This document shows, one piece after another, positions 1 to 64,000 of a stretch of DNA of 64,000 nt (position 1 is the stretch's first letter; every line of letters begins with the position of its first letter). The notes below the pieces were generated by a model. That model ran no database searches and was not told where the DNA came from. It worked only from the letters and a program-made list of their open reading frames with translations. This DNA comes from Microcoleus sp. (GTDB taxonomy: Bacteria > Cyanobacteriota > Cyanobacteriia > Cyanobacteriales > Microcoleaceae), in the NCBI GenBank assembly GCA_042408215.1, contig JAYFMW010000028.1, positions 224,001 to 288,000 on the forward strand, given 5' to 3'. Both the position numbers and the translations under genes were made by a program.

Positions 1-1820
1 AAAGCGTAGTATTTCCGCAGTTCAGTCGGAGCCACAGCATCGCTGCTAATCTCTTTCACTTCACCTTCAGCAGTACCAAATTCCATCGCCGGGAAAGCTT
101 CTACATTCACTTCCACAGGTACGCAGTCGTAGTGCGTTAAACCCAGTTTCTCTCTGTTAATTTCCTTCTCAGGACACACACAACTTTTACCTTTTTCGCA
201 GTCAATCTTTTCTCCATCTAATTGTTTGCCGTGATACGGCTCCAATTTTTCCCGCTTCTTCCTCAAAGCATCCAATACGAGAGCCACGTTGCTGTTTTCA
301 AGGTAAACAATTGCTTGCAAACCATTTTCGTCATCCAAAACCTTGAGCAGCTTCTCGGTTTGCTGCGCTTCATAATAAGCCTCTTCGCAGCGTTGGGGAC
401 GCGGTTCCCCTGGCTTTAGCACCGAGTTAATAATGGATTGGCAGATCGGATCTTTCGCCATATCCAACTTAGCTTTCTCCTTCGTAGAAGGTTTCAAATC
501 AAAAATAACGCCGGATACTGGAGACTTCATAACTTGAGTGTTGCGGTTTTCTTGCGCCTTTTCTAGCTGAGCATTTACTTCGGACAGTTTTTTCAGGTTT
601 TCCACTTTAAAGCGGCTGAGCTGAGAATCGCTGCTGGCAATTTGTTTCTGGTTTTCAGCAATTTTAGTATAAAGTTCTTTTGCCCAGGAATCCTTAGTGT
701 TTTTCAACTGTTCCTGGGCGCGCTTAATCGACTCCTGAATGCGGGCTTGCTCTCCTTGCTGGCGTTGCACTTCCGCTGTAATTTTTTGAATATCACCTTC
801 GCGCGCATTAATTTCGCCTCGGCGTGTATTTATCTCACCTCGGCGCGTGTTAATTTCACCCAGCCGCCCATTGATTTCGCCTTCGCGCTGTTTGATTTGA
901 TCTTGCTGTTTCAGAACTTCGCTTTGGCCTCGGAAAACGTCTTGTTCCTGTTTTTCTTTTTGCAGTTCAGCGATGGCTCCAGCCTCCACCAGTGGGACGA
1001 GTCTGCTCAAAATGCCTTGATTCGACTTCAACACCTGTTGGGACTTAGTTAACTGTTCGTCAGCCAATTGTTTCTGAGCCACGGCAGATTTTACTTGCTC
1101 TTGCGAAGAAGCTAACTGCTGCTGAGCATAATTTAATTGGTTCTGAGCAAAACCCAATTGCTGCTGGGCTACTGTCATTTGATTTCCGGCCGCTTTCTCA
1201 GCATCCTCAGCTTGCTTCAGTTGTTTTTCCAACTCCTGAACTTGTCCTTGGGCTGCGGCTACACGAGACAGAAATTCCGATCGATAATTAACATAAAGCC
1301 CTTGCTGAGCTGCATCAAAATTTCCGCTCGCTCCCCGGTTGAGGTACAGTTCGTCAATCAAAGCTTGCAGCACTTGATTTTGTGCCGCCAGGCTCTGTCT
1401 GTCTTTGATGGTTGATTCTAGGTTAGAAGGAATAGGGCCTTGAATTTTGCCACTCACAACATCTTCGTAAAATTTATTTTCTTTTTCCAGGGCCTCTTTA
1501 GTTTTCTTAATAGAAGTTAAATCAGCACTGGATGCAACGGGGTTAAAAGTGAGGAGAGGCTGGCCTTTTTTCACCCGATCGCCATTTTCGACGTGAACTC
1601 TCACCACCGCACCCGTAGCAGGCGCTTGGATGTCTCTAGCACCATCTTTTAGTTCCAATTGGCCGACTGCGGGGACAGCTTGTTCGATGCTAGCAAAATA
1701 CGCCCAAACCACAGCAGAAGTGGTCATCAACATGATCATCCACAAAAACAAGTGCGACCAAATCGCTGGTTTTTCTAGAATGACTGGTTGTTCTGAAAGT
1801 ATGATCGATTTCATTGCCAT
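1..1820 (-). CDS. hlyD: HlyD-family membrane fusion protein (type I secretion adaptor); 3' end runs off the window
   Basis: Manual translation from ATG at 1820: MAMKSIILSEQPVILEKPAIWSHLFLW...IEQAVPAVGQLE...IQAPATGAVVRVHVENGDRVKKGQPLL, long coiled coil, then ...VNVEAFPAMEFGTAEGEV. Absent from the ORF track because it has no stop in the window. Confidence 0.9.
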   Translation of the reverse strand, partial: MAMKSIILSEQPVILEKPAIWSHLFLWMIMLMTTSAVVWAYFASIEQAVPAVGQLELKDGARDIQAPATGAVVRVHVENGDRVKKGQPLLTFNPVASSADLTSIKKTKEALEKENKFYEDVVSGKIQGPIPSNLESTIKDRQSLAAQNQVLQALIDELYLNRGASGNFDAAQQGLYVNYRSEFLSRVAAAQGQVQELEKQLKQAEDAEKAAGNQMTVAQQQLGFAQNQLNYAQQQLASSQEQVKSAVAQKQLADEQLTKSQQVLKSNQGILSRLVPLVEAGAIAELQKEKQEQDVFRGQSEVLKQQDQIKQREGEINGRLGEINTRRGEINTRRGEINAREGDIQKITAEVQRQQGEQARIQESIKRAQEQLKNTKDSWAKELYTKIAENQKQIASSDSQLSRFKVENLKKLSEVNAQLEKAQENRNTQVMKSPVSGVIFDLKPSTKEKAKLDMAKDPICQSIINSVLKPGEPRPQRCEEAYYEAQQTEKLLKVLDDENGLQAIVYLENSNVALVLDALRKKREKLEPYHGKQLDGEKIDCEKGKSCVCPEKEINREKLGLTHYDCVPVEVNVEAFPAMEFGTAEGEVKEISSDAVAPTELRKYYA

Positions 1821-1850
1821 ATGTTTAGTTGTTATTTGTTAGTTGTTATT

Positions 1851-2068
1851 TGGGCATTGGGCATTGGGCATTGGGCATTGGGCATTGGGCATTGGGCATT
1901 GGTGATTTTAAATTACTGTTTGTGATGATTTTTGAGGGATTACCGATTACCGATTACCGATTACCAATTACCAATTACCAATTACCAATTACCCATTCCC
2001 CATTCCCCATTCCCCATTCCCCATTCCCCATTCCCCATGACCAATTCCCCATGACCAATTCCCCATGA
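1851..2068. repeat. Cyanobacterial STRR heptamer tracts (GGGCATT)n, (ATTACC[G/A])n, (CCCCATT)n
   Basis: Visible 7-nt tandem repeats. The GGGCATT and CCCCATT/CCCATG tracts form an imperfect inverted pair. Confidence 0.95.
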
Positions 2069-5000
2069 TTAGGTGTTCGATGCCTCTTGTTGTTGGAAGA
2101 GGCAATAGTAACGTCCTTTAAGACCCATTAATTCTTTATGAGTTCCCTGCTCGACGACAGCACCTTGATCCATCATAATAATCACATCAGCATTTTGGAT
2201 GGTAGTTAGGCGGTGAGTAATGAAAAACACCGTGCGACCGGCGAAAGCTTCTGCTAAGTTATTACAAACTTGGCGTTCTGAATGATAGTCGAGCGCGCTT
2301 GTAGCTTCGTCCAAAATCAGCAGTTTCGGGTTTTGCAAAATTGTCCGGGCGATCGCCAAACGCTGCCTTTGACCCCCAGAAAGCGAAGATCCCCGCTCTC
2401 CCACTATCGTATTATAGCCAGCAGGTAAGCCCATAATAAAATCGTGAGCCACCGCTAGTTTGGCAGCTCGGACAATCTCATCCGTGCTCGCATCGGGATT
2501 GCTCAGAGCAATATTTTCCTGCACCGTACAGTTAAACAGCAAAGTATCTTGCAGCACCACCCCAAGTTGGCTGCGGAGCGAATACAATTCCACCTTAGCA
2601 ATGTCATATCCGTCAATAAAAATCCGACCAGACAGCGGGGGATAAAGACGCTGCAACAGCTTCATCGCTGTACTCTTACCGGAACCGCTTCCCCCCACAA
2701 TTCCCACAAAACTACCAGCCGCAAATTCTAAATTCACATTAGCCAATTGCAGTGACCCGCTCTCCAGGAATCGGAAGGAAACCTCCTCATATGTCACCTG
2801 GCCTTGAATTGCCGGCATCGGGATGTTGCTGCGGTCTTCATCGCTGGTTTCTGTCGGCGTATCGACCACATCCTTAAGCATATCGATCGACATTGACACT
2901 TCTTGGAAACTCTGCCACACGCTCACAAACCTGAGCAGCGAACCTGTCACGTTCCCCGAAATAATTCGGAAAGCAATTAACTGACCCAAAGTAATCTGAT
3001 TTCCCAGTACCAAATAAGCTCCCACCCACAACTGAGCTAAGTTACCCACCTGGTTTAAAAAGCTACTAATCGTCCCGGCCGTAGTCCCCGTAATAATAGT
3101 TTTAAAACTCGCCGTAATGTATTTAGCATAGCGGCTAGACCACTCCCAGCGGGATTTCAATTCAATATTTTGAGCCTTAACAGTTTGAATCCCGCTGACT
3201 ACTTCAACTAAATAAGATTGAGAGTCAGCAAAACGCATATTTCTTTGTTTAATCAGGCGCAGCACCAGGGGATTTATCAGGACGATCATCAAGGCAAGTA
3301 TCGGTACAACTGCCAAAGATACGAAGGTTAGCGGCACGCTGTAGGAGAGCATCACGGCGACGTAAACCACCGAAAATACTGCATCGAGAACCACTGTCAG
3401 AGCTGTGCTGGTCATGAATTCCCGAATCTGGCCCATCATGCTGAATTTGTAGACCAAATCTCCCACGCGCCGATTGTCAAAGTAATTTTGGGGAAGTCGG
3501 AGCAAGTGGTCGATGACTTCTGCGCTCAATTTGACATCGATGCGGTTTGAAGTGTCTATAAACAAGAAGGTACGCAAACCGTTGAGCAGTCCTTCAAACA
3601 GGGCAACACCTAACAGAAACGCCCCCAAAACATCCAAGGTGTCAATGCTGCGCTGGCCTAATACTTTATCAATAATTACTTGGCTGATTAATGGGTTTGC
3701 CAGACCGAATAGCTGCACGAAAAACGAGGCTAACAACACCTCAATAAATACTGTCTTGTGTTCCATCAGCGCCGGCACAAACCACCAGAAGCTGAACTGC
3801 TCTTTTTGTTCAACTTGCGGGGCTTGCAGCAGCAGGACTTCTCCTACCTCGCCCCAGATTTCTTTAAACTGAGGTACGCGCTTTCGCATCAGCCCTTCTT
3901 CGGGGCTGGCCATCACCAATTCCTGCTCGGTAATGCTGTAAATAATGGCAAAGCCGTCTTTCCATTTAATCATTACCGGGGCTTTGATGCGGTTGATGGC
4001 TTCTGCTGGTACTTGGGCCAATTGAGGGGTGAGGCCGATGCTTTGGGCGATCGCACCGCAGGCTTGCATACTGATGGAACCAGCGGTTTTTAACTGATTT
4101 TCTAGAACTTTGCGGATGATATCTCGACGAAATTTGATGGCGAAATACTTGCTCAACATCTGGAAGCAAGCTAGCGGCCCGTCTATTGGCCCTCTGCTTC
4201 GGAAAACTGGGTATCTACCGCTATCCTTTGGTTGGTTGGATGTCGGTTCTGGGGGACGCTCTGGGGCGATGGGTACATCGTTAAAGCTGATGGGCGGCTT
4301 TTTCCCTAAACCGACCGTTGCTGTCTCTGTCGAGCCATTTAGTGGATCTGGTAGCTCTGGTTGTGATGCTGGGCCTTCCCGGAAGCCTACCAAGCGCGCG
4401 CCTCTGGGGCCTTCTACTTTTAAGGATTTGGCTTCGCCGTCAATTTGCAAGCGACTGCCGGTGGGAAAGTCGCCCAAGACGCCGCTGCTGACGAGCCAAA
4501 TTCGATCGCCCTCTAACTGTTTGGCGAGCTCTTGGGTTTTTTTCTGACCGTTTGGCAGGTTGACAACTGTCGCGTCTTGCCAAGCTTGCAGGGTGATTTC
4601 CTTGAGGTTGGAGGTGCCGTCGGCCTGGCGCTGCAATTCTAGGCTCAACAGTTCAAATACTTCGCTCAAGGAACAGTGGTCGCGAAATGCTTCTCCAAAT
4701 TTCGGCTGTTTTTCCAGTACGCTCAGGAAATCTTCGGCTGGTAGGACGATCGCAATCACATCTGTAGAGGCGATCGCAGTTTCGCAGGGAACCCCTCTGA
4801 GTAACCCAGCCCAGCCGAGAATTTCCTGGGACTGCACCAGGCGCAAACTTACGTGGCGCTGCGACCTCTGGTCAAAGCCCAGCATTCGGGCCTGACCTTC
4901 ATAGATAATTGCCACCTGAGTCGGCATTTTTTCCCGTTCAAACAGGGGTTGCCCCGTCCGATAACCTAAGAGTTGGCACTTCGCCACCAAAGCGGTGAGA

Positions 5001-5083
5001 GCCGTCTCTGAGAGTCGGTCAAAAGGGGGAGTTTGAGCCAGGAAATCCTGAATCTGGGATAGGGAAACAGCGGAAGAAGTCAT
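2069..5083 (-). CDS. hlyB: Type I secretion ABC transporter (cNMP-binding-like + C39-like + ABC membrane + ATPase), HlyB-like
   Basis: Walker A GGSGSGKS, LSGGQRQR signature and DEATSALD. The C39-like region (DGPLACFQM) lacks the catalytic Cys of the DCG motif. Confidence 0.9.
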   Translation of the reverse strand: MTSSAVSLSQIQDFLAQTPPFDRLSETALTALVAKCQLLGYRTGQPLFEREKMPTQVAIIYEGQARMLGFDQRSQRHVSLRLVQSQEILGWAGLLRGVPCETAIASTDVIAIVLPAEDFLSVLEKQPKFGEAFRDHCSLSEVFELLSLELQRQADGTSNLKEITLQAWQDATVVNLPNGQKKTQELAKQLEGDRIWLVSSGVLGDFPTGSRLQIDGEAKSLKVEGPRGARLVGFREGPASQPELPDPLNGSTETATVGLGKKPPISFNDVPIAPERPPEPTSNQPKDSGRYPVFRSRGPIDGPLACFQMLSKYFAIKFRRDIIRKVLENQLKTAGSISMQACGAIAQSIGLTPQLAQVPAEAINRIKAPVMIKWKDGFAIIYSITEQELVMASPEEGLMRKRVPQFKEIWGEVGEVLLLQAPQVEQKEQFSFWWFVPALMEHKTVFIEVLLASFFVQLFGLANPLISQVIIDKVLGQRSIDTLDVLGAFLLGVALFEGLLNGLRTFLFIDTSNRIDVKLSAEVIDHLLRLPQNYFDNRRVGDLVYKFSMMGQIREFMTSTALTVVLDAVFSVVYVAVMLSYSVPLTFVSLAVVPILALMIVLINPLVLRLIKQRNMRFADSQSYLVEVVSGIQTVKAQNIELKSRWEWSSRYAKYITASFKTIITGTTAGTISSFLNQVGNLAQLWVGAYLVLGNQITLGQLIAFRIISGNVTGSLLRFVSVWQSFQEVSMSIDMLKDVVDTPTETSDEDRSNIPMPAIQGQVTYEEVSFRFLESGSLQLANVNLEFAAGSFVGIVGGSGSGKSTAMKLLQRLYPPLSGRIFIDGYDIAKVELYSLRSQLGVVLQDTLLFNCTVQENIALSNPDASTDEIVRAAKLAVAHDFIMGLPAGYNTIVGERGSSLSGGQRQRLAIARTILQNPKLLILDEATSALDYHSERQVCNNLAEAFAGRTVFFITHRLTTIQNADVIIMMDQGAVVEQGTHKELMGLKGRYYCLFQQQEASNT

Positions 5084-5138
5084 CCGATTTTTGATTTTTG
5101 ATTTTTGATTTTAGATTGAAGAATTGAGTCCACAGCCT

Positions 5139-5891
5139 TTACCGTTCAATGGCAGACACGGAAGAGAGGGGCTGTAGCGGGCCTATTTTCGATATCTGTT
5201 CGGCTAGCCAGCTTTCAAAGAGTTCGTCAATCAAGTGCCTACGCATCGAGTCATCGAGCTGAGCTGGCATGAACTTTTCTAGTCGAATAATTACCATCCA
5301 TTCTGCCAGAGGACGTGGCGTCCAGAGTTGATTTGGTTGGCTGACTGACAAAAGTTTACTGATTGCTGGGTGCGGCTGGCTGAGGGGTACTGGGCCCAAC
5401 AAGCCACCGGACTTGGACTCTGGGCCTTCGGAAAAGTCGCGGGCCACTTCGGCAAAGCTTTGTTCGCCTTCGAGGATGCGAAAGTAAAGCTCGTTGGCTA
5501 GTGCTGGATTTTTAGTGCGAACCAGGGAATAGACTACGTGGTCTAGGCTGGCCTTGCGGGTTAAAAAATAGTTATCTACTTTATGTCTCCAAGTGGCTTG
5601 CTTAAATTTTTCGATCAGCAAGGGCCTGACGGCCATCTCTTGAAGTTCTTCTACGGTCATATTCTGGCTACGCAGCCAAGCTTCTCTGGCTTCAGGGGCT
5701 GTCAGTTGGTACTGGGCGAGAAAGTTTTCGACGGCGGATTGTCGTTCTTCGTCGTTGCAACTAAAGGATGCGATCGCTTGGTCTACGATTACACCCCGCA
5801 AAAATTGTGGCATCAACTGATACCGCTTCAGGAGCGATGGCATATCCTGAGCTTGCAGTAATTTATCCCCGATCTGAAAAAGTCCTGTCAT
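5139..5891 (-). CDS. PpiC/parvulin-type peptidylprolyl isomerase, T1SS-associated
   Basis: SFAEVARDFSEGPESKSGGLLGPV motif; typical position upstream of cyanobacterial hlyB-hlyD. Confidence 0.85.
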   Translation of the reverse strand: MTGLFQIGDKLLQAQDMPSLLKRYQLMPQFLRGVIVDQAIASFSCNDEERQSAVENFLAQYQLTAPEAREAWLRSQNMTVEELQEMAVRPLLIEKFKQATWRHKVDNYFLTRKASLDHVVYSLVRTKNPALANELYFRILEGEQSFAEVARDFSEGPESKSGGLLGPVPLSQPHPAISKLLSVSQPNQLWTPRPLAEWMVIIRLEKFMPAQLDDSMRRHLIDELFESWLAEQISKIGPLQPLSSVSAIER

Positions 5892-6089
5892 TTTTGTATC
5901 TCCAACTGACTTGCGCTTCCCCTTTTAATCTAACTGTGGTAGGAAAAGAGCGACAACCTCTAACACCTAGATTTTCCGATGATAGCAGACGCGCTTGCCG
6001 ACAAGCGCTGTTGCCGTCTATTTCCTGACGCTCTGCCTTCCCAGGGGTTCCCCGGTTTATTCTTCTAACTAATGACTAATCACCAATGA

Positions 6090-9000
6090 CTAATCACTAA
6101 ATAGTTTTTCGATCTGAGCTGAGTAAGAGCGACTGTCGAGAAATCTGGGGTTGGCCGCCATTTGTTGCTGAATTCGATCGCGATATTTTTGCCGCCATTC
6201 GGGATTGCTTCCCAGTGCTACGCTTAGCTCTACATAAGAATTCTCACTGTTTGCTACCAGTTCAGGAAATTGCAGTTCTCTGAGCAGTGCTGCTGAAACG
6301 CGCTGCTGACTTATTAGCCCAGATCTTACCACCACCGGCAACCCAGCCAGCAACGGTTCTACCAGGGAGGCGACACCGCTGCAAGGATAGGAGTCTAAAT
6401 ATATATCTGCTAATTTCAAACATTCTTGGTAATCTGCACGGGTTGGCAGAGCCTCGATCGCAACTAAGCGCTTTTTGTCAATACCAAATTCGGCAAAGAG
6501 CGATCGCATTTGATGGTAAAAAGGCATCGTCGGATAGTTTTCCGGGCAGGAATGAAAGGGATATAAAACTAAAATCGAATGAGGTACGGCGGCAATAATT
6601 TTTGCCCAAGTTTCTCTCAATTCTGGGATAATTTCAAACGCCCTAGCACCCGACATGAACACTACAGATTTGTCGGTTGCTCCCCAACTCTTGCGAGTCG
6701 GTTGAACTCTGGGATTTTCTGATTCTACAGGATAGCTGAAACAAACTCCAGAGCCTTCTAAAGTAATTAATTTTTCGCGATATTCGGCTGGTGCATCGGC
6801 GGCTAAGGTCAATTTTCCGGCAAGGAAGCGATCGATATTTCGGGTTGTGGTGATGGCTGGGATTGATGCAGCGGCTGCTATTTGTAGCCTTGCTAGTCGG
6901 TGTACTGACAACCATGCGGTGGGTTTGGCAATGTCGGCGATATTCGTGCCAATTAGCAGAATGTCCAAATCGTGCGATCGCATTTTTTGTACTTGATTGT
7001 GCAAGTCTCCTGAAAGTTGCACTAGCTTATCGGCTCGACTTTCACAGTATTTACCCAATTCCTCGGCCTGGATTTGGAAATAATACACGATAATTTCAAA
7101 CTTGTTTCTGTCTAAATATTCAAAGGCAGGAATTGTGGCAAAAGTCTCCGATTCATCACTAATTTTTTCTAGCAAAATTCCCAGCCTGATTTTCTTTTTT
7201 TGTTCGGTAATTTTGTCAAAAGTATAGTTAATTTGACAGCCGATATTTCTCAAATAAAATTCTAGAATATCAGATTGCTGACTCAAAACATTCACAAGAT
7301 TTGCCTCCCTTAGAGCCAAAGCTTCGCAGCTAACATTCTTGACAAAAAATTGCGCCAAATAGCGCCAAACTTCCGACTCAGGAAAACTGGCTATATTAGC
7401 AGCAACATAACTGATTAGCTGCTGCCAATATTCCGAGTATTTTTCTAGTTCCCCGGTTTCTTGAAAATAACTGGGAGTCTGAAATAGGAATTGCAAAAAG
7501 TCCTCAAAAAACCACTGGGGAATCGCTGCATTTCTATACTCCAACGGCAACTGATAAGCCTCGCGGTACAGCATAGCTGCGAGGAAATATGGAAGATTAT
7601 TGGCAATTTTGCCTCGATCAAGTTGGGTGACTAGAGTCTGAAAAAAACTGGTTTCTGCATCAGTAAAGATTTCATTTCTTATCCCACTATCTAGCAGCAA
7701 TTTGTGAGCTTTTCCCGTTTCTCCCAAGTAAGCACTTTCCCATTTTTCAGCGGACAAATTCAGCCAATGTCTAGCTATTGCTTGGCGGTGTTGGCGCATT
7801 TGTGCGAGAATAGACTCCTTAGTTGGTGATTTTTTGTAATCTTCAACCAGCTTGGATAACTCAGATGAATTCCGCTGAGTTCTCAAATCTAATTTCTGTT
7901 GAATTGTCTGTTGAATTTGTGGATTCAGAAAACTGTATTCAGGACTATTTAGTAGTTTCTTGTAAAATCTGACTACATCTTTATGATTTTCGCCGGCAGC
8001 GAAGTTTTTCCAAGTTTGTTGTTCGGGATGAATCCGCAGCGATGAGAGTTTTTCGTCTACAAATCCGATGTGATAATTTCCCATAATTCGCCACCACATA
8101 TCTAAGTCTACATACTGAGATAATCCCGAATCAAATAATCCTATTTCGGCAAAAACGCGGGCGGCAATTAAGACTGTGCTCGGTTCGCCAATTTTGTTAA
8201 TTGGGTTGTTCATGCAGTTAGCATCTGCTAGCAATTCTTGTCCTGGCTGAATTGATTTTAAATTCGACCAACCTTTGTGCAAATCTTTAATTGATTGGGA
8301 AGCTTTTCGCAAAATGGGATTCGATTCTGCTGCGTCTATGGTGATACCACGGGGGGAGAAAACCATCCCAATTTTTGGATGTTGTTCAGCGACGGCGACC
8401 ATTTTAGCAATACATTCTGGTGCGAGTAAGTCGTCTTGAAATATAAATTTAATGTATTTACCTTTGGCTTGGGATATGCAGAAGTTCCAGTTTTGCGATA
8501 AGCCGTAGTTGCGGTGGAGGATGATGCGGAAATCGGTGGATGTTTGTGATGTGAATGATTGGGCGATCGCAATTGTTTCGTCTGTGGAACCGTCGTCGGA
8601 TATAATCACTTCTATGTTAGGGTAAGTCTGAGCCAAAGCGCTCTGAATTGCTTCCCCAATAAATGCTGCTCCGTTGTATGTGGGAATACAAATACTAACT
8701 AAAGGTTGTGCATTTTGTATTGTCGTAGCCTTAACCGCCGAGGACTTTTCAAACATTCCGCGAGACAAACTTTGAAAATTATCTGTAATTTCAGCAATAT
8801 ATTCCAAACGTTTTTTAATTTTACTCCCGGCTACTTGCGGATTGAGTAAAGTCTTAATTTCCTCAGCCCCTATTTGACCAATTTCCTGAGCTTCCTGGTA
8901 ATTTTTGAAGACATGACGCATTAAATAAGCAGCGTGTTCTGTATCCGGTTGAGCCCACATATTGCCTTTTTTGTAAGGCCCGCAATCTGCTTCAATTGGT

Positions 9001-9884
9001 ACTAACTTATATTTTACCAAAAAGCTATTGCCGACATTCATGAATTCTGTATTGGATGAATAACCTGTCGCAATTACAGGTTTGCCATAAAACATGGCTT
9101 CAGCCATTGTTAAGCCGAATCCTTCGCAGCGGTGCAGGGATAAGTAACAGTCGCAATTGTAGAGTAAACCGTTGATTTCATCTTTGGATAAATATCCGTC
9201 TAGATGTTTGATGTTTGTCGAATTTCCTAGGGCTGATTTTAACCATGCTAAATCTTTGACATTTTTTTCTGAGTTGGCAGATTTGAGGATCAATAATACG
9301 CTGTCATCTTCGCCAAAAGCTTGTTTAAATGCTTGAATTGCCGCTAAAGGATTTTTGCGTTCGATGCGGCTGGAAAAGTCGAATACAAACAGGAAAATAA
9401 ATTTATTTTCTGGCAAACCCAAGGATTTTCTGTTAAGATAAGATTGGGGTAAATCAATACTGGGCATGATTTTGATGACGGGAATTGGCGAGACTATGGA
9501 AATTGCTTCCGCGCAATAGTTGCTGTAAGTCCATATTTCGTGAAAGTTGTCAAATACAGGTTGCCATTTTTGGGGAAATTCGGGAATCTCCCATGCCCAA
9601 AATCCAATATTGTAGCGATTTGCTAAATAGCTGGAACCTGAATGTTTTAAGAAAGTGTTGACTTCATCGGCGTTGACTTGAATTAAGTTGACGGGATAAG
9701 GATTGTCTTGGCTAAAGTTTTGATAGGTGGTGTCTTGCTTGCGGTGCGGGCTGCGGGTAAAATTGTTGATTGCAAAGGGAATGCCGGCCGCTTCTATGGC
9801 TCTGATATTTGCTCGGACTCCTTCTCCAACTCCAAATTCGCCGTTGATGTAGCCGGCGATGTTAATTCCTAATTTATGGTTCAT
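6090..9884 (-). CDS. Multidomain glycosyltransferase (GT4-like + GT2 + C-terminal GT41/HMW1C-like)
   Basis: SLHRCEGFGLTMAEAM (GT4); VSICIPTYNG...DDGSTD and FQDD (GT2); ADIYLDSYP...EPLLAGLPVV (O-GlcNAc-transferase-like C-terminus). Confidence 0.85.
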   Translation of the reverse strand: MNHKLGINIAGYINGEFGVGEGVRANIRAIEAAGIPFAINNFTRSPHRKQDTTYQNFSQDNPYPVNLIQVNADEVNTFLKHSGSSYLANRYNIGFWAWEIPEFPQKWQPVFDNFHEIWTYSNYCAEAISIVSPIPVIKIMPSIDLPQSYLNRKSLGLPENKFIFLFVFDFSSRIERKNPLAAIQAFKQAFGEDDSVLLILKSANSEKNVKDLAWLKSALGNSTNIKHLDGYLSKDEINGLLYNCDCYLSLHRCEGFGLTMAEAMFYGKPVIATGYSSNTEFMNVGNSFLVKYKLVPIEADCGPYKKGNMWAQPDTEHAAYLMRHVFKNYQEAQEIGQIGAEEIKTLLNPQVAGSKIKKRLEYIAEITDNFQSLSRGMFEKSSAVKATTIQNAQPLVSICIPTYNGAAFIGEAIQSALAQTYPNIEVIISDDGSTDETIAIAQSFTSQTSTDFRIILHRNYGLSQNWNFCISQAKGKYIKFIFQDDLLAPECIAKMVAVAEQHPKIGMVFSPRGITIDAAESNPILRKASQSIKDLHKGWSNLKSIQPGQELLADANCMNNPINKIGEPSTVLIAARVFAEIGLFDSGLSQYVDLDMWWRIMGNYHIGFVDEKLSSLRIHPEQQTWKNFAAGENHKDVVRFYKKLLNSPEYSFLNPQIQQTIQQKLDLRTQRNSSELSKLVEDYKKSPTKESILAQMRQHRQAIARHWLNLSAEKWESAYLGETGKAHKLLLDSGIRNEIFTDAETSFFQTLVTQLDRGKIANNLPYFLAAMLYREAYQLPLEYRNAAIPQWFFEDFLQFLFQTPSYFQETGELEKYSEYWQQLISYVAANIASFPESEVWRYLAQFFVKNVSCEALALREANLVNVLSQQSDILEFYLRNIGCQINYTFDKITEQKKKIRLGILLEKISDESETFATIPAFEYLDRNKFEIIVYYFQIQAEELGKYCESRADKLVQLSGDLHNQVQKMRSHDLDILLIGTNIADIAKPTAWLSVHRLARLQIAAAASIPAITTTRNIDRFLAGKLTLAADAPAEYREKLITLEGSGVCFSYPVESENPRVQPTRKSWGATDKSVVFMSGARAFEIIPELRETWAKIIAAVPHSILVLYPFHSCPENYPTMPFYHQMRSLFAEFGIDKKRLVAIEALPTRADYQECLKLADIYLDSYPCSGVASLVEPLLAGLPVVVRSGLISQQRVSAALLRELQFPELVANSENSYVELSVALGSNPEWRQKYRDRIQQQMAANPRFLDSRSYSAQIEKLFSD

Positions 9885-10019
9885 AGTTTTTTCTTGCTAT
9901 AATAGCGAAGTGGTTCCTGAGCGAAGTCGAAGGCTCTTCTTCTTTTTCCTATATTTTTGCAGCTTTGGTGCTTGACAAATGTGCCGATCGCCATTGTATA
10001 CTGACATCGCCACGCTAAT

Positions 10020-10126
10020 TACTCCGTTCCGACTGGAATAATATCGAATTGTTGAACCGCGAAGACGCTTATGACACGAAGGAAGAGGAAAGAAGCAGTA
10101 GATTATCTTCTGCCGGGAAGGGAGTA
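10020..10126. mobile_element. Small MITE-like element with internal AACCGCGAAGACGC motif
   Basis: Imperfect terminal inverted repeats TACTCCGTTCCG / CGGGAAGGGAGTA. The internal motif recurs near 25139 and inverted near 30025 and 30411. Confidence 0.5.
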
Positions 10127-10198
10127 AAGGATGACGGTCTGTGGTAATCTGTTATTCGGTTTCATTTTATTCAAAATTAATCAGGGAATTTGTAGAAA

Positions 10199-11869
10199 GT
10201 GATCGATCGCGTTAACCACGACTTCTTGAAGCTGCTACCCCCGGATGCCAAAGTCATTGTCGAAATTGGCTGCGGTACGGGCTCTACAGGGGCGCAGTAC
10301 AAGCCGATCAATCCCCACTGTCAATATATTGGCATTGAATGCGATCGAGAAAAAGCCAAAATTGCAGCCGATCGGCTAAACTGGGTGGCGATCGCCAATA
10401 TTGAAGAAACAGACATCGCAAGTCTCGACATCGCCCCAGAAACAGTCGATTGTTTGGTTTTTGGCGATTTGTTACCTTACCTCAAAAATCCTTGGGATAT
10501 CCTCAAACAGTATAGTGCTTTGCTGCATCCAGAAGGGCAAATTTTCGCCAGAATTCCCAATGTTCAATACTGGCGGCTCATTGTCAATCTGCTGCGGGGG
10601 CACTGGGAAAATCCCGACAACAAAATGCAGCACTGGTTTACCCTAGAAAGTATTAAATCACTGTTTGCTCAAGCCGGATTGCAGGTTTACGAATTGCAAG
10701 GGAAGGGACAGAAAACCGAAAATTTTGCCCACTTCCAGCAATTGCTGCATCCAATGGTAAAAGCCTTAGAGCTAGAATCGAGTAGTTTTGCTACGGAAAC
10801 TGGTGCTGAATATTATATTGTGCGATCGACCAAAACGCCCGTACAACCCCGCAGATTGCTGATTCAAACTATGATTATGGCTCCTACAGGGTGCGATCGC
10901 CTGCGAGTTTTGGAACCGGACAAATTTAGCGCCACAATTCCCGGTGTCCGCACCGTATCTGCGGTAAAAACAACAGAATTAATTCCCCCACTTCCCGCCG
11001 AAGAAAAGGTCTTCATTTGGCAGCGGACAATTATGCAGTATCCTGCCTATATTCCCAGACTTAAACAACTTTTACAACAAGGCTATTTAATAGTAGCTGA
11101 AATTGACGACAATCCCATCCGTCGCCGGGAATACGCAGACAACAATTACCTCAGTTATCGTGGCTGTCACTGCGTTCAAACTTCTACAGAACCCCTCGCC
11201 AAAATTTTGCGGCAGTACAATCCCAATGTTGCCGTATTTCCTAATCAATTAGCTTATTTGCCTCCACCACGAACTTATTCAGAAGATACAGTCACGATCT
11301 TTTTTGGGGCCCTCAATCGCGAAAAAGATTGGCAGCCAATTATGGCGGCGCTCAATCGAGTTTTAGTCGCTCACAAACACCGCATTAGAGTTAAAGTGAT
11401 TCACGATCGGCGATTCTTTGAATCCTTGAAAATAGAGCAAAAAGAATTTGAACCATTCTGCTCTTACGAAGGGTATCAAGAAATTATGTACAGTTGCGAT
11501 ATCGCTCTCTTACCGCTTGTTTCTAACCCGATTAATGAAATGAAATCTGACTTAAAATTTATTGAATGTGCGGCGCGGGGAGTAGCGGTTTTGGCAAGTC
11601 CCACGGTGTACGAAAACTCGATTGTTGAAGGTGAAACCGGGTTGATTTATCGCTCTGAAAAAGAGTTTGAAATTAAGCTGAATTTGCTGATTTCTGATGC
11701 TCAAACGCGCCGGATAATAGCTGGGAATGCTTACGAATGGGTACGCGACAACCGCTTGCTGTGCGCGCATTACCGACAGCGCCGAGACTGGTATCTACAA
11801 ATGCGCGACGAGTTGCCGCGTCTAAATGCTGAGTTGCGCGATCGGCTACCAGAGTTATTTAGTGACTAA
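10199..11869 (+). CDS. SAM-dependent methyltransferase fused to GT4-like glycosyltransferase
   Basis: VEIGCGTG SAM motif; C-terminal DIALLPL...MKSDLKFIECAARG. Confidence 0.8.
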   Translation: MIDRVNHDFLKLLPPDAKVIVEIGCGTGSTGAQYKPINPHCQYIGIECDREKAKIAADRLNWVAIANIEETDIASLDIAPETVDCLVFGDLLPYLKNPWDILKQYSALLHPEGQIFARIPNVQYWRLIVNLLRGHWENPDNKMQHWFTLESIKSLFAQAGLQVYELQGKGQKTENFAHFQQLLHPMVKALELESSSFATETGAEYYIVRSTKTPVQPRRLLIQTMIMAPTGCDRLRVLEPDKFSATIPGVRTVSAVKTTELIPPLPAEEKVFIWQRTIMQYPAYIPRLKQLLQQGYLIVAEIDDNPIRRREYADNNYLSYRGCHCVQTSTEPLAKILRQYNPNVAVFPNQLAYLPPPRTYSEDTVTIFFGALNREKDWQPIMAALNRVLVAHKHRIRVKVIHDRRFFESLKIEQKEFEPFCSYEGYQEIMYSCDIALLPLVSNPINEMKSDLKFIECAARGVAVLASPTVYENSIVEGETGLIYRSEKEFEIKLNLLISDAQTRRIIAGNAYEWVRDNRLLCAHYRQRRDWYLQMRDELPRLNAELRDRLPELFSD

Positions 11870-11944
11870 ATGCGGTAAGATTTATAGGGGTTATTGTGCG
11901 ATCGTTCTGTTTTATTGTTTAATTTTTAATTGTTAATCCACACA

Positions 11945-12814
11945 ATGCGAATTCTATTCACTATTGCCCACTTTTACAATGCCAGCGGCGACGGAAAACA
12001 CGCTTCCCAGCGAAATGATCCGCAACCGCGACTCAATGCTTTAACCGCTTGCGTGACATCGCTGCAAGCTTTGTACGGCAAGTCTCAGTGCATGATTGAC
12101 ATTAGCGAATGTGCAACTATCCCCGCAAATCAAGCTCAAAGTCACGAAATTGATATTGTTATTTGCACTACTCAAGGCTATCATCTGTTGCCTCAACTGC
12201 CACTACAGCCGAAATCTTTTATGCACCATGCTACGAAATGCGAACCGCTGCTGTTGGGGTTTGAGTGTCAGGCAGTTTTACGAGCTTGCCTTGACAAATA
12301 TGATTATTTCTGTTACTTGGAAGATGATTTGATTTTGCATGATTCGTGGTTTTTTAATAAGTTAAACTGGTTTAACCATCACGGGGGAAATGGCAATTTG
12401 TTGCAACCAAACCGTTATGAAGTATCGCCTCAAGGGCCTGTTTTTAAAGCATATATCGATGGCGATTTAGCACCGTATGCGACTGCAAAATTTCAAAATG
12501 TGGAGGAACAGCGGCAGTTATTGGGCAAAATCATGGAACAAAAAATCGCATTTGAGCGGACTTTAAATCCTCATTCTGGCTGCTATTTTTTGAATGCGGA
12601 ACAGATGAAACACTGGGCTAAGCAGTCTCATTTTTTGGATAGGGATACTAGCTTTATTGGCCCGCTGGAAAGTGCGGCCACTTTAGGAATTATGCGGACT
12701 TTTAGAGTTTACAAGCCAGTTTCTGCTTATGCTAATTTTTTGGATATTCAACACTTTGGAGCGAGTTTTCTCAAGTTGATTGGTAATAAGGTGAGGCTGT
12801 CGGAAGCAGGATGA
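11945..12814 (+). CDS. Conserved hypothetical protein, possibly glycosyltransferase-like (YLEDDL)
   Basis: Long ORF following the GT gene; DxD-like acidic motif. ATG at 11945 preferred. Confidence 0.6.
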   Translation: MRILFTIAHFYNASGDGKHASQRNDPQPRLNALTACVTSLQALYGKSQCMIDISECATIPANQAQSHEIDIVICTTQGYHLLPQLPLQPKSFMHHATKCEPLLLGFECQAVLRACLDKYDYFCYLEDDLILHDSWFFNKLNWFNHHGGNGNLLQPNRYEVSPQGPVFKAYIDGDLAPYATAKFQNVEEQRQLLGKIMEQKIAFERTLNPHSGCYFLNAEQMKHWAKQSHFLDRDTSFIGPLESAATLGIMRTFRVYKPVSAYANFLDIQHFGASFLKLIGNKVRLSEAG

Positions 12815-12964
12815 GTTGCATTATCGGTAAGCCAAGTTAAAAAACAGAGTGATTTAACCGCAGAGGGCGCAGAGGGCGCAGAGTTAGAGTAGAGAGAGAT
12901 GAATAATTCGGATACCAAGGGATTTGATATTACGCAGGATTCACCGTCTTGATGTTGTTTTTGA

Positions 12965-13768
12965 TTAAGCTGTCAAAATATCGCCGATTCTCACATTGCC
13001 GCTGTTGATAATTTTGGCTAAAATTCCGGTTTGTGCGTGACCGAATTCTTGTTGCAGTAAACTGAGTAGGGCAATATCCCGATCGCCCGTTTCTGGATTC
13101 ACTTCTATATTGACACAGCGACCAATTCGTGCTGCAACTTCGATTCGGGCCGTACCTAATTGAAACTGTTTACCGATTAACTCAAATTCTGACCAAGCTT
13201 CCATACCTTCGAGCACAATATTCGGCCGAAATCGCCGCACATCAATGTTTTCGCCCGCCCTTTCTGTTAATTGGTCTAATGTTGCTTGACTGAGTAAAGA
13301 AATGTGTACGGGTTCTCTGTCGGGATAGCGAGTTTCGCCGCTGCTATTTCCTGCTAAATGCAAAGCTACTCGCTGCGGGTGTCTGGCTTCTTTTGTGGGT
13401 TCAATTGTCGCTAGATATTCGGTGAAAAAGCTGCTGATGCGATCGCGCCCCGCTGCTGTATTCGTTTCTGCTGTTAATGCTGCAACTCCTTGACGCTTAA
13501 CTGTTAAAAGGGCTGTTTCCGCTTCGTAATGGCACTCTAGGGCTGCTAACAGAGGCCAATCGTTTTGAACGGCAAAATGTTTTTTGCTCATCCAAGGCGC
13601 GTTTTCTGCGGGGTTTTTTGCTGCTTCAATACGATCGGCAAACATTAAGGCAAAAGCGCGATCGCCCTTAATTCCGTGTCCCATTGTTAAGGTAAACTCT
13701 GACATTTCTTGCGGTGTCAGCCCTTTAAATGGGTAAGTAAATAACTGTTTTACTGTTGCCGTTGTCAT
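12965..13768 (-). CDS. MOSC domain protein
   Basis: YPFKGL, GDRAFAL, RRFRPNIV, conserved RC and G.VRIGD. Confidence 0.9.
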   Translation of the reverse strand: MTTATVKQLFTYPFKGLTPQEMSEFTLTMGHGIKGDRAFALMFADRIEAAKNPAENAPWMSKKHFAVQNDWPLLAALECHYEAETALLTVKRQGVAALTAETNTAAGRDRISSFFTEYLATIEPTKEARHPQRVALHLAGNSSGETRYPDREPVHISLLSQATLDQLTERAGENIDVRRFRPNIVLEGMEAWSEFELIGKQFQLGTARIEVAARIGRCVNIEVNPETGDRDIALLSLLQQEFGHAQTGILAKIINSGNVRIGDILTA

Positions 13769-13785
13769 CTTTTTTTTAGCTGTTT

Positions 13786-14830
13786 CAATTTGAACTCAAC
13801 TCTTGTCCCCCCCCTTATTAAGGGGGGCTAGGGGGGATCTCCGGGTTGAAAAACACGCCCTGGGGATTCTGTTTTTTGAGGTGGACTTACTTAATCCAAT
13901 TTGAACTCAACTCTTGTCCCCCCCTTATTAAGGGGGGCTAGGGGGGATCTCCGGGTTGAAAAACACGCCCTGGGGATTCTGTTTTTTGAGGTGGACTTAC
14001 TTAATCCAATTTGAACTCAACTCTTGTCCCCCCCTTATTAAGGGGGGCTAGGGGGGATCTCCGGGTTGAAAAACACGCCCTGGGGATTCTGTTTTTTGAG
14101 GTGGACTTACTTAATCCAATTTGAACTCAACTCTTGTCCCCCCCTTATTAAGGGGGGCTAGGGGGGATCTCCGGGTTGAAAAACACGCCCTGGGTATTCT
14201 GTTTTTTGAGGTGGACTTACTTAATCCAATTTGAACTCAACTCTTGTCCCCCCCTTATTAAGGGGGGCTAGGGGGGATCTCCGGGTTGAAAAACACGCCC
14301 TGGGTATTCTGTTTTTTGAGGTGGACTTACTTAATCCAATTTGAACTCAACTCTTGTCCCCCCCTTATTAAGGGGGGCTAGGGGGGATCTCCGGGTTGAA
14401 AAACACGCCCTGGGTATTCTGTTTTTTGAGGTGGACTTACTTAATCCAATTTGAACTCAACTCTTGTCCCCCCCTTATTAAGGGGGGCTAGGGGGGATCT
14501 CCGGGTTGAAAAACACGCCCTGGGGATTCTGTTTTTTGAGGTGGACTTACTTAATCCAATTTGAACTCAACTCTTGTCCCCCCCTTATTAAGGGGGGCTA
14601 GGGGGGATCTCCGGGTTGAAAAACACGCCCTGGGTATTCTGTTTTTTGAGGTGGACTTACTTAATCCAATTTGAACTCAACTCTTGTCCCCCCCTTATTA
14701 AGGGGGGCTAGGGGGGATCTCCGGGTTGAAAAACACGCCCTGGGGATTCTGTTTTTTGAGGTGGACTTACTTAATCCAATTTGAACTCAACTCTTGTCCC
14801 ACCCTTATTAAGGGGGGCTAGGGGGTATCG
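13786..14830. repeat. Tandem array of a 110-bp unit (9 full copies + partial) built on a CCCCCCTTATTAAGGGGGGCTAGGGGGGATC REP-like palindrome
   Basis: CCCTTATTAAGGGG recurs every 110 bp from ~13811 to ~14801. Units are nearly identical, with one recurring G/T variant. Confidence 0.97.
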
Positions 14831-14873
14831 AATATCTGTCACAAACATTAATATAATTGCTATAAAAAGCGGA

Positions 14874-15191
14874 TTACGCCAGCAATTGATAGCGACGAAT
14901 ATCTGGCGGTGCAACCGCTAAACCTTCTAATTTTAGCACGGCGGCTTGAATGTGATTTGAAGCTAGATGTAGTTCCAGCAAAGCGGCACTTTCCCACTCT
15001 TCAACAAAGGTAAAATCGGTGGGATCGGCTTGATTTTGCAGGAGTTCGTATTTGATACAGCCTGCTTCTCGGCGAGTTGGCTCGATAATGCTCAGCAGAA
15101 GAGATTTAAGTTCTTCTACTTTGTCGGGAAAGGCGACGAGGCGTGCGACTACTCGCAAGGTTGCTTGGGACATAGGAGAAATGCCACTCAC
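14874..15191 (-). CDS. Antibiotic biosynthesis monooxygenase (ABM) / putative quinol monooxygenase
   Basis: PTRREAGCIKYELLQ...FTFVEEWES...HL motif. Confidence 0.85.
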   Translation of the reverse strand: MSGISPMSQATLRVVARLVAFPDKVEELKSLLLSIIEPTRREAGCIKYELLQNQADPTDFTFVEEWESAALLELHLASNHIQAAVLKLEGLAVAPPDIRRYQLLA

Positions 15192-15292
15192 TCAAAAAAT
15201 TACGATTTTACTCACAATAACCCAAAAATGTCGATCGGTCAATCGATTTGAGATTTGAGATTTGAGATTTGAGATTTAGGCGCTTTGGCCTC

Positions 15293-15410
15293 AGAAACCG
15301 GGTTTCTTGCTAGATTTTTCGTTGCAAACGCTAGATGCTCGTAGAAACCCGGTTTCTTGCTAGATTTTTAGTGGCCCAACCCTAGATGCTCGTAGAAACC
15401 CGGTTTCTTG
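15293..15410. repeat. REP-like palindrome AGAAACC(C/G)GGTTTCT, 3 copies; related pair at ~43118-43183
   Basis: Palindromic core repeated with conserved CTAGATGCTCGT spacers. Confidence 0.8.
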
Positions 15411-15430
15411 CTATATGATACCTTCGGCTC

Positions 15431-16108
15431 TCAATCTTTGGGATAAAATCGCTTGTTTTCTGTAGCATATTCCCAGGCGATCGCCTCCGGGTCTTTTTCG
15501 CGACTCCACTCGGCAAACTCCGGCTTAACTTTCCACTTACCAATAGTGCTAGCGTGAACCTTGAATCTACGAGATAGTTCCGTCTGCGTAAAAGAAATTT
15601 TCGGATTTTCAGCGACTTTTTTTGGGGCTATAGGAAATAATTCTGGACTTTTATCTGGTGTTTTTTCCCTGGTTATTTCTGGCTCTTTAACAGCTATTTT
15701 CTCCGCAGGTGTTTCGTTTTGGTTGACAGTTGGAGTCACTTGAAAATAATACAAGATTCCGCCTTGCTCAGTCACTTCAAAATCCGCTGCAAACTCAGAG
15801 GCTCGTTTGTCCAGATACTCTTGAACTTTTGAACCGGGGAGTTTCGCATTCATGGCTAAATCCAAAGCCGTCACTCGTCCTTTATTTTCCTTAATTAATC
15901 GGTAGAAAACCGAGTCTAAATGAGCGAGTTGATTTTTTTGCTGCTGCTGGTAGAGTTTGTAAACCCAGCCCAGGCCCGCCGCTGCTGCGATCGCCCAAAA
16001 CATCCTTCCCGACTCAAAACTGGCAACCGCCGTCAAGGAAATAGGCAAAAGTAGGGTAAGATATCCCCAAATGCTGCCTTTCTGTAGGTTATTGCTATTT
16101 TTGACCAT
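15431..16108 (-). CDS. Hypothetical membrane-anchored protein with C-terminal HTH-like segment
   Basis: Two hydrophobic N-terminal segments and TQTELSRRFKVHASTIGKWK. ATG at 16108 avoids overlap with the divergent gene. Confidence 0.65.
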   Translation of the reverse strand: MVKNSNNLQKGSIWGYLTLLLPISLTAVASFESGRMFWAIAAAAGLGWVYKLYQQQQKNQLAHLDSVFYRLIKENKGRVTALDLAMNAKLPGSKVQEYLDKRASEFAADFEVTEQGGILYYFQVTPTVNQNETPAEKIAVKEPEITREKTPDKSPELFPIAPKKVAENPKISFTQTELSRRFKVHASTIGKWKVKPEFAEWSREKDPEAIAWEYATENKRFYPKD

Positions 16109-16138
16109 AGTTCCTAAATAGGGACGTAGTGAGGATTC

Positions 16139-16621
16139 ATGTACTTTTTTCGCAAACAAATTGCTATCGTTATCATATTTTTTGCTGGTTGTCTGCTGAC
16201 AGTAAGTTGCGCCGATAGCCCAGTTGTCCAGTGTACTAAATTTACTGAAATTGTTACCAGAGGGAATGCTCTCATTGATACTCAGAAAAATAACAATGAT
16301 GTTGGAACTACAAAAAACTTAGCTAAAAACTTAAACCAGACAGCGCAACAATTGGAGTCTCTGCGACTCACAGATACAAACCTCAAACAAATTCAGATTC
16401 AGTCGGTTAAATCATTCCGGGAGATTGGTCAAGCATTGGGCGATATAGGCAAAGCTCTTGAAGCTGGAAATCTGGCTTCTACAAGTATAGAAGGTCGAGA
16501 GCAAATCCAAAAAGCTCAGACTGATATTGTCAAAGCTGGACAGCAGGCTAATCAAGCCGCTGAAAATCAAGATGCTTTGACTGACAAGCTGATTAATTAC
16601 TGCAAGAGCGATCGATCTTAG
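16139..16621 (+). CDS. Hypothetical lipoprotein
   Basis: Signal peptide with lipobox-like LTVSC; helical body. Confidence 0.65.
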   Translation: MYFFRKQIAIVIIFFAGCLLTVSCADSPVVQCTKFTEIVTRGNALIDTQKNNNDVGTTKNLAKNLNQTAQQLESLRLTDTNLKQIQIQSVKSFREIGQALGDIGKALEAGNLASTSIEGREQIQKAQTDIVKAGQQANQAAENQDALTDKLINYCKSDRS

Positions 16622-16636
16622 GAAAACCAGAGTATT

Positions 16637-16667
16637 CGCTCATCCCCCTTTTTAATGGGGATGAGCG
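16637..16667. terminator. Hairpin between convergent genes (likely terminator)
   Basis: CGCTCATCCCC...GGGGATGAGCG, 11-bp perfect stem. Confidence 0.6.
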
Positions 16668-16752
16668 GGGGATTGAGACTCAACTGCAAGCTAGATTTAT
16701 CTGGAAATCAACGCGATTTTTGATACCAATGCTCAATGCCCAATGCCCAAAT

Positions 16753-17247
16753 TTAATGATGAATTTCTAAATTCAAAATATAGCAACCGAGTTGCACTTT
16801 TTCCGACCACAGCTCATATTCTAACCGCAGGTGTCCTGGTTCTGGCTGTCCTGTCAGCGTTAATTGGCGGGTGAAATTGCGGAGTCGCAATTGTGCAGGA
16901 GTCGCCAGTGAATCGCCCTGAAGCCAATAACGACTCAGACCGTACATTCCTCGCTCCCATCCGTGGCGGTAACTGTATTTGCCGTTTCCTTGCATGGTCA
17001 TCACTACTCTATATGGCGAAACTTCTAGCCACAATAACCTGGGTTTTGTAACAGTTGGCAAGATGGCCACTTGCTCGTCAGATTCCTCGGGAAATTCGCG
17101 CTCTAAAATTGCTGGTTCGTGCAATAGCAAGTGAAAGCGATCGCGGTCTTTTTGATACAGTGTACCAGCGGTTTCAACCACTGACCACATGGGTAAATCT
17201 GTGGATACCAGCGATAGACTTACAGGCTTGCGGTGATGCGTTAGCAT
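16753..17247 (-). CDS. Conserved cyanobacterial hypothetical protein
   Basis: Start MLTHHRKPV at 17247 preferred because the upstream extension is STRR-derived (SQISNLKSQI). Confidence 0.65.
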   Translation of the reverse strand: MLTHHRKPVSLSLVSTDLPMWSVVETAGTLYQKDRDRFHLLLHEPAILEREFPEESDEQVAILPTVTKPRLLWLEVSPYRVVMTMQGNGKYSYRHGWERGMYGLSRYWLQGDSLATPAQLRLRNFTRQLTLTGQPEPGHLRLEYELWSEKVQLGCYILNLEIHH

Positions 17248-17469
17248 AAGAAAAAATTTATGATTGGTCCGGTGATTTGAAATTTGAGATTTGAGATTTG
17301 AGATTTGAGATGGGCTGGCTTCCCAATTCAGGAACTTTTGCCTCAAAAATGAAAAATCTATAATCGGCGATCGAACATCTTCAATTGTTCGATCGTCAGT
17401 CAACACTCAAAAACTTGCGAACAACTGACAGCAGCATATATAACTTACCCAGATACAGGGATAACATTT

Positions 17470-18808
17470 TTGACATTCTCACCGGGCTGAAGCCACGGTG
17501 ATTCTAAACATCACTGTTTAGGCTTCCTCTTTCGGCGATCCGACTTATTTAAAAGAGTTTCCTCATTCAAACTCTTGTTGATATCTCCAGAGGCGTTTGA
17601 GGTTTCCGTGTGCCCCACGGTACGCAATCCAAGTTCTAATATGTTGCGAGCGGCGTTCCAATCTCGGTCTAAAACGAATCCACAATGTGGACAAATATGT
17701 GTTCTTTGACTTAATGACTTTTTCGCCACTTTCCCACAACTAGAACAATTTTGACTTGTATAGTGTGGCGGTACTGCAACAGTTGCCACCCCAAACACTT
17801 TGCCAAAATATTCAATCCAATTTCTAAAAGCTGTCCAAGCCGCATCTGATATCGACTTGGATAGCTTTTTGTTTTTGACCATGTTACGCACCTGCAAGTC
17901 TTCATAGGCTACCAAGTCGTTAGACTGGACTACGCACCTTGCTAATTTCACAGCAAAGTCTTTACGCCGCCTGCTTACCTTGAGGTGTTTTCTACTTAAA
18001 CGATTTCGAGCCTTAGCTCTATTTTTAGAACCTTTCTGCGTTCGAGAAAGTCTACAATTAAGCTTTTTTAACGATCTTTCGGACTTTCTTAGATGGCGCG
18101 GGTTCTCTACGGTATTACCGTCAGAGTCTGTGTAGAAATGAGTTAGCCCTACATCCAAACCGATTGTTTTTCCGGTCTGCTCCCGCTTTTCGTTTCGTTC
18201 AGCGTCAATACAAAATTGCACGTAGTAGCCATCGGCTCGACGAACTACGCGCACTCGTTTAACTTGACTTAGCTGATAGAAATGTAGGTCACGAGTTCCC
18301 CATAATTTAAAAATTCCGGCTTTAAATCCATCAGTGAAAGTTATATTTCGTCGGTCTTCAGAAAGCTTCCACCCACAGGTCTTGTATTCAACAGAACCGT
18401 GCGTTTCATGCTTTTTGAAGCGCGGAAAACCTTTCTTTCCTGGTTTTGCCTTCTTGCAGTTGTCAAAGAATCGTGCAATCGCTGACCAAGCTCTTTCAGC
18501 AGAAGCTTGCCTTGCCATTGAGTTGAGTTTACTGGCCCAAGGAAATTCTTTGGCAAGAACTACGCAATAAGCGCTTAAGTCGTAGCGACCTACCCCTGGG
18601 GTATCCATCCAGTACCTGATGCAGCTATTACGAATGAAGCGAGCAGTACGAATGGCTTCGTCTAGCCGTTCGTACTGCTCGCTTTTCCCTTCTAGCTTGG
18701 CTTCAAATACTAACATTTACGTCGAGTGAGTGAATATAAAGACTATAACAGAGTTCTGGAGAAATTAAAGCCGTCCTATAAGGACGGGGCTTTAGACCCA
18801 GCTTTTTG
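17470..18808 (-). mobile_element. IS200/IS605-family (IS1341-type, TnpB-only) insertion sequence
   Basis: Minus-strand left end TTAC|CAAAAAGCTGGGTCTAAAGCCCCGTCCTTATAGGACGGCTTT; right-end hairpin TCACCGTGGCTTCAGCCCGGTGA ending GTCAA. No tnpA. Confidence 0.85.
17511..18716 (-). CDS. tnpB: RNA-guided endonuclease TnpB
   Basis: RuvC GLDVG / YEDL / DRDWNAARN and Zn finger CSSC...CPHC, all intact. Confidence 0.95.
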   Translation of the reverse strand: MLVFEAKLEGKSEQYERLDEAIRTARFIRNSCIRYWMDTPGVGRYDLSAYCVVLAKEFPWASKLNSMARQASAERAWSAIARFFDNCKKAKPGKKGFPRFKKHETHGSVEYKTCGWKLSEDRRNITFTDGFKAGIFKLWGTRDLHFYQLSQVKRVRVVRRADGYYVQFCIDAERNEKREQTGKTIGLDVGLTHFYTDSDGNTVENPRHLRKSERSLKKLNCRLSRTQKGSKNRAKARNRLSRKHLKVSRRRKDFAVKLARCVVQSNDLVAYEDLQVRNMVKNKKLSKSISDAAWTAFRNWIEYFGKVFGVATVAVPPHYTSQNCSSCGKVAKKSLSQRTHICPHCGFVLDRDWNAARNILELGLRTVGHTETSNASGDINKSLNEETLLNKSDRRKRKPKQ

Positions 18809-19021
18809 GTAAATTTATAGTAAGATTATTGTGATTTCTATACATTTACGATCGATCTCTGGTACTGGTTACAACTGACAACTGACTGTCAGAGCCGGTT
18901 TAATTAGCCTTTGAGTTAACCGCAGACATTTTGAAAAAATCCGCCCCCATAACAAAAATAACTGACTTGGGACTGGGAAAACGGTAGGATAACTAACGCT
19001 GTCCCATCCCAGTTTATCTCA

Positions 19022-20377
19022 ATGCAAGCTGCCATCCTCACTACTACGCAAATCGGCGAAAGTCAAACTTTAACAATTCAAAAACCAGCCTCGGGTTTGT
19101 CCCTGACCGGGAGGATTCGCGTTCCCGGCGACAAGTCGATTTCTCACCGAGCTTTGATGTTAGGCGCGATCGCCAGCGGTGAAACCACCATTGAAGGACT
19201 GCTCTTGGGAGAAGACCCCCGCAGCACCGCTAAATGTTTCTCCCTGATGGGAGCCCAAATTTCCGAACTCAATGCCGAACGGGTCACAGTCCGAGGTGTC
19301 GGAATTGGCCAGTTAGAGGAGCCTATCGAAGTCTTGGACGCGGGTAATTCCGGCACAACGATGCGGCTGATGTTGGGGATTTTAGCCTCTCATCCGGGGC
19401 GTTTTTTTGCGGTAACGGGGGACAGTTCCCTGCGATCGCGCCCCATGTCCCGCGTCATTAAACCCCTGCAACAAATGGGAGCGCAAATTTGGGGGCGGCG
19501 GGCTAATTCTTTAGCTCCTTTAGCCGTACTTGGACAGCAGTTAAAAGGGATTCACTACCATTCTCCGATCGCCTCAGCTCAAGTTAAATCTTGCATTCTG
19601 CTGGCCGGCTTGATGGCCCAGGGAGAAACTACAGTTACAGAACCCGCTCTGTCGCGGGATCACAGCGAACGGATGCTGCGAGCCTTTGGAGCCCAATTGA
19701 CCGTCGATCCCTACACTCGCAGCGTCACAGTTACCGGCCCGGCCCAACTGCAAGGGCAGAATGTCATCGTACCAGGAGATATCAGTTCCGCAGCGTTTTG
19801 GTTAGTTGCTGCTGCGATCGTCCCCGGTTCGGAGTTAGTAGTGGAAAACGTCGGTGTCAACCCAACTCGTACAGGCATTTTGGCAGCTTTGGAAATGATG
19901 GGCGCCGACATTCAACTACAAAATCAGCGACTGGCTGCTGGGGAACCAGTCGCCGATATTTTAGTCAGGAATTCCTCCCAGTTGCGGGGATGCACCATTG
20001 CTGGCGACTTAATTCCCCGACTGATTGACGAAATCCCGATTTTGGCAGTAGCTGCGACATTCGCGTCCGGTACTACCATAATTCGAGATGCGGCTGAGTT
20101 ACGAGTCAAAGAGAGCGATCGGCTAGCTGTAACTGCTGCGGAACTCAACCGCATGGGAGCCCAAATTACCGAGTTACCCGACGGTTTGGAAATTACCGGG
20201 GGAACTCCTTTAACCGGCACTGATGTTGACAGCTACACTGACCACAGAATAGCTATGAGTTTAGCGATCGCAGCCCTCAATGCGATCGGCACAACCACCA
20301 TTCACCGCGCCGAAGCCGCTGCCATTTCCTACCCCGACTTTACCGCCACTTTGCAACAAGTTTGTCATCAAAATTAA
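19022..20377 (+). CDS. aroA: 3-phosphoshikimate 1-carboxyvinyltransferase
   Basis: [42 protein letters not shown]. Confidence 0.97.
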
Positions 20378-20489
20378 GAGACAGAGAGGGCCTTGGGCCT
20401 TGGGCCTTGGGCCTTGGGCCTTGGTAGAAAATAACTAATGACTACTGACCACTGACTAATGACTAATGACCAATGACTAATGACTTCTT

Positions 20490-20936
20490 CTAAGAATCTT
20501 TGCCCACAACTTGTTCTTTTAAAGATTCAATTTCCGCCAATAACTCTTGGCGATTAGAAGCTTTCAGCATATAACGGTAAACAAACCAGCCAGTATATCC
20601 AATGCCGATCAACTCAAAAATTGGGGCTGCCAAAGGTACATCGTTAAGGGCATCGAGCACCCCTAGCGTCACCTTAATAGTAATGCCGCCAGCCAGGATT
20701 AAACCAACAGTTACGATCGGCTTTTGATATTCTGCAAAAAAATTCGATACATAGGTCGGCAGTTCCGACAGAATTGTCACAACTTGGTCTTTAATATCTT
20801 GGAACTGGTCTGTCGGTGTCTCTGTGGTTGTCACTGTAGTTATCACCCCCGGTTTGTCAGTCACCATGTCTATTTTGGTGATTTCAGTTATTGTTTCGTC
20901 AGAAAAGTTAGCCTGTGTCATTTGATCCTTCCTCAC
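20490..20936 (-). CDS. curT: CAAD-domain (CURT1/CurT-like) thylakoid membrane protein
   Basis: LDALNDVPLAAPIFELIGIGYTGWFVYRY...RQEL CAAD signature. Confidence 0.8.
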   Translation of the reverse strand: MRKDQMTQANFSDETITEITKIDMVTDKPGVITTVTTTETPTDQFQDIKDQVVTILSELPTYVSNFFAEYQKPIVTVGLILAGGITIKVTLGVLDALNDVPLAAPIFELIGIGYTGWFVYRYMLKASNRQELLAEIESLKEQVVGKDS

Positions 20937-21132
20937 TCTTAATAGTTTTGATTTTTCAGTTTTGAGTGCCTGAGTTTTGAGTTTAAATCCCCATCGCTAC
21001 AGCTAGGGTATTGAATATGATAGACAGTCTGGGAATTGCTCACCGTCTAATTCTCCCGAAATTAGCAGACACTCCACACTTCCCGGACTAATTTAGCAGA
21101 CTAAAGCAGATCTGCACAAATTGTCACCCAAA

Positions 21133-21500
21133 CTAACTATCTAATCTGATTTTAAACAATTGCGATCGCGGTTGTAGGCAGGAGTGGATTTTGCGGTTGA
21201 GGGACAAAATCATCGCGACTGCGTGTGAGGCCACGGAGAAGGGAGAATCAGCGGGAACTCGCAGCAGAGTTAGGTCTAAATCCCTCGCTGCTGCTAAATC
21301 GACGTGATTGAATCCGGCGGTTCTCATGGCTAGTAACCGAATGCCGTTTTGGGCGATCGCCAACAGTGTTTTCGCGTCTAGCCGATCGTTGACGAAGACC
21401 CAGGCGGCGGTCAATCCAGCAGCCAAAACCCTGGTTTCCAGGTTCAGGCGCGGTTCAAAAAAACCAAGTCCTGTGTGCGATCGACATTCGCTGCTTCCAG
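21133..21500 (-). pseudogene. Fragment of D-lactate/2-hydroxyacid dehydrogenase
   Basis: FVNDRLD...AMRTAGFNHVDL...RVPADSPFSVASHAVAMILSLNRKIH. The NAD-binding domain is missing. Confidence 0.75.
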
Positions 21501-21679
21501 AAATGTGCGATCGTAGAATTTGGTACTGAATACGGCTACCTGCATGATTTTTGCCTGCAAATCCAGTAATAGTTGGCAGTTCTTCCCAGCTTAACTCCAA
21601 ACCTTACTTTTTTTAATTAAATTTCTTAAACTAAACTAAGCAGCAATCATTAATCGACCATCACCCAGGAGTTCGCCAA

Positions 21680-22680
21680 ATGCGTAAACAACTCAAAACA
21701 ATCATCTCTGAAATTTTAGAAGTCTCAGACAGCACTAATTTCTACAGCTTCGCAGACGAGCTTATTATTCCTTTTTTAATAGTTTTAAATATAGCAGCTT
21801 TTATTGCTTCCACTTCCTCAAGCTTTTCCCGAGAATACAAACTACTTTTTGAATAGATCGAAATTATTTGCTCTTTGGTCTTCACAATAGAATATGTTTT
21901 GAGGATGTGTGTACCCTCGATCGCAAATACAAGCACCCCATTTGGGGAAGACTTAAATACGCCATCACACCGCCGATCCCGATCGACTTGATTTCTATTT
22001 TACCCTTTTACTTGTTGTTGTTATTTCCCAATTTAAGCTTTGTTCATGTAATTAGCGTGCTGCGCTTATTACGCTTGATAAAAATCAGCAGGTATTCTGA
22101 GTCAGTGCGAACTTTGGGAACAGTATTATACGCTAAAAAAGAGGAATTACTAGCTACCGCTTTTGCCGTTTTTATCTTATTAATTTTTGCATCTAGTCTC
22201 ATGTATTTTGTGGAATCATCAGCCCAGCCTAAAGTTTTTGGGAGCATCCCAGATGCTATGTGGTGGGGAGTTGTGACTCTAACTACTGTCGGTTACGGCG
22301 ATATTTATCCGATCGCTCCTATCGGCCGATTTTTAGGATCTATATTAGCATTTTTGGGCATCGGAATTTTTGCTTTGCCTGCGGGGATAATTTCTTCGGG
22401 TTTTTCGGAGGAATTGCAAAAGAGAAAGCAGCAAAAAACCACTGAAAATTTAGAGCAATATGCAAATAGTCAATCGCTAGAAATGCTGGCGGGGAGGGAG
22501 GTAAGTTTTGAACAGCAGCAAAGGGCGATCGCACTTCACATCGAAAATTCATCCGAATTGATGAAACTTTGCGTCGCTCAGACTAAACAGAATTTGGGAA
22601 CTGCTTTTGAAAGTGAAGAAATCCTTCGCGATTTCGCAATTCACTTGTATAATGAAGCCTGTCGCAAATTCGATATCTAA
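21680..22680 (+). pseudogene. Voltage-gated K+ channel (ion transporter), disrupted
   Basis: TVGYGD filter and S4 LRLLRLIK are in ORF 21868-22680. The N-terminal frame from ATG 21680 has TAG at 21854-21856 and a frameshift near 21907 (EYVLRM to VCTLDR). Confidence 0.75.
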
Positions 22681-22772
22681 TTACAAGCGACAGTCAAGTT
22701 TGAACAAATTCTTGTCGGGTGTCCCGCCCGCCCCAAAAATACAAGTTAGATGCGGGACAGCTTAATAACTAA

Positions 22773-23507
22773 TTACCAATCTGGCGGCAAATTGTAATAT
22801 TCGAGAGTCGATCGATCTTTCAGCAATTCTTGAGTTTGCTCATCGACCCGAATCTCACCCTCAGCCAAAATTAACGCCCTTTGAGTCGTTTTCCCAATCC
22901 AATTCAAGTCATGGGAAGCAATCAAAATTATCTCGATCGGCAATTGCGACAAAACCTTAGCCAAATGCCTGCGCCACGAGGGATCTAGTCCATTTGTCGG
23001 CTCATCCAAAATCAAAATTGCCGGCTCTAATGCTAAAATAGCCGCTAGCGCTGCTAACCTTCTCTGACCCCCAGAAAGTTCGTGGGCCGAACGGTTGGCA
23101 AATTCGACTAAACCAAATTCTGCTAAAAGAGACAAAGAGCGATCGCGCGCCACTCCCAGCGGCACCCCATAATTGCGCGGCCCGAACATGACATCCTCTA
23201 AAATAGTTGGCATAAATAGCTGATCGTTAGCATCTTGAAAGCAAAATCCAATCTGCCTCCTTACTTCCGATAAATTCCCCTGTTCCAACTTTTTTCCCTG
23301 CACTCTAATCTCCCCAGATAGAGGCATTTTTAAGCCAATTAAGTTTTCTAGCAAAGTGCTTTTTCCCGCCCCTGTCAAGCCGAGTAGAGCAACTCGTTCT
23401 CCCGGTTGTAAGGTAAAGGAAATTCCAGCCAATACTGGTTGTTGCTGCGGATAGCCGAATACTAAGTCTTGCACTTCGATTGTTGGCACTGATTGGAGAT
23501 TAGTCAT
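22773..23507 (-). CDS. cbiO: ECF transporter ATPase (Co/Ni)
   Basis: GLTGAGKS, FQDANDQLF, LSGGQRR, LDEPT. Confidence 0.9.
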   Translation of the reverse strand: MTNLQSVPTIEVQDLVFGYPQQQPVLAGISFTLQPGERVALLGLTGAGKSTLLENLIGLKMPLSGEIRVQGKKLEQGNLSEVRRQIGFCFQDANDQLFMPTILEDVMFGPRNYGVPLGVARDRSLSLLAEFGLVEFANRSAHELSGGQRRLAALAAILALEPAILILDEPTNGLDPSWRRHLAKVLSQLPIEIILIASHDLNWIGKTTQRALILAEGEIRVDEQTQELLKDRSTLEYYNLPPDW

Positions 23508-23524
23508 CCGATTTTAGATTATAG

Positions 23525-25286
23525 ATTTGAGATTATTCAAGAATTGCGACCGCGAATCAATCCCTTCCCAGGTCGAACGGACGCTACCCTACTGCCCTGG
23601 CTGTTGCTCTAGTCAGGGAAATTTTACTTGATTGAAATAAAAAAAAATCGCCATTTTTTTTAGGGTTAAACCCTTGACTCTCAGGATTTAATCAAGTACA
23701 ATCTAATAATGGGAGTGGTGGCATTTTTTTTATTTGTGCCACCACTCCCATTATCTAAAATATACCACAAAAAATCCACCAACGTCAATAGGTAATCCTG
23801 CTTTTTTTGGGCCACAGATCAACGCAGCTCAACACTTCGGAAATTGCATCCGCGTTCATCCGCTGAGATCTGCGGTAAAAAACTCCCAATCCAACTATAG
23901 CACTCGCCCCATAGGTGAGGACAAATTCTGGTAGGGAGGGCACTGCTATCATCTTAGGAGAAATTTGGGTTCAGCAGTCAGTTCTGATGAGTTATTTGTT
24001 ATTCTCAAATTTACCAGCACCAATAACTAATAACTAATAACTAATAACTAATTTGAGATTTGAGATTATTCAAGAATTGCGACCGCGAATCAATCCCTTC
24101 CCAGGTCGAACGGACGCTACCCTACTGCCCTGGCTGTTGCTCTAGTCAGGGAAATTTTACTTGATTGAAATAAAAAAAAATCGCCATTTTTTTTAGGGTT
24201 AAACCCTTGACTCTCAGGATTTAATCAAGTACAATCTAATAATGGGAGTGGTGGCATTTTTTTTATTTGTGCCACCACTCCCATTATCTAAAATATACCA
24301 CAAAAAATCCACCAAAGTCAATAGGTAATCCTGCTTTTTTTGGGCCGCAGATCAACGCGGATCAACACTTCGGAAATTGCATCCGCGTTCATCCGCTGAG
24401 ATCTGCGGTAAAAAACTCCCAATCCAACTATAGCACTCGCCCCATAGGTGAGGACAAATTCTGGTAGGGAGGGCACTGCTATCATCTTAGGAGAAATTTG
24501 GGTTCAGCAGTCAGTTCTGATGAGTTATTTGTTATTCTCAAATTTACCAGCACCAATAACTAATAACTAATAACTAATAACTAATTTGAGATTTGAGATT
24601 ATTGCAGAATTGCGACCGCGAATCAATCCCTTCCCAGGTCGAACGGACGTTACCCTACTGCCCTGGCTGTTGCTCTAGTCAGGGAAATTTTACTTGATTG
24701 AAATAAAAAAAAATCGCCATTTTTTTTAGGGTTAAACCCTTGACTCTCAGGATTTAATCAAGTACAATCTAATAATGGGAGTGGTGGCATTTTTTTTATT
24801 TGTGCCACCACTCCCATTATCTAAAATATACCACAAAAAATCCACCAACGTCAATAGGTAATCCTGCTTTTTTTGGGCCACAGATCAACGCAGCTCAACA
24901 CTTCGGAAATTGCATCCGCGTTCATCCGCTGAGATCTGCGGTAAAAAACTCCCAATCCAACTATAGCACTCGCCCCATAGGTGAGGACAAATTCTGGTAG
25001 GGAGGGCACTGCTATCATCTTAGCAGAAATATCGTCACAGCAGCGCCCACTCTACTGCTGTTACTATCTCTTAACTGCCCAGGCGGTTGCTATAGAATTC
25101 ATACCAAATCCGCTGACCTAACCCCCCCTTTTTAATAAACCGCGAAGACGCGAAGGACACAAAGAAGAGGAGGAAGATCAGGGGGGTGTAGAGCCGGATT
25201 TGATATCAGAAGTCAGTTGTTATTAGTTATTTGTTATTATCTCATTTACCAGCACCAATAACTAATAACCAATAACCAATAACCCA
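23525..25286. repeat. 533-bp tandem triplication between cbiQ and cbiO; third copy carries an extra insert
   Basis: GAATTGCGACCGCG at 23541, 24074 and 24607, with few SNPs. The unit tail reappears at ~25207-25286. Confidence 0.95.
23674..23788. promoter_or_regulatory. Convergent sigma70-like promoter pair around an 18-bp perfect hairpin; copies at 24207-24321 and 24740-24854
   Basis: Plus strand TTGACT-17-TACAAT; minus strand TTGACG-18-(TGn)TATATT; stem 23706-23723 / 23737-23754. Confidence 0.6.
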
Positions 25287-25943
25287 TTACAATTTACCAT
25301 AAGAAGCTATGGTTAATCCGGCAGCCATTAACATTGTTACTGTCAGCCAGAGTCGCTCTTTTGGTGTCGATTTTGAGTCGTTCGGCAAACTTCCTTGATA
25401 GCCGCGAATTAGCATGGCTGCATGAACTCTCTCAGCCCGATCGAGACTTCGCAAATAAAGCGCTCCGATCATGGAAGCACTGGCGTATCTCAGCCATCCA
25501 CCCGTACCCGATAAGCCTCGTAGTTGAGCCGATCTTTTCATGCGGCTGACTTCGGCTAGCAAGATTTCTAAGTATTGTCCCGCTAAAAGCACAATCTCTT
25601 GTAAGCCTGCCGGTAGCGGCAATCCTTTGAGGGCTATGCCGAAACTGTGCGGCGGCAAGGTTAGCAGAAAACTGTTCATAATTAGCAGACAAATTAGGGA
25701 ACGTACCAACAGAAAACTCGCACGTTCCCAACCTTGCGGTAGCACTAATAAGGAGAGAAAAATTAATTCTGCTCCTAACAGTTGTACTAAGGTTCGCAGA
25801 GGCGCTCTCAGCCACAATGACCACACAAGTGCGATCGCCCCATAAATTCCCAGCCACAGCCAAGCGCCTGTCTTCATAAAACCAACGCCAATCACAATTG
25901 TGAGAGACAGTCGCAGTCGAAAAGGTATGGAGAATTTAAGCAT
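25287..25943 (-). CDS. cbiQ: ECF transporter transmembrane T component
   Basis: AQLRG and AMLIRGY motifs. ATG at 25943 overlaps the end of cbiM. Confidence 0.88.
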   Translation of the reverse strand: MLKFSIPFRLRLSLTIVIGVGFMKTGAWLWLGIYGAIALVWSLWLRAPLRTLVQLLGAELIFLSLLVLPQGWERASFLLVRSLICLLIMNSFLLTLPPHSFGIALKGLPLPAGLQEIVLLAGQYLEILLAEVSRMKRSAQLRGLSGTGGWLRYASASMIGALYLRSLDRAERVHAAMLIRGYQGSLPNDSKSTPKERLWLTVTMLMAAGLTIASYGKL

Positions 25944-26862
25944 CTTTAGGTTTAACCAACTGAGCAATCCCAAAAGCCGCGCCGAAACTCACAGCCGAGC
26001 CGAAAAGTCCAGCAATGCTAGTACCTATAGGCTGTTCTTCTAATCCTTTAACTTTGTAATCTGCTAAAGGAGAGGGATTCTCGATCGCAGCAGCTTCTTG
26101 ATCTTTAAAACCGTATTTTTCCGCTACCGCTTCTAACCCGTCAGGCCAACTTGAAGCGAACAGCGACAGCACACCACTAATTAATAAAACCCCAATTACT
26201 GGCACTAACCATTTCTGCAATTGTGGCTGTTCTCCTGGTAACAAATCCGGCCGTACTTTGACGAGATAAGTTAAAACACTGCCTGTAATTAGCCCTTCGC
26301 CAAGGCCGATTAAAATATGAACACCTACCATTGCTGGCAATGCAATATTAAGTGCTACTGTTCCAGAAATTGCCAGTTCGATCGCCACACAAATCGAAGC
26401 AGCCACAACACTGAGGGCGGCTGCAATCCCTGCGGCTAAGGGCAAACGATTTCTGGAGCCTCCCAACAGTCGCTGCAATGGCTGCAACAGCCACCAGCCC
26501 ACCCAAATTCCGACTAGCCCCATATTAAAAATATTGGCTCCCAGGGCGGTGATACCCCCATCGGCAAACAAAACGCTCTGAATTATAAAAACCGTACTCA
26601 TCGCCAGAGTTGCCGCCCAAGGGTTCCCTAAAACCACAGATGCTAGCGCGCCTCCTAACAAGTGCCCGCTGGTGCCGCCTGCTACGGGAAAGTTAATCAT
26701 CTGAGCCGCAAACACGAAAGCTGTGGTTAAACCCATGATTGGGGCTTGTCGCAGCCCAAGACTTTCGCGCGTTCGATTCAAGGCAACTGCAATTACTGCT
26801 GCACTTGCTATGCCGGTGGCAATGGCTACGGGCGGTGAAAGAAAGCCATCAGGTATGTGCAT
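25936..26862 (-). CDS. cbiM: ECF S component CbiM/NikM fused to PDGLE (NikN-like) domain
   Basis: N-terminal MHIPDGFL, GGTSGHLLG and C-terminal FASSWPDGLE. Confidence 0.92.
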   Translation of the reverse strand: MHIPDGFLSPPVAIATGIASAAVIAVALNRTRESLGLRQAPIMGLTTAFVFAAQMINFPVAGGTSGHLLGGALASVVLGNPWAATLAMSTVFIIQSVLFADGGITALGANIFNMGLVGIWVGWWLLQPLQRLLGGSRNRLPLAAGIAAALSVVAASICVAIELAISGTVALNIALPAMVGVHILIGLGEGLITGSVLTYLVKVRPDLLPGEQPQLQKWLVPVIGVLLISGVLSLFASSWPDGLEAVAEKYGFKDQEAAAIENPSPLADYKVKGLEEQPIGTSIAGLFGSAVSFGAAFGIAQLVKPKDA

Positions 26863-27058
26863 CGATGTATCCTAAACGCGAGAACTCCCAACCCTTTAGT
26901 CAACTCTTTTTTACAAAACTTTACAATCCCCTATGGGGGGATTGACAGAATTTTAGATTTGAGATTTTGGATTTTGGATTGAATAATTCACGCATATCAA
27001 TCGGATACTCACGCTCGGAAGGCTGAATTCAAAAAAAAATCAGTATATTTGGAAATTT

Positions 27059-27416
27059 TTGAGAAGTATTATCAATAACTTGCGATCGACCGGGTAGCAA
27101 AATCTAGCAAATGTAAGGTTTAGACAAAAATATTAAAAAAATATAAAGAAATAATTGAAAGCCGATAATTGGTTTTATTCTAAATTATTGATAATTAGTT
27201 GCATTAAAGTATTTCTAATAAAAGCAGCAAAATTGCTAAAGAGCTAGTAAAAACAAGAGTTTTTGGTATTTTTTAACTCAAAAACCAGAGATTATTGCTA
27301 ATATATCTAGTTTGAGCAGTATTTTTGCGGTTGTCGATCTGGCTAATGTGCGATCGGCACTTCCCTCACCGCATATATTATCAAAAGCCTCAAAATACTA
27401 ATGTAACTATTCTCAA
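27059..27416. promoter_or_regulatory. Candidate Fur-family boxes
   Basis: TTGAGAAGTATTATCAA (27059-27075), TTGATAATTAGTTGCAT (27188-27204) and AATGTAACTATTCTCAA (27400-27416) resemble GATAAT-N-ATTATC and lie upstream of iron genes. Confidence 0.55.
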
Positions 27417-27458
27417 ATAACTTCCTGAACAATCCACACTCAAGGAGACCCGCCAACG

Positions 27459-28091
27459 GTGCAACAATCAACACCAGACTCAACTACCGATTTAGCTCCA
27501 TCTGAATTTCCCAGACAGTTAGATATTGCTCAAGTTTCCATCTACGGACTGAGCTTTTTATCCGCTGGTTTATTTCTGTTTTTACCTCTAGTCAACCTCT
27601 TGCATCCCAGCCCTTGGCAGCGATGGATGGGAACAATTCACGGCATGGGTGCAATGTGCGCCTTACTGGTAATGGTTTATACAGGACATTTGGCATTTCC
27701 CTTGTTGCGGGGGGCCAGTAAAATCTTGCCACAAATGCGAACCTTAGCCTTTTGGTCAACTATTTTGAGCTTTTTGGCCATTGCTACTGGTAACTGGGCT
27801 TATATGCGTTATCGAGCCGGTATAAATTTCGGCGGAGCTAGGGCTTTGCTGAAAGAAAACTCACCTTTAGGGCAGTACGTTTTGATGGAATATCACGAAT
27901 TTAGCGTGCTATTTACATTGCCTTTGACAGTAGCTTGTACGTGGATTTTGTGGAACTATGGCGACTCAATTTTAGAAAAGAAAAATCGCCCCGTTTTAAC
28001 AGCTACCTGCGTGGCTTTGATGGCAATCATGTTTTTTGCAATGGGTGGCATGGTGAGCGGGCTTGGCGTCGCTAAAATTCAAGCCCTGTAG
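27459..28091 (+). CDS. Uncharacterised polytopic membrane protein with intramembrane His residues
   Basis: About 5 hydrophobic helices; TIHG, YTGH and MEYHE; RBS AAGGAG. Confidence 0.75.
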   Translation: MQQSTPDSTTDLAPSEFPRQLDIAQVSIYGLSFLSAGLFLFLPLVNLLHPSPWQRWMGTIHGMGAMCALLVMVYTGHLAFPLLRGASKILPQMRTLAFWSTILSFLAIATGNWAYMRYRAGINFGGARALLKENSPLGQYVLMEYHEFSVLFTLPLTVACTWILWNYGDSILEKKNRPVLTATCVALMAIMFFAMGGMVSGLGVAKIQAL

Positions 28092-28157
28092 TTAATAGTT
28101 AGTTAACTCTATTAGCAACGGCTAATTACCACTTACAAAAATTAGGAGAGTTGGGAC

Positions 28158-28631
28158 ATGACTAGACAATTAGTCCGCCAAAATAATGCGGGTCAGGAAC
28201 CTTTATACGGGAGATTTTGGAGCAAATTAAAACACTTTCCGAGCGGTTTAGCCGAAGGCTCAGAAACAGCACCTAGTTTTTCCGGGCCTGCAGCAGCCGC
28301 AGTCATTAGTGCAGCAATTGGTTGTTTTACAATGATGGTAACTCACCATTTGTCAGACACATCTAAAGCCACAGAAAAAATTGTTTGGAATCTCGGTACT
28401 TGGATTCCCGGAAGCAAGACTGATAGCGAATTGTGGGGAAATATCGGCAGTTACACAGGCAAAGAAACTATGTTGCTTGTGGGTTGGCTGATTAGTTGGC
28501 CAATTCTCCATACTCTCTGGAAAAATAAGAACATTAAAAGCCGCACCATATTTTTCTGGATGTTTGCTTTGTTAGTTGCAGCCACAGCTATGTGTTGGCA
28601 TCCTCTTTTCCCCTATTTGCCGTTAACTTAA
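28158..28631 (+). CDS. Uncharacterised membrane protein
   Basis: SGPAAAAVISAAIGC...THH and GSYTGKE; about 3 TM helices; RBS AGGAG. Confidence 0.75.
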   Translation: MTRQLVRQNNAGQEPLYGRFWSKLKHFPSGLAEGSETAPSFSGPAAAAVISAAIGCFTMMVTHHLSDTSKATEKIVWNLGTWIPGSKTDSELWGNIGSYTGKETMLLVGWLISWPILHTLWKNKNIKSRTIFFWMFALLVAATAMCWHPLFPYLPLT

Positions 28632-28645
28632 TTAATGCGAGGTTG

Positions 28646-29392
28646 ATGATGGAAACAAAAAATAAGCCGCTCCCAGCTAGGGAGATGCACAAAATAGTTT
28701 GGGTTAGCGTCGGAGTTTTGACTCTTTTCTTTATGACTTTTCCCATCGCAATGTGGCGCGTTAGCCAAAAAGAAAAGTTTCGCGGTTTTCACCTCAAGTC
28801 TTTCACGATTGAGGGGCAAAATCCCGCTAATGCTGTTGCTAATGCTGTTGCTAACGGGCTGGCGCAACCAGCTATTGCCAGTAGCAGTGCGCTTCCGGCT
28901 GCAAATAATTCCAATTTAGCTGTTGACACCCAAAAACAACTGCCTGACAAGTCTCTAGAGGTTTTACCTTTCACTAATACGTCTACTGAAACGGCTATTG
29001 CGAGTAGCCCTACAGATAAGACAGTCGAAGCTGTACCTGTATCAGCAGCTCAGCAGGAAGTTCAGGCGGTGGATGGAACAAATCAGACAGCAGAAATTAC
29101 GGATCGCACTAAACTAGATGAGTTAGCTCTGAAACTGTACGATCGCATAAATCAGACTTGGCAAACTAGCCCCACCTTCAATCAAAATCTAGTCTATCGG
29201 GTGGGTGTTAGTCAAGATGGGGCGATCGGCAATTTCGAGCCCCTCAATCAACCAGCCAAGGATTACGCCCAAGAAACTCCCCTGCCAAATCTGCTCAATT
29301 CTTCCGAAACTACCAGCAGCAACAGTGCAGCACCAGTCGCTAAGTTTACTGTAGTATTTGCTCCTACTGGAACCTTAGAAGTTAACCCGTAA
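28646..29392 (+). CDS. Single-pass membrane protein with low-complexity linker and C-terminal globular module (resembles the C-terminus of cyanobacterial DUF4335 proteins)
   Basis: One TM helix, Ala/Thr-rich linker, LYDRINQTW...LVYRVGV...FTVVFAPTGTLEV. The DUF4335 resemblance is from recall only. Confidence 0.6.
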   Translation: MMETKNKPLPAREMHKIVWVSVGVLTLFFMTFPIAMWRVSQKEKFRGFHLKSFTIEGQNPANAVANAVANGLAQPAIASSSALPAANNSNLAVDTQKQLPDKSLEVLPFTNTSTETAIASSPTDKTVEAVPVSAAQQEVQAVDGTNQTAEITDRTKLDELALKLYDRINQTWQTSPTFNQNLVYRVGVSQDGAIGNFEPLNQPAKDYAQETPLPNLLNSSETTSSNSAAPVAKFTVVFAPTGTLEVNP

Positions 29393-29511
29393 CTCACCTG
29401 CAAAATCTATCCGGTAAGGTGCTTAGGGCACACCTTACTTTGAATTTTTAACTTAAATGTGATACTCTTATAAAGAGCATCCTGTAAGGTCTTCTACATC
29501 TAAAACAACAA

Positions 29512-29946
29512 ATGAAAGAACTTGACGATAAAAAAACCCAGGAACTGCTATGTACCATCATGGAATGGGAACTAGCAGGAGTCGTGCGCTACACCCACTA
29601 TGCACTCATGGTGACAGGGCCAAACCGGATTCCCATCGTGCAGTTTTTTCAAGCACAAGCAACCGAATCCCTACTCCACGCCCAACAAGCCGGAGAAATT
29701 TTAACAGGTTTAGACGGACATCCCAGCCAGAAAATTGCTCCCATAGAAGAAACCTACAAACACTCCATCAAAGACTTGTTAGAAGAAAGCTTAAATCACG
29801 AGAAAAAAGCGCTCGACAAGTACAAATCATTACTTGAAGTCGTCACCGACTCCAGCGTTTATCTAGAAGAATATGCCCGCACCCTGATTGGACAAGAAGA
29901 ATTGCACCAAGTAGAACTGAAAAAAATGCTGCGGGATTACAGTTGA
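29512..29946 (+). CDS. Ferritin-like / bacterioferritin-family protein
   Basis: Di-iron ligand pattern WELAG...ESLLH...HEK...EELH. Confidence 0.85.
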   Translation: MKELDDKKTQELLCTIMEWELAGVVRYTHYALMVTGPNRIPIVQFFQAQATESLLHAQQAGEILTGLDGHPSQKIAPIEETYKHSIKDLLEESLNHEKKALDKYKSLLEVVTDSSVYLEEYARTLIGQEELHQVELKKMLRDYS

Positions 29947-30678
29947 GTTAGTCATTAGTCCTTAGTCCTTAGTTACTCCCGAACCGCATTAAGAGTACCT
30001 AATCCTTTTCTTCTTTCTCTTCCTTCGCGTCCTTCGCGCCTTCGCGGTTCAATAATAAAAGGACTCAGGACTAACCACAAATTAGCAGTTATCAAAAAAT
30101 GAACTTTACTGAAGCCATCCCAACATTTGTAATCACCCTCCGCGAAGGCGTAGAAGCCGCCTTAGTCGTCGGAATAGTCCTAGCTTGCTTAAAAAAAGCA
30201 GAGCAAAGTCACCTCAATTCTTGGGTTTATACAGGTATCGGAGCCGGCATTGCTGCTAGCGCTTGTGTAGGTGCATTATTCAATCAGTTACTCCAAGTAG
30301 AACTGAAAAAAATGCTGCGGGATTACAGTTGAGTTAGTCATTAGTCCTTAGTCCTTAGTTACTCCCGAACCGCATTAAGAGTACCTAATCCTTCTCTTCT
30401 TTCTTTTCCTTCGCGTCCTTCGCGCCTTCGCGGTTCAATAATAAAAGGACTCAGGACTAACCACAAATTAGCAGTTATCAAAAAATGAACTTTACTGAAG
30501 CCATCCCAACATTTGTAATCACCCTCCGCGAAGGCGTAGAAGCCGCCTTAGTCGTCGGAATAGTCCTAGCTTGCTTAAAAAAAGCAGAGCAAAGTCACCT
30601 CAATTCTTGGGTTTATACAGGTATCGGAGTCGGCATTGCTGCTAGCGCTTGTGTAGGTGCATTATTCAATCAGTTACT
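29907..30678. repeat. 386-bp tandem duplication (ferritin 3' end + intergenic + FTR1 5' end)
   Basis: FTR1 start duplicated at 30099 and 30485, producing chimeric ORF 30099-30332. Confidence 0.93.
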
Positions 30679-31441
30679 CCACGTACTCTCAACATCAAAT
30701 CAGCCTTACGCACCAGTAATCAAGCAATTGCTCGAAGGTTCTCTGGGAATTGTCGCCATAGTAATGCTAAGCTGGATGCTAATTTGGATGACTCAGCAAG
30801 CGCGCTTTCTCAAAGCTGAAGTGGAAGGAGCCGTTACAGCAGCTTTGAAAGAAAATACTAATGCTGGCTGGGGCGTATTCGGCTTAATTTTGATCGCTGT
30901 ACTTCGCGAAGGTTTTGAAACAGTTATATTTGTCAGCGCTCAATTTCAACAAGGTTTCACTCCGGCTTTAGGTGCTTTGGGCGGTTTGCTTGGGGCTGCA
31001 ATCATTGGCGCGCTAATCTTCAAGTGGGGTGTCAAAATTGAGCTCCGCCAGTTTTTCAAGTTTATGGGGATTTTGTTGCTGCTAATTGTAGCGGGTTTAG
31101 CAGTATCTGCACTCAAACATTTTGACCAAGCTGCTGCCATTTTGTCCCAGACGGATAGCAAGTATGCAGGGATTTGTGTTTATTTCGATCGCACTTCACA
31201 ACTCCACTCCTGTATTTTAGGCCCGATGGTCTGGAATGCAGCCGCAATTTTGCCCGATCGCCAATTTCCCGGAATCCTCCTCAAAGCACTATTTGGCTAC
31301 AGAGAGCGACTGTATCTTTTGCAAGCCGTTGGTTATACAATATTCTTAGTCACAGTCGGCCCCCTTTACTTCCAAAAATTAGGCGGCCAGCCAAATGTTG
31401 CCAGCAAAATTACTGAGTCTGCTAAAGAGCAAGCCAGCTAA
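30485..31441 (+). CDS. FTR1/EfeU-family iron permease
   Basis: Two REGxE motifs (LREGVEA, LREGFET). Confidence 0.93.
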   Translation: MNFTEAIPTFVITLREGVEAALVVGIVLACLKKAEQSHLNSWVYTGIGVGIAASACVGALFNQLLHVLSTSNQPYAPVIKQLLEGSLGIVAIVMLSWMLIWMTQQARFLKAEVEGAVTAALKENTNAGWGVFGLILIAVLREGFETVIFVSAQFQQGFTPALGALGGLLGAAIIGALIFKWGVKIELRQFFKFMGILLLLIVAGLAVSALKHFDQAAAILSQTDSKYAGICVYFDRTSQLHSCILGPMVWNAAAILPDRQFPGILLKALFGYRERLYLLQAVGYTIFLVTVGPLYFQKLGGQPNVASKITESAKEQAS

Positions 31442-32545
31442 TTCTCGGTAGTTGTCCCGGCGGTCGGTTTTTTCGGTGATTTACCTCCAGGGCGAGGGCA
31501 AAATTTTACCCAGAGATAAAAAAAAATCGGCCCAAATTTTCGGGTTTTGGGATTGACTTCTTGATATTTGTATGATACCATTAGATAATGGAAATATTGA
31601 CATTTTTAGGCACAAGTAGTCATACTCCCATTATCTAATTATACAGTCAAGAGCCAAAAAAAGCAAGGGCTAACCCTCAAAAAAACCCAAATTTTTTTTT
31701 CTCCCTTTAACAATTTTTAACCCAATTGTCTAATTTTCGCCTTAAAGACAGCGCTCGACCTGGAACTCAAAGGAAGCAGACTATTGAATGTGCGTGACTC
31801 CAAAGCAAGCTCGACTAATTTGGCATCCCATCGAGGCCCAGTCGGCTCTCAAATTTCCCAGAGAAGCACAGTCGGAGCCGGTGAAAGCGCCCGCACATTC
31901 GATCGCCAATTTCCCGGAATCCTCCTCAAAGCACTATTTGGCTACAGAGAGCGACTGTATCTTTTGCAAGCCGTTGGTTATACAATATTCTTAGTCACAG
32001 TCGGCCCCCTTTACTTCCAAAAATTAGGCAGCCAGCCAAATGTTGCCAGCAAAATTACTGAGTCTGCTAGAGAGCAAGCCAGCTAATTCTCGGTAGTTGT
32101 CCCGCCGGTCGGTTTTTTCGGTGATTTACCTCCAGGGCGAGGGCAAAATTTTACCCAGGGATAAAAAAAATCGGCCCAAATTTTCGGGTTTTGGGATTGA
32201 CTTCTTGATATTTGTATGATACCATTAGATAATGGAAATATTGACATTTTTAGGCACAAGTAGTCATACTCCCATTATCTAATTATACAGTCAAGAGCCA
32301 AAAAAAGCAAGGGCTAACCCTCAAAAAAAACCCAAATTTTTTTTTCTCCCTTTAACAATTTTTAACCCAATTGTCTAATTTTCGCCTTAAAGACAGCGCT
32401 CGACCTGGAACTCAAAGGAAGCAGACTATTGAATGTGCGTGACTCCAAAGCAAGCTCGACTAATTTGGCATCCCATCGAGGCCCAGTCGGCTCTCAAATT
32501 TCCCAGAGAAGGACAGTCGGAGCCGGTGAAAGCGCCCGCACATTC
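31255..32545. repeat. ~645-bp tandem duplication (FTR1 3' end + downstream region)
   Basis: CGATCGCCAATTTCCCGG at 31255 and 31900; the copies differ by several SNPs and indels. Confidence 0.93.
31553..31666. promoter_or_regulatory. Second variant of the convergent promoter/hairpin cassette; copy at 32197-32310
   Basis: Plus strand TTGACT-17-TACCAT; minus strand TTGCTT-17-TATAAT; stem TAGATAATGG...CCATTATCTA. Confidence 0.55.
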
Positions 32546-32787
32546 TGCTAAAGTTTAGGCTACGAGCAGACAAAAAATCAACCCCAGGCAAGATTTATGA
32601 CCAACAGTTTTCTGATAGACTCTCTTAGAGCTTATAATTAGTACAAGAATATTTACATAGATCAAAAAGTTCTTAATGAACCTGAGAATCCTTAATGAAG
32701 CTTAAAATTAGTAAATTGTTCGTTAAAGTTACCTGGAACCCCCAGAAGGCTGTAGGCTGCCCCATTTGGTTAGCGGTGAGATAAATA

Positions 32788-33528
32788 ATGATGCCTCGGA
32801 TACTTGTTATTGATGATGACGCGGCGATCGCCGAACTCGTAGCCATCAACCTAGAAATGGCTGGGTACGAAGTAACCCATGCAGAAGACGGCATCAAAGG
32901 TCAGGCACTAGCCATACAAATGCTCCCCGACCTGATCGTCCTAGACCTGATGCTGCCTAGAGTAGACGGATTCACAGTGTGTCAGCGCTTGCGGCGAGAC
33001 GATCGCACAGCAGACATTCCCGTCTTGATGTTGACAGCCTTAAGTCAAACTCAAGACAAAGTAGAAGGCTTCAACTCCGGCGCCGACGACTACCTGACCA
33101 AACCCTTTGAACTAGAAGAGATGCTGGCGCGAGTGCGAGCCCTACTGAGGCGCACAGACCGCATCCCCCAAGCCGCCAAACACTCAGAAATCCTGAATTA
33201 TGGCCCGCTGACCCTTGTCCCCGAAAGGTTTGAAGCCGTTTGGTACGTTAAGACAGTCAAACTGACCCACCTAGAGTTCGAGTTGCTCCACTGCTTGCTC
33301 CAGCGTCACGGTCAAACAGTCTCTCCCAGCGAAATTCTCAAAGAAGTCTGGGGCTACGACCCTGACGACGACATCGAAACAATTCGCGTACACATCAGAC
33401 ACCTGAGAACCAAGATGGAACCCGATCCCCGCCATCCTCGGTACATCAAAACCGTATACGGGGCCGGTTATTGTCTGGAGTTACCCAGCAACGAGCAAGT
33501 AGCCGAGGAAAGCAAATCATCTGCTTGA
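32788..33528 (+). CDS. rpaA: OmpR-family response regulator RpaA
   Basis: Characteristic [38 protein letters not shown] and [16 protein letters not shown]. Confidence 0.92.
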
Positions 33529-33570
33529 ACTAGGACGCCAGATGCAACAAGCAGTTACGAATCTAGCTAA

Positions 33571-33602
33571 AAAAGCCTGGGAACACTTGCTCTCAGGCTT
33601 TT
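33571..33602 (+). terminator. Intrinsic terminator after rpaA
   Basis: AAAAGCCTGG...TCAGGCTTTT. Confidence 0.7.
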
Positions 33603-33657
33603 GATTTGAAATATCCACGCCTGATTCAACTCCGAAAATTGTCGATCATCTATATCA

Positions 33658-33849
33658 TTGACACTCCCCGGTCTAAAGACGCGGGGATGCTTAAGGATAA
33701 TTTTTGGGGGATGAATCCACCCAAATCTTGATGCTTAAAGGGTTTGTCAATAACCCACTACCCACTCGCCCATTGCTGAGTCTATGGCTACTTGTGGTAG
33801 GCATTTGCTTCCCAGACCTGCTTCTGTGTATCCATCCCACATTTTTATG
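33658..33849 (-). mobile_element. Degenerate non-autonomous IS200/IS605 derivative (element A)
   Basis: Right end CCCCGCGTCTTTAGACCGGGGAGTGTCAA; left end TTAC|CATAAAAATG. Confidence 0.55.
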
Positions 33850-33875
33850 GTAACAGAATGTGGTTTGTGTCTTGC

Positions 33876-34261
33876 TTGACACTCCTCGACCTGAAGGTAC
33901 GAGGATTCTTGGCTCACCGAGACCACTTAAACTAGATTACTTGCAGTCTCTAGCAAGCGAGGTGGGACTCTCCCCAAGCGTTAATTCGGGTATGCCCTAC
34001 CCTATTTGCTTTTGGGCAAGTCCTGTTTCAGTTTGAAGCAAATTCGCTTCAAATGCCGATCGCCCGTGCTCCTCTGAATCTTTTACCTACTGCGAGGTGG
34101 GGTCTAGAAAAATGCAGTAGAACCGCTTAGATTCAATTTTCAAGGTTCAGCGCTTTGTCTTTCGACAGCTAGGTTTTTAGAGTGGTTGATTACCTTTCTA
34201 CTACTACAAGCATACAGCAAAGCCGATGCTCAAATCACGGGGTTTTAGACCCATTTTTATG
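33876..34261 (-). mobile_element. Protein-free IS200/IS605 derivative retaining an omegaRNA-like scaffold (element B)
   Basis: Left end TTAT|CATAAAAATGGGTCTAAAACCCCG; right-end hairpin CCTCGTACCTTCAGGTCGAGG-AGTGTCAA; scaffold stems covary with the 3' end of tnpB at 17511. Confidence 0.75.
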
Positions 34262-34336
34262 ATAAGCCCCTCAAGCTTTTGACATCCTCCCGCCACTCAC
34301 CTGAGTACAGGTAGAGTGGGGGATTCCTAAACATCG

Positions 34337-35503
34337 CTATTTAGGTTTCTGCTTCAAAGCACCTGGCTTCGGAGATTTATGCTCTTCGGCTCTTACGGTT
34401 GCTCCACAGACTGACACGGCAAGCCCTGCCGCCAAAATATTCTTACTGGCATTGATATCACGGTCATGGTTAATCCCACACCTAGGACATTCCCACTCTC
34501 TAATATTCAATGGCAGTTTATCGATAATATGCCCACAGTTTCCGCATCTTTTAGAGCTTGGGAACCAGCGGTCAATTTTAATCAGTTCTCGCCCATACCA
34601 CTGGCATTTATAGGCAAGTTTTCGCATCAATTCGCCCCAACTAGCATCGCTAATCGACAGAGCAAGTTTATGGTTTTTGACCATATTTTTGATAGCCAAG
34701 TCTTCAACTACGATCGTTTGGTTTTCACGAACCAGTTGAGTTGTCAGCTTCTGCAAAAAATCTTTCCTAGCATCGGTTATTTGCGCGTGGACTTGAGCCA
34801 CTTGCACCCGTGCCTTGTGTCGATTATTACTCCCTTTTTGCTTGCGAGAAAGTGCTTTCTGCACCCGTCTCAACTTCTTGCGGAGTTGTTTAAAATGTTT
34901 GGGGTTAGCAATCTTATCCCCGTTACTGGTAGCTATCAGGCTAGTTATCCCTACGTCCAATCCGATAGATTTATCGGATTTTGGCAGTTGGGCAATATTA
35001 GTATCTACCAGCAAGGATACAAACCAACGACCACTAGCATCAAGTTTGACGGTAATAGTAGACGGTGTACATCCTTCAGGAATTGGTCTACTCCATTGAA
35101 TCGGCAAGGCTTCGGTACATTTAGCCAGAAATACTTGTCCGTCTTTCCACCGGAAAGCAGACTTAGTAAATTCCGCACTACCGCCATGATGCTTCTTTTT
35201 AAAGTTGGGGTATTTAGCGCGTCCAGCCCAAAAGTTACTGAACGCTTTTTGAAGGTGTCTCAGTCCTTGTTGGAGCGGTACACAACTAACTTCGTTCAGA
35301 AACTTAAGATTTTCCTCTTGTTTCCAACTTGTTAGCATGGAGGAACTTTCGTTATACCCGATTCGCTCTTGTCTTTCGTACCAAGCCTCGGTTCGAGCCG
35401 CTAAAGCTTTGTTGTACACTAGCCGAACACAGCCAATCGTCCGCCGCAAGAGACTTTCTTGCTTGGATGTGGGGAATACTCGGTAGCGATAGGCTTTTTC
35501 CAT
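34337..35503 (-). CDS. tnpB: RNA-guided endonuclease TnpB (element C, right end at 34279)
   Basis: KAYRYRVFPT HTH; GLDVG / VEDL / DRDINASKN; CGNC...CPRC. Confidence 0.95.
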   Translation of the reverse strand: MEKAYRYRVFPTSKQESLLRRTIGCVRLVYNKALAARTEAWYERQERIGYNESSSMLTSWKQEENLKFLNEVSCVPLQQGLRHLQKAFSNFWAGRAKYPNFKKKHHGGSAEFTKSAFRWKDGQVFLAKCTEALPIQWSRPIPEGCTPSTITVKLDASGRWFVSLLVDTNIAQLPKSDKSIGLDVGITSLIATSNGDKIANPKHFKQLRKKLRRVQKALSRKQKGSNNRHKARVQVAQVHAQITDARKDFLQKLTTQLVRENQTIVVEDLAIKNMVKNHKLALSISDASWGELMRKLAYKCQWYGRELIKIDRWFPSSKRCGNCGHIIDKLPLNIREWECPRCGINHDRDINASKNILAAGLAVSVCGATVRAEEHKSPKPGALKQKPK

Positions 35504-35536
35504 ATTCACATTCTAACATATTATTTGTGAGGTTCA

Positions 35537-35761
35537 TAAAAAAAGTTCGGTAAGTGGGAAACTCAGAGGCTTTAGCCCTGAGAGGGAAACGACGCGGGTG
35601 GTTTTAACCACCGTGAATCTTCAATATGTGCTATAATTGAGGAAAGTAAGCACAACCTGGATTTCCAGCGAGTGTCTAAAGGCTTTAAGGCTCACGCCGT
35701 TGCGCTCCATAGTTCGCCTAATCCTCAAGAATCTCAGTGTCTTTAGACCTGAGAGTGTCAA
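35537..35761 (+). mobile_element. Short non-autonomous IS200/IS605 derivative (element D)
   Basis: Matching hairpins CTCAGAGGCTTTAGCCCTGAGAG and CTCAGTGTCTTTAGACCTGAGAG-TGTCAA; internal TGcTATAAT. Left boundary approximate. Confidence 0.65.
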
Positions 35762-36083
35762 AGTGCAAGCCAAAGATTTGTTCGCGAACTCATCCACCCC
35801 TACGCGGTTGAGAGCTTCGCTTGTCAATTTACTTGGGGTGGAATCGTCCGCTCATCCCCATTCCTCCCACCGCCAAGCTGAGTACAGCTATGGCGGGGGT
35901 CTCCTGGGGGTTTAGATGACTCAATTGACATCTTTCTCAACAGGTAACTCGCCGTGACAACCCAGGCAAAAAAATCCTTCCCAGCCGAAGCAGCATCTTT
36001 TCCCTGCTGCGCCGGCAACGCCCGCTTAATGAATCTTTCCGGCCGCCATTTAAGCAGTGCCTGTGAGTGCCAGCCCTTCTGAC

Positions 36084-36935
36084 TCAAGCAACCTCAGAAT
36101 CACTACGTTGATGTTCCATGCGAAATACATTAGCGTACAAACTAGCCACAATCTGTTTGCCTTCCTGAGTTAACTGTAAGTAGCCGAGAGATTCGCTGAT
36201 GTGCGGATAAATACCGCTCCAGTAAAACTTCGAGTAGCTTTGCAGCAAGTCGCCCGGATGTCGGCAGCCCAAAACTTTAGTAGCACCGCTTTCTTCCAAC
36301 TCGTAAAACAGCGCGCCAATTTTCTGTAAATATTGCGGGTTGCTAAGCTGACCTATCAAGTCAGCACCGCGAACTAAACTAGAATAATTAACTGCATCTT
36401 CATGAGTGTTGCTATCTAGCACCGAGAAACGAGTCTGTTCTATATTTTCCTTAATTATTTCAGCATTAATTAGCTTGTGGTTCCCAAAGCGCTCATCAAT
36501 GAAAAGTTTAGCTCTGTCCACTCGGTAAGGAGCTAGGCTGGCTGCTGTTGCACCCGGAGAAAGTGCAATTTTCATGCCATCTTTTCCCGTAGCATACAAT
36601 CTTTCTGCTTGTTGGTCTTGTCGGCAAACTCCTTTGACATATCCGATATCTTGGCACAGCAAAGATATGATGAAGTGCAGCCAATTTTCGCAGGATACTC
36701 CGCCCTTGCGAATGTGTTTTCCCCGCAAGATTTCTTGACCGACTAAGGTAATACAAATCGCGTGTTCTACATTGTGATACAGAGCGTCGCTGCTGGCGAT
36801 ATTTTCTAACGCCATTGCCCCTACCCAGGCAATAATGTCGGCATAATCTGATTTGTATCCTCCGTAAGTGCGACTGTACCCATTCTCAAGTTGTTGAATG
36901 AAAGCCTCGATCAGCAGTTCAGTAGAATTAAACAT
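36084..36935 (-). CDS. Cyanobacterial HD-domain metal-dependent phosphohydrolase homolog with degenerate motif
   Basis: DALYHNVEH, CQDIGYVKG and ADLIGQL. Confidence 0.8.
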   Translation of the reverse strand: MFNSTELLIEAFIQQLENGYSRTYGGYKSDYADIIAWVGAMALENIASSDALYHNVEHAICITLVGQEILRGKHIRKGGVSCENWLHFIISLLCQDIGYVKGVCRQDQQAERLYATGKDGMKIALSPGATAASLAPYRVDRAKLFIDERFGNHKLINAEIIKENIEQTRFSVLDSNTHEDAVNYSSLVRGADLIGQLSNPQYLQKIGALFYELEESGATKVLGCRHPGDLLQSYSKFYWSGIYPHISESLGYLQLTQEGKQIVASLYANVFRMEHQRSDSEVA

Positions 36936-37706
36936 ACCCCGTCCTTTTACCTTGAAAACACCTTTAAATAATTGGGATTTTTTTTTACATCCCTCTAATT
37001 ATATTAAGGGGATTTTCACTCAAAACTCAAAAAATCCTAGCAAGTCAGTCCATGACGGACAGCCTTCCCAGGCGCACTGCATACATTGGTCTGCTGACAA
37101 TTTTTAGCTCCTCCTGTGAATCGATCAACTTTTGACAATAAATTGCCTATGGAATCTGGTGGAACTGAGATCGATCTTACCGGATTTCCAAATATTCAAG
37201 TATACTTCGGAAAATGTATATTCAGGAATCCAAGCTGCGGTTCTCATCTGCGGTCAACTCAATCTATATTTCTGATGATCTGGCAATTTTAGATCGTCAG
37301 ATGTGATCTCGATCGACCCAATACTGTGATGCAACCCCCCGCTACCGTTGACGCGCCTCTCCCCAAAATTGTGAGGCGATCGACAGTTGGAGGTGGCGAG
37401 CGCTGGCTATCACTGCTGTGGCTGCTGTGGCACCGACAGCGGTTAAATTATGCAATCAGCGCCAAAACTCGTTGTTGATGACCGCGAAAACTTTCAGGAA
37501 CAAGCCAGGGGAAAAAGTTCGATCGCCCCCCCTCATTCCTAATTCCTTGCCAAAGAAGGTCGAGTCATGTACAATATAGAGTCTGGTATCCTCACTTTTC
37601 CATAATTTTTGCCAAAATCCCGTCCCCGTAGAGGGGAAGGGACTTTCAGCGCGGATGCCGCCAGCTCACTCTATTATTCAGCAAAAAGCTAGAAATGCCG
37701 TAACTC

Positions 37707-38087
37707 ATGCCCACTATTCAGCAACTCATTCGTTCAGCACGGGAACAAACGCAGAAAAAAACCAAATCGCCAGCTCTCAAGAGTTGCCCCCAGCGCCGCG
37801 GAGTTTGCACCAGAGTGTACACAACCACCCCGAAAAAACCTAACTCGGCGCTGCGGAAAGTGGCGCGGGTGCGGCTGACCTCTGGATTTGAAGTGACAGC
37901 CTACATCCCAGGCATCGGTCACAACTTGCAAGAACACTCGGTAGTAATGATCCGTGGTGGCCGGGTAAAAGATTTGCCGGGAGTTAGATACCACATCATT
38001 CGCGGTACATTAGACACGGCCGGGGTGAAAGACCGCAAGCAAGGCCGTTCTAAATACGGGGCTAAGCGTCCCAAAGCGAAGAAATAA
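37707..38087 (+). CDS. rpsL: 30S ribosomal protein S12
   Basis: [18 protein letters not shown] and [10 protein letters not shown]. Confidence 0.99.
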
Positions 38088-38226
38088 AACGGAACTCGCA
38101 CTTGCTTTCGGGGTTTGGGAGCAAAAATAATTGGCGATCGCCCGTTGATAGCCAGTTAATAGTCGATCGATAGCTAACAAAAACCCCAAACTCAATCATT
38201 CAAAATCAAAAATCCCAAATAGAACT

Positions 38227-38697
38227 ATGTCTCGCCGCACAGTTATTCAAAAACGTCCAGTCCCCCCAGATCCCACCTACAACAGCCGGTTGGTGAGCAT
38301 GATGGTGAGACGGATCATGCAGCACGGCAAAAAATCCGTGGCATCCAGCATCGTCTACGACGCCCTCAAAACCATCCAAGAACGGACAGGAGCCGAACCG
38401 TTAGACTTGTTTGAAAAAGCAGTCAAAAACGCTACACCCCTAGTCGAAGTCAAAGCCCGCCGAGTGGGTGGCGCTACCTACCAAGTGCCAATGGAAGTGC
38501 GTTCCGATCGCGGAACTACCCTCGCCCTCCGCTGGCTGATCAGATTTGCCAGAGCCAGAACCGGTCGCTCAATGGCCGCCAAGCTGGCCAACGAACTGAT
38601 GGATGCAGCCAATGAAACAGGCAGTGCCATTCGCAAGCGCGAAGAAACCCACCGTATGGCCGAAGCCAACAAGGCCTTCGCCCACTACCGATACTAA
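38227..38697 (+). CDS. rpsG: 30S ribosomal protein S7
   Basis: [11 protein letters not shown] and [12 protein letters not shown]. Confidence 0.99.
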
Positions 38698-39031
38698 TCG
38701 CCAAATCGGGTAGGTCAAATTGGACGACTCTGTGGTATGAGAGCATTGGGCGAGAGATTGAACAGTGTAAGTTTTGAGTATTGAGATTGCTTCCCCCGGC
38801 GCTGGGCTGCGAGCAATGAAGCAAACTCAACACTCGAAAACTCAAAATTCAAAACTCTCTTAATCCTCCATGTCACATCCTTAATATTTTTGTAAACAAA
38901 TCTTGCAAAAAATATTAAAATGTAACAATAAGCTCCATATACTTATGTTGTCAGTCCGTCGCGACTACAAAATAGGGTTTCTGTGTAGTATAATTGTATT
39001 ATAACAGCAGAGAAAACTCAAGGAGGTAGCT

Positions 39032-41104
39032 GTGGCACGTACCGTCCCGCTAGAAAAAACCCGCAACATCGGCATCGCAGCCCACATAGATGCGGGCAAA
39101 ACAACGACAACTGAAAGAATTCTGTTCTATTCAGGCATGGTTCACAAAATGGGTGAAGTGCATGAAGGAACAGCAGTCACCGATTGGATGGAGCAAGAGC
39201 GGGAGCGGGGAATTACGATTACTGCCGCCGCTATCACCACCAGTTGGAAAGATTACAAAATCAACATCATCGACACTCCCGGACACGTAGACTTCACGAT
39301 CGAAGTCGAACGCTCCATGCGAGTGCTAGATGGAGTGATCGCAGTATTCTGCTCGGTAGGCGGAGTTCAGCCACAATCGGAAACTGTTTGGCGACAAGCC
39401 GATCGGTACAAAGTACCTCGGATTGTGTTCGTCAACAAAATGGATCGGATGGGTGCAAACTTCTACAAAGTCTACGGTCAAATTCGCGATCGAATGAGAG
39501 CGAACGCCGTACCCATCCAAATTCCGATCGGCAGCGAAGAAAACTTCCGGGGAATTGTAGACATAGTGCAAATGAAAGCCTATATCTACAACAACGACAC
39601 CGGCACCGAGATCCTTGAAGTAGAAATCCCCGATGAAGTCAAAGAGCTAGCCGCCGAATACCGCACCAAGCTGATCGAGTCCGTAGCAGAAACCAGCGAC
39701 GCCCTCACCGAGAAATACCTTGAAGGCCAAGAGTTGACGGAAGACGAAATTCGCACCGCCCTACGCCACGGTACGGTCGAAGGCACGATCGTCCCCATGC
39801 TGTGCGGTTCGGCCTTCAAAAACAAAGGCGTTCAGTTGTTGTTGGATGCAGTCATCGACTATCTGCCTTCGCCCTTGGAGGTTCCTGCAATTCAAGGACT
39901 CCTGCCCAACGGCGACACAGCAGATCGACACGCAGACGACAGCGCCCCCCTGTCAGCCTTGGCCTTCAAAATCATGGCAGACCCCTACGGTCGCCTGACC
40001 TTTGTTCGGGTCTACTCCGGTATCCTCAAAAAAGGTACTTACGTCCTCAACTCCACCAAAGACAAAAAAGAGCGGGTTTCTCGCCTAATTGTGCTCAAAG
40101 CGGACGATCGGATAGAAGTAGACGAACTCCGGGCCGGAGACTTGGGAGCAGTTTTGGGTCTGAAAGACACCTTCACAGGGGACACCCTCTGCGACGAAAC
40201 AGCACCAGTGATTCTGGAATCCCTGTTTATTCCAGAGCCAGTCATCTCGGTGGCGGTGGAACCCAAAACCAAACAAGACATGGAGAAGCTCTCCAAAGCC
40301 CTCCAGTCCCTCTCGGAAGAAGACCCGACTTTTCGAGTCAACGTTGACCCGGAAACCAACCAGACAATCATCGCCGGCATGGGCGAACTTCACCTAGAAA
40401 TCCTCGTAGACAGAATGCTGCGGGAATTCAAAGTAGAAGCCAACGTCGGTCAGCCACAAGTAGCCTACCGCGAAACAATTCGCAAAGCCGTCCGCGCCGA
40501 AGGTAAATTTATCCGCCAAAGCGGCGGTAAAGGTCAGTACGGTCACGTCGTGATCGAACTCGAACCAACAGAAGTAGGAACAGGCTTTGAATTTGTCTCC
40601 AAAATTGTCGGCGGCACAGTACCCAAAGAGTACATCAGCCCGGCAGGACAAGGGATGAAAGAAGCCTGCGAATCAGGTATTCTAGCAGGATATCCCGTGA
40701 TTGACCTTAGAGCTACTATGGTAGACGGGTCTTTCCACGATGTAGACTCCTCAGAAATGGCATTTAAGATCGCCGGCTCAATGGCGATCAAAGAAGCCGT
40801 GATGAAGGCAACGCCTGTGCTGCTAGAGCCTATGATGAAAGTAGAGGTGGAAGTTCCCGAAGATTATATCGGGAACGTCATCGGCGACCTCAACTCTCGT
40901 CGGGGTCATATTGAGGGTCAAGAGACGGATCAGGGAATTGCCAAAGTTTCTGTAAAAGTTCCACTCGCAGAAATGTTTGGTTACGCTACCGACATCCGCT
41001 CGAAAACCCAAGGTAGAGGCATCTTCACAATGGAATTCAGCCATTACGAAGAAGTGCCGCGAAATGTGGCTGAAGCCATCATCGCTAAGAACAAAGGGAA
41101 CTAA
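39032..41104 (+). CDS. fusA: Elongation factor G
   Basis: [36 protein letters not shown]. Confidence 0.99.
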
Positions 41105-41205
41105 TGATTTTAGATTTTAGATTTTGGATTTTGGATTGAATCCAAAATCGAGAATCTAAAATCTCAAGTCTAAAATCGCTAAAAAAAACAAGGAACAGAT
41201 CGAGA

Positions 41206-42435
41206 ATGGCACGCGCAAAATTTGAACGGAATAAACCCCACGTAAACATCGGCACCATCGGTCACGTTGACCACGGCAAAACAACTTTGACCGCCGCGAT
41301 TACGATGACTCTTTCTGCACTAGGTCAGGCCAAGGGTAAGAAGTATGATGAAATCGATGCTGCGCCTGAAGAAAAAGCGCGGGGTATTACGATTAATACG
41401 GCTCACGTTGAGTACGAAACCACAGCTCGGCACTATGCCCACGTTGATTGCCCCGGACACGCTGACTATGTGAAAAACATGATCACCGGTGCGGCTCAAA
41501 TGGACGGTGGCATCTTAGTTGTGTCAGCGGCAGACGGCCCCATGCCTCAAACTCGCGAACACATCCTGCTAGCCAAGCAAGTTGGCGTTCCTAGCTTGGT
41601 TGTTTTCTTGAACAAGGAAGACATGGTAGATGACGCAGAACTTTTGGAATTGGTGGAACTGGAAGTTCGGGAACTCCTGAGCTCTTACGATTTTCCTGGC
41701 GATGATATCCCCATCGTGACTGGTTCGGGATTGAAAGCTCTCGAAGCGATGGCTGCCAATCCCAAGGCTGTAAAGGGCGAGGATCCCTGGATTGACAAAA
41801 TTTACGCACTGATGGAAGCCGTGGATAGTTATATCCCCACTCCAGAACGTGAAATTGACAAACCCTTCTTGATGGCAGTAGAAGACGTATTCTCGATTAC
41901 TGGTCGGGGTACTGTTGCTACTGGCCGGATTGAACGTGGGAAAGTCAAGGTCGGCGAAAGCGTCGAATTGGTTGGTCTGAAGGACACTCGCAGCACTACG
42001 GTGACTGGTGTGGAAATGTTCACAAAATCTCTGGAGGAAGGCTTGGCCGGCGACAACGTGGGCTTACTGCTGCGGGGGATTTTAAAGGCGGATATTGAAC
42101 GGGGGATGGTGATTGCCAAGCCGAAGAGCATTTTGCCTCACACTCAGTTTGAATCTGAAGTGTACATCCTGAAGAAAGAAGAAGGCGGCCGGCACACACC
42201 CTTTTTCTCTGGCTATCGCCCTCAATTCTACGTCCGTACCACCGACGTGACCGGCACGATCGCAGCGTTCACGGCTGACGACGGTACTGAAGTTGAAATG
42301 GTGATGCCCGGTGACCGGATTAAAATGACTGTTGAGCTGATTCACCCGATCGCGATCGAACAAGGAATGCGCTTCGCCATCCGCGAAGGCGGACGCACCG
42401 TCGGCGCAGGCGTTGTTTCCAAAATCCTCAAGTAG
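41206..42435 (+). CDS. tuf: Elongation factor Tu
   Basis: [29 protein letters not shown]. Confidence 0.99.
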
Positions 42436-42500
42436 GACTACGCTCACAGCCTAGATAGCAGAAAAGTCGCCAAATGTCAATAGGCTTTTCTGCTATTTAG

Positions 42501-42680
42501 TCATCAGTCATCAGTCATCAGTCAGCAGTCATCAGTCATCAGTCAGCAGTCATCAGTCATCAGTCAGCGGTTAGTAGTTAACGATTAAATAGTGAATAAC
42601 TAATGACTAATAACTAATGACTAATAACTAATGACTAATAACTAATGACTAATAACTAATGACTAATAACTAATGACTAA
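42501..42680. repeat. STRR heptamer tracts (AGTCA[T/G]C)n and (AAT[G/A]ACT)n
   Basis: Visible tandem heptamers in the tuf-rpsJ spacer. Confidence 0.9.
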
Positions 42681-42715
42681 AAATAAACTGAACCTAGAAA
42701 ATTAAAGAAACAAAA

Positions 42716-43033
42716 ATGGCAGCTATCCCACAACAAAAAATTCGCATTCGCCTCAAAGCTTTCGATCGCCGCATTCTAGACGCATCTTGTGAAAAGATTG
42801 TAGATACAGCAAATCGGACAGCCGCTACTGCGATCGGCCCGATTCCTTTGCCCACAAAACGGCGGATTTACTGTTTGCTGCGATCGCCCCACGTAGACAA
42901 AGATTCTCGCGAACACTTTGAAACCCGCACGCACCGCCGCATCATCGACATTCACCAGCCTTCTGCTAAAACAATTGACGCTTTGATGAAACTGGATTTG
43001 CCCGCCGGCGTAGATATCGAAGTTAAGTTGTAG
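42716..43033 (+). CDS. rpsJ: 30S ribosomal protein S10
   Basis: [31 protein letters not shown]. Confidence 0.99.
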
Positions 43034-43058
43034 ATTGACTCATCGAAAACTCGGAAAG

Positions 43059-43094
43059 AAGGAACAATGGAAAAATACATTGTTCCTTTTTTTT
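43059..43094 (+). terminator. Intrinsic terminator of the str operon
   Basis: AAGGAACAATG...CATTGTTCCTT followed by a T-run. Confidence 0.8.
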
Positions 43095-43312
43095 CATTCC
43101 CGGACGCAAGGATACTCAGAAACCGGGTTGTTTACGAAAATTCTGAGTTGTAGCCAACAGATTAGGTAAAAAACCCGGTTTCTTTGGTATGAGTGCGTCC
43201 ACGACTGTTTTTGATGAAAATTTGGGCGATCGAGTAGCAAAAACAAATGGGGGCAAAAGCAGATAAACCCCACTTGTGGAAGCCAGATATAGCCCAGTTT
43301 GTTTAAGCCCTA

Positions 43313-44887
43313 CTAGACATTGACAAAATAGTTGGCGCTGAGGTTGAGGTTGGTGGAACCTTGAACGATCGCAATCAGTTCGGGGCGACTTTCATTCAGG
43401 AAGATGGCTGTACCCGCAGCTAAACCTGCTGGTGAGGCTCCTAGACTATATCTTGACTTGGAGCCAGACAGTTGGATCGAGTCCTCCAAGGCATTGAAGT
43501 CCGTAATTAAAGCATAATCGTTGATGCCGGAGGTGCTGATGTTATCATCGTTGTAGAAGACTCCCTGAGTAGCGCCTAGCACAAAGCGATCGCGCCCAGC
43601 ACCACCAGTCAAGCGATCGATTTCGCCAGCACCTCTTCCTGCTGCTGCATCTGCGCCTGTCAGCACGTCGTCACCTTCATCACCAAAGACGCGATCGCTG
43701 CCAATACCACCAAAGACTGAATCATTACCGCGTCCACCGTAAAGGGTATCGTTGCTGCTATCCCCAAAGAGAGCATCGTTACCGTCGCCACCCGTAATGT
43801 AGTCATTTCCTGCACCACCACGAATGTTGTCATTAGCTGTGCCACCTGCCAGGTTATCGTTGTTGAGAGTACCCGACAGGTTGAGGGCAACAAAACCTTT
43901 ATTATTTTTGGTGCTGGCATCATTCTCCCCAGTATATCCCGCGTTGACCACGGTATTCAGATTGAGGAGAGAGCCATTTTGCTGGCTGAAACTGCTGCCT
44001 TGCAGCAATTCTGTAAAGAGGTTAGTACCATAAGTATGGTCGCCACCTAAAAAGTTTTTAGGAATGATTGAGTTTCCAGGCTGCCACCAATCTTTCTTAT
44101 TGGCGTAAATATCTTGAGTACCTAAGCGATCGTTGTAACCCAAAACTATACTGGTATGGATTGCCACAACCCGATTAGCGTCAGTGGGATCGAGGCGATC
44201 GGCTGCACCCTTACCCTCAAATGCCGGGCCTGCCGGATCGAGTCCCACAATTTGGTTAATCGCTTTTCCGCTAGATTGACTATAGGCTCTGCCTGCAAAT
44301 CCAGCAACGTGCGCCCCCAAGCTGTGTCCTATTAAGGTCGTGAAGTTAGGATCGACACCGCTATTTTTCAAGTAAGCAGATAGCTGATTGCCAACATCGC
44401 GTGTTTTGTCGGCAGAAGGGAAATACAAGACATTACCAGCATCCTTTTCCCAGTCAACCACGACGATATTCGCGTTAGACTCTCGCTGGCGTATAGTTTG
44501 AGCTTGGTCGGCCAGCCAATCCCCTGGCTTGTAACCGTTGCCTGCATTTCCGCCGCTATTTCGCCAGCCGTGAATAAGTACATAAGTAGTTGGTGCTTCA
44601 GGATTGATCCGTGCGGAACGGTCGATCGAACCATTACCCCAAATATTAAAACTGACTCCAGAAGCGCCACTGGCATTAGAAGACATTGACCCAAAAGTGT
44701 TCATTGTAGTGTTCATCGTCATGCTTCCAATACTCATATTGGAAGACTGATTGAGGAATAAACTGCCGTTCATCCCCGGCAGATTCAAAGAAGGATTGAG
44801 GGATAGATTATTATTCATGTTTCCCAATATGGGAAACATAGTGTTTGATGAGGAAGTAATGTTAGAGTTAGAAATGGAAATTGCCAT
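43313..44887 (-). CDS. Lipase (pancreatic lipase/PLA1-like alpha/beta hydrolase) with C-terminal RTX Ca-binding repeats
   Basis: IHGW, VVDW, GHSLGAHVAG, GLDPAGP, RLDPTDA...IHTS and GGxGxD nonapeptides. Start MAISIS at 44887. Confidence 0.88.
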   Translation of the reverse strand: MAISISNSNITSSSNTMFPILGNMNNNLSLNPSLNLPGMNGSLFLNQSSNMSIGSMTMNTTMNTFGSMSSNASGASGVSFNIWGNGSIDRSARINPEAPTTYVLIHGWRNSGGNAGNGYKPGDWLADQAQTIRQRESNANIVVVDWEKDAGNVLYFPSADKTRDVGNQLSAYLKNSGVDPNFTTLIGHSLGAHVAGFAGRAYSQSSGKAINQIVGLDPAGPAFEGKGAADRLDPTDANRVVAIHTSIVLGYNDRLGTQDIYANKKDWWQPGNSIIPKNFLGGDHTYGTNLFTELLQGSSFSQQNGSLLNLNTVVNAGYTGENDASTKNNKGFVALNLSGTLNNDNLAGGTANDNIRGGAGNDYITGGDGNDALFGDSSNDTLYGGRGNDSVFGGIGSDRVFGDEGDDVLTGADAAAGRGAGEIDRLTGGAGRDRFVLGATQGVFYNDDNISTSGINDYALITDFNALEDSIQLSGSKSRYSLGASPAGLAAGTAIFLNESRPELIAIVQGSTNLNLSANYFVNV

Positions 44888-45026
44888 TGGTTTTTCCTTA
44901 TTATGTGAAAATTTTCGATGAATTAAGTTAATTGACTTTGCTGACTTTTGATCTGTCAGATTTTTTTCCATTGAAGGTGCGCTAGCAAATGACATAACGC
45001 ACCCATAAGCTATACAAGGTGATTCA

Positions 45027-45284
45027 TCAGTGCTGCTTTCGAGAAGCCAGCCAAGCCACACCGAATACTGCCAGTGGAATAGCAGCAACAGCGAGAACAG
45101 GTGCTACGGCCACAGCAGTAACAGTTGTACCAGCGCTAGCAATCGTTACTGCACCAATACCACCTGTAGTGGTTGCTAGTGTTCCGGCTCCTGCTGTTGC
45201 AGCACCAAGTATGCCTGCTTTTGTCGCAAGTGCTGTACCGCCAAGAGTCGCTAATCCTGCGATCGCAGATCCATTACTGTTCAT
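45027..45284 (-). CDS. Small Gly/Ala/Thr-rich hydrophobic protein (glycine-zipper-like)
   Basis: 85 aa; RBS GGGAG upstream; C-terminal TM helix with basic tail. Confidence 0.6.
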   Translation of the reverse strand: MNSNGSAIAGLATLGGTALATKAGILGAATAGAGTLATTTGGIGAVTIASAGTTVTAVAVAPVLAVAAIPLAVFGVAWLASRKQH

Positions 45285-45422
45285 AACGCTCAGTCTCCCG
45301 TAAAAATTTACTTGCTTTCCATTACAACATTGGCGTTAACCCATGTGTGGGATAGAATTAGGACAATTTCAGTTACTATAAAAATTCTGAAATTATCCTT
45401 GACAGTTAAACTTTTAAGTAAT

Positions 45423-48400
45423 ATGCAAACTCTCAAAGCTTCTCTGAAGGGATTGGAAAAGATTACAGAAGCCGTGGAGAAATACCAAAAGGCAACAGGT
45501 TGGCCTTTAGATGATCCGCGATGGGCTGAAGAAGCCAGTCAATTCCTACCCGAACAAAGAACCACCAAAGGCACATTAGTGCCAGGAACCGTTTCAACTG
45601 GGCCTTGGAAGAACTTCAGGACTAGCAAAAAGCCCATTAAAGCTTATTATTTCAAAGCTTTTTGCCAGATGCTAAAGTTGGACTGGGAAGAAGTTGTCGA
45701 TAATAATCCATCTCAGTCAACCACTCTGGCTGTATCTTCAACCCAAGACTGGGGAGATGCCCGCATTGTCTCCTATTGCTACGGGCGCACTCAGAAACTA
45801 CGTACATTAGAAAAATGGATAGAGGACAAATGTCAATTAATTTTGCTGCTGGGTGAAGGAGGTATAGGTAAAACTACTCTCTCGATCGAATTAGCCAAAA
45901 AAATTCAAAATAATTTTGACTATATAATCTGGCGAAGTCTTGAAGCATCTCCATCAGTAGAAAAAATCATAACTGATGCAATCCAATTATTTTCTAATCA
46001 ACAAGACACTACACTACCAGAGACTTTAGAGGATAAAATAACCAGACTGATTCATTATTTAGAATCTTCACGCTGTTTGATTGTACTGGATAATGCAGAG
46101 TCAATTCTTCAAACTGGTAATCATATCGGTCAATATCGGGAAGGCTATCAAGGCTATGGTGATTTGCTCAAACGAATAGCTCAATCATCTCATCGAAGCT
46201 GTTTGCTAATCACCAGTCGAGAGAAACCAGAAGCAACTGACTTAATGGCGAGAAAAAATCCCAGAATACAATCATTAGAGTTAGATGGTTTAAAGGTAGA
46301 AGATGGTCGAAAACTTTTTACAACCTTTGGAGATTTTTTTGGCTCTGAAGATGATTGGAATTTAGTTATTGAACACTATACAGGTAATCCTTTTGCATTG
46401 GAAGTTGCGGCAAAAGAAATACAAGATTCCTTAAGCGGAAATTTATCTATTTTAGTTCAAAATTATTTTCAAGCTGGTTTATTAATTTTTAATGAAATTA
46501 ACGATTTATTAGAGCGTCAGTTTGACCGTCTCTCTCTCTCAGAACAAATGATTATGTACTGGCTCGCGATTAATTATGAGCCAGTGTTAGATAAAGAACT
46601 ACAAGAAGATATTTTTTCAAGGGAATTTCAAGGAAAAATACTTCAATCTCTAGCATCTTTGAAACGGCGATCGCTCATCAAAAATACCCCATTGGGATAT
46701 ACACAGCTACCCGTATTGAGAGAATACATTATCAATCGACTAATAGATGAACTTTGCCAAGAAATTAAGACTGAGCAAATAGAACGTTTGAACAGCTACT
46801 CTCTCTGCAAAGCAACATCCAAAGACTATATTAGAGAAACTCAAGTTCGCCAAATTATCACACCAATGCTGTCAAGATTGCTTCATGAACTTGGCGGGAA
46901 AAGAAATGTCGAAAATAAACTTAAACAAATTCTCTCAAATTGCCAACAACAATCGCCTCAAGCGCCTGGATATTTAGGAGGTAATATTCTCAACATCTTG
47001 TGCGAGCTAGAAACCGATTTGACAAACTATGATTTTTCTAATTTAACTATTTCCCAAGCCTATCTGCATGGAGTTAATTTACATCAGGTTAATTTTGCCA
47101 ACTCTGACTTATCTAAATCGGTTTTTTCTGAACCATTAGGCAGCATTCTATCAGTAGCCTTTAGTTCTGATGGTAAATTTTGGGCAACAGGTGATGCAGA
47201 TAAAAATATTTATATTTGGCGAGTAGCAGACGGTCAACTCCTCACTACTTGTGTAGGTCATACTAATTGGGTAAGGTCTGTTGTCTTTCATCCCCAAAAA
47301 CAAATTTTAGCTAGTGCGAGTGACGATCGCACCATTAAGTTATGGAATATTAATACAGGTCAATGTCTTGCCACATTACAGGGACACACCGATCGAGTTT
47401 GGTCAGTAGCCTTCAGTCATGACGGTAAGATATTGGCTAGTGCTAGTGATAATGCCGATCGCACCGTAAGATTGTGGGATGTGGATGATGTTGACTCTCC
47501 TCAATTTCTGCGAATTCTACCACATAGTTGCTGGGTAGTCAAAGTTGCTTTCAACGCTCAAGGGACAGTTTTAGCCAGTGGGAGTGCAGATCGAACTGTA
47601 AAATTATGGGATGTTCAGACAGGTGAATGTCACACCACCTGGCAAAAGGTTGAGTATAAGGTTCGCTCAATAGACTTTAGTCCTGATGGTAAAAGTCTAG
47701 CAATTGGTACAGATGATGAACTTGTCTGGTTGTTGGATATTGATAATGGTGAATGCCTCAACACTTTTCGTGGACATGATGGAAGAGTGTGGTCAGTTGC
47801 TTTTAGTCCTGACGGTCAAACTCTGGCTAGTGGCGACCATCTAACTGTCAAGTTATGGAATATTGAAAATGGTGAATTATTACTTACTTTACCAGAAATC
47901 GATCGCCGAGTGCGAGCTATAGCTTTTAGTCCTGATGGTGAAACTCTCATTAGTGGTAGTGACGATCAAAGTATCAGATCGTGGGATGTCCGCAAAGGTG
48001 AATCTTTGAAAACTATATATGGCTATACTCAACGAGTGTGGTCAGTCGCTTTTTCACCTGATGGGAAAACTTTGGTTAGTGGGAGTGACGATCGCACAAT
48101 TAAGCTGTGGGATATTGAGACAGGTAAGGGCAAAATTTTGGGTATAGCTAAAAAGCGCGTACAGTCAGTTGCTTTCCATCCTCAAGGAACAAAAATAGCC
48201 AGTGGTGGTAATGATGGTAGGGTTCAATTATGGGATATTGGTACTCGTGAATGTTTAATTTTACCAGAGAAACACAGAGATTGGATTTGGTTAGTTGCTT
48301 TCTACGATGAAGGAACAAAACTGATTAGTGTTGGGGACGATCGCGCTATCAAATTATGGGACTTTAAGACAGGTCAATGCTTGAAAAATTTAAAGGATTA

Positions 48401-48995
48401 TCCAGATTGGATTTGGTCAATTGCGATGAGTCCTGATGCTGAAAATTTAGTGATTGGCAGTGATGCTAAAACGTTACATTTATGGAATATTGAAACACAA
48501 CAGCTAACAAATTTAGGAGAACATAACAATCGGGTGCGTTCAGTTGCTTGGAGTCCTAATGGTAAAACTATAGCTAGTGGCAGTGATGACCTCACCATCA
48601 AACTATGGGACGTTAGCACAGGTAAATGCCTGCATAGTTTACAAGAACATACCGATCTAATTAGATCGGTTGCTTTTAGTCCTAATAGCCAAATTGTAGC
48701 CAGTGGCAGTGATGACCTCACCATCAAATTATGGGATGTACAAAGTGGTCATTGCATCCAAACTTTAACAGGACATATAAATACAGTTCGCTCTGTTGCT
48801 TTTAGTGCTGATGGATTAATGCTGGCAAGTGGCAGTGAAGATGAGACAATTAAACTGTGGAATATTCAAACAGGTGTCTGTATTAAAACACTAAAAGCTG
48901 AACGACTTTATGAAGGAATGAATATTACAAGTGTGAAAGGGATTACTAACGATCGGAAAGACACGCTGAAAGTATTAGGCGCAGTAGGAAATTAG
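45423..48995 (+). CDS. STAND (NB-ARC/NACHT-like) NTPase with N-terminal HTH-like domain, pentapeptide linker and ~14 WD40 repeats
   Basis: GEGGIGKT, IVLDNAE, LITSRE, GNPFAL and repeated SVAFSPDG...LASGSDD.TIKLWD. Confidence 0.92.
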   Translation: MQTLKASLKGLEKITEAVEKYQKATGWPLDDPRWAEEASQFLPEQRTTKGTLVPGTVSTGPWKNFRTSKKPIKAYYFKAFCQMLKLDWEEVVDNNPSQSTTLAVSSTQDWGDARIVSYCYGRTQKLRTLEKWIEDKCQLILLLGEGGIGKTTLSIELAKKIQNNFDYIIWRSLEASPSVEKIITDAIQLFSNQQDTTLPETLEDKITRLIHYLESSRCLIVLDNAESILQTGNHIGQYREGYQGYGDLLKRIAQSSHRSCLLITSREKPEATDLMARKNPRIQSLELDGLKVEDGRKLFTTFGDFFGSEDDWNLVIEHYTGNPFALEVAAKEIQDSLSGNLSILVQNYFQAGLLIFNEINDLLERQFDRLSLSEQMIMYWLAINYEPVLDKELQEDIFSREFQGKILQSLASLKRRSLIKNTPLGYTQLPVLREYIINRLIDELCQEIKTEQIERLNSYSLCKATSKDYIRETQVRQIITPMLSRLLHELGGKRNVENKLKQILSNCQQQSPQAPGYLGGNILNILCELETDLTNYDFSNLTISQAYLHGVNLHQVNFANSDLSKSVFSEPLGSILSVAFSSDGKFWATGDADKNIYIWRVADGQLLTTCVGHTNWVRSVVFHPQKQILASASDDRTIKLWNINTGQCLATLQGHTDRVWSVAFSHDGKILASASDNADRTVRLWDVDDVDSPQFLRILPHSCWVVKVAFNAQGTVLASGSADRTVKLWDVQTGECHTTWQKVEYKVRSIDFSPDGKSLAIGTDDELVWLLDIDNGECLNTFRGHDGRVWSVAFSPDGQTLASGDHLTVKLWNIENGELLLTLPEIDRRVRAIAFSPDGETLISGSDDQSIRSWDVRKGESLKTIYGYTQRVWSVAFSPDGKTLVSGSDDRTIKLWDIETGKGKILGIAKKRVQSVAFHPQGTKIASGGNDGRVQLWDIGTRECLILPEKHRDWIWLVAFYDEGTKLISVGDDRAIKLWDFKTGQCLKNLKDYPDWIWSIAMSPDAENLVIGSDAKTLHLWNIETQQLTNLGEHNNRVRSVAWSPNGKTIASGSDDLTIKLWDVSTGKCLHSLQEHTDLIRSVAFSPNSQIVASGSDDLTIKLWDVQSGHCIQTLTGHINTVRSVAFSADGLMLASGSEDETIKLWNIQTGVCIKTLKAERLYEGMNITSVKGITNDRKDTLKVLGAVGN

Positions 48996-49536
48996 CGATA
49001 TGTTGAGGTTAATAGGCAAACCTACTCTATTTTAATCCTTAAACCTACGTTGCTCCGGCGGTCAACCCAAATTGTGCAGAATCCTGATGTAGAAGCACGT
49101 CTCGCAACTTCTAAAGTCACCCCCAAACGCTTGACATCCTTTCTGGTCACAGCCGGATCTGGTCACAGCCGGAGACAAGTAACGTTCAGCGCAATTATGG
49201 TGGCACTTCCGGCTGGCCGAGGAAATACCACCATTGAGCGACTTTGTTCTGGAGAAATCGCCCGAACTTATTCCAGGCTTCTACTAATGATCGCTCACTT
49301 CTATTTAACGAGCGATCGGAACTTTTGGCACGCTATATATAGCGTGCTTGCGTAAGTCCTATAGATCCCCTTATGGAGGAAGCCGATCGCCGGTGACGGA
49401 TGTTTTCAAGCTGACAGCACTAGGTATACTTGCATTTAACCGAATTTTCGTTCGATCGCCCCTCACCCCGCCCAGAATTACTCAAATCAGTTAAAGTAAG
49501 AAAAATCAGCGCAAGTACCCTCACATTCGAGCGACA

Positions 49537-50178
49537 ATGGCATCCTCTTCCTCTGTAGCAGTTCGCGAACTCCCCCTATTTCCGTTGCCGGAAGTGGTTC
49601 TATTTCCCGGTAGACCGCTCCCGCTGCAAATCTTCGAGTTTCGCTATCGAATCATGATGAATACGATTCTGGAGAGCGATCGCCGTTTTGGTGTACTCAT
49701 GTGGGACCCCGACCAAAATAAAGTCTCCGCCGTCGGCTGCTGCGCCGAAGTAATTCACTGTCAGCGACTCCCCGACGATCGCATGAAAATTATGACTATC
49801 GGACAGCAACGGTTCCGGGTGCTCGACGCAGTGAGGGAAAAACCCTATTTAGTCGGTTTAGTAGAATGGATTGAAGACGAACCGCCGCAAAAAGACCTCA
49901 GATCTTTAAGCCGAGATGTCGAACAACTGCTTCGAGATGTAGTTCGCCTCTCTAGCAAATTGATGGATCAGGCGATCGACTTACCAGAAGATATTCCCAG
50001 TTTGCCTACAGAGTTGTCCTATTGGGTAGCCAGCTACCTTTACGGCGCGGCGACAGAACAGCAAATACTTTTAGAATTGCAAGATACTGCTGCTAGATTG
50101 GAACGCGAAACAGAAATTTTGACTTCGACTCGCAATCACTTGGCAGCTCGGACTGTACTTAAAGATACACTCCAGTAG
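49537..50178 (+). CDS. LON peptidase substrate-binding domain protein
   Basis: LPLFPLPEVVLFPG...IFEFRYRIM. Confidence 0.9.
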   Translation: MASSSSVAVRELPLFPLPEVVLFPGRPLPLQIFEFRYRIMMNTILESDRRFGVLMWDPDQNKVSAVGCCAEVIHCQRLPDDRMKIMTIGQQRFRVLDAVREKPYLVGLVEWIEDEPPQKDLRSLSRDVEQLLRDVVRLSSKLMDQAIDLPEDIPSLPTELSYWVASYLYGAATEQQILLELQDTAARLERETEILTSTRNHLAARTVLKDTLQ

Positions 50179-50193
50179 TCATCCTCTCGTTAC

Positions 50194-50292
50194 TAAGCTG
50201 AGGCGCATCTAAATTTTACAGTCAAGTTTAATCAAATTTTTGTGGGGTGTCCCGCCCGCCCGAAAAATACAATTTAGATGCCCGACAGCTTG
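50194..50292. mobile_element. MITE-like element; related copy at ~22675-22764
   Basis: Terminal inverted repeats AAGCTG..GCATCTAAATT / AATTTAGATGC..CAGCTT; shared core GGGTGTCCCGCCCGCCC. Confidence 0.6.
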
Positions 50293-50352
50293 TGATTCAG
50301 GAGTAAGTTTATGTTAGAAAATCTCGAGGGACCGAAACCATAGGCAGTGCAG

Positions 50353-50505
50353 TTAGAGGCGGTCAACTGCCGCCTCTTTCAAATTGGCACAAGCGAGACA
50401 AATATGACTTAGGAAAGCTGCTTGCAAAGAAGCCTCTTTTAAGTTGGTTTCATGAAAATTTCTTGCCCCGGCTGCCGATCGCTTCAGAAGTTCATCAGCA
50501 TTCAT
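50353..50505 (-). pseudogene. Truncated pentapeptide-repeat protein
   Basis: MNADELLKRSAAGARNF...NLKEASL; only 50 aa. Confidence 0.55.
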
Positions 50506-50534
50506 CTTCCTAGGCTCATGAGTTTTACTGAAAA

Positions 50535-51467
50535 TTACACTACTGACAGTACACTGTAGCAACCAAAGATTTTTAAAGTTTCAGTGTGGATTTTTAACTC
50601 TTCTAGTGCCTCACGAACTAATGCTTGGCAAGCGTCGGTTTCAATGTCCATAAAGAAAAGATATTCTCCGAGCGATCGCTTAGTCGGTCTAGATTCAATG
50701 CGACTTAAATTAATACCCCGACTGGCAAATACTTGCAAAGGTTTTACCAGCGCTCCCGGCATATTGGCGGGCACGCTAAAAGCTAGCGACGTGTGAGTAC
50801 AATTAGATGGCTCAGCATCGAGGCTCAAGCTGGCGGCCGATTTAGATGAGCGATCGGATTCTCCGGCATTTCCAAGTTCTTCAACACCCCTGCCAAGTAT
50901 CCAAAATCGAGTGTAATTGTCGGGATAATCATTAATCGGGTGAGCTAACACTGGCAAATTGTAAAGTTGAGCTGCTCTGGGCGCAGAAATCACCGCTATA
51001 CTTCTATCATCCAGGTACTGCAATGCTTCGGTAGTTGAATTTGCCGGAATCAACTGAGCCGATGGGATAAACTTCCCCAACCACAACTGACACTGAGCAA
51101 GGGCTTGCGGGTGAGAGTAAACTTTTTGAATCTCGTTAAAACCTTGAGCTTTTGATACTAGGGCGTGGGAAATCGGTAACACTAAGGCGTGTTGAATGCG
51201 GAGCCGATCGAGTCGCCACAACGTATCTAGCGTCACCGTCACGCTACCTTCGATCGAATTTTCCACCGGCACAACTGCATAGTCAACCTGTCCGCAGGCA
51301 GATGCCTCTAGCGCCTGGGAAATGGTTGAATAAGGACAGAGGGTGCATTCGGAGTTAGTTTCTTCGCTCAACCACTTGAGATAAGCCAGAGCGGCTGTTT
51401 CTGCATTAGTACCAACAGGGCCCAGATGTGCGATCCTCTTCGAGGGCTTCGCTAACGAAATTTTCAT
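50535..51467 (-). CDS. pheA: Prephenate dehydratase
   Basis: VPVENSIEGSV, SHPQALAQC, NYTRF and IESRP. Confidence 0.96.
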   Translation of the reverse strand: MKISLAKPSKRIAHLGPVGTNAETAALAYLKWLSEETNSECTLCPYSTISQALEASACGQVDYAVVPVENSIEGSVTVTLDTLWRLDRLRIQHALVLPISHALVSKAQGFNEIQKVYSHPQALAQCQLWLGKFIPSAQLIPANSTTEALQYLDDRSIAVISAPRAAQLYNLPVLAHPINDYPDNYTRFWILGRGVEELGNAGESDRSSKSAASLSLDAEPSNCTHTSLAFSVPANMPGALVKPLQVFASRGINLSRIESRPTKRSLGEYLFFMDIETDACQALVREALEELKIHTETLKIFGCYSVLSVV

Positions 51468-51663
51468 AATTTGACAATTTTACGTTACAACTCTTTGCTT
51501 AACTCCGATCGACGGGCAAGTATCATGGGGAAATTACTGATTTCTCGAAAGCTTTTCTCCGTTATTTCTCGGATGACATTGCTCGCCGCCTGACCTATGT
51601 CACCCAATCAGGGCGAAACTTTATTAAGATATTCTGACGAATCCTATATTTTGACATCCTCTC

Positions 51664-52248
51664 ATGTATATCCGGTTTAATGCTTCCCAATCCGTTGAGA
51701 TAGCCGTACCAGAGGAACGGGTTCCCATTCAACATTATCTGCGTCAGCCCCGGCGACTTGTGAACGCCCTAGTCGATCGAAGTCGCACTGAGCAGCTAAG
51801 TGATGAATGTTTTCGGCTAAAAATGCGGCCGTTAGAATTTATGATGCTGAGCATTCAACCCACAGTAGACATGAGGGTGTGGGCGCAGTCGGACGGCACA
51901 ATCAATTTGGAGTCTGTCGCCTGCGAAATTCGGGGCGTGGATTACATTAACGATCGCTTTGCTCTCAATCTCAAAGGGCAGTTGTCACCGCATCAAAGCG
52001 GGGGGACAACTTATCTCAAGGGAAAAGCGGATTTGGAAGTGGGAGTAGAGATGCCGCCACTTTTTTGGCTGACACCCAAACCGATTTTAGAAGCAACGGG
52101 CAACGGTTTGCTCAAGAGTGTACTGCTGACTATCAAACAGCGATTGATGTACCAGTTACTCTTAGATTACCGTCAGTGGGCCGGCAACGAAACAGAGGTA
52201 TTTGTGAGCGATCGCCCCCCAATATTATCTGTAGAAGGGCAAGTCTGA
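51664..52248 (+). CDS. DUF1997 family protein
   Basis: HYLRQPRRLV...FRLKMRPL...ATGNGLL; typical pheA neighbour. Confidence 0.8.
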   Translation: MYIRFNASQSVEIAVPEERVPIQHYLRQPRRLVNALVDRSRTEQLSDECFRLKMRPLEFMMLSIQPTVDMRVWAQSDGTINLESVACEIRGVDYINDRFALNLKGQLSPHQSGGTTYLKGKADLEVGVEMPPLFWLTPKPILEATGNGLLKSVLLTIKQRLMYQLLLDYRQWAGNETEVFVSDRPPILSVEGQV

Positions 52249-52306
52249 TAGTTGAGTTGCGAGTTAGGAGTTATATCCATTCCGGTTGCACTCAGCAATG
52301 ATTGTT

Positions 52307-52583
52307 AACAGTTGACGGTTGACGGTTGACGGTTGACGGTTGACGGTTGACGGTTGACGGTTGACGGTTGACGGTTGACGGTTGACAGTTGACGGTTGAC
52401 AGTTGACGGTTGACAGTTGACGGTTGACAGTTGACGGTTGACGGTTGACGGTTGACGGTTGACGGTTGACAGTTGACGGTTGACGGTTGACGGTTGACAG
52501 TTGACGGTTGACAGTTGACGGTTGACGGTTGACAGTTGACGGTTGACGGTTGACGGTTGACAGTTGACGGTTGACGGTTGACA
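52307..52583. repeat. STRR tract (GTTGAC[G/A])n, about 39 units
   Basis: Pure heptamer tandem. Confidence 0.97.
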
Positions 52584-52875
52584 GTGAGTCGAATATTTTA
52601 TCAAAGAAGTGAAAATTGCTCTGATCTAGCAGAAGCCCCGGCGGACATGATATTAATGATTGCTTCCACCCTTAATAGTTAAGCATCTTGACTCCTGACT
52701 CCTGACTCCTGACTCCTGCTATATTTGGTTGCCACTTGACTCGACTTTACGCCCGACGATGAAGCGCGGATTTGAGCTTATGAGTTTTTAACTAAGCAAT
52801 AAAACTCATAACTTTTGACAAGAGGTGTTTCTGGAAGCTTGCCTGTTTGAGCTTGCTCATAGGAATAGCAGCCAC

Positions 52876-53349
52876 TCAATCAAAATCGGTTTGAGTTAAC
52901 GCCCCTACTTCATCGTCATGGATGATGGCCAGATTCACAGGTAAAGCAGTTCGCCTTTCTTTTGGAGGTTCGTACATTTTGGCGGGGGGCGATGGTTTCA
53001 GTGGCATCTTTACTTGGCCCGGTTCGAGATTCGTCACGCCCACCCGAATCCGAATTTTGGGGCCGGAATTGCCCAAACGAATCGTCATCCCATCGGCCAC
53101 TGACACCTGAGCGATCGGGCGATCGTCTACATAAGTGCCATTAGCACCAAAATTAATAATTTCCCAGCCTGAAGGATGATTCCACAGCTCCACATGGTGG
53201 CGGGAAACGACAGCGCTGTAAATAATCACATCATTGTCGTTCGATCGACCGATCCGAACCACCGATTCGGATTCAAAACACCAACTTTGAACAGGCACGG
53301 ACTGGATAGGATGCAGGAGGGTTAAGGTAATCACTGATGTTATCAACAT
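52876..53349 (-). CDS. FHA domain protein
   Basis: RIGRS...VVSRHH...NGTY. Confidence 0.88.
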   Translation of the reverse strand: MLITSVITLTLLHPIQSVPVQSWCFESESVVRIGRSNDNDVIIYSAVVSRHHVELWNHPSGWEIINFGANGTYVDDRPIAQVSVADGMTIRLGNSGPKIRIRVGVTNLEPGQVKMPLKPSPPAKMYEPPKERRTALPVNLAIIHDDEVGALTQTDFD

Positions 53350-53606
53350 ATAGCAATAAATCTAACTCGATACCTGAGAGTAACCCCTAGTCGGAGTAAA
53401 TCGAAATAAATCACAATATTCCACTAAAGTTCACTTTTTCGACTCCTCTGTAGTCGCTTCCTTCAGCTTGTGGGACGAGCCACGGCCAAATAGAGCGTAG
53501 TGAAGTAGGAATCTTGAGGCAGTTTACCCAAGCCTCGTACAATCTTTCGTGGTAGTCGCGCTGACACCGTTCTAGTTTGATTGTACAGCCAAAGCATTAC
53601 TGCGTC

Positions 53607-54335
53607 TAGCTTTTCAGATTAAGCGTAGCCTCCCGGAGGTTACGCTTGATTGCTTTTAACGCCAGATGACGATCGGGATTCAAGCCACTACGCAGCTCTG
53701 TACCCATCAACAGTTGCGACTAATGCAGCACCATTTTGATAGCCATCAAATTCAAGTGGAGTTGAGGGGAATTTGCATCCTCTCCAAACTCGATCGCCCC
53801 ACGGGGTAAGGCGACTTGTATTCATGGGGCTAACGCGAGTTGTTAAGATTGCATAATCTCGATCGGCAATTCGTTTCACTTGTTCATAGATTTTGCCTTT
53901 CAACCAGTAATACCAATTTAATAGGTCGTTGCACATATCCCGATCCCCCTAAATCCCCCGCACCCTTGGGAGTAGGGTGTGAGTAGGGGTTGACTTTGAA
54001 TTCTTGCTCCCCCTTTTTAAGGGGGCTGGGGGGATCGGGATATGTGCAGCCTCATAAAAAATTGGTATAAGCACGTTTCTGATTTGAGCGTCTTGAATAC
54101 TTCTCGCGTTTGGGTCGCAAACTTCCAAGGTATTCAAAACTAATTACATCAGACCGCCAATGATTTGCCAACTCAACAAGTTCACGAGATACAGCCCTAG
54201 AATATTCAATCTCTCTAGCAGATAGAGAGTCCCATGCTGTTTTAGCGAATCCACGGGAAATAATCCCTGTGGAGCCCATTTTGATTGCAATCTTTCCTAA
54301 ATCCCGCTTCCTAGGAGCTACATGACGCGAATCGG
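53607..54335 (-). pseudogene. IS607-associated TnpB-like pseudogene (C-terminal half)
   Basis: ISFEYLGSL...KRAY|WLKGKI...VSPMNTSR. Interrupted by a MITE and frameshifted; the N-terminal half is missing. Confidence 0.7.
53911..54067. mobile_element. 157-bp MITE with ~39-bp imperfect TIRs and TAA target duplication
   Basis: TAA|TACCAATTT...GCACATATCCCGATCCCCC ... GGGGGATCGGGATATGTGC...AAATTGGTA|TAA. Removal restores GCT TAC TGG (AYW) in frame. Confidence 0.85.
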
Positions 54336-54340
54336 GAAGG

Positions 54341-55196
54341 AATTACGAATTAGGAATTACGAATTACTCCAAAAAGCAACTCGTAATTCGTAACTCCTAA
54401 CTCCTAATTTCTAATCGATCATTTCTCATTTATAATTCCTCCAAAAAAACAACTCGGAATTCGGAATTTATAATTCCTAATTTTTCCAAAAAACAACTCG
54501 GAATTCGGAATTTATAATTCCTCCAAAAAAACCACTCGGAATTCGGAATTTATAACTCCTAATTTTTCCAAAAAACAACTCGGAATTCGGAATTCGTAAT
54601 TTATAATTCCTCCAAAAAAACCACTCGGAATTCGGAATTTCTAACTCCTAATTTTTCCAAAAAACAACTCGGAATTCGGAATTTCTCCAAAAAACCACTC
54701 GGAATTCGGAATTCGTAATTCTTAATTCGTAATTTCTCCAAAAAACCACTCGGAATTCGGAATTCGTAATTTTCTCCAAAAAACAACTCGGAATTCGGAA
54801 TTCGTAATTTTTCCCAAAAACCACTCGGAATTCGGAATTTCTAATTCCTAACTCCTAATTTCTCCCAAAAACCACTCGGAATTCGGAATTCGTAATTTCT
54901 CCCAAAAACCACTCGGAATTCGGAATTTCTAATTCCTAACTCCTCCAAAAAACCACTCGGAATTCGGAATTCGGAATTCGTAATTTCTCCAAAAAACCAC
55001 TCGGAATTCGGAATTTCTAATTTCTCCAAAAAACCACTCGGAATTCGGAATTTCTAATTCCTAATTCCTCCAAAAAACCACTCGTAATTCGGAATTCGTA
55101 ATTTCTAATTCGGAATTTCTAATTGCTCCAAAAAACAACTCGTAATTCGTAATTCCTAATTCGTAATTCGTAATTCGTAATTTCTCCAAAAAACAA
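54341..55196. repeat. Higher-order STRR array (CCAAAAAAC[A/C]ACT + CGGAATT/CGTAATT/CCTAATT heptamers), about 18 units
   Basis: Direct reading; unit length varies roughly 30-60 bp. Confidence 0.92.
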
Positions 55197-55237
55197 GACG
55201 TTTTAGGATCTTTCGACCAATGATGTTTCCTGGATTA

Positions 55238-55867
55238 CTACAATGATACTCCTATGCACTCCGATTCGTCAATAGTATTTTCCGGTTTGTCTTCAGCATT
55301 CACCTTTTCTTTAAGAATGGGGTCTTTATATCTACGAAGAAAATACAGGCGACTACTAAAGCAGTGCATGATTGTCATAAAATCTTGCATTAATTCCGCA
55401 GGAGGTGACAATTCTGTTTTCCCTAGAACCGTTATTTTGCAACCATTCTGGGTGCAATACCATTCGACAAAATCAAAACCAAATCGACACAAGCGATCTT
55501 TGTGAGCGATAACGATTTCAGAAACTTCGCCGCGTCCCACTCGTTCCATCAGGTTTAGAAACTTTTTCCTCTTGAAGTTCATACCAGAACCAATCTCTTG
55601 GATAGATTCACCCAGCCTGACCTTCTGAAGCGCGGCGACTTGAGTTTCTAGGTCAACCTTTTGTGAGTGGGTTGAAACCCTAGAGTAGATTACGATATGT
55701 TCATTCACCACTGTAGAACCCAGTCCAGTTAGGCTGGATTCTAAGTAGCGCCTGTGTCCACCCTTGGAGCGAATGAACTCAACTTTCCCGGCGTCAGCCC
55801 AATCCGCCAAAGTCTTAGGATGATAGCCGTATTTTTTTTGCACTTGAAATGGAGAAAGATAAGTCAT
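55238..55867 (-). CDS. tnpA: IS607-family serine transposase
   Basis: MerR-like HTH (GGHRRY), catalytic YSRVST, IGSGMNFKR, HKDRLCRFGF. CTCCAATAT direct repeats lie upstream. Confidence 0.9.
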   Translation of the reverse strand: MTYLSPFQVQKKYGYHPKTLADWADAGKVEFIRSKGGHRRYLESSLTGLGSTVVNEHIVIYSRVSTHSQKVDLETQVAALQKVRLGESIQEIGSGMNFKRKKFLNLMERVGRGEVSEIVIAHKDRLCRFGFDFVEWYCTQNGCKITVLGKTELSPPAELMQDFMTIMHCFSSRLYFLRRYKDPILKEKVNAEDKPENTIDESECIGVSL

Positions 55868-55990
55868 TGGATTTAAGTTACTGTAGAGACTTGCTCCAAT
55901 ATACTCCAATATTTCCGTTTCTAGTAATTAGACAAGAAGTCAAGTTTCTCAAACGCCTGTATAACTGGGGGGTGAATCCTCAGACGGCGG

Positions 55991-56348
55991 GGGTGTCAAC
56001 CGTTGTTGTGTAAATTTTAAGTTTTTTCCTGTATCTGTCTACAGAGATTCTCTCAAGCAAAACCTACGTATTGTAAAACTTCATTAAGATTGTAAGCATC
56101 AATAGACAATGGTAGTATCATATAGTCAGAAGGGTCGATTGATTAACGCCGATGTTAACGGGTCTTACAATATTTTGAGAAAAGCAATCCCAAATGCCTT
56201 GTGCAATGGGATAGAGAGCTGCGTAGTTCAGCTTTAGAAGGGTCAATCCGCTCGAAGTAAAAAAGAAAGGGGAGGGACTTCATGCCTCCCACGGCACTGT
56301 AATAAATGACTATACTTTTACAAGCTATTACGCCAACTGTTGACACCC
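55991..56348. mobile_element. TIR-bounded element carrying a tnpB 3' remnant
   Basis: GGGTGTCAACCGTTG / CAACTGTTGACACCC (14/15 inverted). Plus strand 56124-56237 reads GRLINADVNGSYNILRKAIPN. Confidence 0.6.
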
Positions 56349-56359
56349 AAGACAGCGAG

Positions 56360-56851
56360 TTAATAGTCTTCGGAAGAATAATATAGCCTGTTGTCTGTCT
56401 CCGTTAACTCCTCCTCTTCCCTAGAAGTGCCAGTTTCTTTTTGGTCTGGAACCGGAATCGTGCTAATCTGAGCGGCCCCTGGGGGAGCATGAATTGCCTG
56501 AGCATCAGGAGGCTTGACCCTAATTTTGGCTAACTGGGCTGAGGACTGATTCGGGTCAACGTTGATTTGAATGATCGGGCCCGAATGAGCCAAGTGAACG
56601 ATCAGACCGTCCACAACCGGAACCTTAGCGATCGGTTTACCATCGAGGTAAGTGCCATTCACACCTAAATTGATCAGTTCCCAAGTTAGGCCGGTGCGCC
56701 GCAATTCCATGTGACGGCGAGAAACCACCGCGCTGAAAAGAACCACCTGGTTTTCGGTCGATCGCCCGATCCGGATGACCTGTTCGTCTTCAAAGCTCCA
56801 ACTGCGAACAGGTATAGACTGGAGTGGATGTAGCAAGGTCAGCTTAATCAC
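56360..56851 (-). CDS. FHA domain protein, paralog of 52876-53349
   Basis: LTLLHPLQSIPVRSW...RIGRS...VVSRRH...NGTY. Confidence 0.88.
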   Translation of the reverse strand: MIKLTLLHPLQSIPVRSWSFEDEQVIRIGRSTENQVVLFSAVVSRRHMELRRTGLTWELINLGVNGTYLDGKPIAKVPVVDGLIVHLAHSGPIIQINVDPNQSSAQLAKIRVKPPDAQAIHAPPGAAQISTIPVPDQKETGTSREEEELTETDNRLYYSSEDY

Positions 56852-56933
56852 ATTGGCTGCATTGAGTTGTGGTAGAGCACATCAAGATGCGATTTTAGAT
56901 TTTCGACTTTCGATCGCCCAATCCAAACTCGAT

Positions 56934-57740
56934 CTAAGAGAGTTGAAATAGAAAAGTAACCAGGTCTCCTTTGCCGAGAGAGATGCGGTCTCCCCCTCGC
57001 AACCGGTGTCGATTTCCCTTTGGCAGTGGAGTATTGTTGACGTAAGTGCCGTTGGAACTGCCAACATCTTCTAGGTAACAAGCATCTCCCTCCACTCGGA
57101 GATTGGCGTGTACCCGAGAAACTATCTCTGAATTAGCCAATCCAGAAACGTCAATATCCGGTGGCACTAAGTCATTCGGCTTGCCTATGTGAATCACAGA
57201 CAGATTGTGAGGTAATTCGATCGGCGTATTTGTCTGAACGTGTATCAGCCGCGCCGACTGCTGTTGCAGTTGAGTTTTTGCCACACCCACAGCAGGTTGG
57301 CTAGCCACTGGGGGAGAGGTATTGACTGCTGTTGCCACCGCTTCTGTGGTAACAGGAACTGGTGGCGACAGTGGCGGCTGTGGAAGTGGCGGTTCGGGAA
57401 GAGTAGGAATGCTAAGGGGAGTTTTTGCCAAATTCGGCTCGAAATTTGCAGTAACTAGAGGTTCCGGTGCCACCAGGGGCTGAGGTGGGATTAAATCAGG
57501 CTGGGGTGGTGAGACCACTGTCGGCCCGACAGACGATGTGGCTACGGGCGTTGTTTCAACTTCTGGAACAGAGGAACCCGGACGCAAGTTAAAACCACAC
57601 TGACCGCAAAAGGCCGCATCTGTCTGAACCGCTGCACCGCAGTTCGAGCAACTGGCGGTAATGGGTAAAGGCGTGTAACAAGCCTCACACTGGTTGGCCC
57701 CATCGGGGTTCTGGTGATTGCAATTGGGACAGACAATCAT
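56934..57740 (-). CDS. fraH: FraH-like protein (double zinc ribbon + Pro-rich linker + FHA)
   Basis: MIVCPNCNHQNPDGANQCEAC...CSNC...FCGQC; VSRVHA; SSNGTY; adjacent to pgl. Confidence 0.8.
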   Translation of the reverse strand: MIVCPNCNHQNPDGANQCEACYTPLPITASCSNCGAAVQTDAAFCGQCGFNLRPGSSVPEVETTPVATSSVGPTVVSPPQPDLIPPQPLVAPEPLVTANFEPNLAKTPLSIPTLPEPPLPQPPLSPPVPVTTEAVATAVNTSPPVASQPAVGVAKTQLQQQSARLIHVQTNTPIELPHNLSVIHIGKPNDLVPPDIDVSGLANSEIVSRVHANLRVEGDACYLEDVGSSNGTYVNNTPLPKGNRHRLRGGDRISLGKGDLVTFLFQLS

Positions 57741-57968
57741 CGATTTCTCCTTGCTATCGGCCAGATTTTAGAATCAGCCTCATAAAAATATTTGAGTATA
57801 CGGTCAAATTTTAACTTTAACCGCCACAATTCTGATCTTGCTTCGCGCTTTGCTAGCAAGTTGCCGAACTGCGGTGACGGGAGCGATGACGGGCAAGATT
57901 TAGTTAGTGATACTACTGACTATGTTGGCAAACTCCCACCGCTATCACCCCAGGCTACCGAGGCTGTT

Positions 57969-58685
57969 TTACTGCGATGCGCCTGCGGCCGCATCTAGTA
58001 ACCACCAAAGTTCGCCCTCTGGTTGAATTAGTCTGGATGGATAGGTCATTGCGTCGGCTGCGGGGGCAAAAATTTGAGCGAGTGCTGGTTGTTTGCTGGC
58101 CCCTGCAACGATGAAGATGACGCACCGGGCTTTGTTAATTAAGGGGACTGTAAAGGTGATGCGGGGTTGACCGTCTTTGTTGCCGACTGTTACCAGGGAG
58201 TCGCGCACTTGCAAGGCTTCTGTGTGCGGAAAGAGAGAGGCTGTGTGGGCGTCGTCCCCTATTCCCAATAAAATGATGTCGAAAGCAGGAAACTCGCCCT
58301 CTGATACTTGGAAAAACTGCTGCAATTCGGTTTGGTGTGCCCTGGCGTCGGCGGCTGGGTCGGCAGCGCTTGTGGGCATGGGGTGGATGTTGCTGGGGGG
58401 GATGTTTACTTGGTCAAGCCATGCGAGGCGCGCCATTTTTTGATTGCTGTCTGGGTGGTATGAGGGAACGTAGCGTTCGTCGCCCCAAAAAACGTGAATT
58501 TTGTCCCAAGGCAGGTCTTGGGCTGCGATCGCCCTGTAAAGTGGCTCTGGTGTGCTTCCGCCGGCTAAGGCGATCGTACATTGCCCCCGTGCTGCGATGG
58601 CTGTTTGGATTTGCGATCGCACAATTGACAGTGAGCGCTGTATGAGTTCTTCCTTACTTGCTAATACTTCTACTAATTTTTTCAT
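57969..58685 (-). CDS. pgl: 6-phosphogluconolactonase
   Basis: ALAGGSTP, FWGDERYV, LLGIGDDAHTASLFP. Confidence 0.95.
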   Translation of the reverse strand: MKKLVEVLASKEELIQRSLSIVRSQIQTAIAARGQCTIALAGGSTPEPLYRAIAAQDLPWDKIHVFWGDERYVPSYHPDSNQKMARLAWLDQVNIPPSNIHPMPTSAADPAADARAHQTELQQFFQVSEGEFPAFDIILLGIGDDAHTASLFPHTEALQVRDSLVTVGNKDGQPRITFTVPLINKARCVIFIVAGASKQPALAQIFAPAADAMTYPSRLIQPEGELWWLLDAAAGASQ

Positions 58686-59146
58686 CGAATTTGCTCTCAA
58701 CTTTTCTGGGATGTTTTTCTCAGCAATTGCCAACTTGAGTTTGACTGGGATGCTTTAAGGTCGATCGCCCGCGTCGCCGGAAAGGCTCAACACTTCGTTC
58801 AGTCGGATTTTATCATCCTGATGCCCGCTTGATTTGAGGAAAGCAACAGATATTTCTACCAGTGCTCGATCGAAGTTGAGATCTTGTAGATATCTGTGAG
58901 ATATGTGTTAGATATTTAATCAAAAGCTTGTGGCGAGTCGCAGTCGCATCCATCCGAGCGCTGTATGCGTAGGCCGCGAAAACAACCAAGATGATATAGT
59001 AGATTAGGAAAACTTGTTTTAAGTCCGCGCTCGCAATGACAGCAAAACTATGTCAAGTTTTAACCGATTACCTACATCTATCCGCTATCTGATAGCGCGG
59101 TTGCGCTACTGGATGCAGCCTACGGTTTGGGCTACCGCTAGCAGTT

Positions 59147-60412
59147 TTGTGTGCGGGAGGCGTGTTTATTTGGGAGGTATCCGTAAATCCAGAAAGGTTG
59201 AACATAGATGACGAAGAGGTAGCAGCCTCAAATAGTCCAACTTCAACGGATCTTCTGTCTGCTGAAGATAGCGCAATTGCTGCTGAAATCGACACCATAC
59301 CGGTGCTAGTCAATCAGTTCAATCGCTCTAATTCAGAGTTCGGTGTGTTAAATTCATCAGTAGTTGAAGGCAAAGGTTTATTCGACGAAAATCGCGATCG
59401 AGGCTCGGAAATTCGATCGGCATCCACCGCGCCCAAGCAGGCGACAAGCAGAACACTTTTGACAGGGCCAAGTTTAGCAAATCCTGCGATCGGGACAACC
59501 AACAATAACCCGCCAAATACAAGCTGGCCAAGTTCAAACCCGACAGCAGCTTTGAGCCCCTCTGGCGACGGTGGCCAGATTTCGTCGGGGAGCAAAACCA
59601 TCGCCCCTGAGTCTGGAGGTACAGCCACAACAACCTTATCGGCTACTCTGGGTGTGAGTAATTCAGGTAAACAAAACGAAAATCCTCTGCCTTTGAGTCC
59701 GCTACAAGCAGCCATGAAAAAATACATCGCTGCTAGCACTTCGGCAACGGGGACTTCGACTCAGAAAACTGCAAGGGAGGGTCAATTGCTCGATCGACCG
59801 ACCACCACCTCGCCGGTGACAAATCAGGTCAATTTAGTCCCAACGATCGCTACAGCTCAAAATGGGGCAAATCCTGTGAATATTCCGACTACACTTCCCC
59901 CCATGACCGCACCGACAAATACTACGATTAACGACTCTCAACCAATCTTAAACCAGGGAGCAACAGTGCCTGAATCATTTCCAGGGTTAAATTTGAGAGT
60001 ACCAAACATCCCCGCAATTACTGCACAGCCTGCAACTTCGGCTTTGCCCAAAAATCCTTACCAAACTAACTTATTCGGCGACGCACCCATCGCTCAACCA
60101 GCTCCAATTCAACTGGCCACACCTTCGCCTATACCGGTAGTTCCCAATGTGGGGAAATCATCGTTTCCGAGTGCTATTGGGGGAAGCAAAATCCAGGACT
60201 CTCAATTCTCTCCCAACTCAGCGAATTCTCAATTTCAACCAGTTGAACCGAATCAGCTCAACTTACCTTCCCAGCCTAGTTTTGGAGTTGTTCCCCAAAA
60301 CACTAATCAGGGTGTGCAGTCAACTCAACCGCAGTCTTTTGCGACACCCCGTTCAATGACTCCGGGACGCTATATTGGTGGTGGCGAAATCAATACTTTT
60401 GCTAATCCTTAA
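59147..60412 (+). CDS. Hypothetical Pro/Ser/Thr/Asn-rich protein; true start probably 59050 with a +1 frameshift
   Basis: 421-aa ORF ending YIGGGEINTFANP. The upstream frame MSSFNRLPTSIRYL joins via a one-base shift. Confidence 0.6.
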   Translation: MCAGGVFIWEVSVNPERLNIDDEEVAASNSPTSTDLLSAEDSAIAAEIDTIPVLVNQFNRSNSEFGVLNSSVVEGKGLFDENRDRGSEIRSASTAPKQATSRTLLTGPSLANPAIGTTNNNPPNTSWPSSNPTAALSPSGDGGQISSGSKTIAPESGGTATTTLSATLGVSNSGKQNENPLPLSPLQAAMKKYIAASTSATGTSTQKTAREGQLLDRPTTTSPVTNQVNLVPTIATAQNGANPVNIPTTLPPMTAPTNTTINDSQPILNQGATVPESFPGLNLRVPNIPAITAQPATSALPKNPYQTNLFGDAPIAQPAPIQLATPSPIPVVPNVGKSSFPSAIGGSKIQDSQFSPNSANSQFQPVEPNQLNLPSQPSFGVVPQNTNQGVQSTQPQSFATPRSMTPGRYIGGGEINTFANP

Positions 60413-60467
60413 ACAGCCTCTAGTATCGTCTATGCTGGTGGTGAACTTACTTAATTTCCCCTTTTTT

Positions 60468-60499
60468 CCCCTCGACATTCTTCAAATGTCGGGGGTTTT
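60468..60499 (+). terminator. Intrinsic terminator
   Basis: CCCCTCGACATT...AATGTCGGGGG followed by TTTT. Confidence 0.65.
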
Positions 60500-60525
60500 A
60501 TATTTTCAATCTCGCTGAAAAAATG

Positions 60526-60620
60526 GAAACATCAGAAACATTGTGGAAACATAGAAAAATTTACTTGACGCGCCAGTGCGGGGGGTGTCAGAATGGGTCA
60601 AACCTCACAAAGGGAGGAGA
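60526..60620 (+). promoter_or_regulatory. Promoter with upstream GAAACAT direct repeats
   Basis: GAAACAT at 60526, 60535 and 60546; TTGACG (60565)-18-TGtCAGAAT; RBS GGAGGAG before GTG 60626. Confidence 0.55.
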
Positions 60621-60625
60621 ACCCC

Positions 60626-61945
60626 GTGAAAGTCACAAAACACCGAGACAAAATCCTTGAGGTACTGCGAGAGTGGTTTCGCATCCACAAACAGGGGCCA
60701 ACGCTGGAAGAGTTGTGTACACAACTGGCAATGCAGCCCCGTCAGAAAGCAACGGTGCAACGCTGGTTGCAGACAATGCGAGGCATCGACGTGGAATGGG
60801 AAGACAATGCTGCCCGCAGTCTCCGGCTGCTTGCCCGTGAAGTTGAAGAACCCGAACTAAAGATATCCGTAACGGAAACCTTGCGGTATCTGGCGACGGG
60901 ACTGGCAGAGTGGGAACAACGAGAACCCAGCAAGCGATCGCACATCCCAAAAGCCCTCCGCATGGGGATGTCCCGAATGTACTTAACATCTTTATTGCAA
61001 AAAGACGAACAAGTCCCCTCGAACCTCCCAGAATTTTTTGACTGGGCAACAAATCCTGTTGTTGAGTGGAAACCTGCAACAGAAATTAAACACCTTTCAA
61101 CCGATGTCACCCTCATCGAAGATGGGTCAGTTTCCCACTTTGCCGAACAGTGGCAGGTTACAGGTGGCGATGTAGAAAGACAGGTACAAGAGAAAGTCCT
61201 GCAAGATGTCCTCGAATACTGTCGGGGACACCAACTCGCAGATACTTATCGAACCTATCGGAAACTAATTATCGATCGCCCCGTCCTCCCCTACCCCGAA
61301 TACCGCCGCCTCCTGTCTTCATCCCAACTCAGACCCCTGCGCGAATTCTTGTCACAAACCTATGTCGATTTAGTCGATTTAGCAGAAGAAAACACCTATC
61401 ATCTTTGTCCTCGTTGCAAGTATTTAACGCGCCGTCGCCGAGATGGAATCCATAGCTGCCGAAACAAAAATTGCGAACAGCTAAGTGCCAAACTTCATCT
61501 CCCACCGCTGCCGCCCATTCCCAAACACGAGGCAGAAACTTGGAAAGCCGTTACCCCGGGCGTATATCGGTACGGGACAATCCCAGGAATTTGGGAAATT
61601 CAATTAGCAGAAAGTCTCACAAAATTGGGAATCCGCGTCACCCTGTGGCCGGAGATAGATGAATTTGACTTGCTGGTGGAATTTAGCAAGAAAATTCGCT
61701 GGGCGATCGATGTCAAAGATTGGGAATATTTGCATGAGGAACGCTTGCACAAAGTGGAGTACCGGCCTGATGCAACAGAAACCTTTATTGTGTTCCCTGA
61801 CGAGCGAGAAGACAAACTGCGGATTAAAGTGGTACGCCAACAACTCGAACCAGAATTAGGTGGCGTGCGCTTAATGCTGATTAGCGAAATCATCTCCCAG
61901 GCTGAAAAAATTATGGAGGATAGAAACCGTGCGCGATCTTGCTAA
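60626..61945 (+). CDS. LexA-like wHTH + pPIWI_RE_Y-like region + Zn ribbon + restriction-endonuclease-fold protein (pPIWI-RE-associated REase)
   Basis: ILEVLREW...GPTLEELC...TVQRWL...ARSLRLL; CPRC...CRNKNC; PGIWE...LWPEIDEFDL...WAIDVKDW. Confidence 0.8.
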   Translation: MKVTKHRDKILEVLREWFRIHKQGPTLEELCTQLAMQPRQKATVQRWLQTMRGIDVEWEDNAARSLRLLAREVEEPELKISVTETLRYLATGLAEWEQREPSKRSHIPKALRMGMSRMYLTSLLQKDEQVPSNLPEFFDWATNPVVEWKPATEIKHLSTDVTLIEDGSVSHFAEQWQVTGGDVERQVQEKVLQDVLEYCRGHQLADTYRTYRKLIIDRPVLPYPEYRRLLSSSQLRPLREFLSQTYVDLVDLAEENTYHLCPRCKYLTRRRRDGIHSCRNKNCEQLSAKLHLPPLPPIPKHEAETWKAVTPGVYRYGTIPGIWEIQLAESLTKLGIRVTLWPEIDEFDLLVEFSKKIRWAIDVKDWEYLHEERLHKVEYRPDATETFIVFPDEREDKLRIKVVRQQLEPELGGVRLMLISEIISQAEKIMEDRNRARSC

Positions 61946-64000
61946 ATGGAGTAAACAATTGCGGGAATCACTCCGCAATTCTGAGGACTTAAAAGCTTAT
62001 GCGGCTTCTAGCCTTTCCGACACTGATGCCAAGGTAAAGCATCGAGAAATTGTCCGTCTTGCCCAACTGATTGCCGAAGTGGAATTAGGGCTAACACTGC
62101 TGAGGGAAATAGCTCCTGAAGAACCTGCTGCCTCAGTCTCAGCTTTACTTTCGGGATATCGGTTTCCGGTTGAAGCACTCTTAAATGATGCTAACTGGCT
62201 GCTGGTAAAAAAAGCCCGTTTTTATCTCCTGCGGCGCAAAGGGAATCAATGGGAGCGATCGCTCTGCGAATATATCAGCATTCCTGAAATTTTGAGAATA
62301 TTCAGCTTAACAGACATCAGCGAAGTACCTGAATTAATTCCCTCAAGTACATACCCCCGCCGCTTGCAGCTATACCAGCAAACCCTATCAGCAACCCCGC
62401 AGCACAAAAAACGAAAAACCCAACTGGCAACTCCTGGGTATTGGTATGCCAAAATTGCCCACAAAGGTAACTCTCCCGCTGAGGTTCCTGTCAATATTCC
62501 CCAAGCTGTTGCTAATCTTGCACCCGCGCCGCAGGTATCTTTTCACCGCACGCGCACTCAGAACAATCCCTCTCATACCGTCACCCTAGAAGAGTTGCTG
62601 ATTTCAGCCCAGGAAATGGATTGTAAGCTGGCTGAATCGGGCTACGACCCAGAAAACTATCACAGTCGCCTTCAAGGAATTGCCTTGCGGTTATACGACG
62701 CATCAACCGATGATTTTTCCCCCGGTAGCGAACTGAAACTAGAGCAACTTGTCCACATAGTCGGTTTATTAAACGTTGGTAAATCCACACTGTTAGAAGT
62801 TCTGATTTACCATTTGGCCTCACAGGGATATCGCTGTGGCTTAATTGTTAATGATGTTGTTGCACAAGTGCGCCTCGCATCCTTGTTTTGGCACGGAATG
62901 GGGATTTCAGCGGCTCCCGTACTGGGAACCAATCGCTCTGAACAATTGGAAAAAATTTACGAACCCATCCTCGCAACAATGGGCGAGGAAATTGCACAAG
63001 GAGCCATTCATCCCGCGTGGCGCTGGTTTAGTTTTGTTTGTCCCTTATTAGCGTTAGTACAGTCAGAAGATAAGTGGGAATTTGGCGCGGAACCCTGTCA
63101 CAATCTTTACCAAAAAGTGACCGCCAACCAAAAAGAAAAAGCAATAGACAGTGAAGACTTAGAGGATTGGGAAGAAAGCGATACAGAAGATAAATATACC
63201 TGTCCTTTTTATTATAAGTGTCCGCGCCACCAACTAGAACGAGACATCGCTCAATCTTTGGTGTGGGTGCTAACAACCGCCAGCTTTATTCATACCCGCG
63301 TTCCCCGTCAGGTATTGGACGAAAATCTTACTTTTGCTGAAGCTGTTTACCGCGAATGCGACTTTCTGTTTGTTGACGAAGCTGACCGGGTACAGGTGCA
63401 ATTTGACGAAGCTTTTGCACCGGATGAAGTGTTAGTCGATGCTTCGGGAAACTCATTATTAAATAAACTCGGAATTAAATTTGCCACTGCTATTTACAAT
63501 TCCGATCGCCGCAGCATGGCTGCTGAATTAGTTGCAGCAGCAAAAAAAGCGCACGACAACGCTCAAAGTGCTGCTGACATCATCCTTCCCAAGCTGCACA
63601 ACCAATCCGAACTCGTTGAATGGTTGGGTTCAACTCCCTTCACGGGCCGTTCTGTATTTGCCCGCATTATCCGCGACATCCTAGAACCTCCACCGGAGAC
63701 AGAAAATAGCGAACCCAAAACTAAACTTACCCGCAAAGAACGCAGTCAGCAGCGGCGGAACCGGATTGAGGCCGGTTTGCCACCTTTCGAGGAACGCCAG
63801 CGCCGCAAACAGGTTATGCAGACAATAGAGAATTTTTTGCAAGCACCTCTCAACCGCCGTCAAGGAGGAGAACTTTCAGATATTGCCCATACCTTGTTGA
63901 GTGCAGAAAGCGAGACTTTGGCATTAGCTGAAGTAGCTAATTGGCTAAAGAGGTGGCTTGAATCTTTGGGAATTTCTATGGCCGATCAAACTAAGTTTGG
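61929..64000 (+). CDS. DinG-like SF2 helicase with N-terminal pPIWI_RE_Z-like region; runs off the window
   Basis: Manual translation from GTG 61929 (RBS GGAGGA): MRDLAKW...VELGLTLL...LLSGY; Walker A GLLNVGKST (~62765); Cys cluster CPL...PCH...CPFYYKCP; Walker B FVDEAD (~63370). Overlaps the REase stop. Confidence 0.85.
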   Translation, partial: MRDLAKWSKQLRESLRNSEDLKAYAASSLSDTDAKVKHREIVRLAQLIAEVELGLTLLREIAPEEPAASVSALLSGYRFPVEALLNDANWLLVKKARFYLLRRKGNQWERSLCEYISIPEILRIFSLTDISEVPELIPSSTYPRRLQLYQQTLSATPQHKKRKTQLATPGYWYAKIAHKGNSPAEVPVNIPQAVANLAPAPQVSFHRTRTQNNPSHTVTLEELLISAQEMDCKLAESGYDPENYHSRLQGIALRLYDASTDDFSPGSELKLEQLVHIVGLLNVGKSTLLEVLIYHLASQGYRCGLIVNDVVAQVRLASLFWHGMGISAAPVLGTNRSEQLEKIYEPILATMGEEIAQGAIHPAWRWFSFVCPLLALVQSEDKWEFGAEPCHNLYQKVTANQKEKAIDSEDLEDWEESDTEDKYTCPFYYKCPRHQLERDIAQSLVWVLTTASFIHTRVPRQVLDENLTFAEAVYRECDFLFVDEADRVQVQFDEAFAPDEVLVDASGNSLLNKLGIKFATAIYNSDRRSMAAELVAAAKKAHDNAQSAADIILPKLHNQSELVEWLGSTPFTGRSVFARIIRDILEPPPETENSEPKTKLTRKERSQQRRNRIEAGLPPFEERQRRKQVMQTIENFLQAPLNRRQGGELSDIAHTLLSAESETLALAEVANWLKRWLESLGISMADQTKF

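What the first reader, a model, noticed from the sequence alone, without database searches (positions are those of the whole stretch)
33876..34261. Protein-free 386-bp transposon encoding a TnpB omegaRNA-like scaffold, extra hairpins and a boxA antitermination motif
Seen on the minus strand: both IS605-type ends and no ORF of 60 aa or more. Its 3' part aligns to the 3' end of the tnpB element at 17470-17620 with compensatory changes. GGGTA-GGGCA-TACCC (33988-34002) matches CCGTG-GGGCA-CACGG (17606-17620), and AACGCTTGG...CCAAGAA matches AACGCCTCT...AGAGGAA. The 5' part has GAACCTTGAAAA (within 34131-34148), further stems (CTACTGC/GCAGTAG, TTTGAAGCGAA/TTTGCTTCAAA) and a duplicated 10-mer CCCACCTCGC. 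Known: TnpB guides derive from the right end plus flank, and GAACCTTGAAAA matches cyanobacterial rrn boxA. Inference: a separately transcribed, antiterminated guide RNA (guide GCAAGACACAAACCACATTC) that borrows TnpB in trans, with an unexplained ~150-nt 5' domain.
Basis: partly seen in the sequence, partly recalled or inferred. Interest (0 to 1): 0.7.

Follow-up and report, generated by a model that had tools for sequence, protein, structure and literature searches.

The report
Gene-less transposon with ornate guide RNA
This 386-base jumping element makes no protein but encodes its own promoter and a long folded RNA in which an apparently undescribed knotted leader, carrying the signal that ribosomal RNA genes use to recruit the host's transcription helpers, is fused to a guide RNA for a DNA-cutting enzyme borrowed from other transposons.

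Summary
34261-33876 (-) is a protein-free IS200/IS605 element (TTAT | left end ... TCAA) of a widespread cyanobacterial family: at least 120 GTDB loci, scarless empty sites, diverse guides, no tnpB inside. A -10 box at fixed spacing (114 of 119 loci) points to a ~327-nt RNA: a 5' H-type pseudoknot, a multiply pseudoknotted core led by a boxA-like motif, then a TnpB omegaRNA scaffold. Helices covary strongly. The boxA 17-mer otherwise occurs in this genome almost only in rRNA and CRISPR leaders. The core is portable: it heads gene-less elements with different left ends, different omega scaffolds and TCAA/TCAG/TCAC ends, also in GC-richer, probably non-cyanobacterial contigs. No Rfam family covers it; hatchet and group I intron membership fail. 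Best reading: a leader that lets an untranslated guide RNA be made and survive, for TnpB supplied in trans. Transcription, Nus binding and TnpB loading are untested; the host lacks Rho; this copy has two broken helices; the window's own TnpBs are not the best partners. Its guide matches 14 copies of another mini-transposon in the same genome. Stand-alone omegaRNAs are known; this leader was not found in print.

The parts
34262..34265 (-). TTAT target tetranucleotide (TAM / left cleavage site), outside the element
   Evidence: TAM covaries with the left-end guide across the family
34220..34261 (-). IS200/IS605 left end with AAAA guide and subterminal hairpin
   Evidence: same end type as tnpB elements of the genome; precise empty sites of homologues
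34209..34214 (-). -10 box (TATGCT); predicted start about 34202
   Evidence: TAnnnT at this spacing in 114 of 119 homologues versus 61 of 460 control windows; start inferred
34171..34202 (-). 5'-terminal H-type pseudoknot (PK1): stem 34202-34198/34185-34181, loop AGGT pairing with ACCT 34174-34171, A-rich linker; one A.C mismatch in this copy
34152..34169 (-). variable hairpin directly before the boxA-like motif
34137..34153 (-). boxA-like motif; 16 of 17 identical to the rRNA leader motif; 3' half also pairs with 34113-34109
34052..34151 (-). multiply pseudoknotted core (helices A, B, C, D, E, F, G); D and E plus ACCTTGAMAA, GGTTC and GGTAAAA form the portable minimal module; helix F is broken in this copy
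34003..34053 (-). optional hairpin, A-rich linker and conserved short hairpin joining leader and scaffold
33876..34002 (-). TnpB omegaRNA-like scaffold with GGGCA-loop hairpin, main stem and right end ending TCAA; loop can pair with the terminal TGTC
   Evidence: sub-threshold RAGATH-18 matches at this place in 11 of 20 homologue loci; encodes remnants of the TnpB C-terminus
33856..33875 (-). predicted guide; identical to 14 TTTAT-preceded sites inside another mini-transposon (MITE-B) of the genome
33658..33875 (-). right part of the host mini-transposon MITE-B into which the element is inserted
34279..35915 (-). separate neighbouring IS200/IS605 element with tnpB 35509-34337; inserted at TCAT, absent from the second haplotype; not the parent of the finding

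Best explanation
An RNA-only IS200/IS605 element. TnpA made elsewhere excises and inserts it through its ends (shown by sequence: ends, TAM-guide covariation, empty sites, multicopy spread). An internal promoter stands where the tnpB promoter would, and makes a ~327-nt RNA plus guide (inferred). The 3' 127 nt are an omegaRNA that is loaded in trans by a TnpB of the matching subfamily and cuts the empty site so that the element is copied back (inferred from the known homing model). The 5' ~150-190 nt replace the tnpB reading frame by a leader whose job is to get an untranslated RNA made and kept: the boxA-like motif loads NusB-S10 on the nascent RNA, and the pseudoknots bury the 5' end until TnpB binds and trims the leader off (structure shown by covariation; function inferred). 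The overall class is likely (about 0.85); the leader's job as stated is the less certain step.
For: Family of at least 120 GTDB loci; 91 of 120 run straight into a right end 296-409 nt on, none with tnpB in between. -10 box in 114 of 119 versus 61 of 460. 24 of 46 pairs of the leader change on both sides, 90% of cells paired, 0 of 500 shuffles, slid controls 33-46%. In 101 distinct metagenome cores picked by unpaired motifs alone, helix E forms in 96 and D in 85, against 16 and 35 when partners are swapped. Scarless empty sites at 4 distinct places of the window's genome (7 of 15 loci tested). 89 of 91 flanks distinct, as a homing guide needs. boxA 17-mer with up to 2 mismatches: 8 sites in 7.36 Mb, namely the element, 4 rRNA-leader sites, 2 CRISPR leaders, 1 other; boxA is known from exactly rRNA and CRISPR leaders (PMC13753749, passages). 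NusB, 12 stop-free near-full Y1 TnpA matches and 25 TnpB loci with a similar scaffold are in the genome. The same core heads at least four scaffold/right-end types, which fits a general service rather than a TnpB-specific contact. TnpB trims 5' extensions of its RNA (PMC10278001, Results part 1).
Against: No experiment. No Rho RNA-binding domain in the genome, so classical antitermination has no obvious opponent in cyanobacteria. The motif's 3' half pairs with covariation (C-G 70, A-T 9, T-A 6, T-G 4 of 91), whereas NusB-S10 binds single-stranded boxA. In one class the motif starts about 3 nt after the predicted start. Some gene-less elements have only PK1 or only the core, and MITE-B spreads to 14 copies without either, so the leader is not required for mobility. 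The best-matching TnpB loci follow TTAC (14 of 19 examined, 5 unresolved) while this element follows TTAT. If loaded on a TTAT-cutting TnpB, this guide would hit 14 chromosomal sites. This copy has lesions in P1 and helix F. 'Further pair types' did not beat the shuffles (157 of 500), and the structure was derived from an overlapping set of sequences.
Confidence: 0.5

Rival explanations
1. The pseudoknotted core is a self-cleaving or otherwise catalytic RNA of a new class that frees the omegaRNA with a defined 5' end; the boxA likeness is secondary.
For: Compact nested pseudoknots with nearly invariant junction bases; portable as a unit; conserved bases lie in a linker before helix D and in the loop between D and E, as in hatchet (PMC4604424 part 1; PMC6561176 passages).
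Against: No Rfam ribozyme match; the hatchet model hits none of the copies in 5 genomes; the invariant stretch is explained by boxA; in the class where the core begins the RNA there is little 5' sequence to cut off, and TnpB can trim its own RNA.
Confidence: 0.15
2. The leader stays attached and changes what the RNP does: it damps or switches TnpB cleavage, or recruits another factor, so that the elements sequester TnpB or silence targets rather than cut them.
For: A guide with 14 perfect TAM-flanked chromosomal matches persists; alternative pairings exist in the core; 5' mRNA sequence can inhibit TnpB cleavage in cis (PMC10278001); TAM of the element and of the closest TnpBs differ.
Against: The self-match concerns this one insertion, which is polymorphic in the assembly and partly damaged; guides are unrelated across copies; the module works with unrelated scaffolds, which argues against a fitted contact.
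Confidence: 0.15
3. The promoter and boxA leader mainly drive read-through into neighbouring genes, and hosts keep the elements as mobile promoters; the omega part is carried along.
For: Several copies lie just upstream of co-directional genes; some insertions are shared by several species (L003-L008).
Against: The scaffold hairpins covary as strongly as the leader; many copies face convergent genes or sit inside other repeats; recent identical multicopy spread fits selfish behaviour.
Confidence: 0.08
4. An ordinary PATE whose interior is decayed tnpB or DNA-level palindromes without RNA function.
For: The last 127 nt do derive from the end of a tnpB frame; expression was not demonstrated.
Against: No TnpB similarity in the 5' domain; pseudoknotted covariation and G-U pairs; conserved -10 box at fixed spacing.
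Confidence: 0.04

Closest known systems
PATE-like minimal IS200/IS605 elements encoding omegaRNAs (Meers et al., PMC10055086; passages read) and stand-alone omegaRNAs (Altae-Tran et al., PMC10691335; passages read)
   Same: Both ends, no gene, omegaRNA scaffold with flank-derived guide, TnpA and nuclease needed in trans.
   Different: The passages read describe no dedicated 5' structured domain, no boxA and no portable leader; here a conserved 150-190-nt pseudoknotted leader with its own promoter is fused to several scaffold classes.
boxA leaders of rRNA operons and CRISPR arrays (PMC13753749; passages read)
   Same: Motif 16 of 17 identical to this genome's rRNA leader motif, 14 of 15 to the spacer motif, and matched by its two CRISPR leaders; promoter-proximal, after a hairpin, ahead of an untranslated RNA.
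   Different: On a transposon; embedded in a pseudoknot with its 3' half paired; host without detectable Rho; transcript only about 350 nt.
RAGATH-18 RNA (Rfam RF03064)
   Same: The scaffold's main stem scores 22-26 bits at the same place in 11 of 20 loci.
   Different: Below the gathering score of 44.9; covers 71 positions of the 3' part only.
IStrons (group I intron-IS605 fusions; search listing and abstract start only; one review passage)
   Same: A large structured RNA 5' of the omegaRNA inside an IS605-type element.
   Different: No group I intron match; the RNA starts inside the element so the left end cannot be spliced out; ends in TCAA in 88 of 91.
Hatchet ribozyme (Rfam RF02678)
   Same: This copy shows CAA-like linker, GG run, GCAG and AAAA in hatchet-like order around two helices.
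   Different: No P1; GCAG is variable and paired; model does not hit the copies.

Membership tests
IS200/IS605 non-autonomous element (PATE) | Subterminal hairpins at both ends, left end after a fixed tetranucleotide, right end TCAA-type | tested here: met
   (88 of 91 end TCAA; TTAC-AAAG 27, TTAT-AAAA 15 of 48 left ends of this type)
IS200/IS605 non-autonomous element (PATE) | Insertion without target duplication; scarless empty site | tested here: met
   4 distinct empty sites, 7 of 15 loci tested
IS200/IS605 non-autonomous element (PATE) | No tnpA or tnpB inside; TnpA available in trans | tested here: met
IS200/IS605 non-autonomous element (PATE) | Excision and insertion by TnpA | not testable with these tools
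   needs an assay
TnpB omegaRNA | Scaffold homologous to tnpB 3' ends, ending at the right end, with variable flank as guide | tested here: met
TnpB omegaRNA | Covarying scaffold stems and terminal pseudoknot | tested here: met
   stems covary strongly; loop-to-end pairing is possible in 84-89 of 91 but is nearly invariant, so weakly supported
TnpB omegaRNA | Expressed, bound by TnpB, guides cleavage | tested here: inconclusive
   only assembled contigs of RNA libraries could be laid; binding and cleavage not testable
boxA (Nus utilisation site) | Sequence like the host's rRNA boxA, near the promoter | tested here: met
boxA (Nus utilisation site) | Single-stranded and bound by NusB-S10 | tested here: inconclusive
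   3' half pairs with covariation; NusB gene present; binding not testable
boxA (Nus utilisation site) | Protects from Rho-dependent termination | tested here: not met
   no PF07497 match in the 99.98% complete genome; open for the non-cyanobacterial class
Hatchet ribozyme | Rfam RF02678 match | tested here: not met
Hatchet ribozyme | P1 stem 5' of the CAA linker, invariant G63-C64 and G66 | tested here: not met
   no such hairpin; the corresponding bases vary and pair in helix E
Group I intron / IStron | Group I core match, element spliced out from left end to terminal G | tested here: not met
   no Rfam match; promoter internal; TCAA end

The most novel reading that the evidence does not exclude
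A new class of structured RNA: a portable boxA-pseudoknot leader, present in more than one phylum, that turns any TnpB guide scaffold into an independent RNA-only parasite by co-opting the host's rRNA transcription complex, with a compact fold that does something active (self-cleavage, or a co-transcriptional switch that releases Nus factors and gates TnpB), and that here arms one mini-transposon against 14 copies of another.
Probability: 0.3. Interest if true: 0.87.

Novelty: new variant of a known kind. Interest (0 to 1): 0.7.

Why it matters
The biological role and biogenesis of stand-alone omegaRNAs are open (PMC10691335, passage). This family gives a concrete, testable answer to how a guide RNA is made without its mRNA. 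It adds an abundant, strongly covarying RNA fold that Rfam 15 lacks, a candidate for ribozyme and structure work. It would be a case of a transposon using the Nus/boxA system, and a handle on what that system does in Rho-less cyanobacteria. A natural leader that stabilises guides of several TnpB clades could be of use for compact genome editors.

Tried and rejected
Expression: 14 RNA runs hold part of the stretch; 4 were laid, all as contigs. One contig matches 33957-34291 without a difference at depth 9.5 (response-regulator contigs 2.7-5.8), but it runs on past the predicted start, and contigs give no strand, ends or level; no conclusion drawn. Core chromosomal RNA: the orphan copy before tRNA-Arg (G000:C10) is found in only one other of 60 genus genomes, there further deleted; read as a decayed insertion. 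Hatchet, group I intron and any Rfam family: no match; a search for 6S RNA did not finish and was not repeated. Likeness of PK1 to preQ1-I, tmRNA pk1 or pistol is recalled and was not borne out by Rfam. Decayed tnpB: rejected. Duplicated 10-mer: copy-specific. Window TnpBs as partners: low scaffold score (the top row there is an artefact, the region scored includes the element). First pattern found 0 viral contigs. Small antisense ORFs upstream in 16 loci look like ribbon-helix-helix proteins by eye, but the one tested had no Pfam match. Host of the GC-richer class could not be named; other phyla were not surveyed by genome. Literature: 9 answered searches besides the hatchet one showed no paper describing this leader; 'boxA' with 'TnpB' gave 3 unrelated genome papers (listing only). 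The library lacks most subscription papers, and no supplementary files or figures were read, so a listing in the supplements of the omegaRNA or RNA-motif surveys is not excluded.

Full report
Observation. The stretch is as described. On the minus strand TTAT is followed by an IS200/IS605 left end at 34261, and the element ends with a hairpin and TCAA at 33876. No ORF of 60 aa lies inside. The strand folds better than all 100 shuffles (z -4.0). Rfam 15 has no match at the gathering score in the window and nothing relevant up to E 10 over the element.

A family, not a one-off. In 101 related genomes the whole element was found at 80-94% identity in 8 other genomes, and the part from about 34204 to the right end in many more, with other left ends. 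The closest named records are Microcoleus and Tychonema. Of the 120, 91 run into a right end 296-409 nt on, 20 are cut by the locus edge and 9 failed the rule; of these 9, 4 have a right end on inspection, 3 are truncated, 1 runs into N, 1 is the chance hit. Only 1 of 120 loci has tnpB within reach, upstream and outside. Full copies also sit in Nodularia phages and a Dolichospermum plasmid, unannotated.

It moves like IS200/IS605. Joining the flanks of 15 homologues gave 7 matches across the junction in the window's genome, 4 distinct sites, each a scarless TTAT or TTAC empty site; 8 had no spanning match. The tetranucleotide follows the left-end guide (TTAC with AAAG 27, TTAT with AAAA 15, other 6 of 48; TTAT with AAAA 26 of 28 in a second end type), 88 of 91 end in TCAA and 89 of 91 flanks differ. 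Identical copies at different sites occur. The genome holds 12 near-full, stop-free Y1 transposase matches of 20.

It is built to be transcribed. TAnnnT lies 20-27 nt before the first conserved motif in 114 of 119 loci, against 61 of 460 control windows. In the window it is TATGCT at 34214-34209, which puts the start near 34202, at the first base of the first stem. Some copies carry a short antisense ORF between left end and promoter, ribbon-helix-helix-like by eye (no Pfam match for the one tested); a preprint reports that such Arc proteins repress IS605 promoters (10.64898/2026.09.24.754181; abstract start and one passage). The RNA thus stands where tnpB stands in coding elements. Direct evidence of expression was not obtained.

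Structure. Mutual information over 91 sequences gives a 5' H-type pseudoknot, a variable hairpin, and a core closed by helix A in which the loop of short helix B pairs both with the loop of hairpin E (helix C) and with downstream bases (helix D), while the rest of E's loop pairs further downstream (F, G). On a 42-sequence alignment 24 of 46 pairs change on both sides and 90.2% of cells pair; 0 of 500 shuffles reach this and slid partners give 33-46%; the count of further pair types is not above the shuffles (157 of 500), the first 55 nt were selected by the pattern, and the sets overlap. An independent check: among 101 distinct cores from 120 metagenome loci chosen by unpaired motifs only, E forms in 96 and D in 85, against means of 16 and 35 (maxima 26 and 48) with swapped partners. 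The 5' domain has no similarity to 96 TnpB ORFs (best E 0.08, scattered, both strands), while the last 140 nt match the TnpB C-terminus (E to 1e-5), as expected for a scaffold that overlapped the gene's end. The window's copy has an A.C mismatch in P1 and a broken helix F.

The leader is portable. Divergent cores head elements with other scaffolds and right ends: of 120 metagenome loci 58 end TCAA, 15 TCAG, 7 TCAC, 1 TTGAC, 23 had no recognised end and 16 were cut. Some elements have PK1 alone, others the core alone. In one class the core begins about 3 nt after the predicted start behind TTGACA/TATACT-type promoters; its flanks are GC-richer (median 0.545, 25 loci, no HIP1 in 11,665 nt, against 0.43 and 5 in 13,233 nt), so the hosts are probably not cyanobacteria, but they were not identified. 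Rfam covers none of 20 such cores.

boxA. The 17-mer at 34153-34137 has, with up to 2 mismatches, 8 sites in the genome: itself, 4 with the rRNA-leader sequence (3 confirmed before 16S, the fourth at a contig edge), 2 CRISPR leaders and 1 other. The rRNA spacer motif matches 14 of 15. boxA loads NusB-S10 on rRNA and CRISPR transcripts, and the complex also hinders intrinsic termination (PMC13753749, passages). NusB is present, Rho's RNA-binding domain is not. The variable base of the motif covaries with its partner in helix C, so the motif is free only while that partner, some 30 nt downstream, is unmade. A transient, co-transcriptional use is the simplest reconciliation; it is inference.

Partner nuclease. 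Among 143 TnpB-like loci, 25 have a right-end region close to the scaffold (scores 102-144); most are 60-66% identical to the window's TnpB at 18716-17511, which itself scores 48. Of 19 of them examined, 14 follow TTAC and 5 were unresolved; two more distant loci follow TTAT. TnpB trims 5' extensions and can be inhibited by 5' sequence (PMC10278001, abstract and Results part 1). Gene-less elements with omegaRNAs used in trans are described (PMC10055086, PMC10691335; passages).

This insertion. The element lies inside another gene-less IS605-type element, MITE-B, and its guide matches 14 intact MITE-B copies 20 of 20 after TTTAT. Contig C23 is a second version of this region with a different small element at the same internal site and without the neighbouring tnpB element. 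Either the guide is not used for cutting here (damaged copy, TAM mismatch, gating), or it is a snapshot of one mini-transposon set to home into another.

Verdict. Real, functional by every comparative test, and a new variant of the known stand-alone omegaRNA elements; the leader is an RNA module not in Rfam 15 and not found in the searches listed. The class assignment is firm, the leader's job is a best guess at about even odds, with ribozyme and gating readings next. Earlier notes of this scan had no look-alike of the sequence; they list other gene-less omegaRNA elements, which were not checked.

Noticed in passing
window 33875-33658 (-); 14 further copies, e.g. G000:C1:90749, C6:331444: MITE-B, a ~300-bp gene-less IS605-type element after TTAT, with its own omega-like 3' part shared with many tnpB loci; high summed contig depth in RNA libraries (multicopy, not a measure of expression).
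   Followed up: partly
G000:C23:1-32035 against window 23.6-60.4 kb: A near-identical second version of half the window that differs mainly by presence or absence of insertion elements; at the MITE-B site it carries a different ~195-bp element, and both TTAT sites there read otherwise (TGAT, AGAT).
   Followed up: partly
window 34279-34262 (-): In the window the left 85 bp of MITE-B are missing, so the finding's left end sits directly on MITE-B's original TTAT site: a left-end-to-left-end deletion or a composite move.
   Followed up: no
run X14, contig joining window 33876 to 33696: One contig has the element's right end followed by sequence that lies after another TTAT inside MITE-B: a second insertion site or an adjacent deletion. 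One contig only.
   Followed up: no
L031 (G000:C10:148270-148087) and L032 (G000:C30:582466-582900): Two decayed relatives: an end-less 5' domain before tRNA-Arg, whose 3' end is duplicated ~600 bp downstream like an integration scar, and a copy whose leader is interrupted by other insertion sequence.
   Followed up: partly
window 34063-34057 (-); also L009, L033, L035, L031: The strand that breaks helix F carries a HIP1-like GCGATCG; several copies share this change.
   Followed up: no
L083, L084, L180, L185, L193, L215: Small palindromic repeats have inserted into the RNA, mostly at loops and helix ends, leaving the rest intact.
   Followed up: no
L304, L308, L317: The core is followed by a long different RNA with no recognised TCAA-type end in the stretch held; possibly a guide RNA of another nuclease family. 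No Rfam match.
   Followed up: no
window 35915-35637: A short reading frame at the left of the neighbouring tnpB element looks like a broken tnpA by eye; not among the Y1 matches.
   Followed up: no
G000:C29, after the 23S gene: The 23S trailer is complementary to the spacer boxA region, and resembles the stretch before GGTTC in many copies of the leader; may be chance.
   Followed up: no
window 32788-33528 (+): An OmpR-type response regulator gene (RpaA-like by eye) converges on the nested elements.
   Followed up: no
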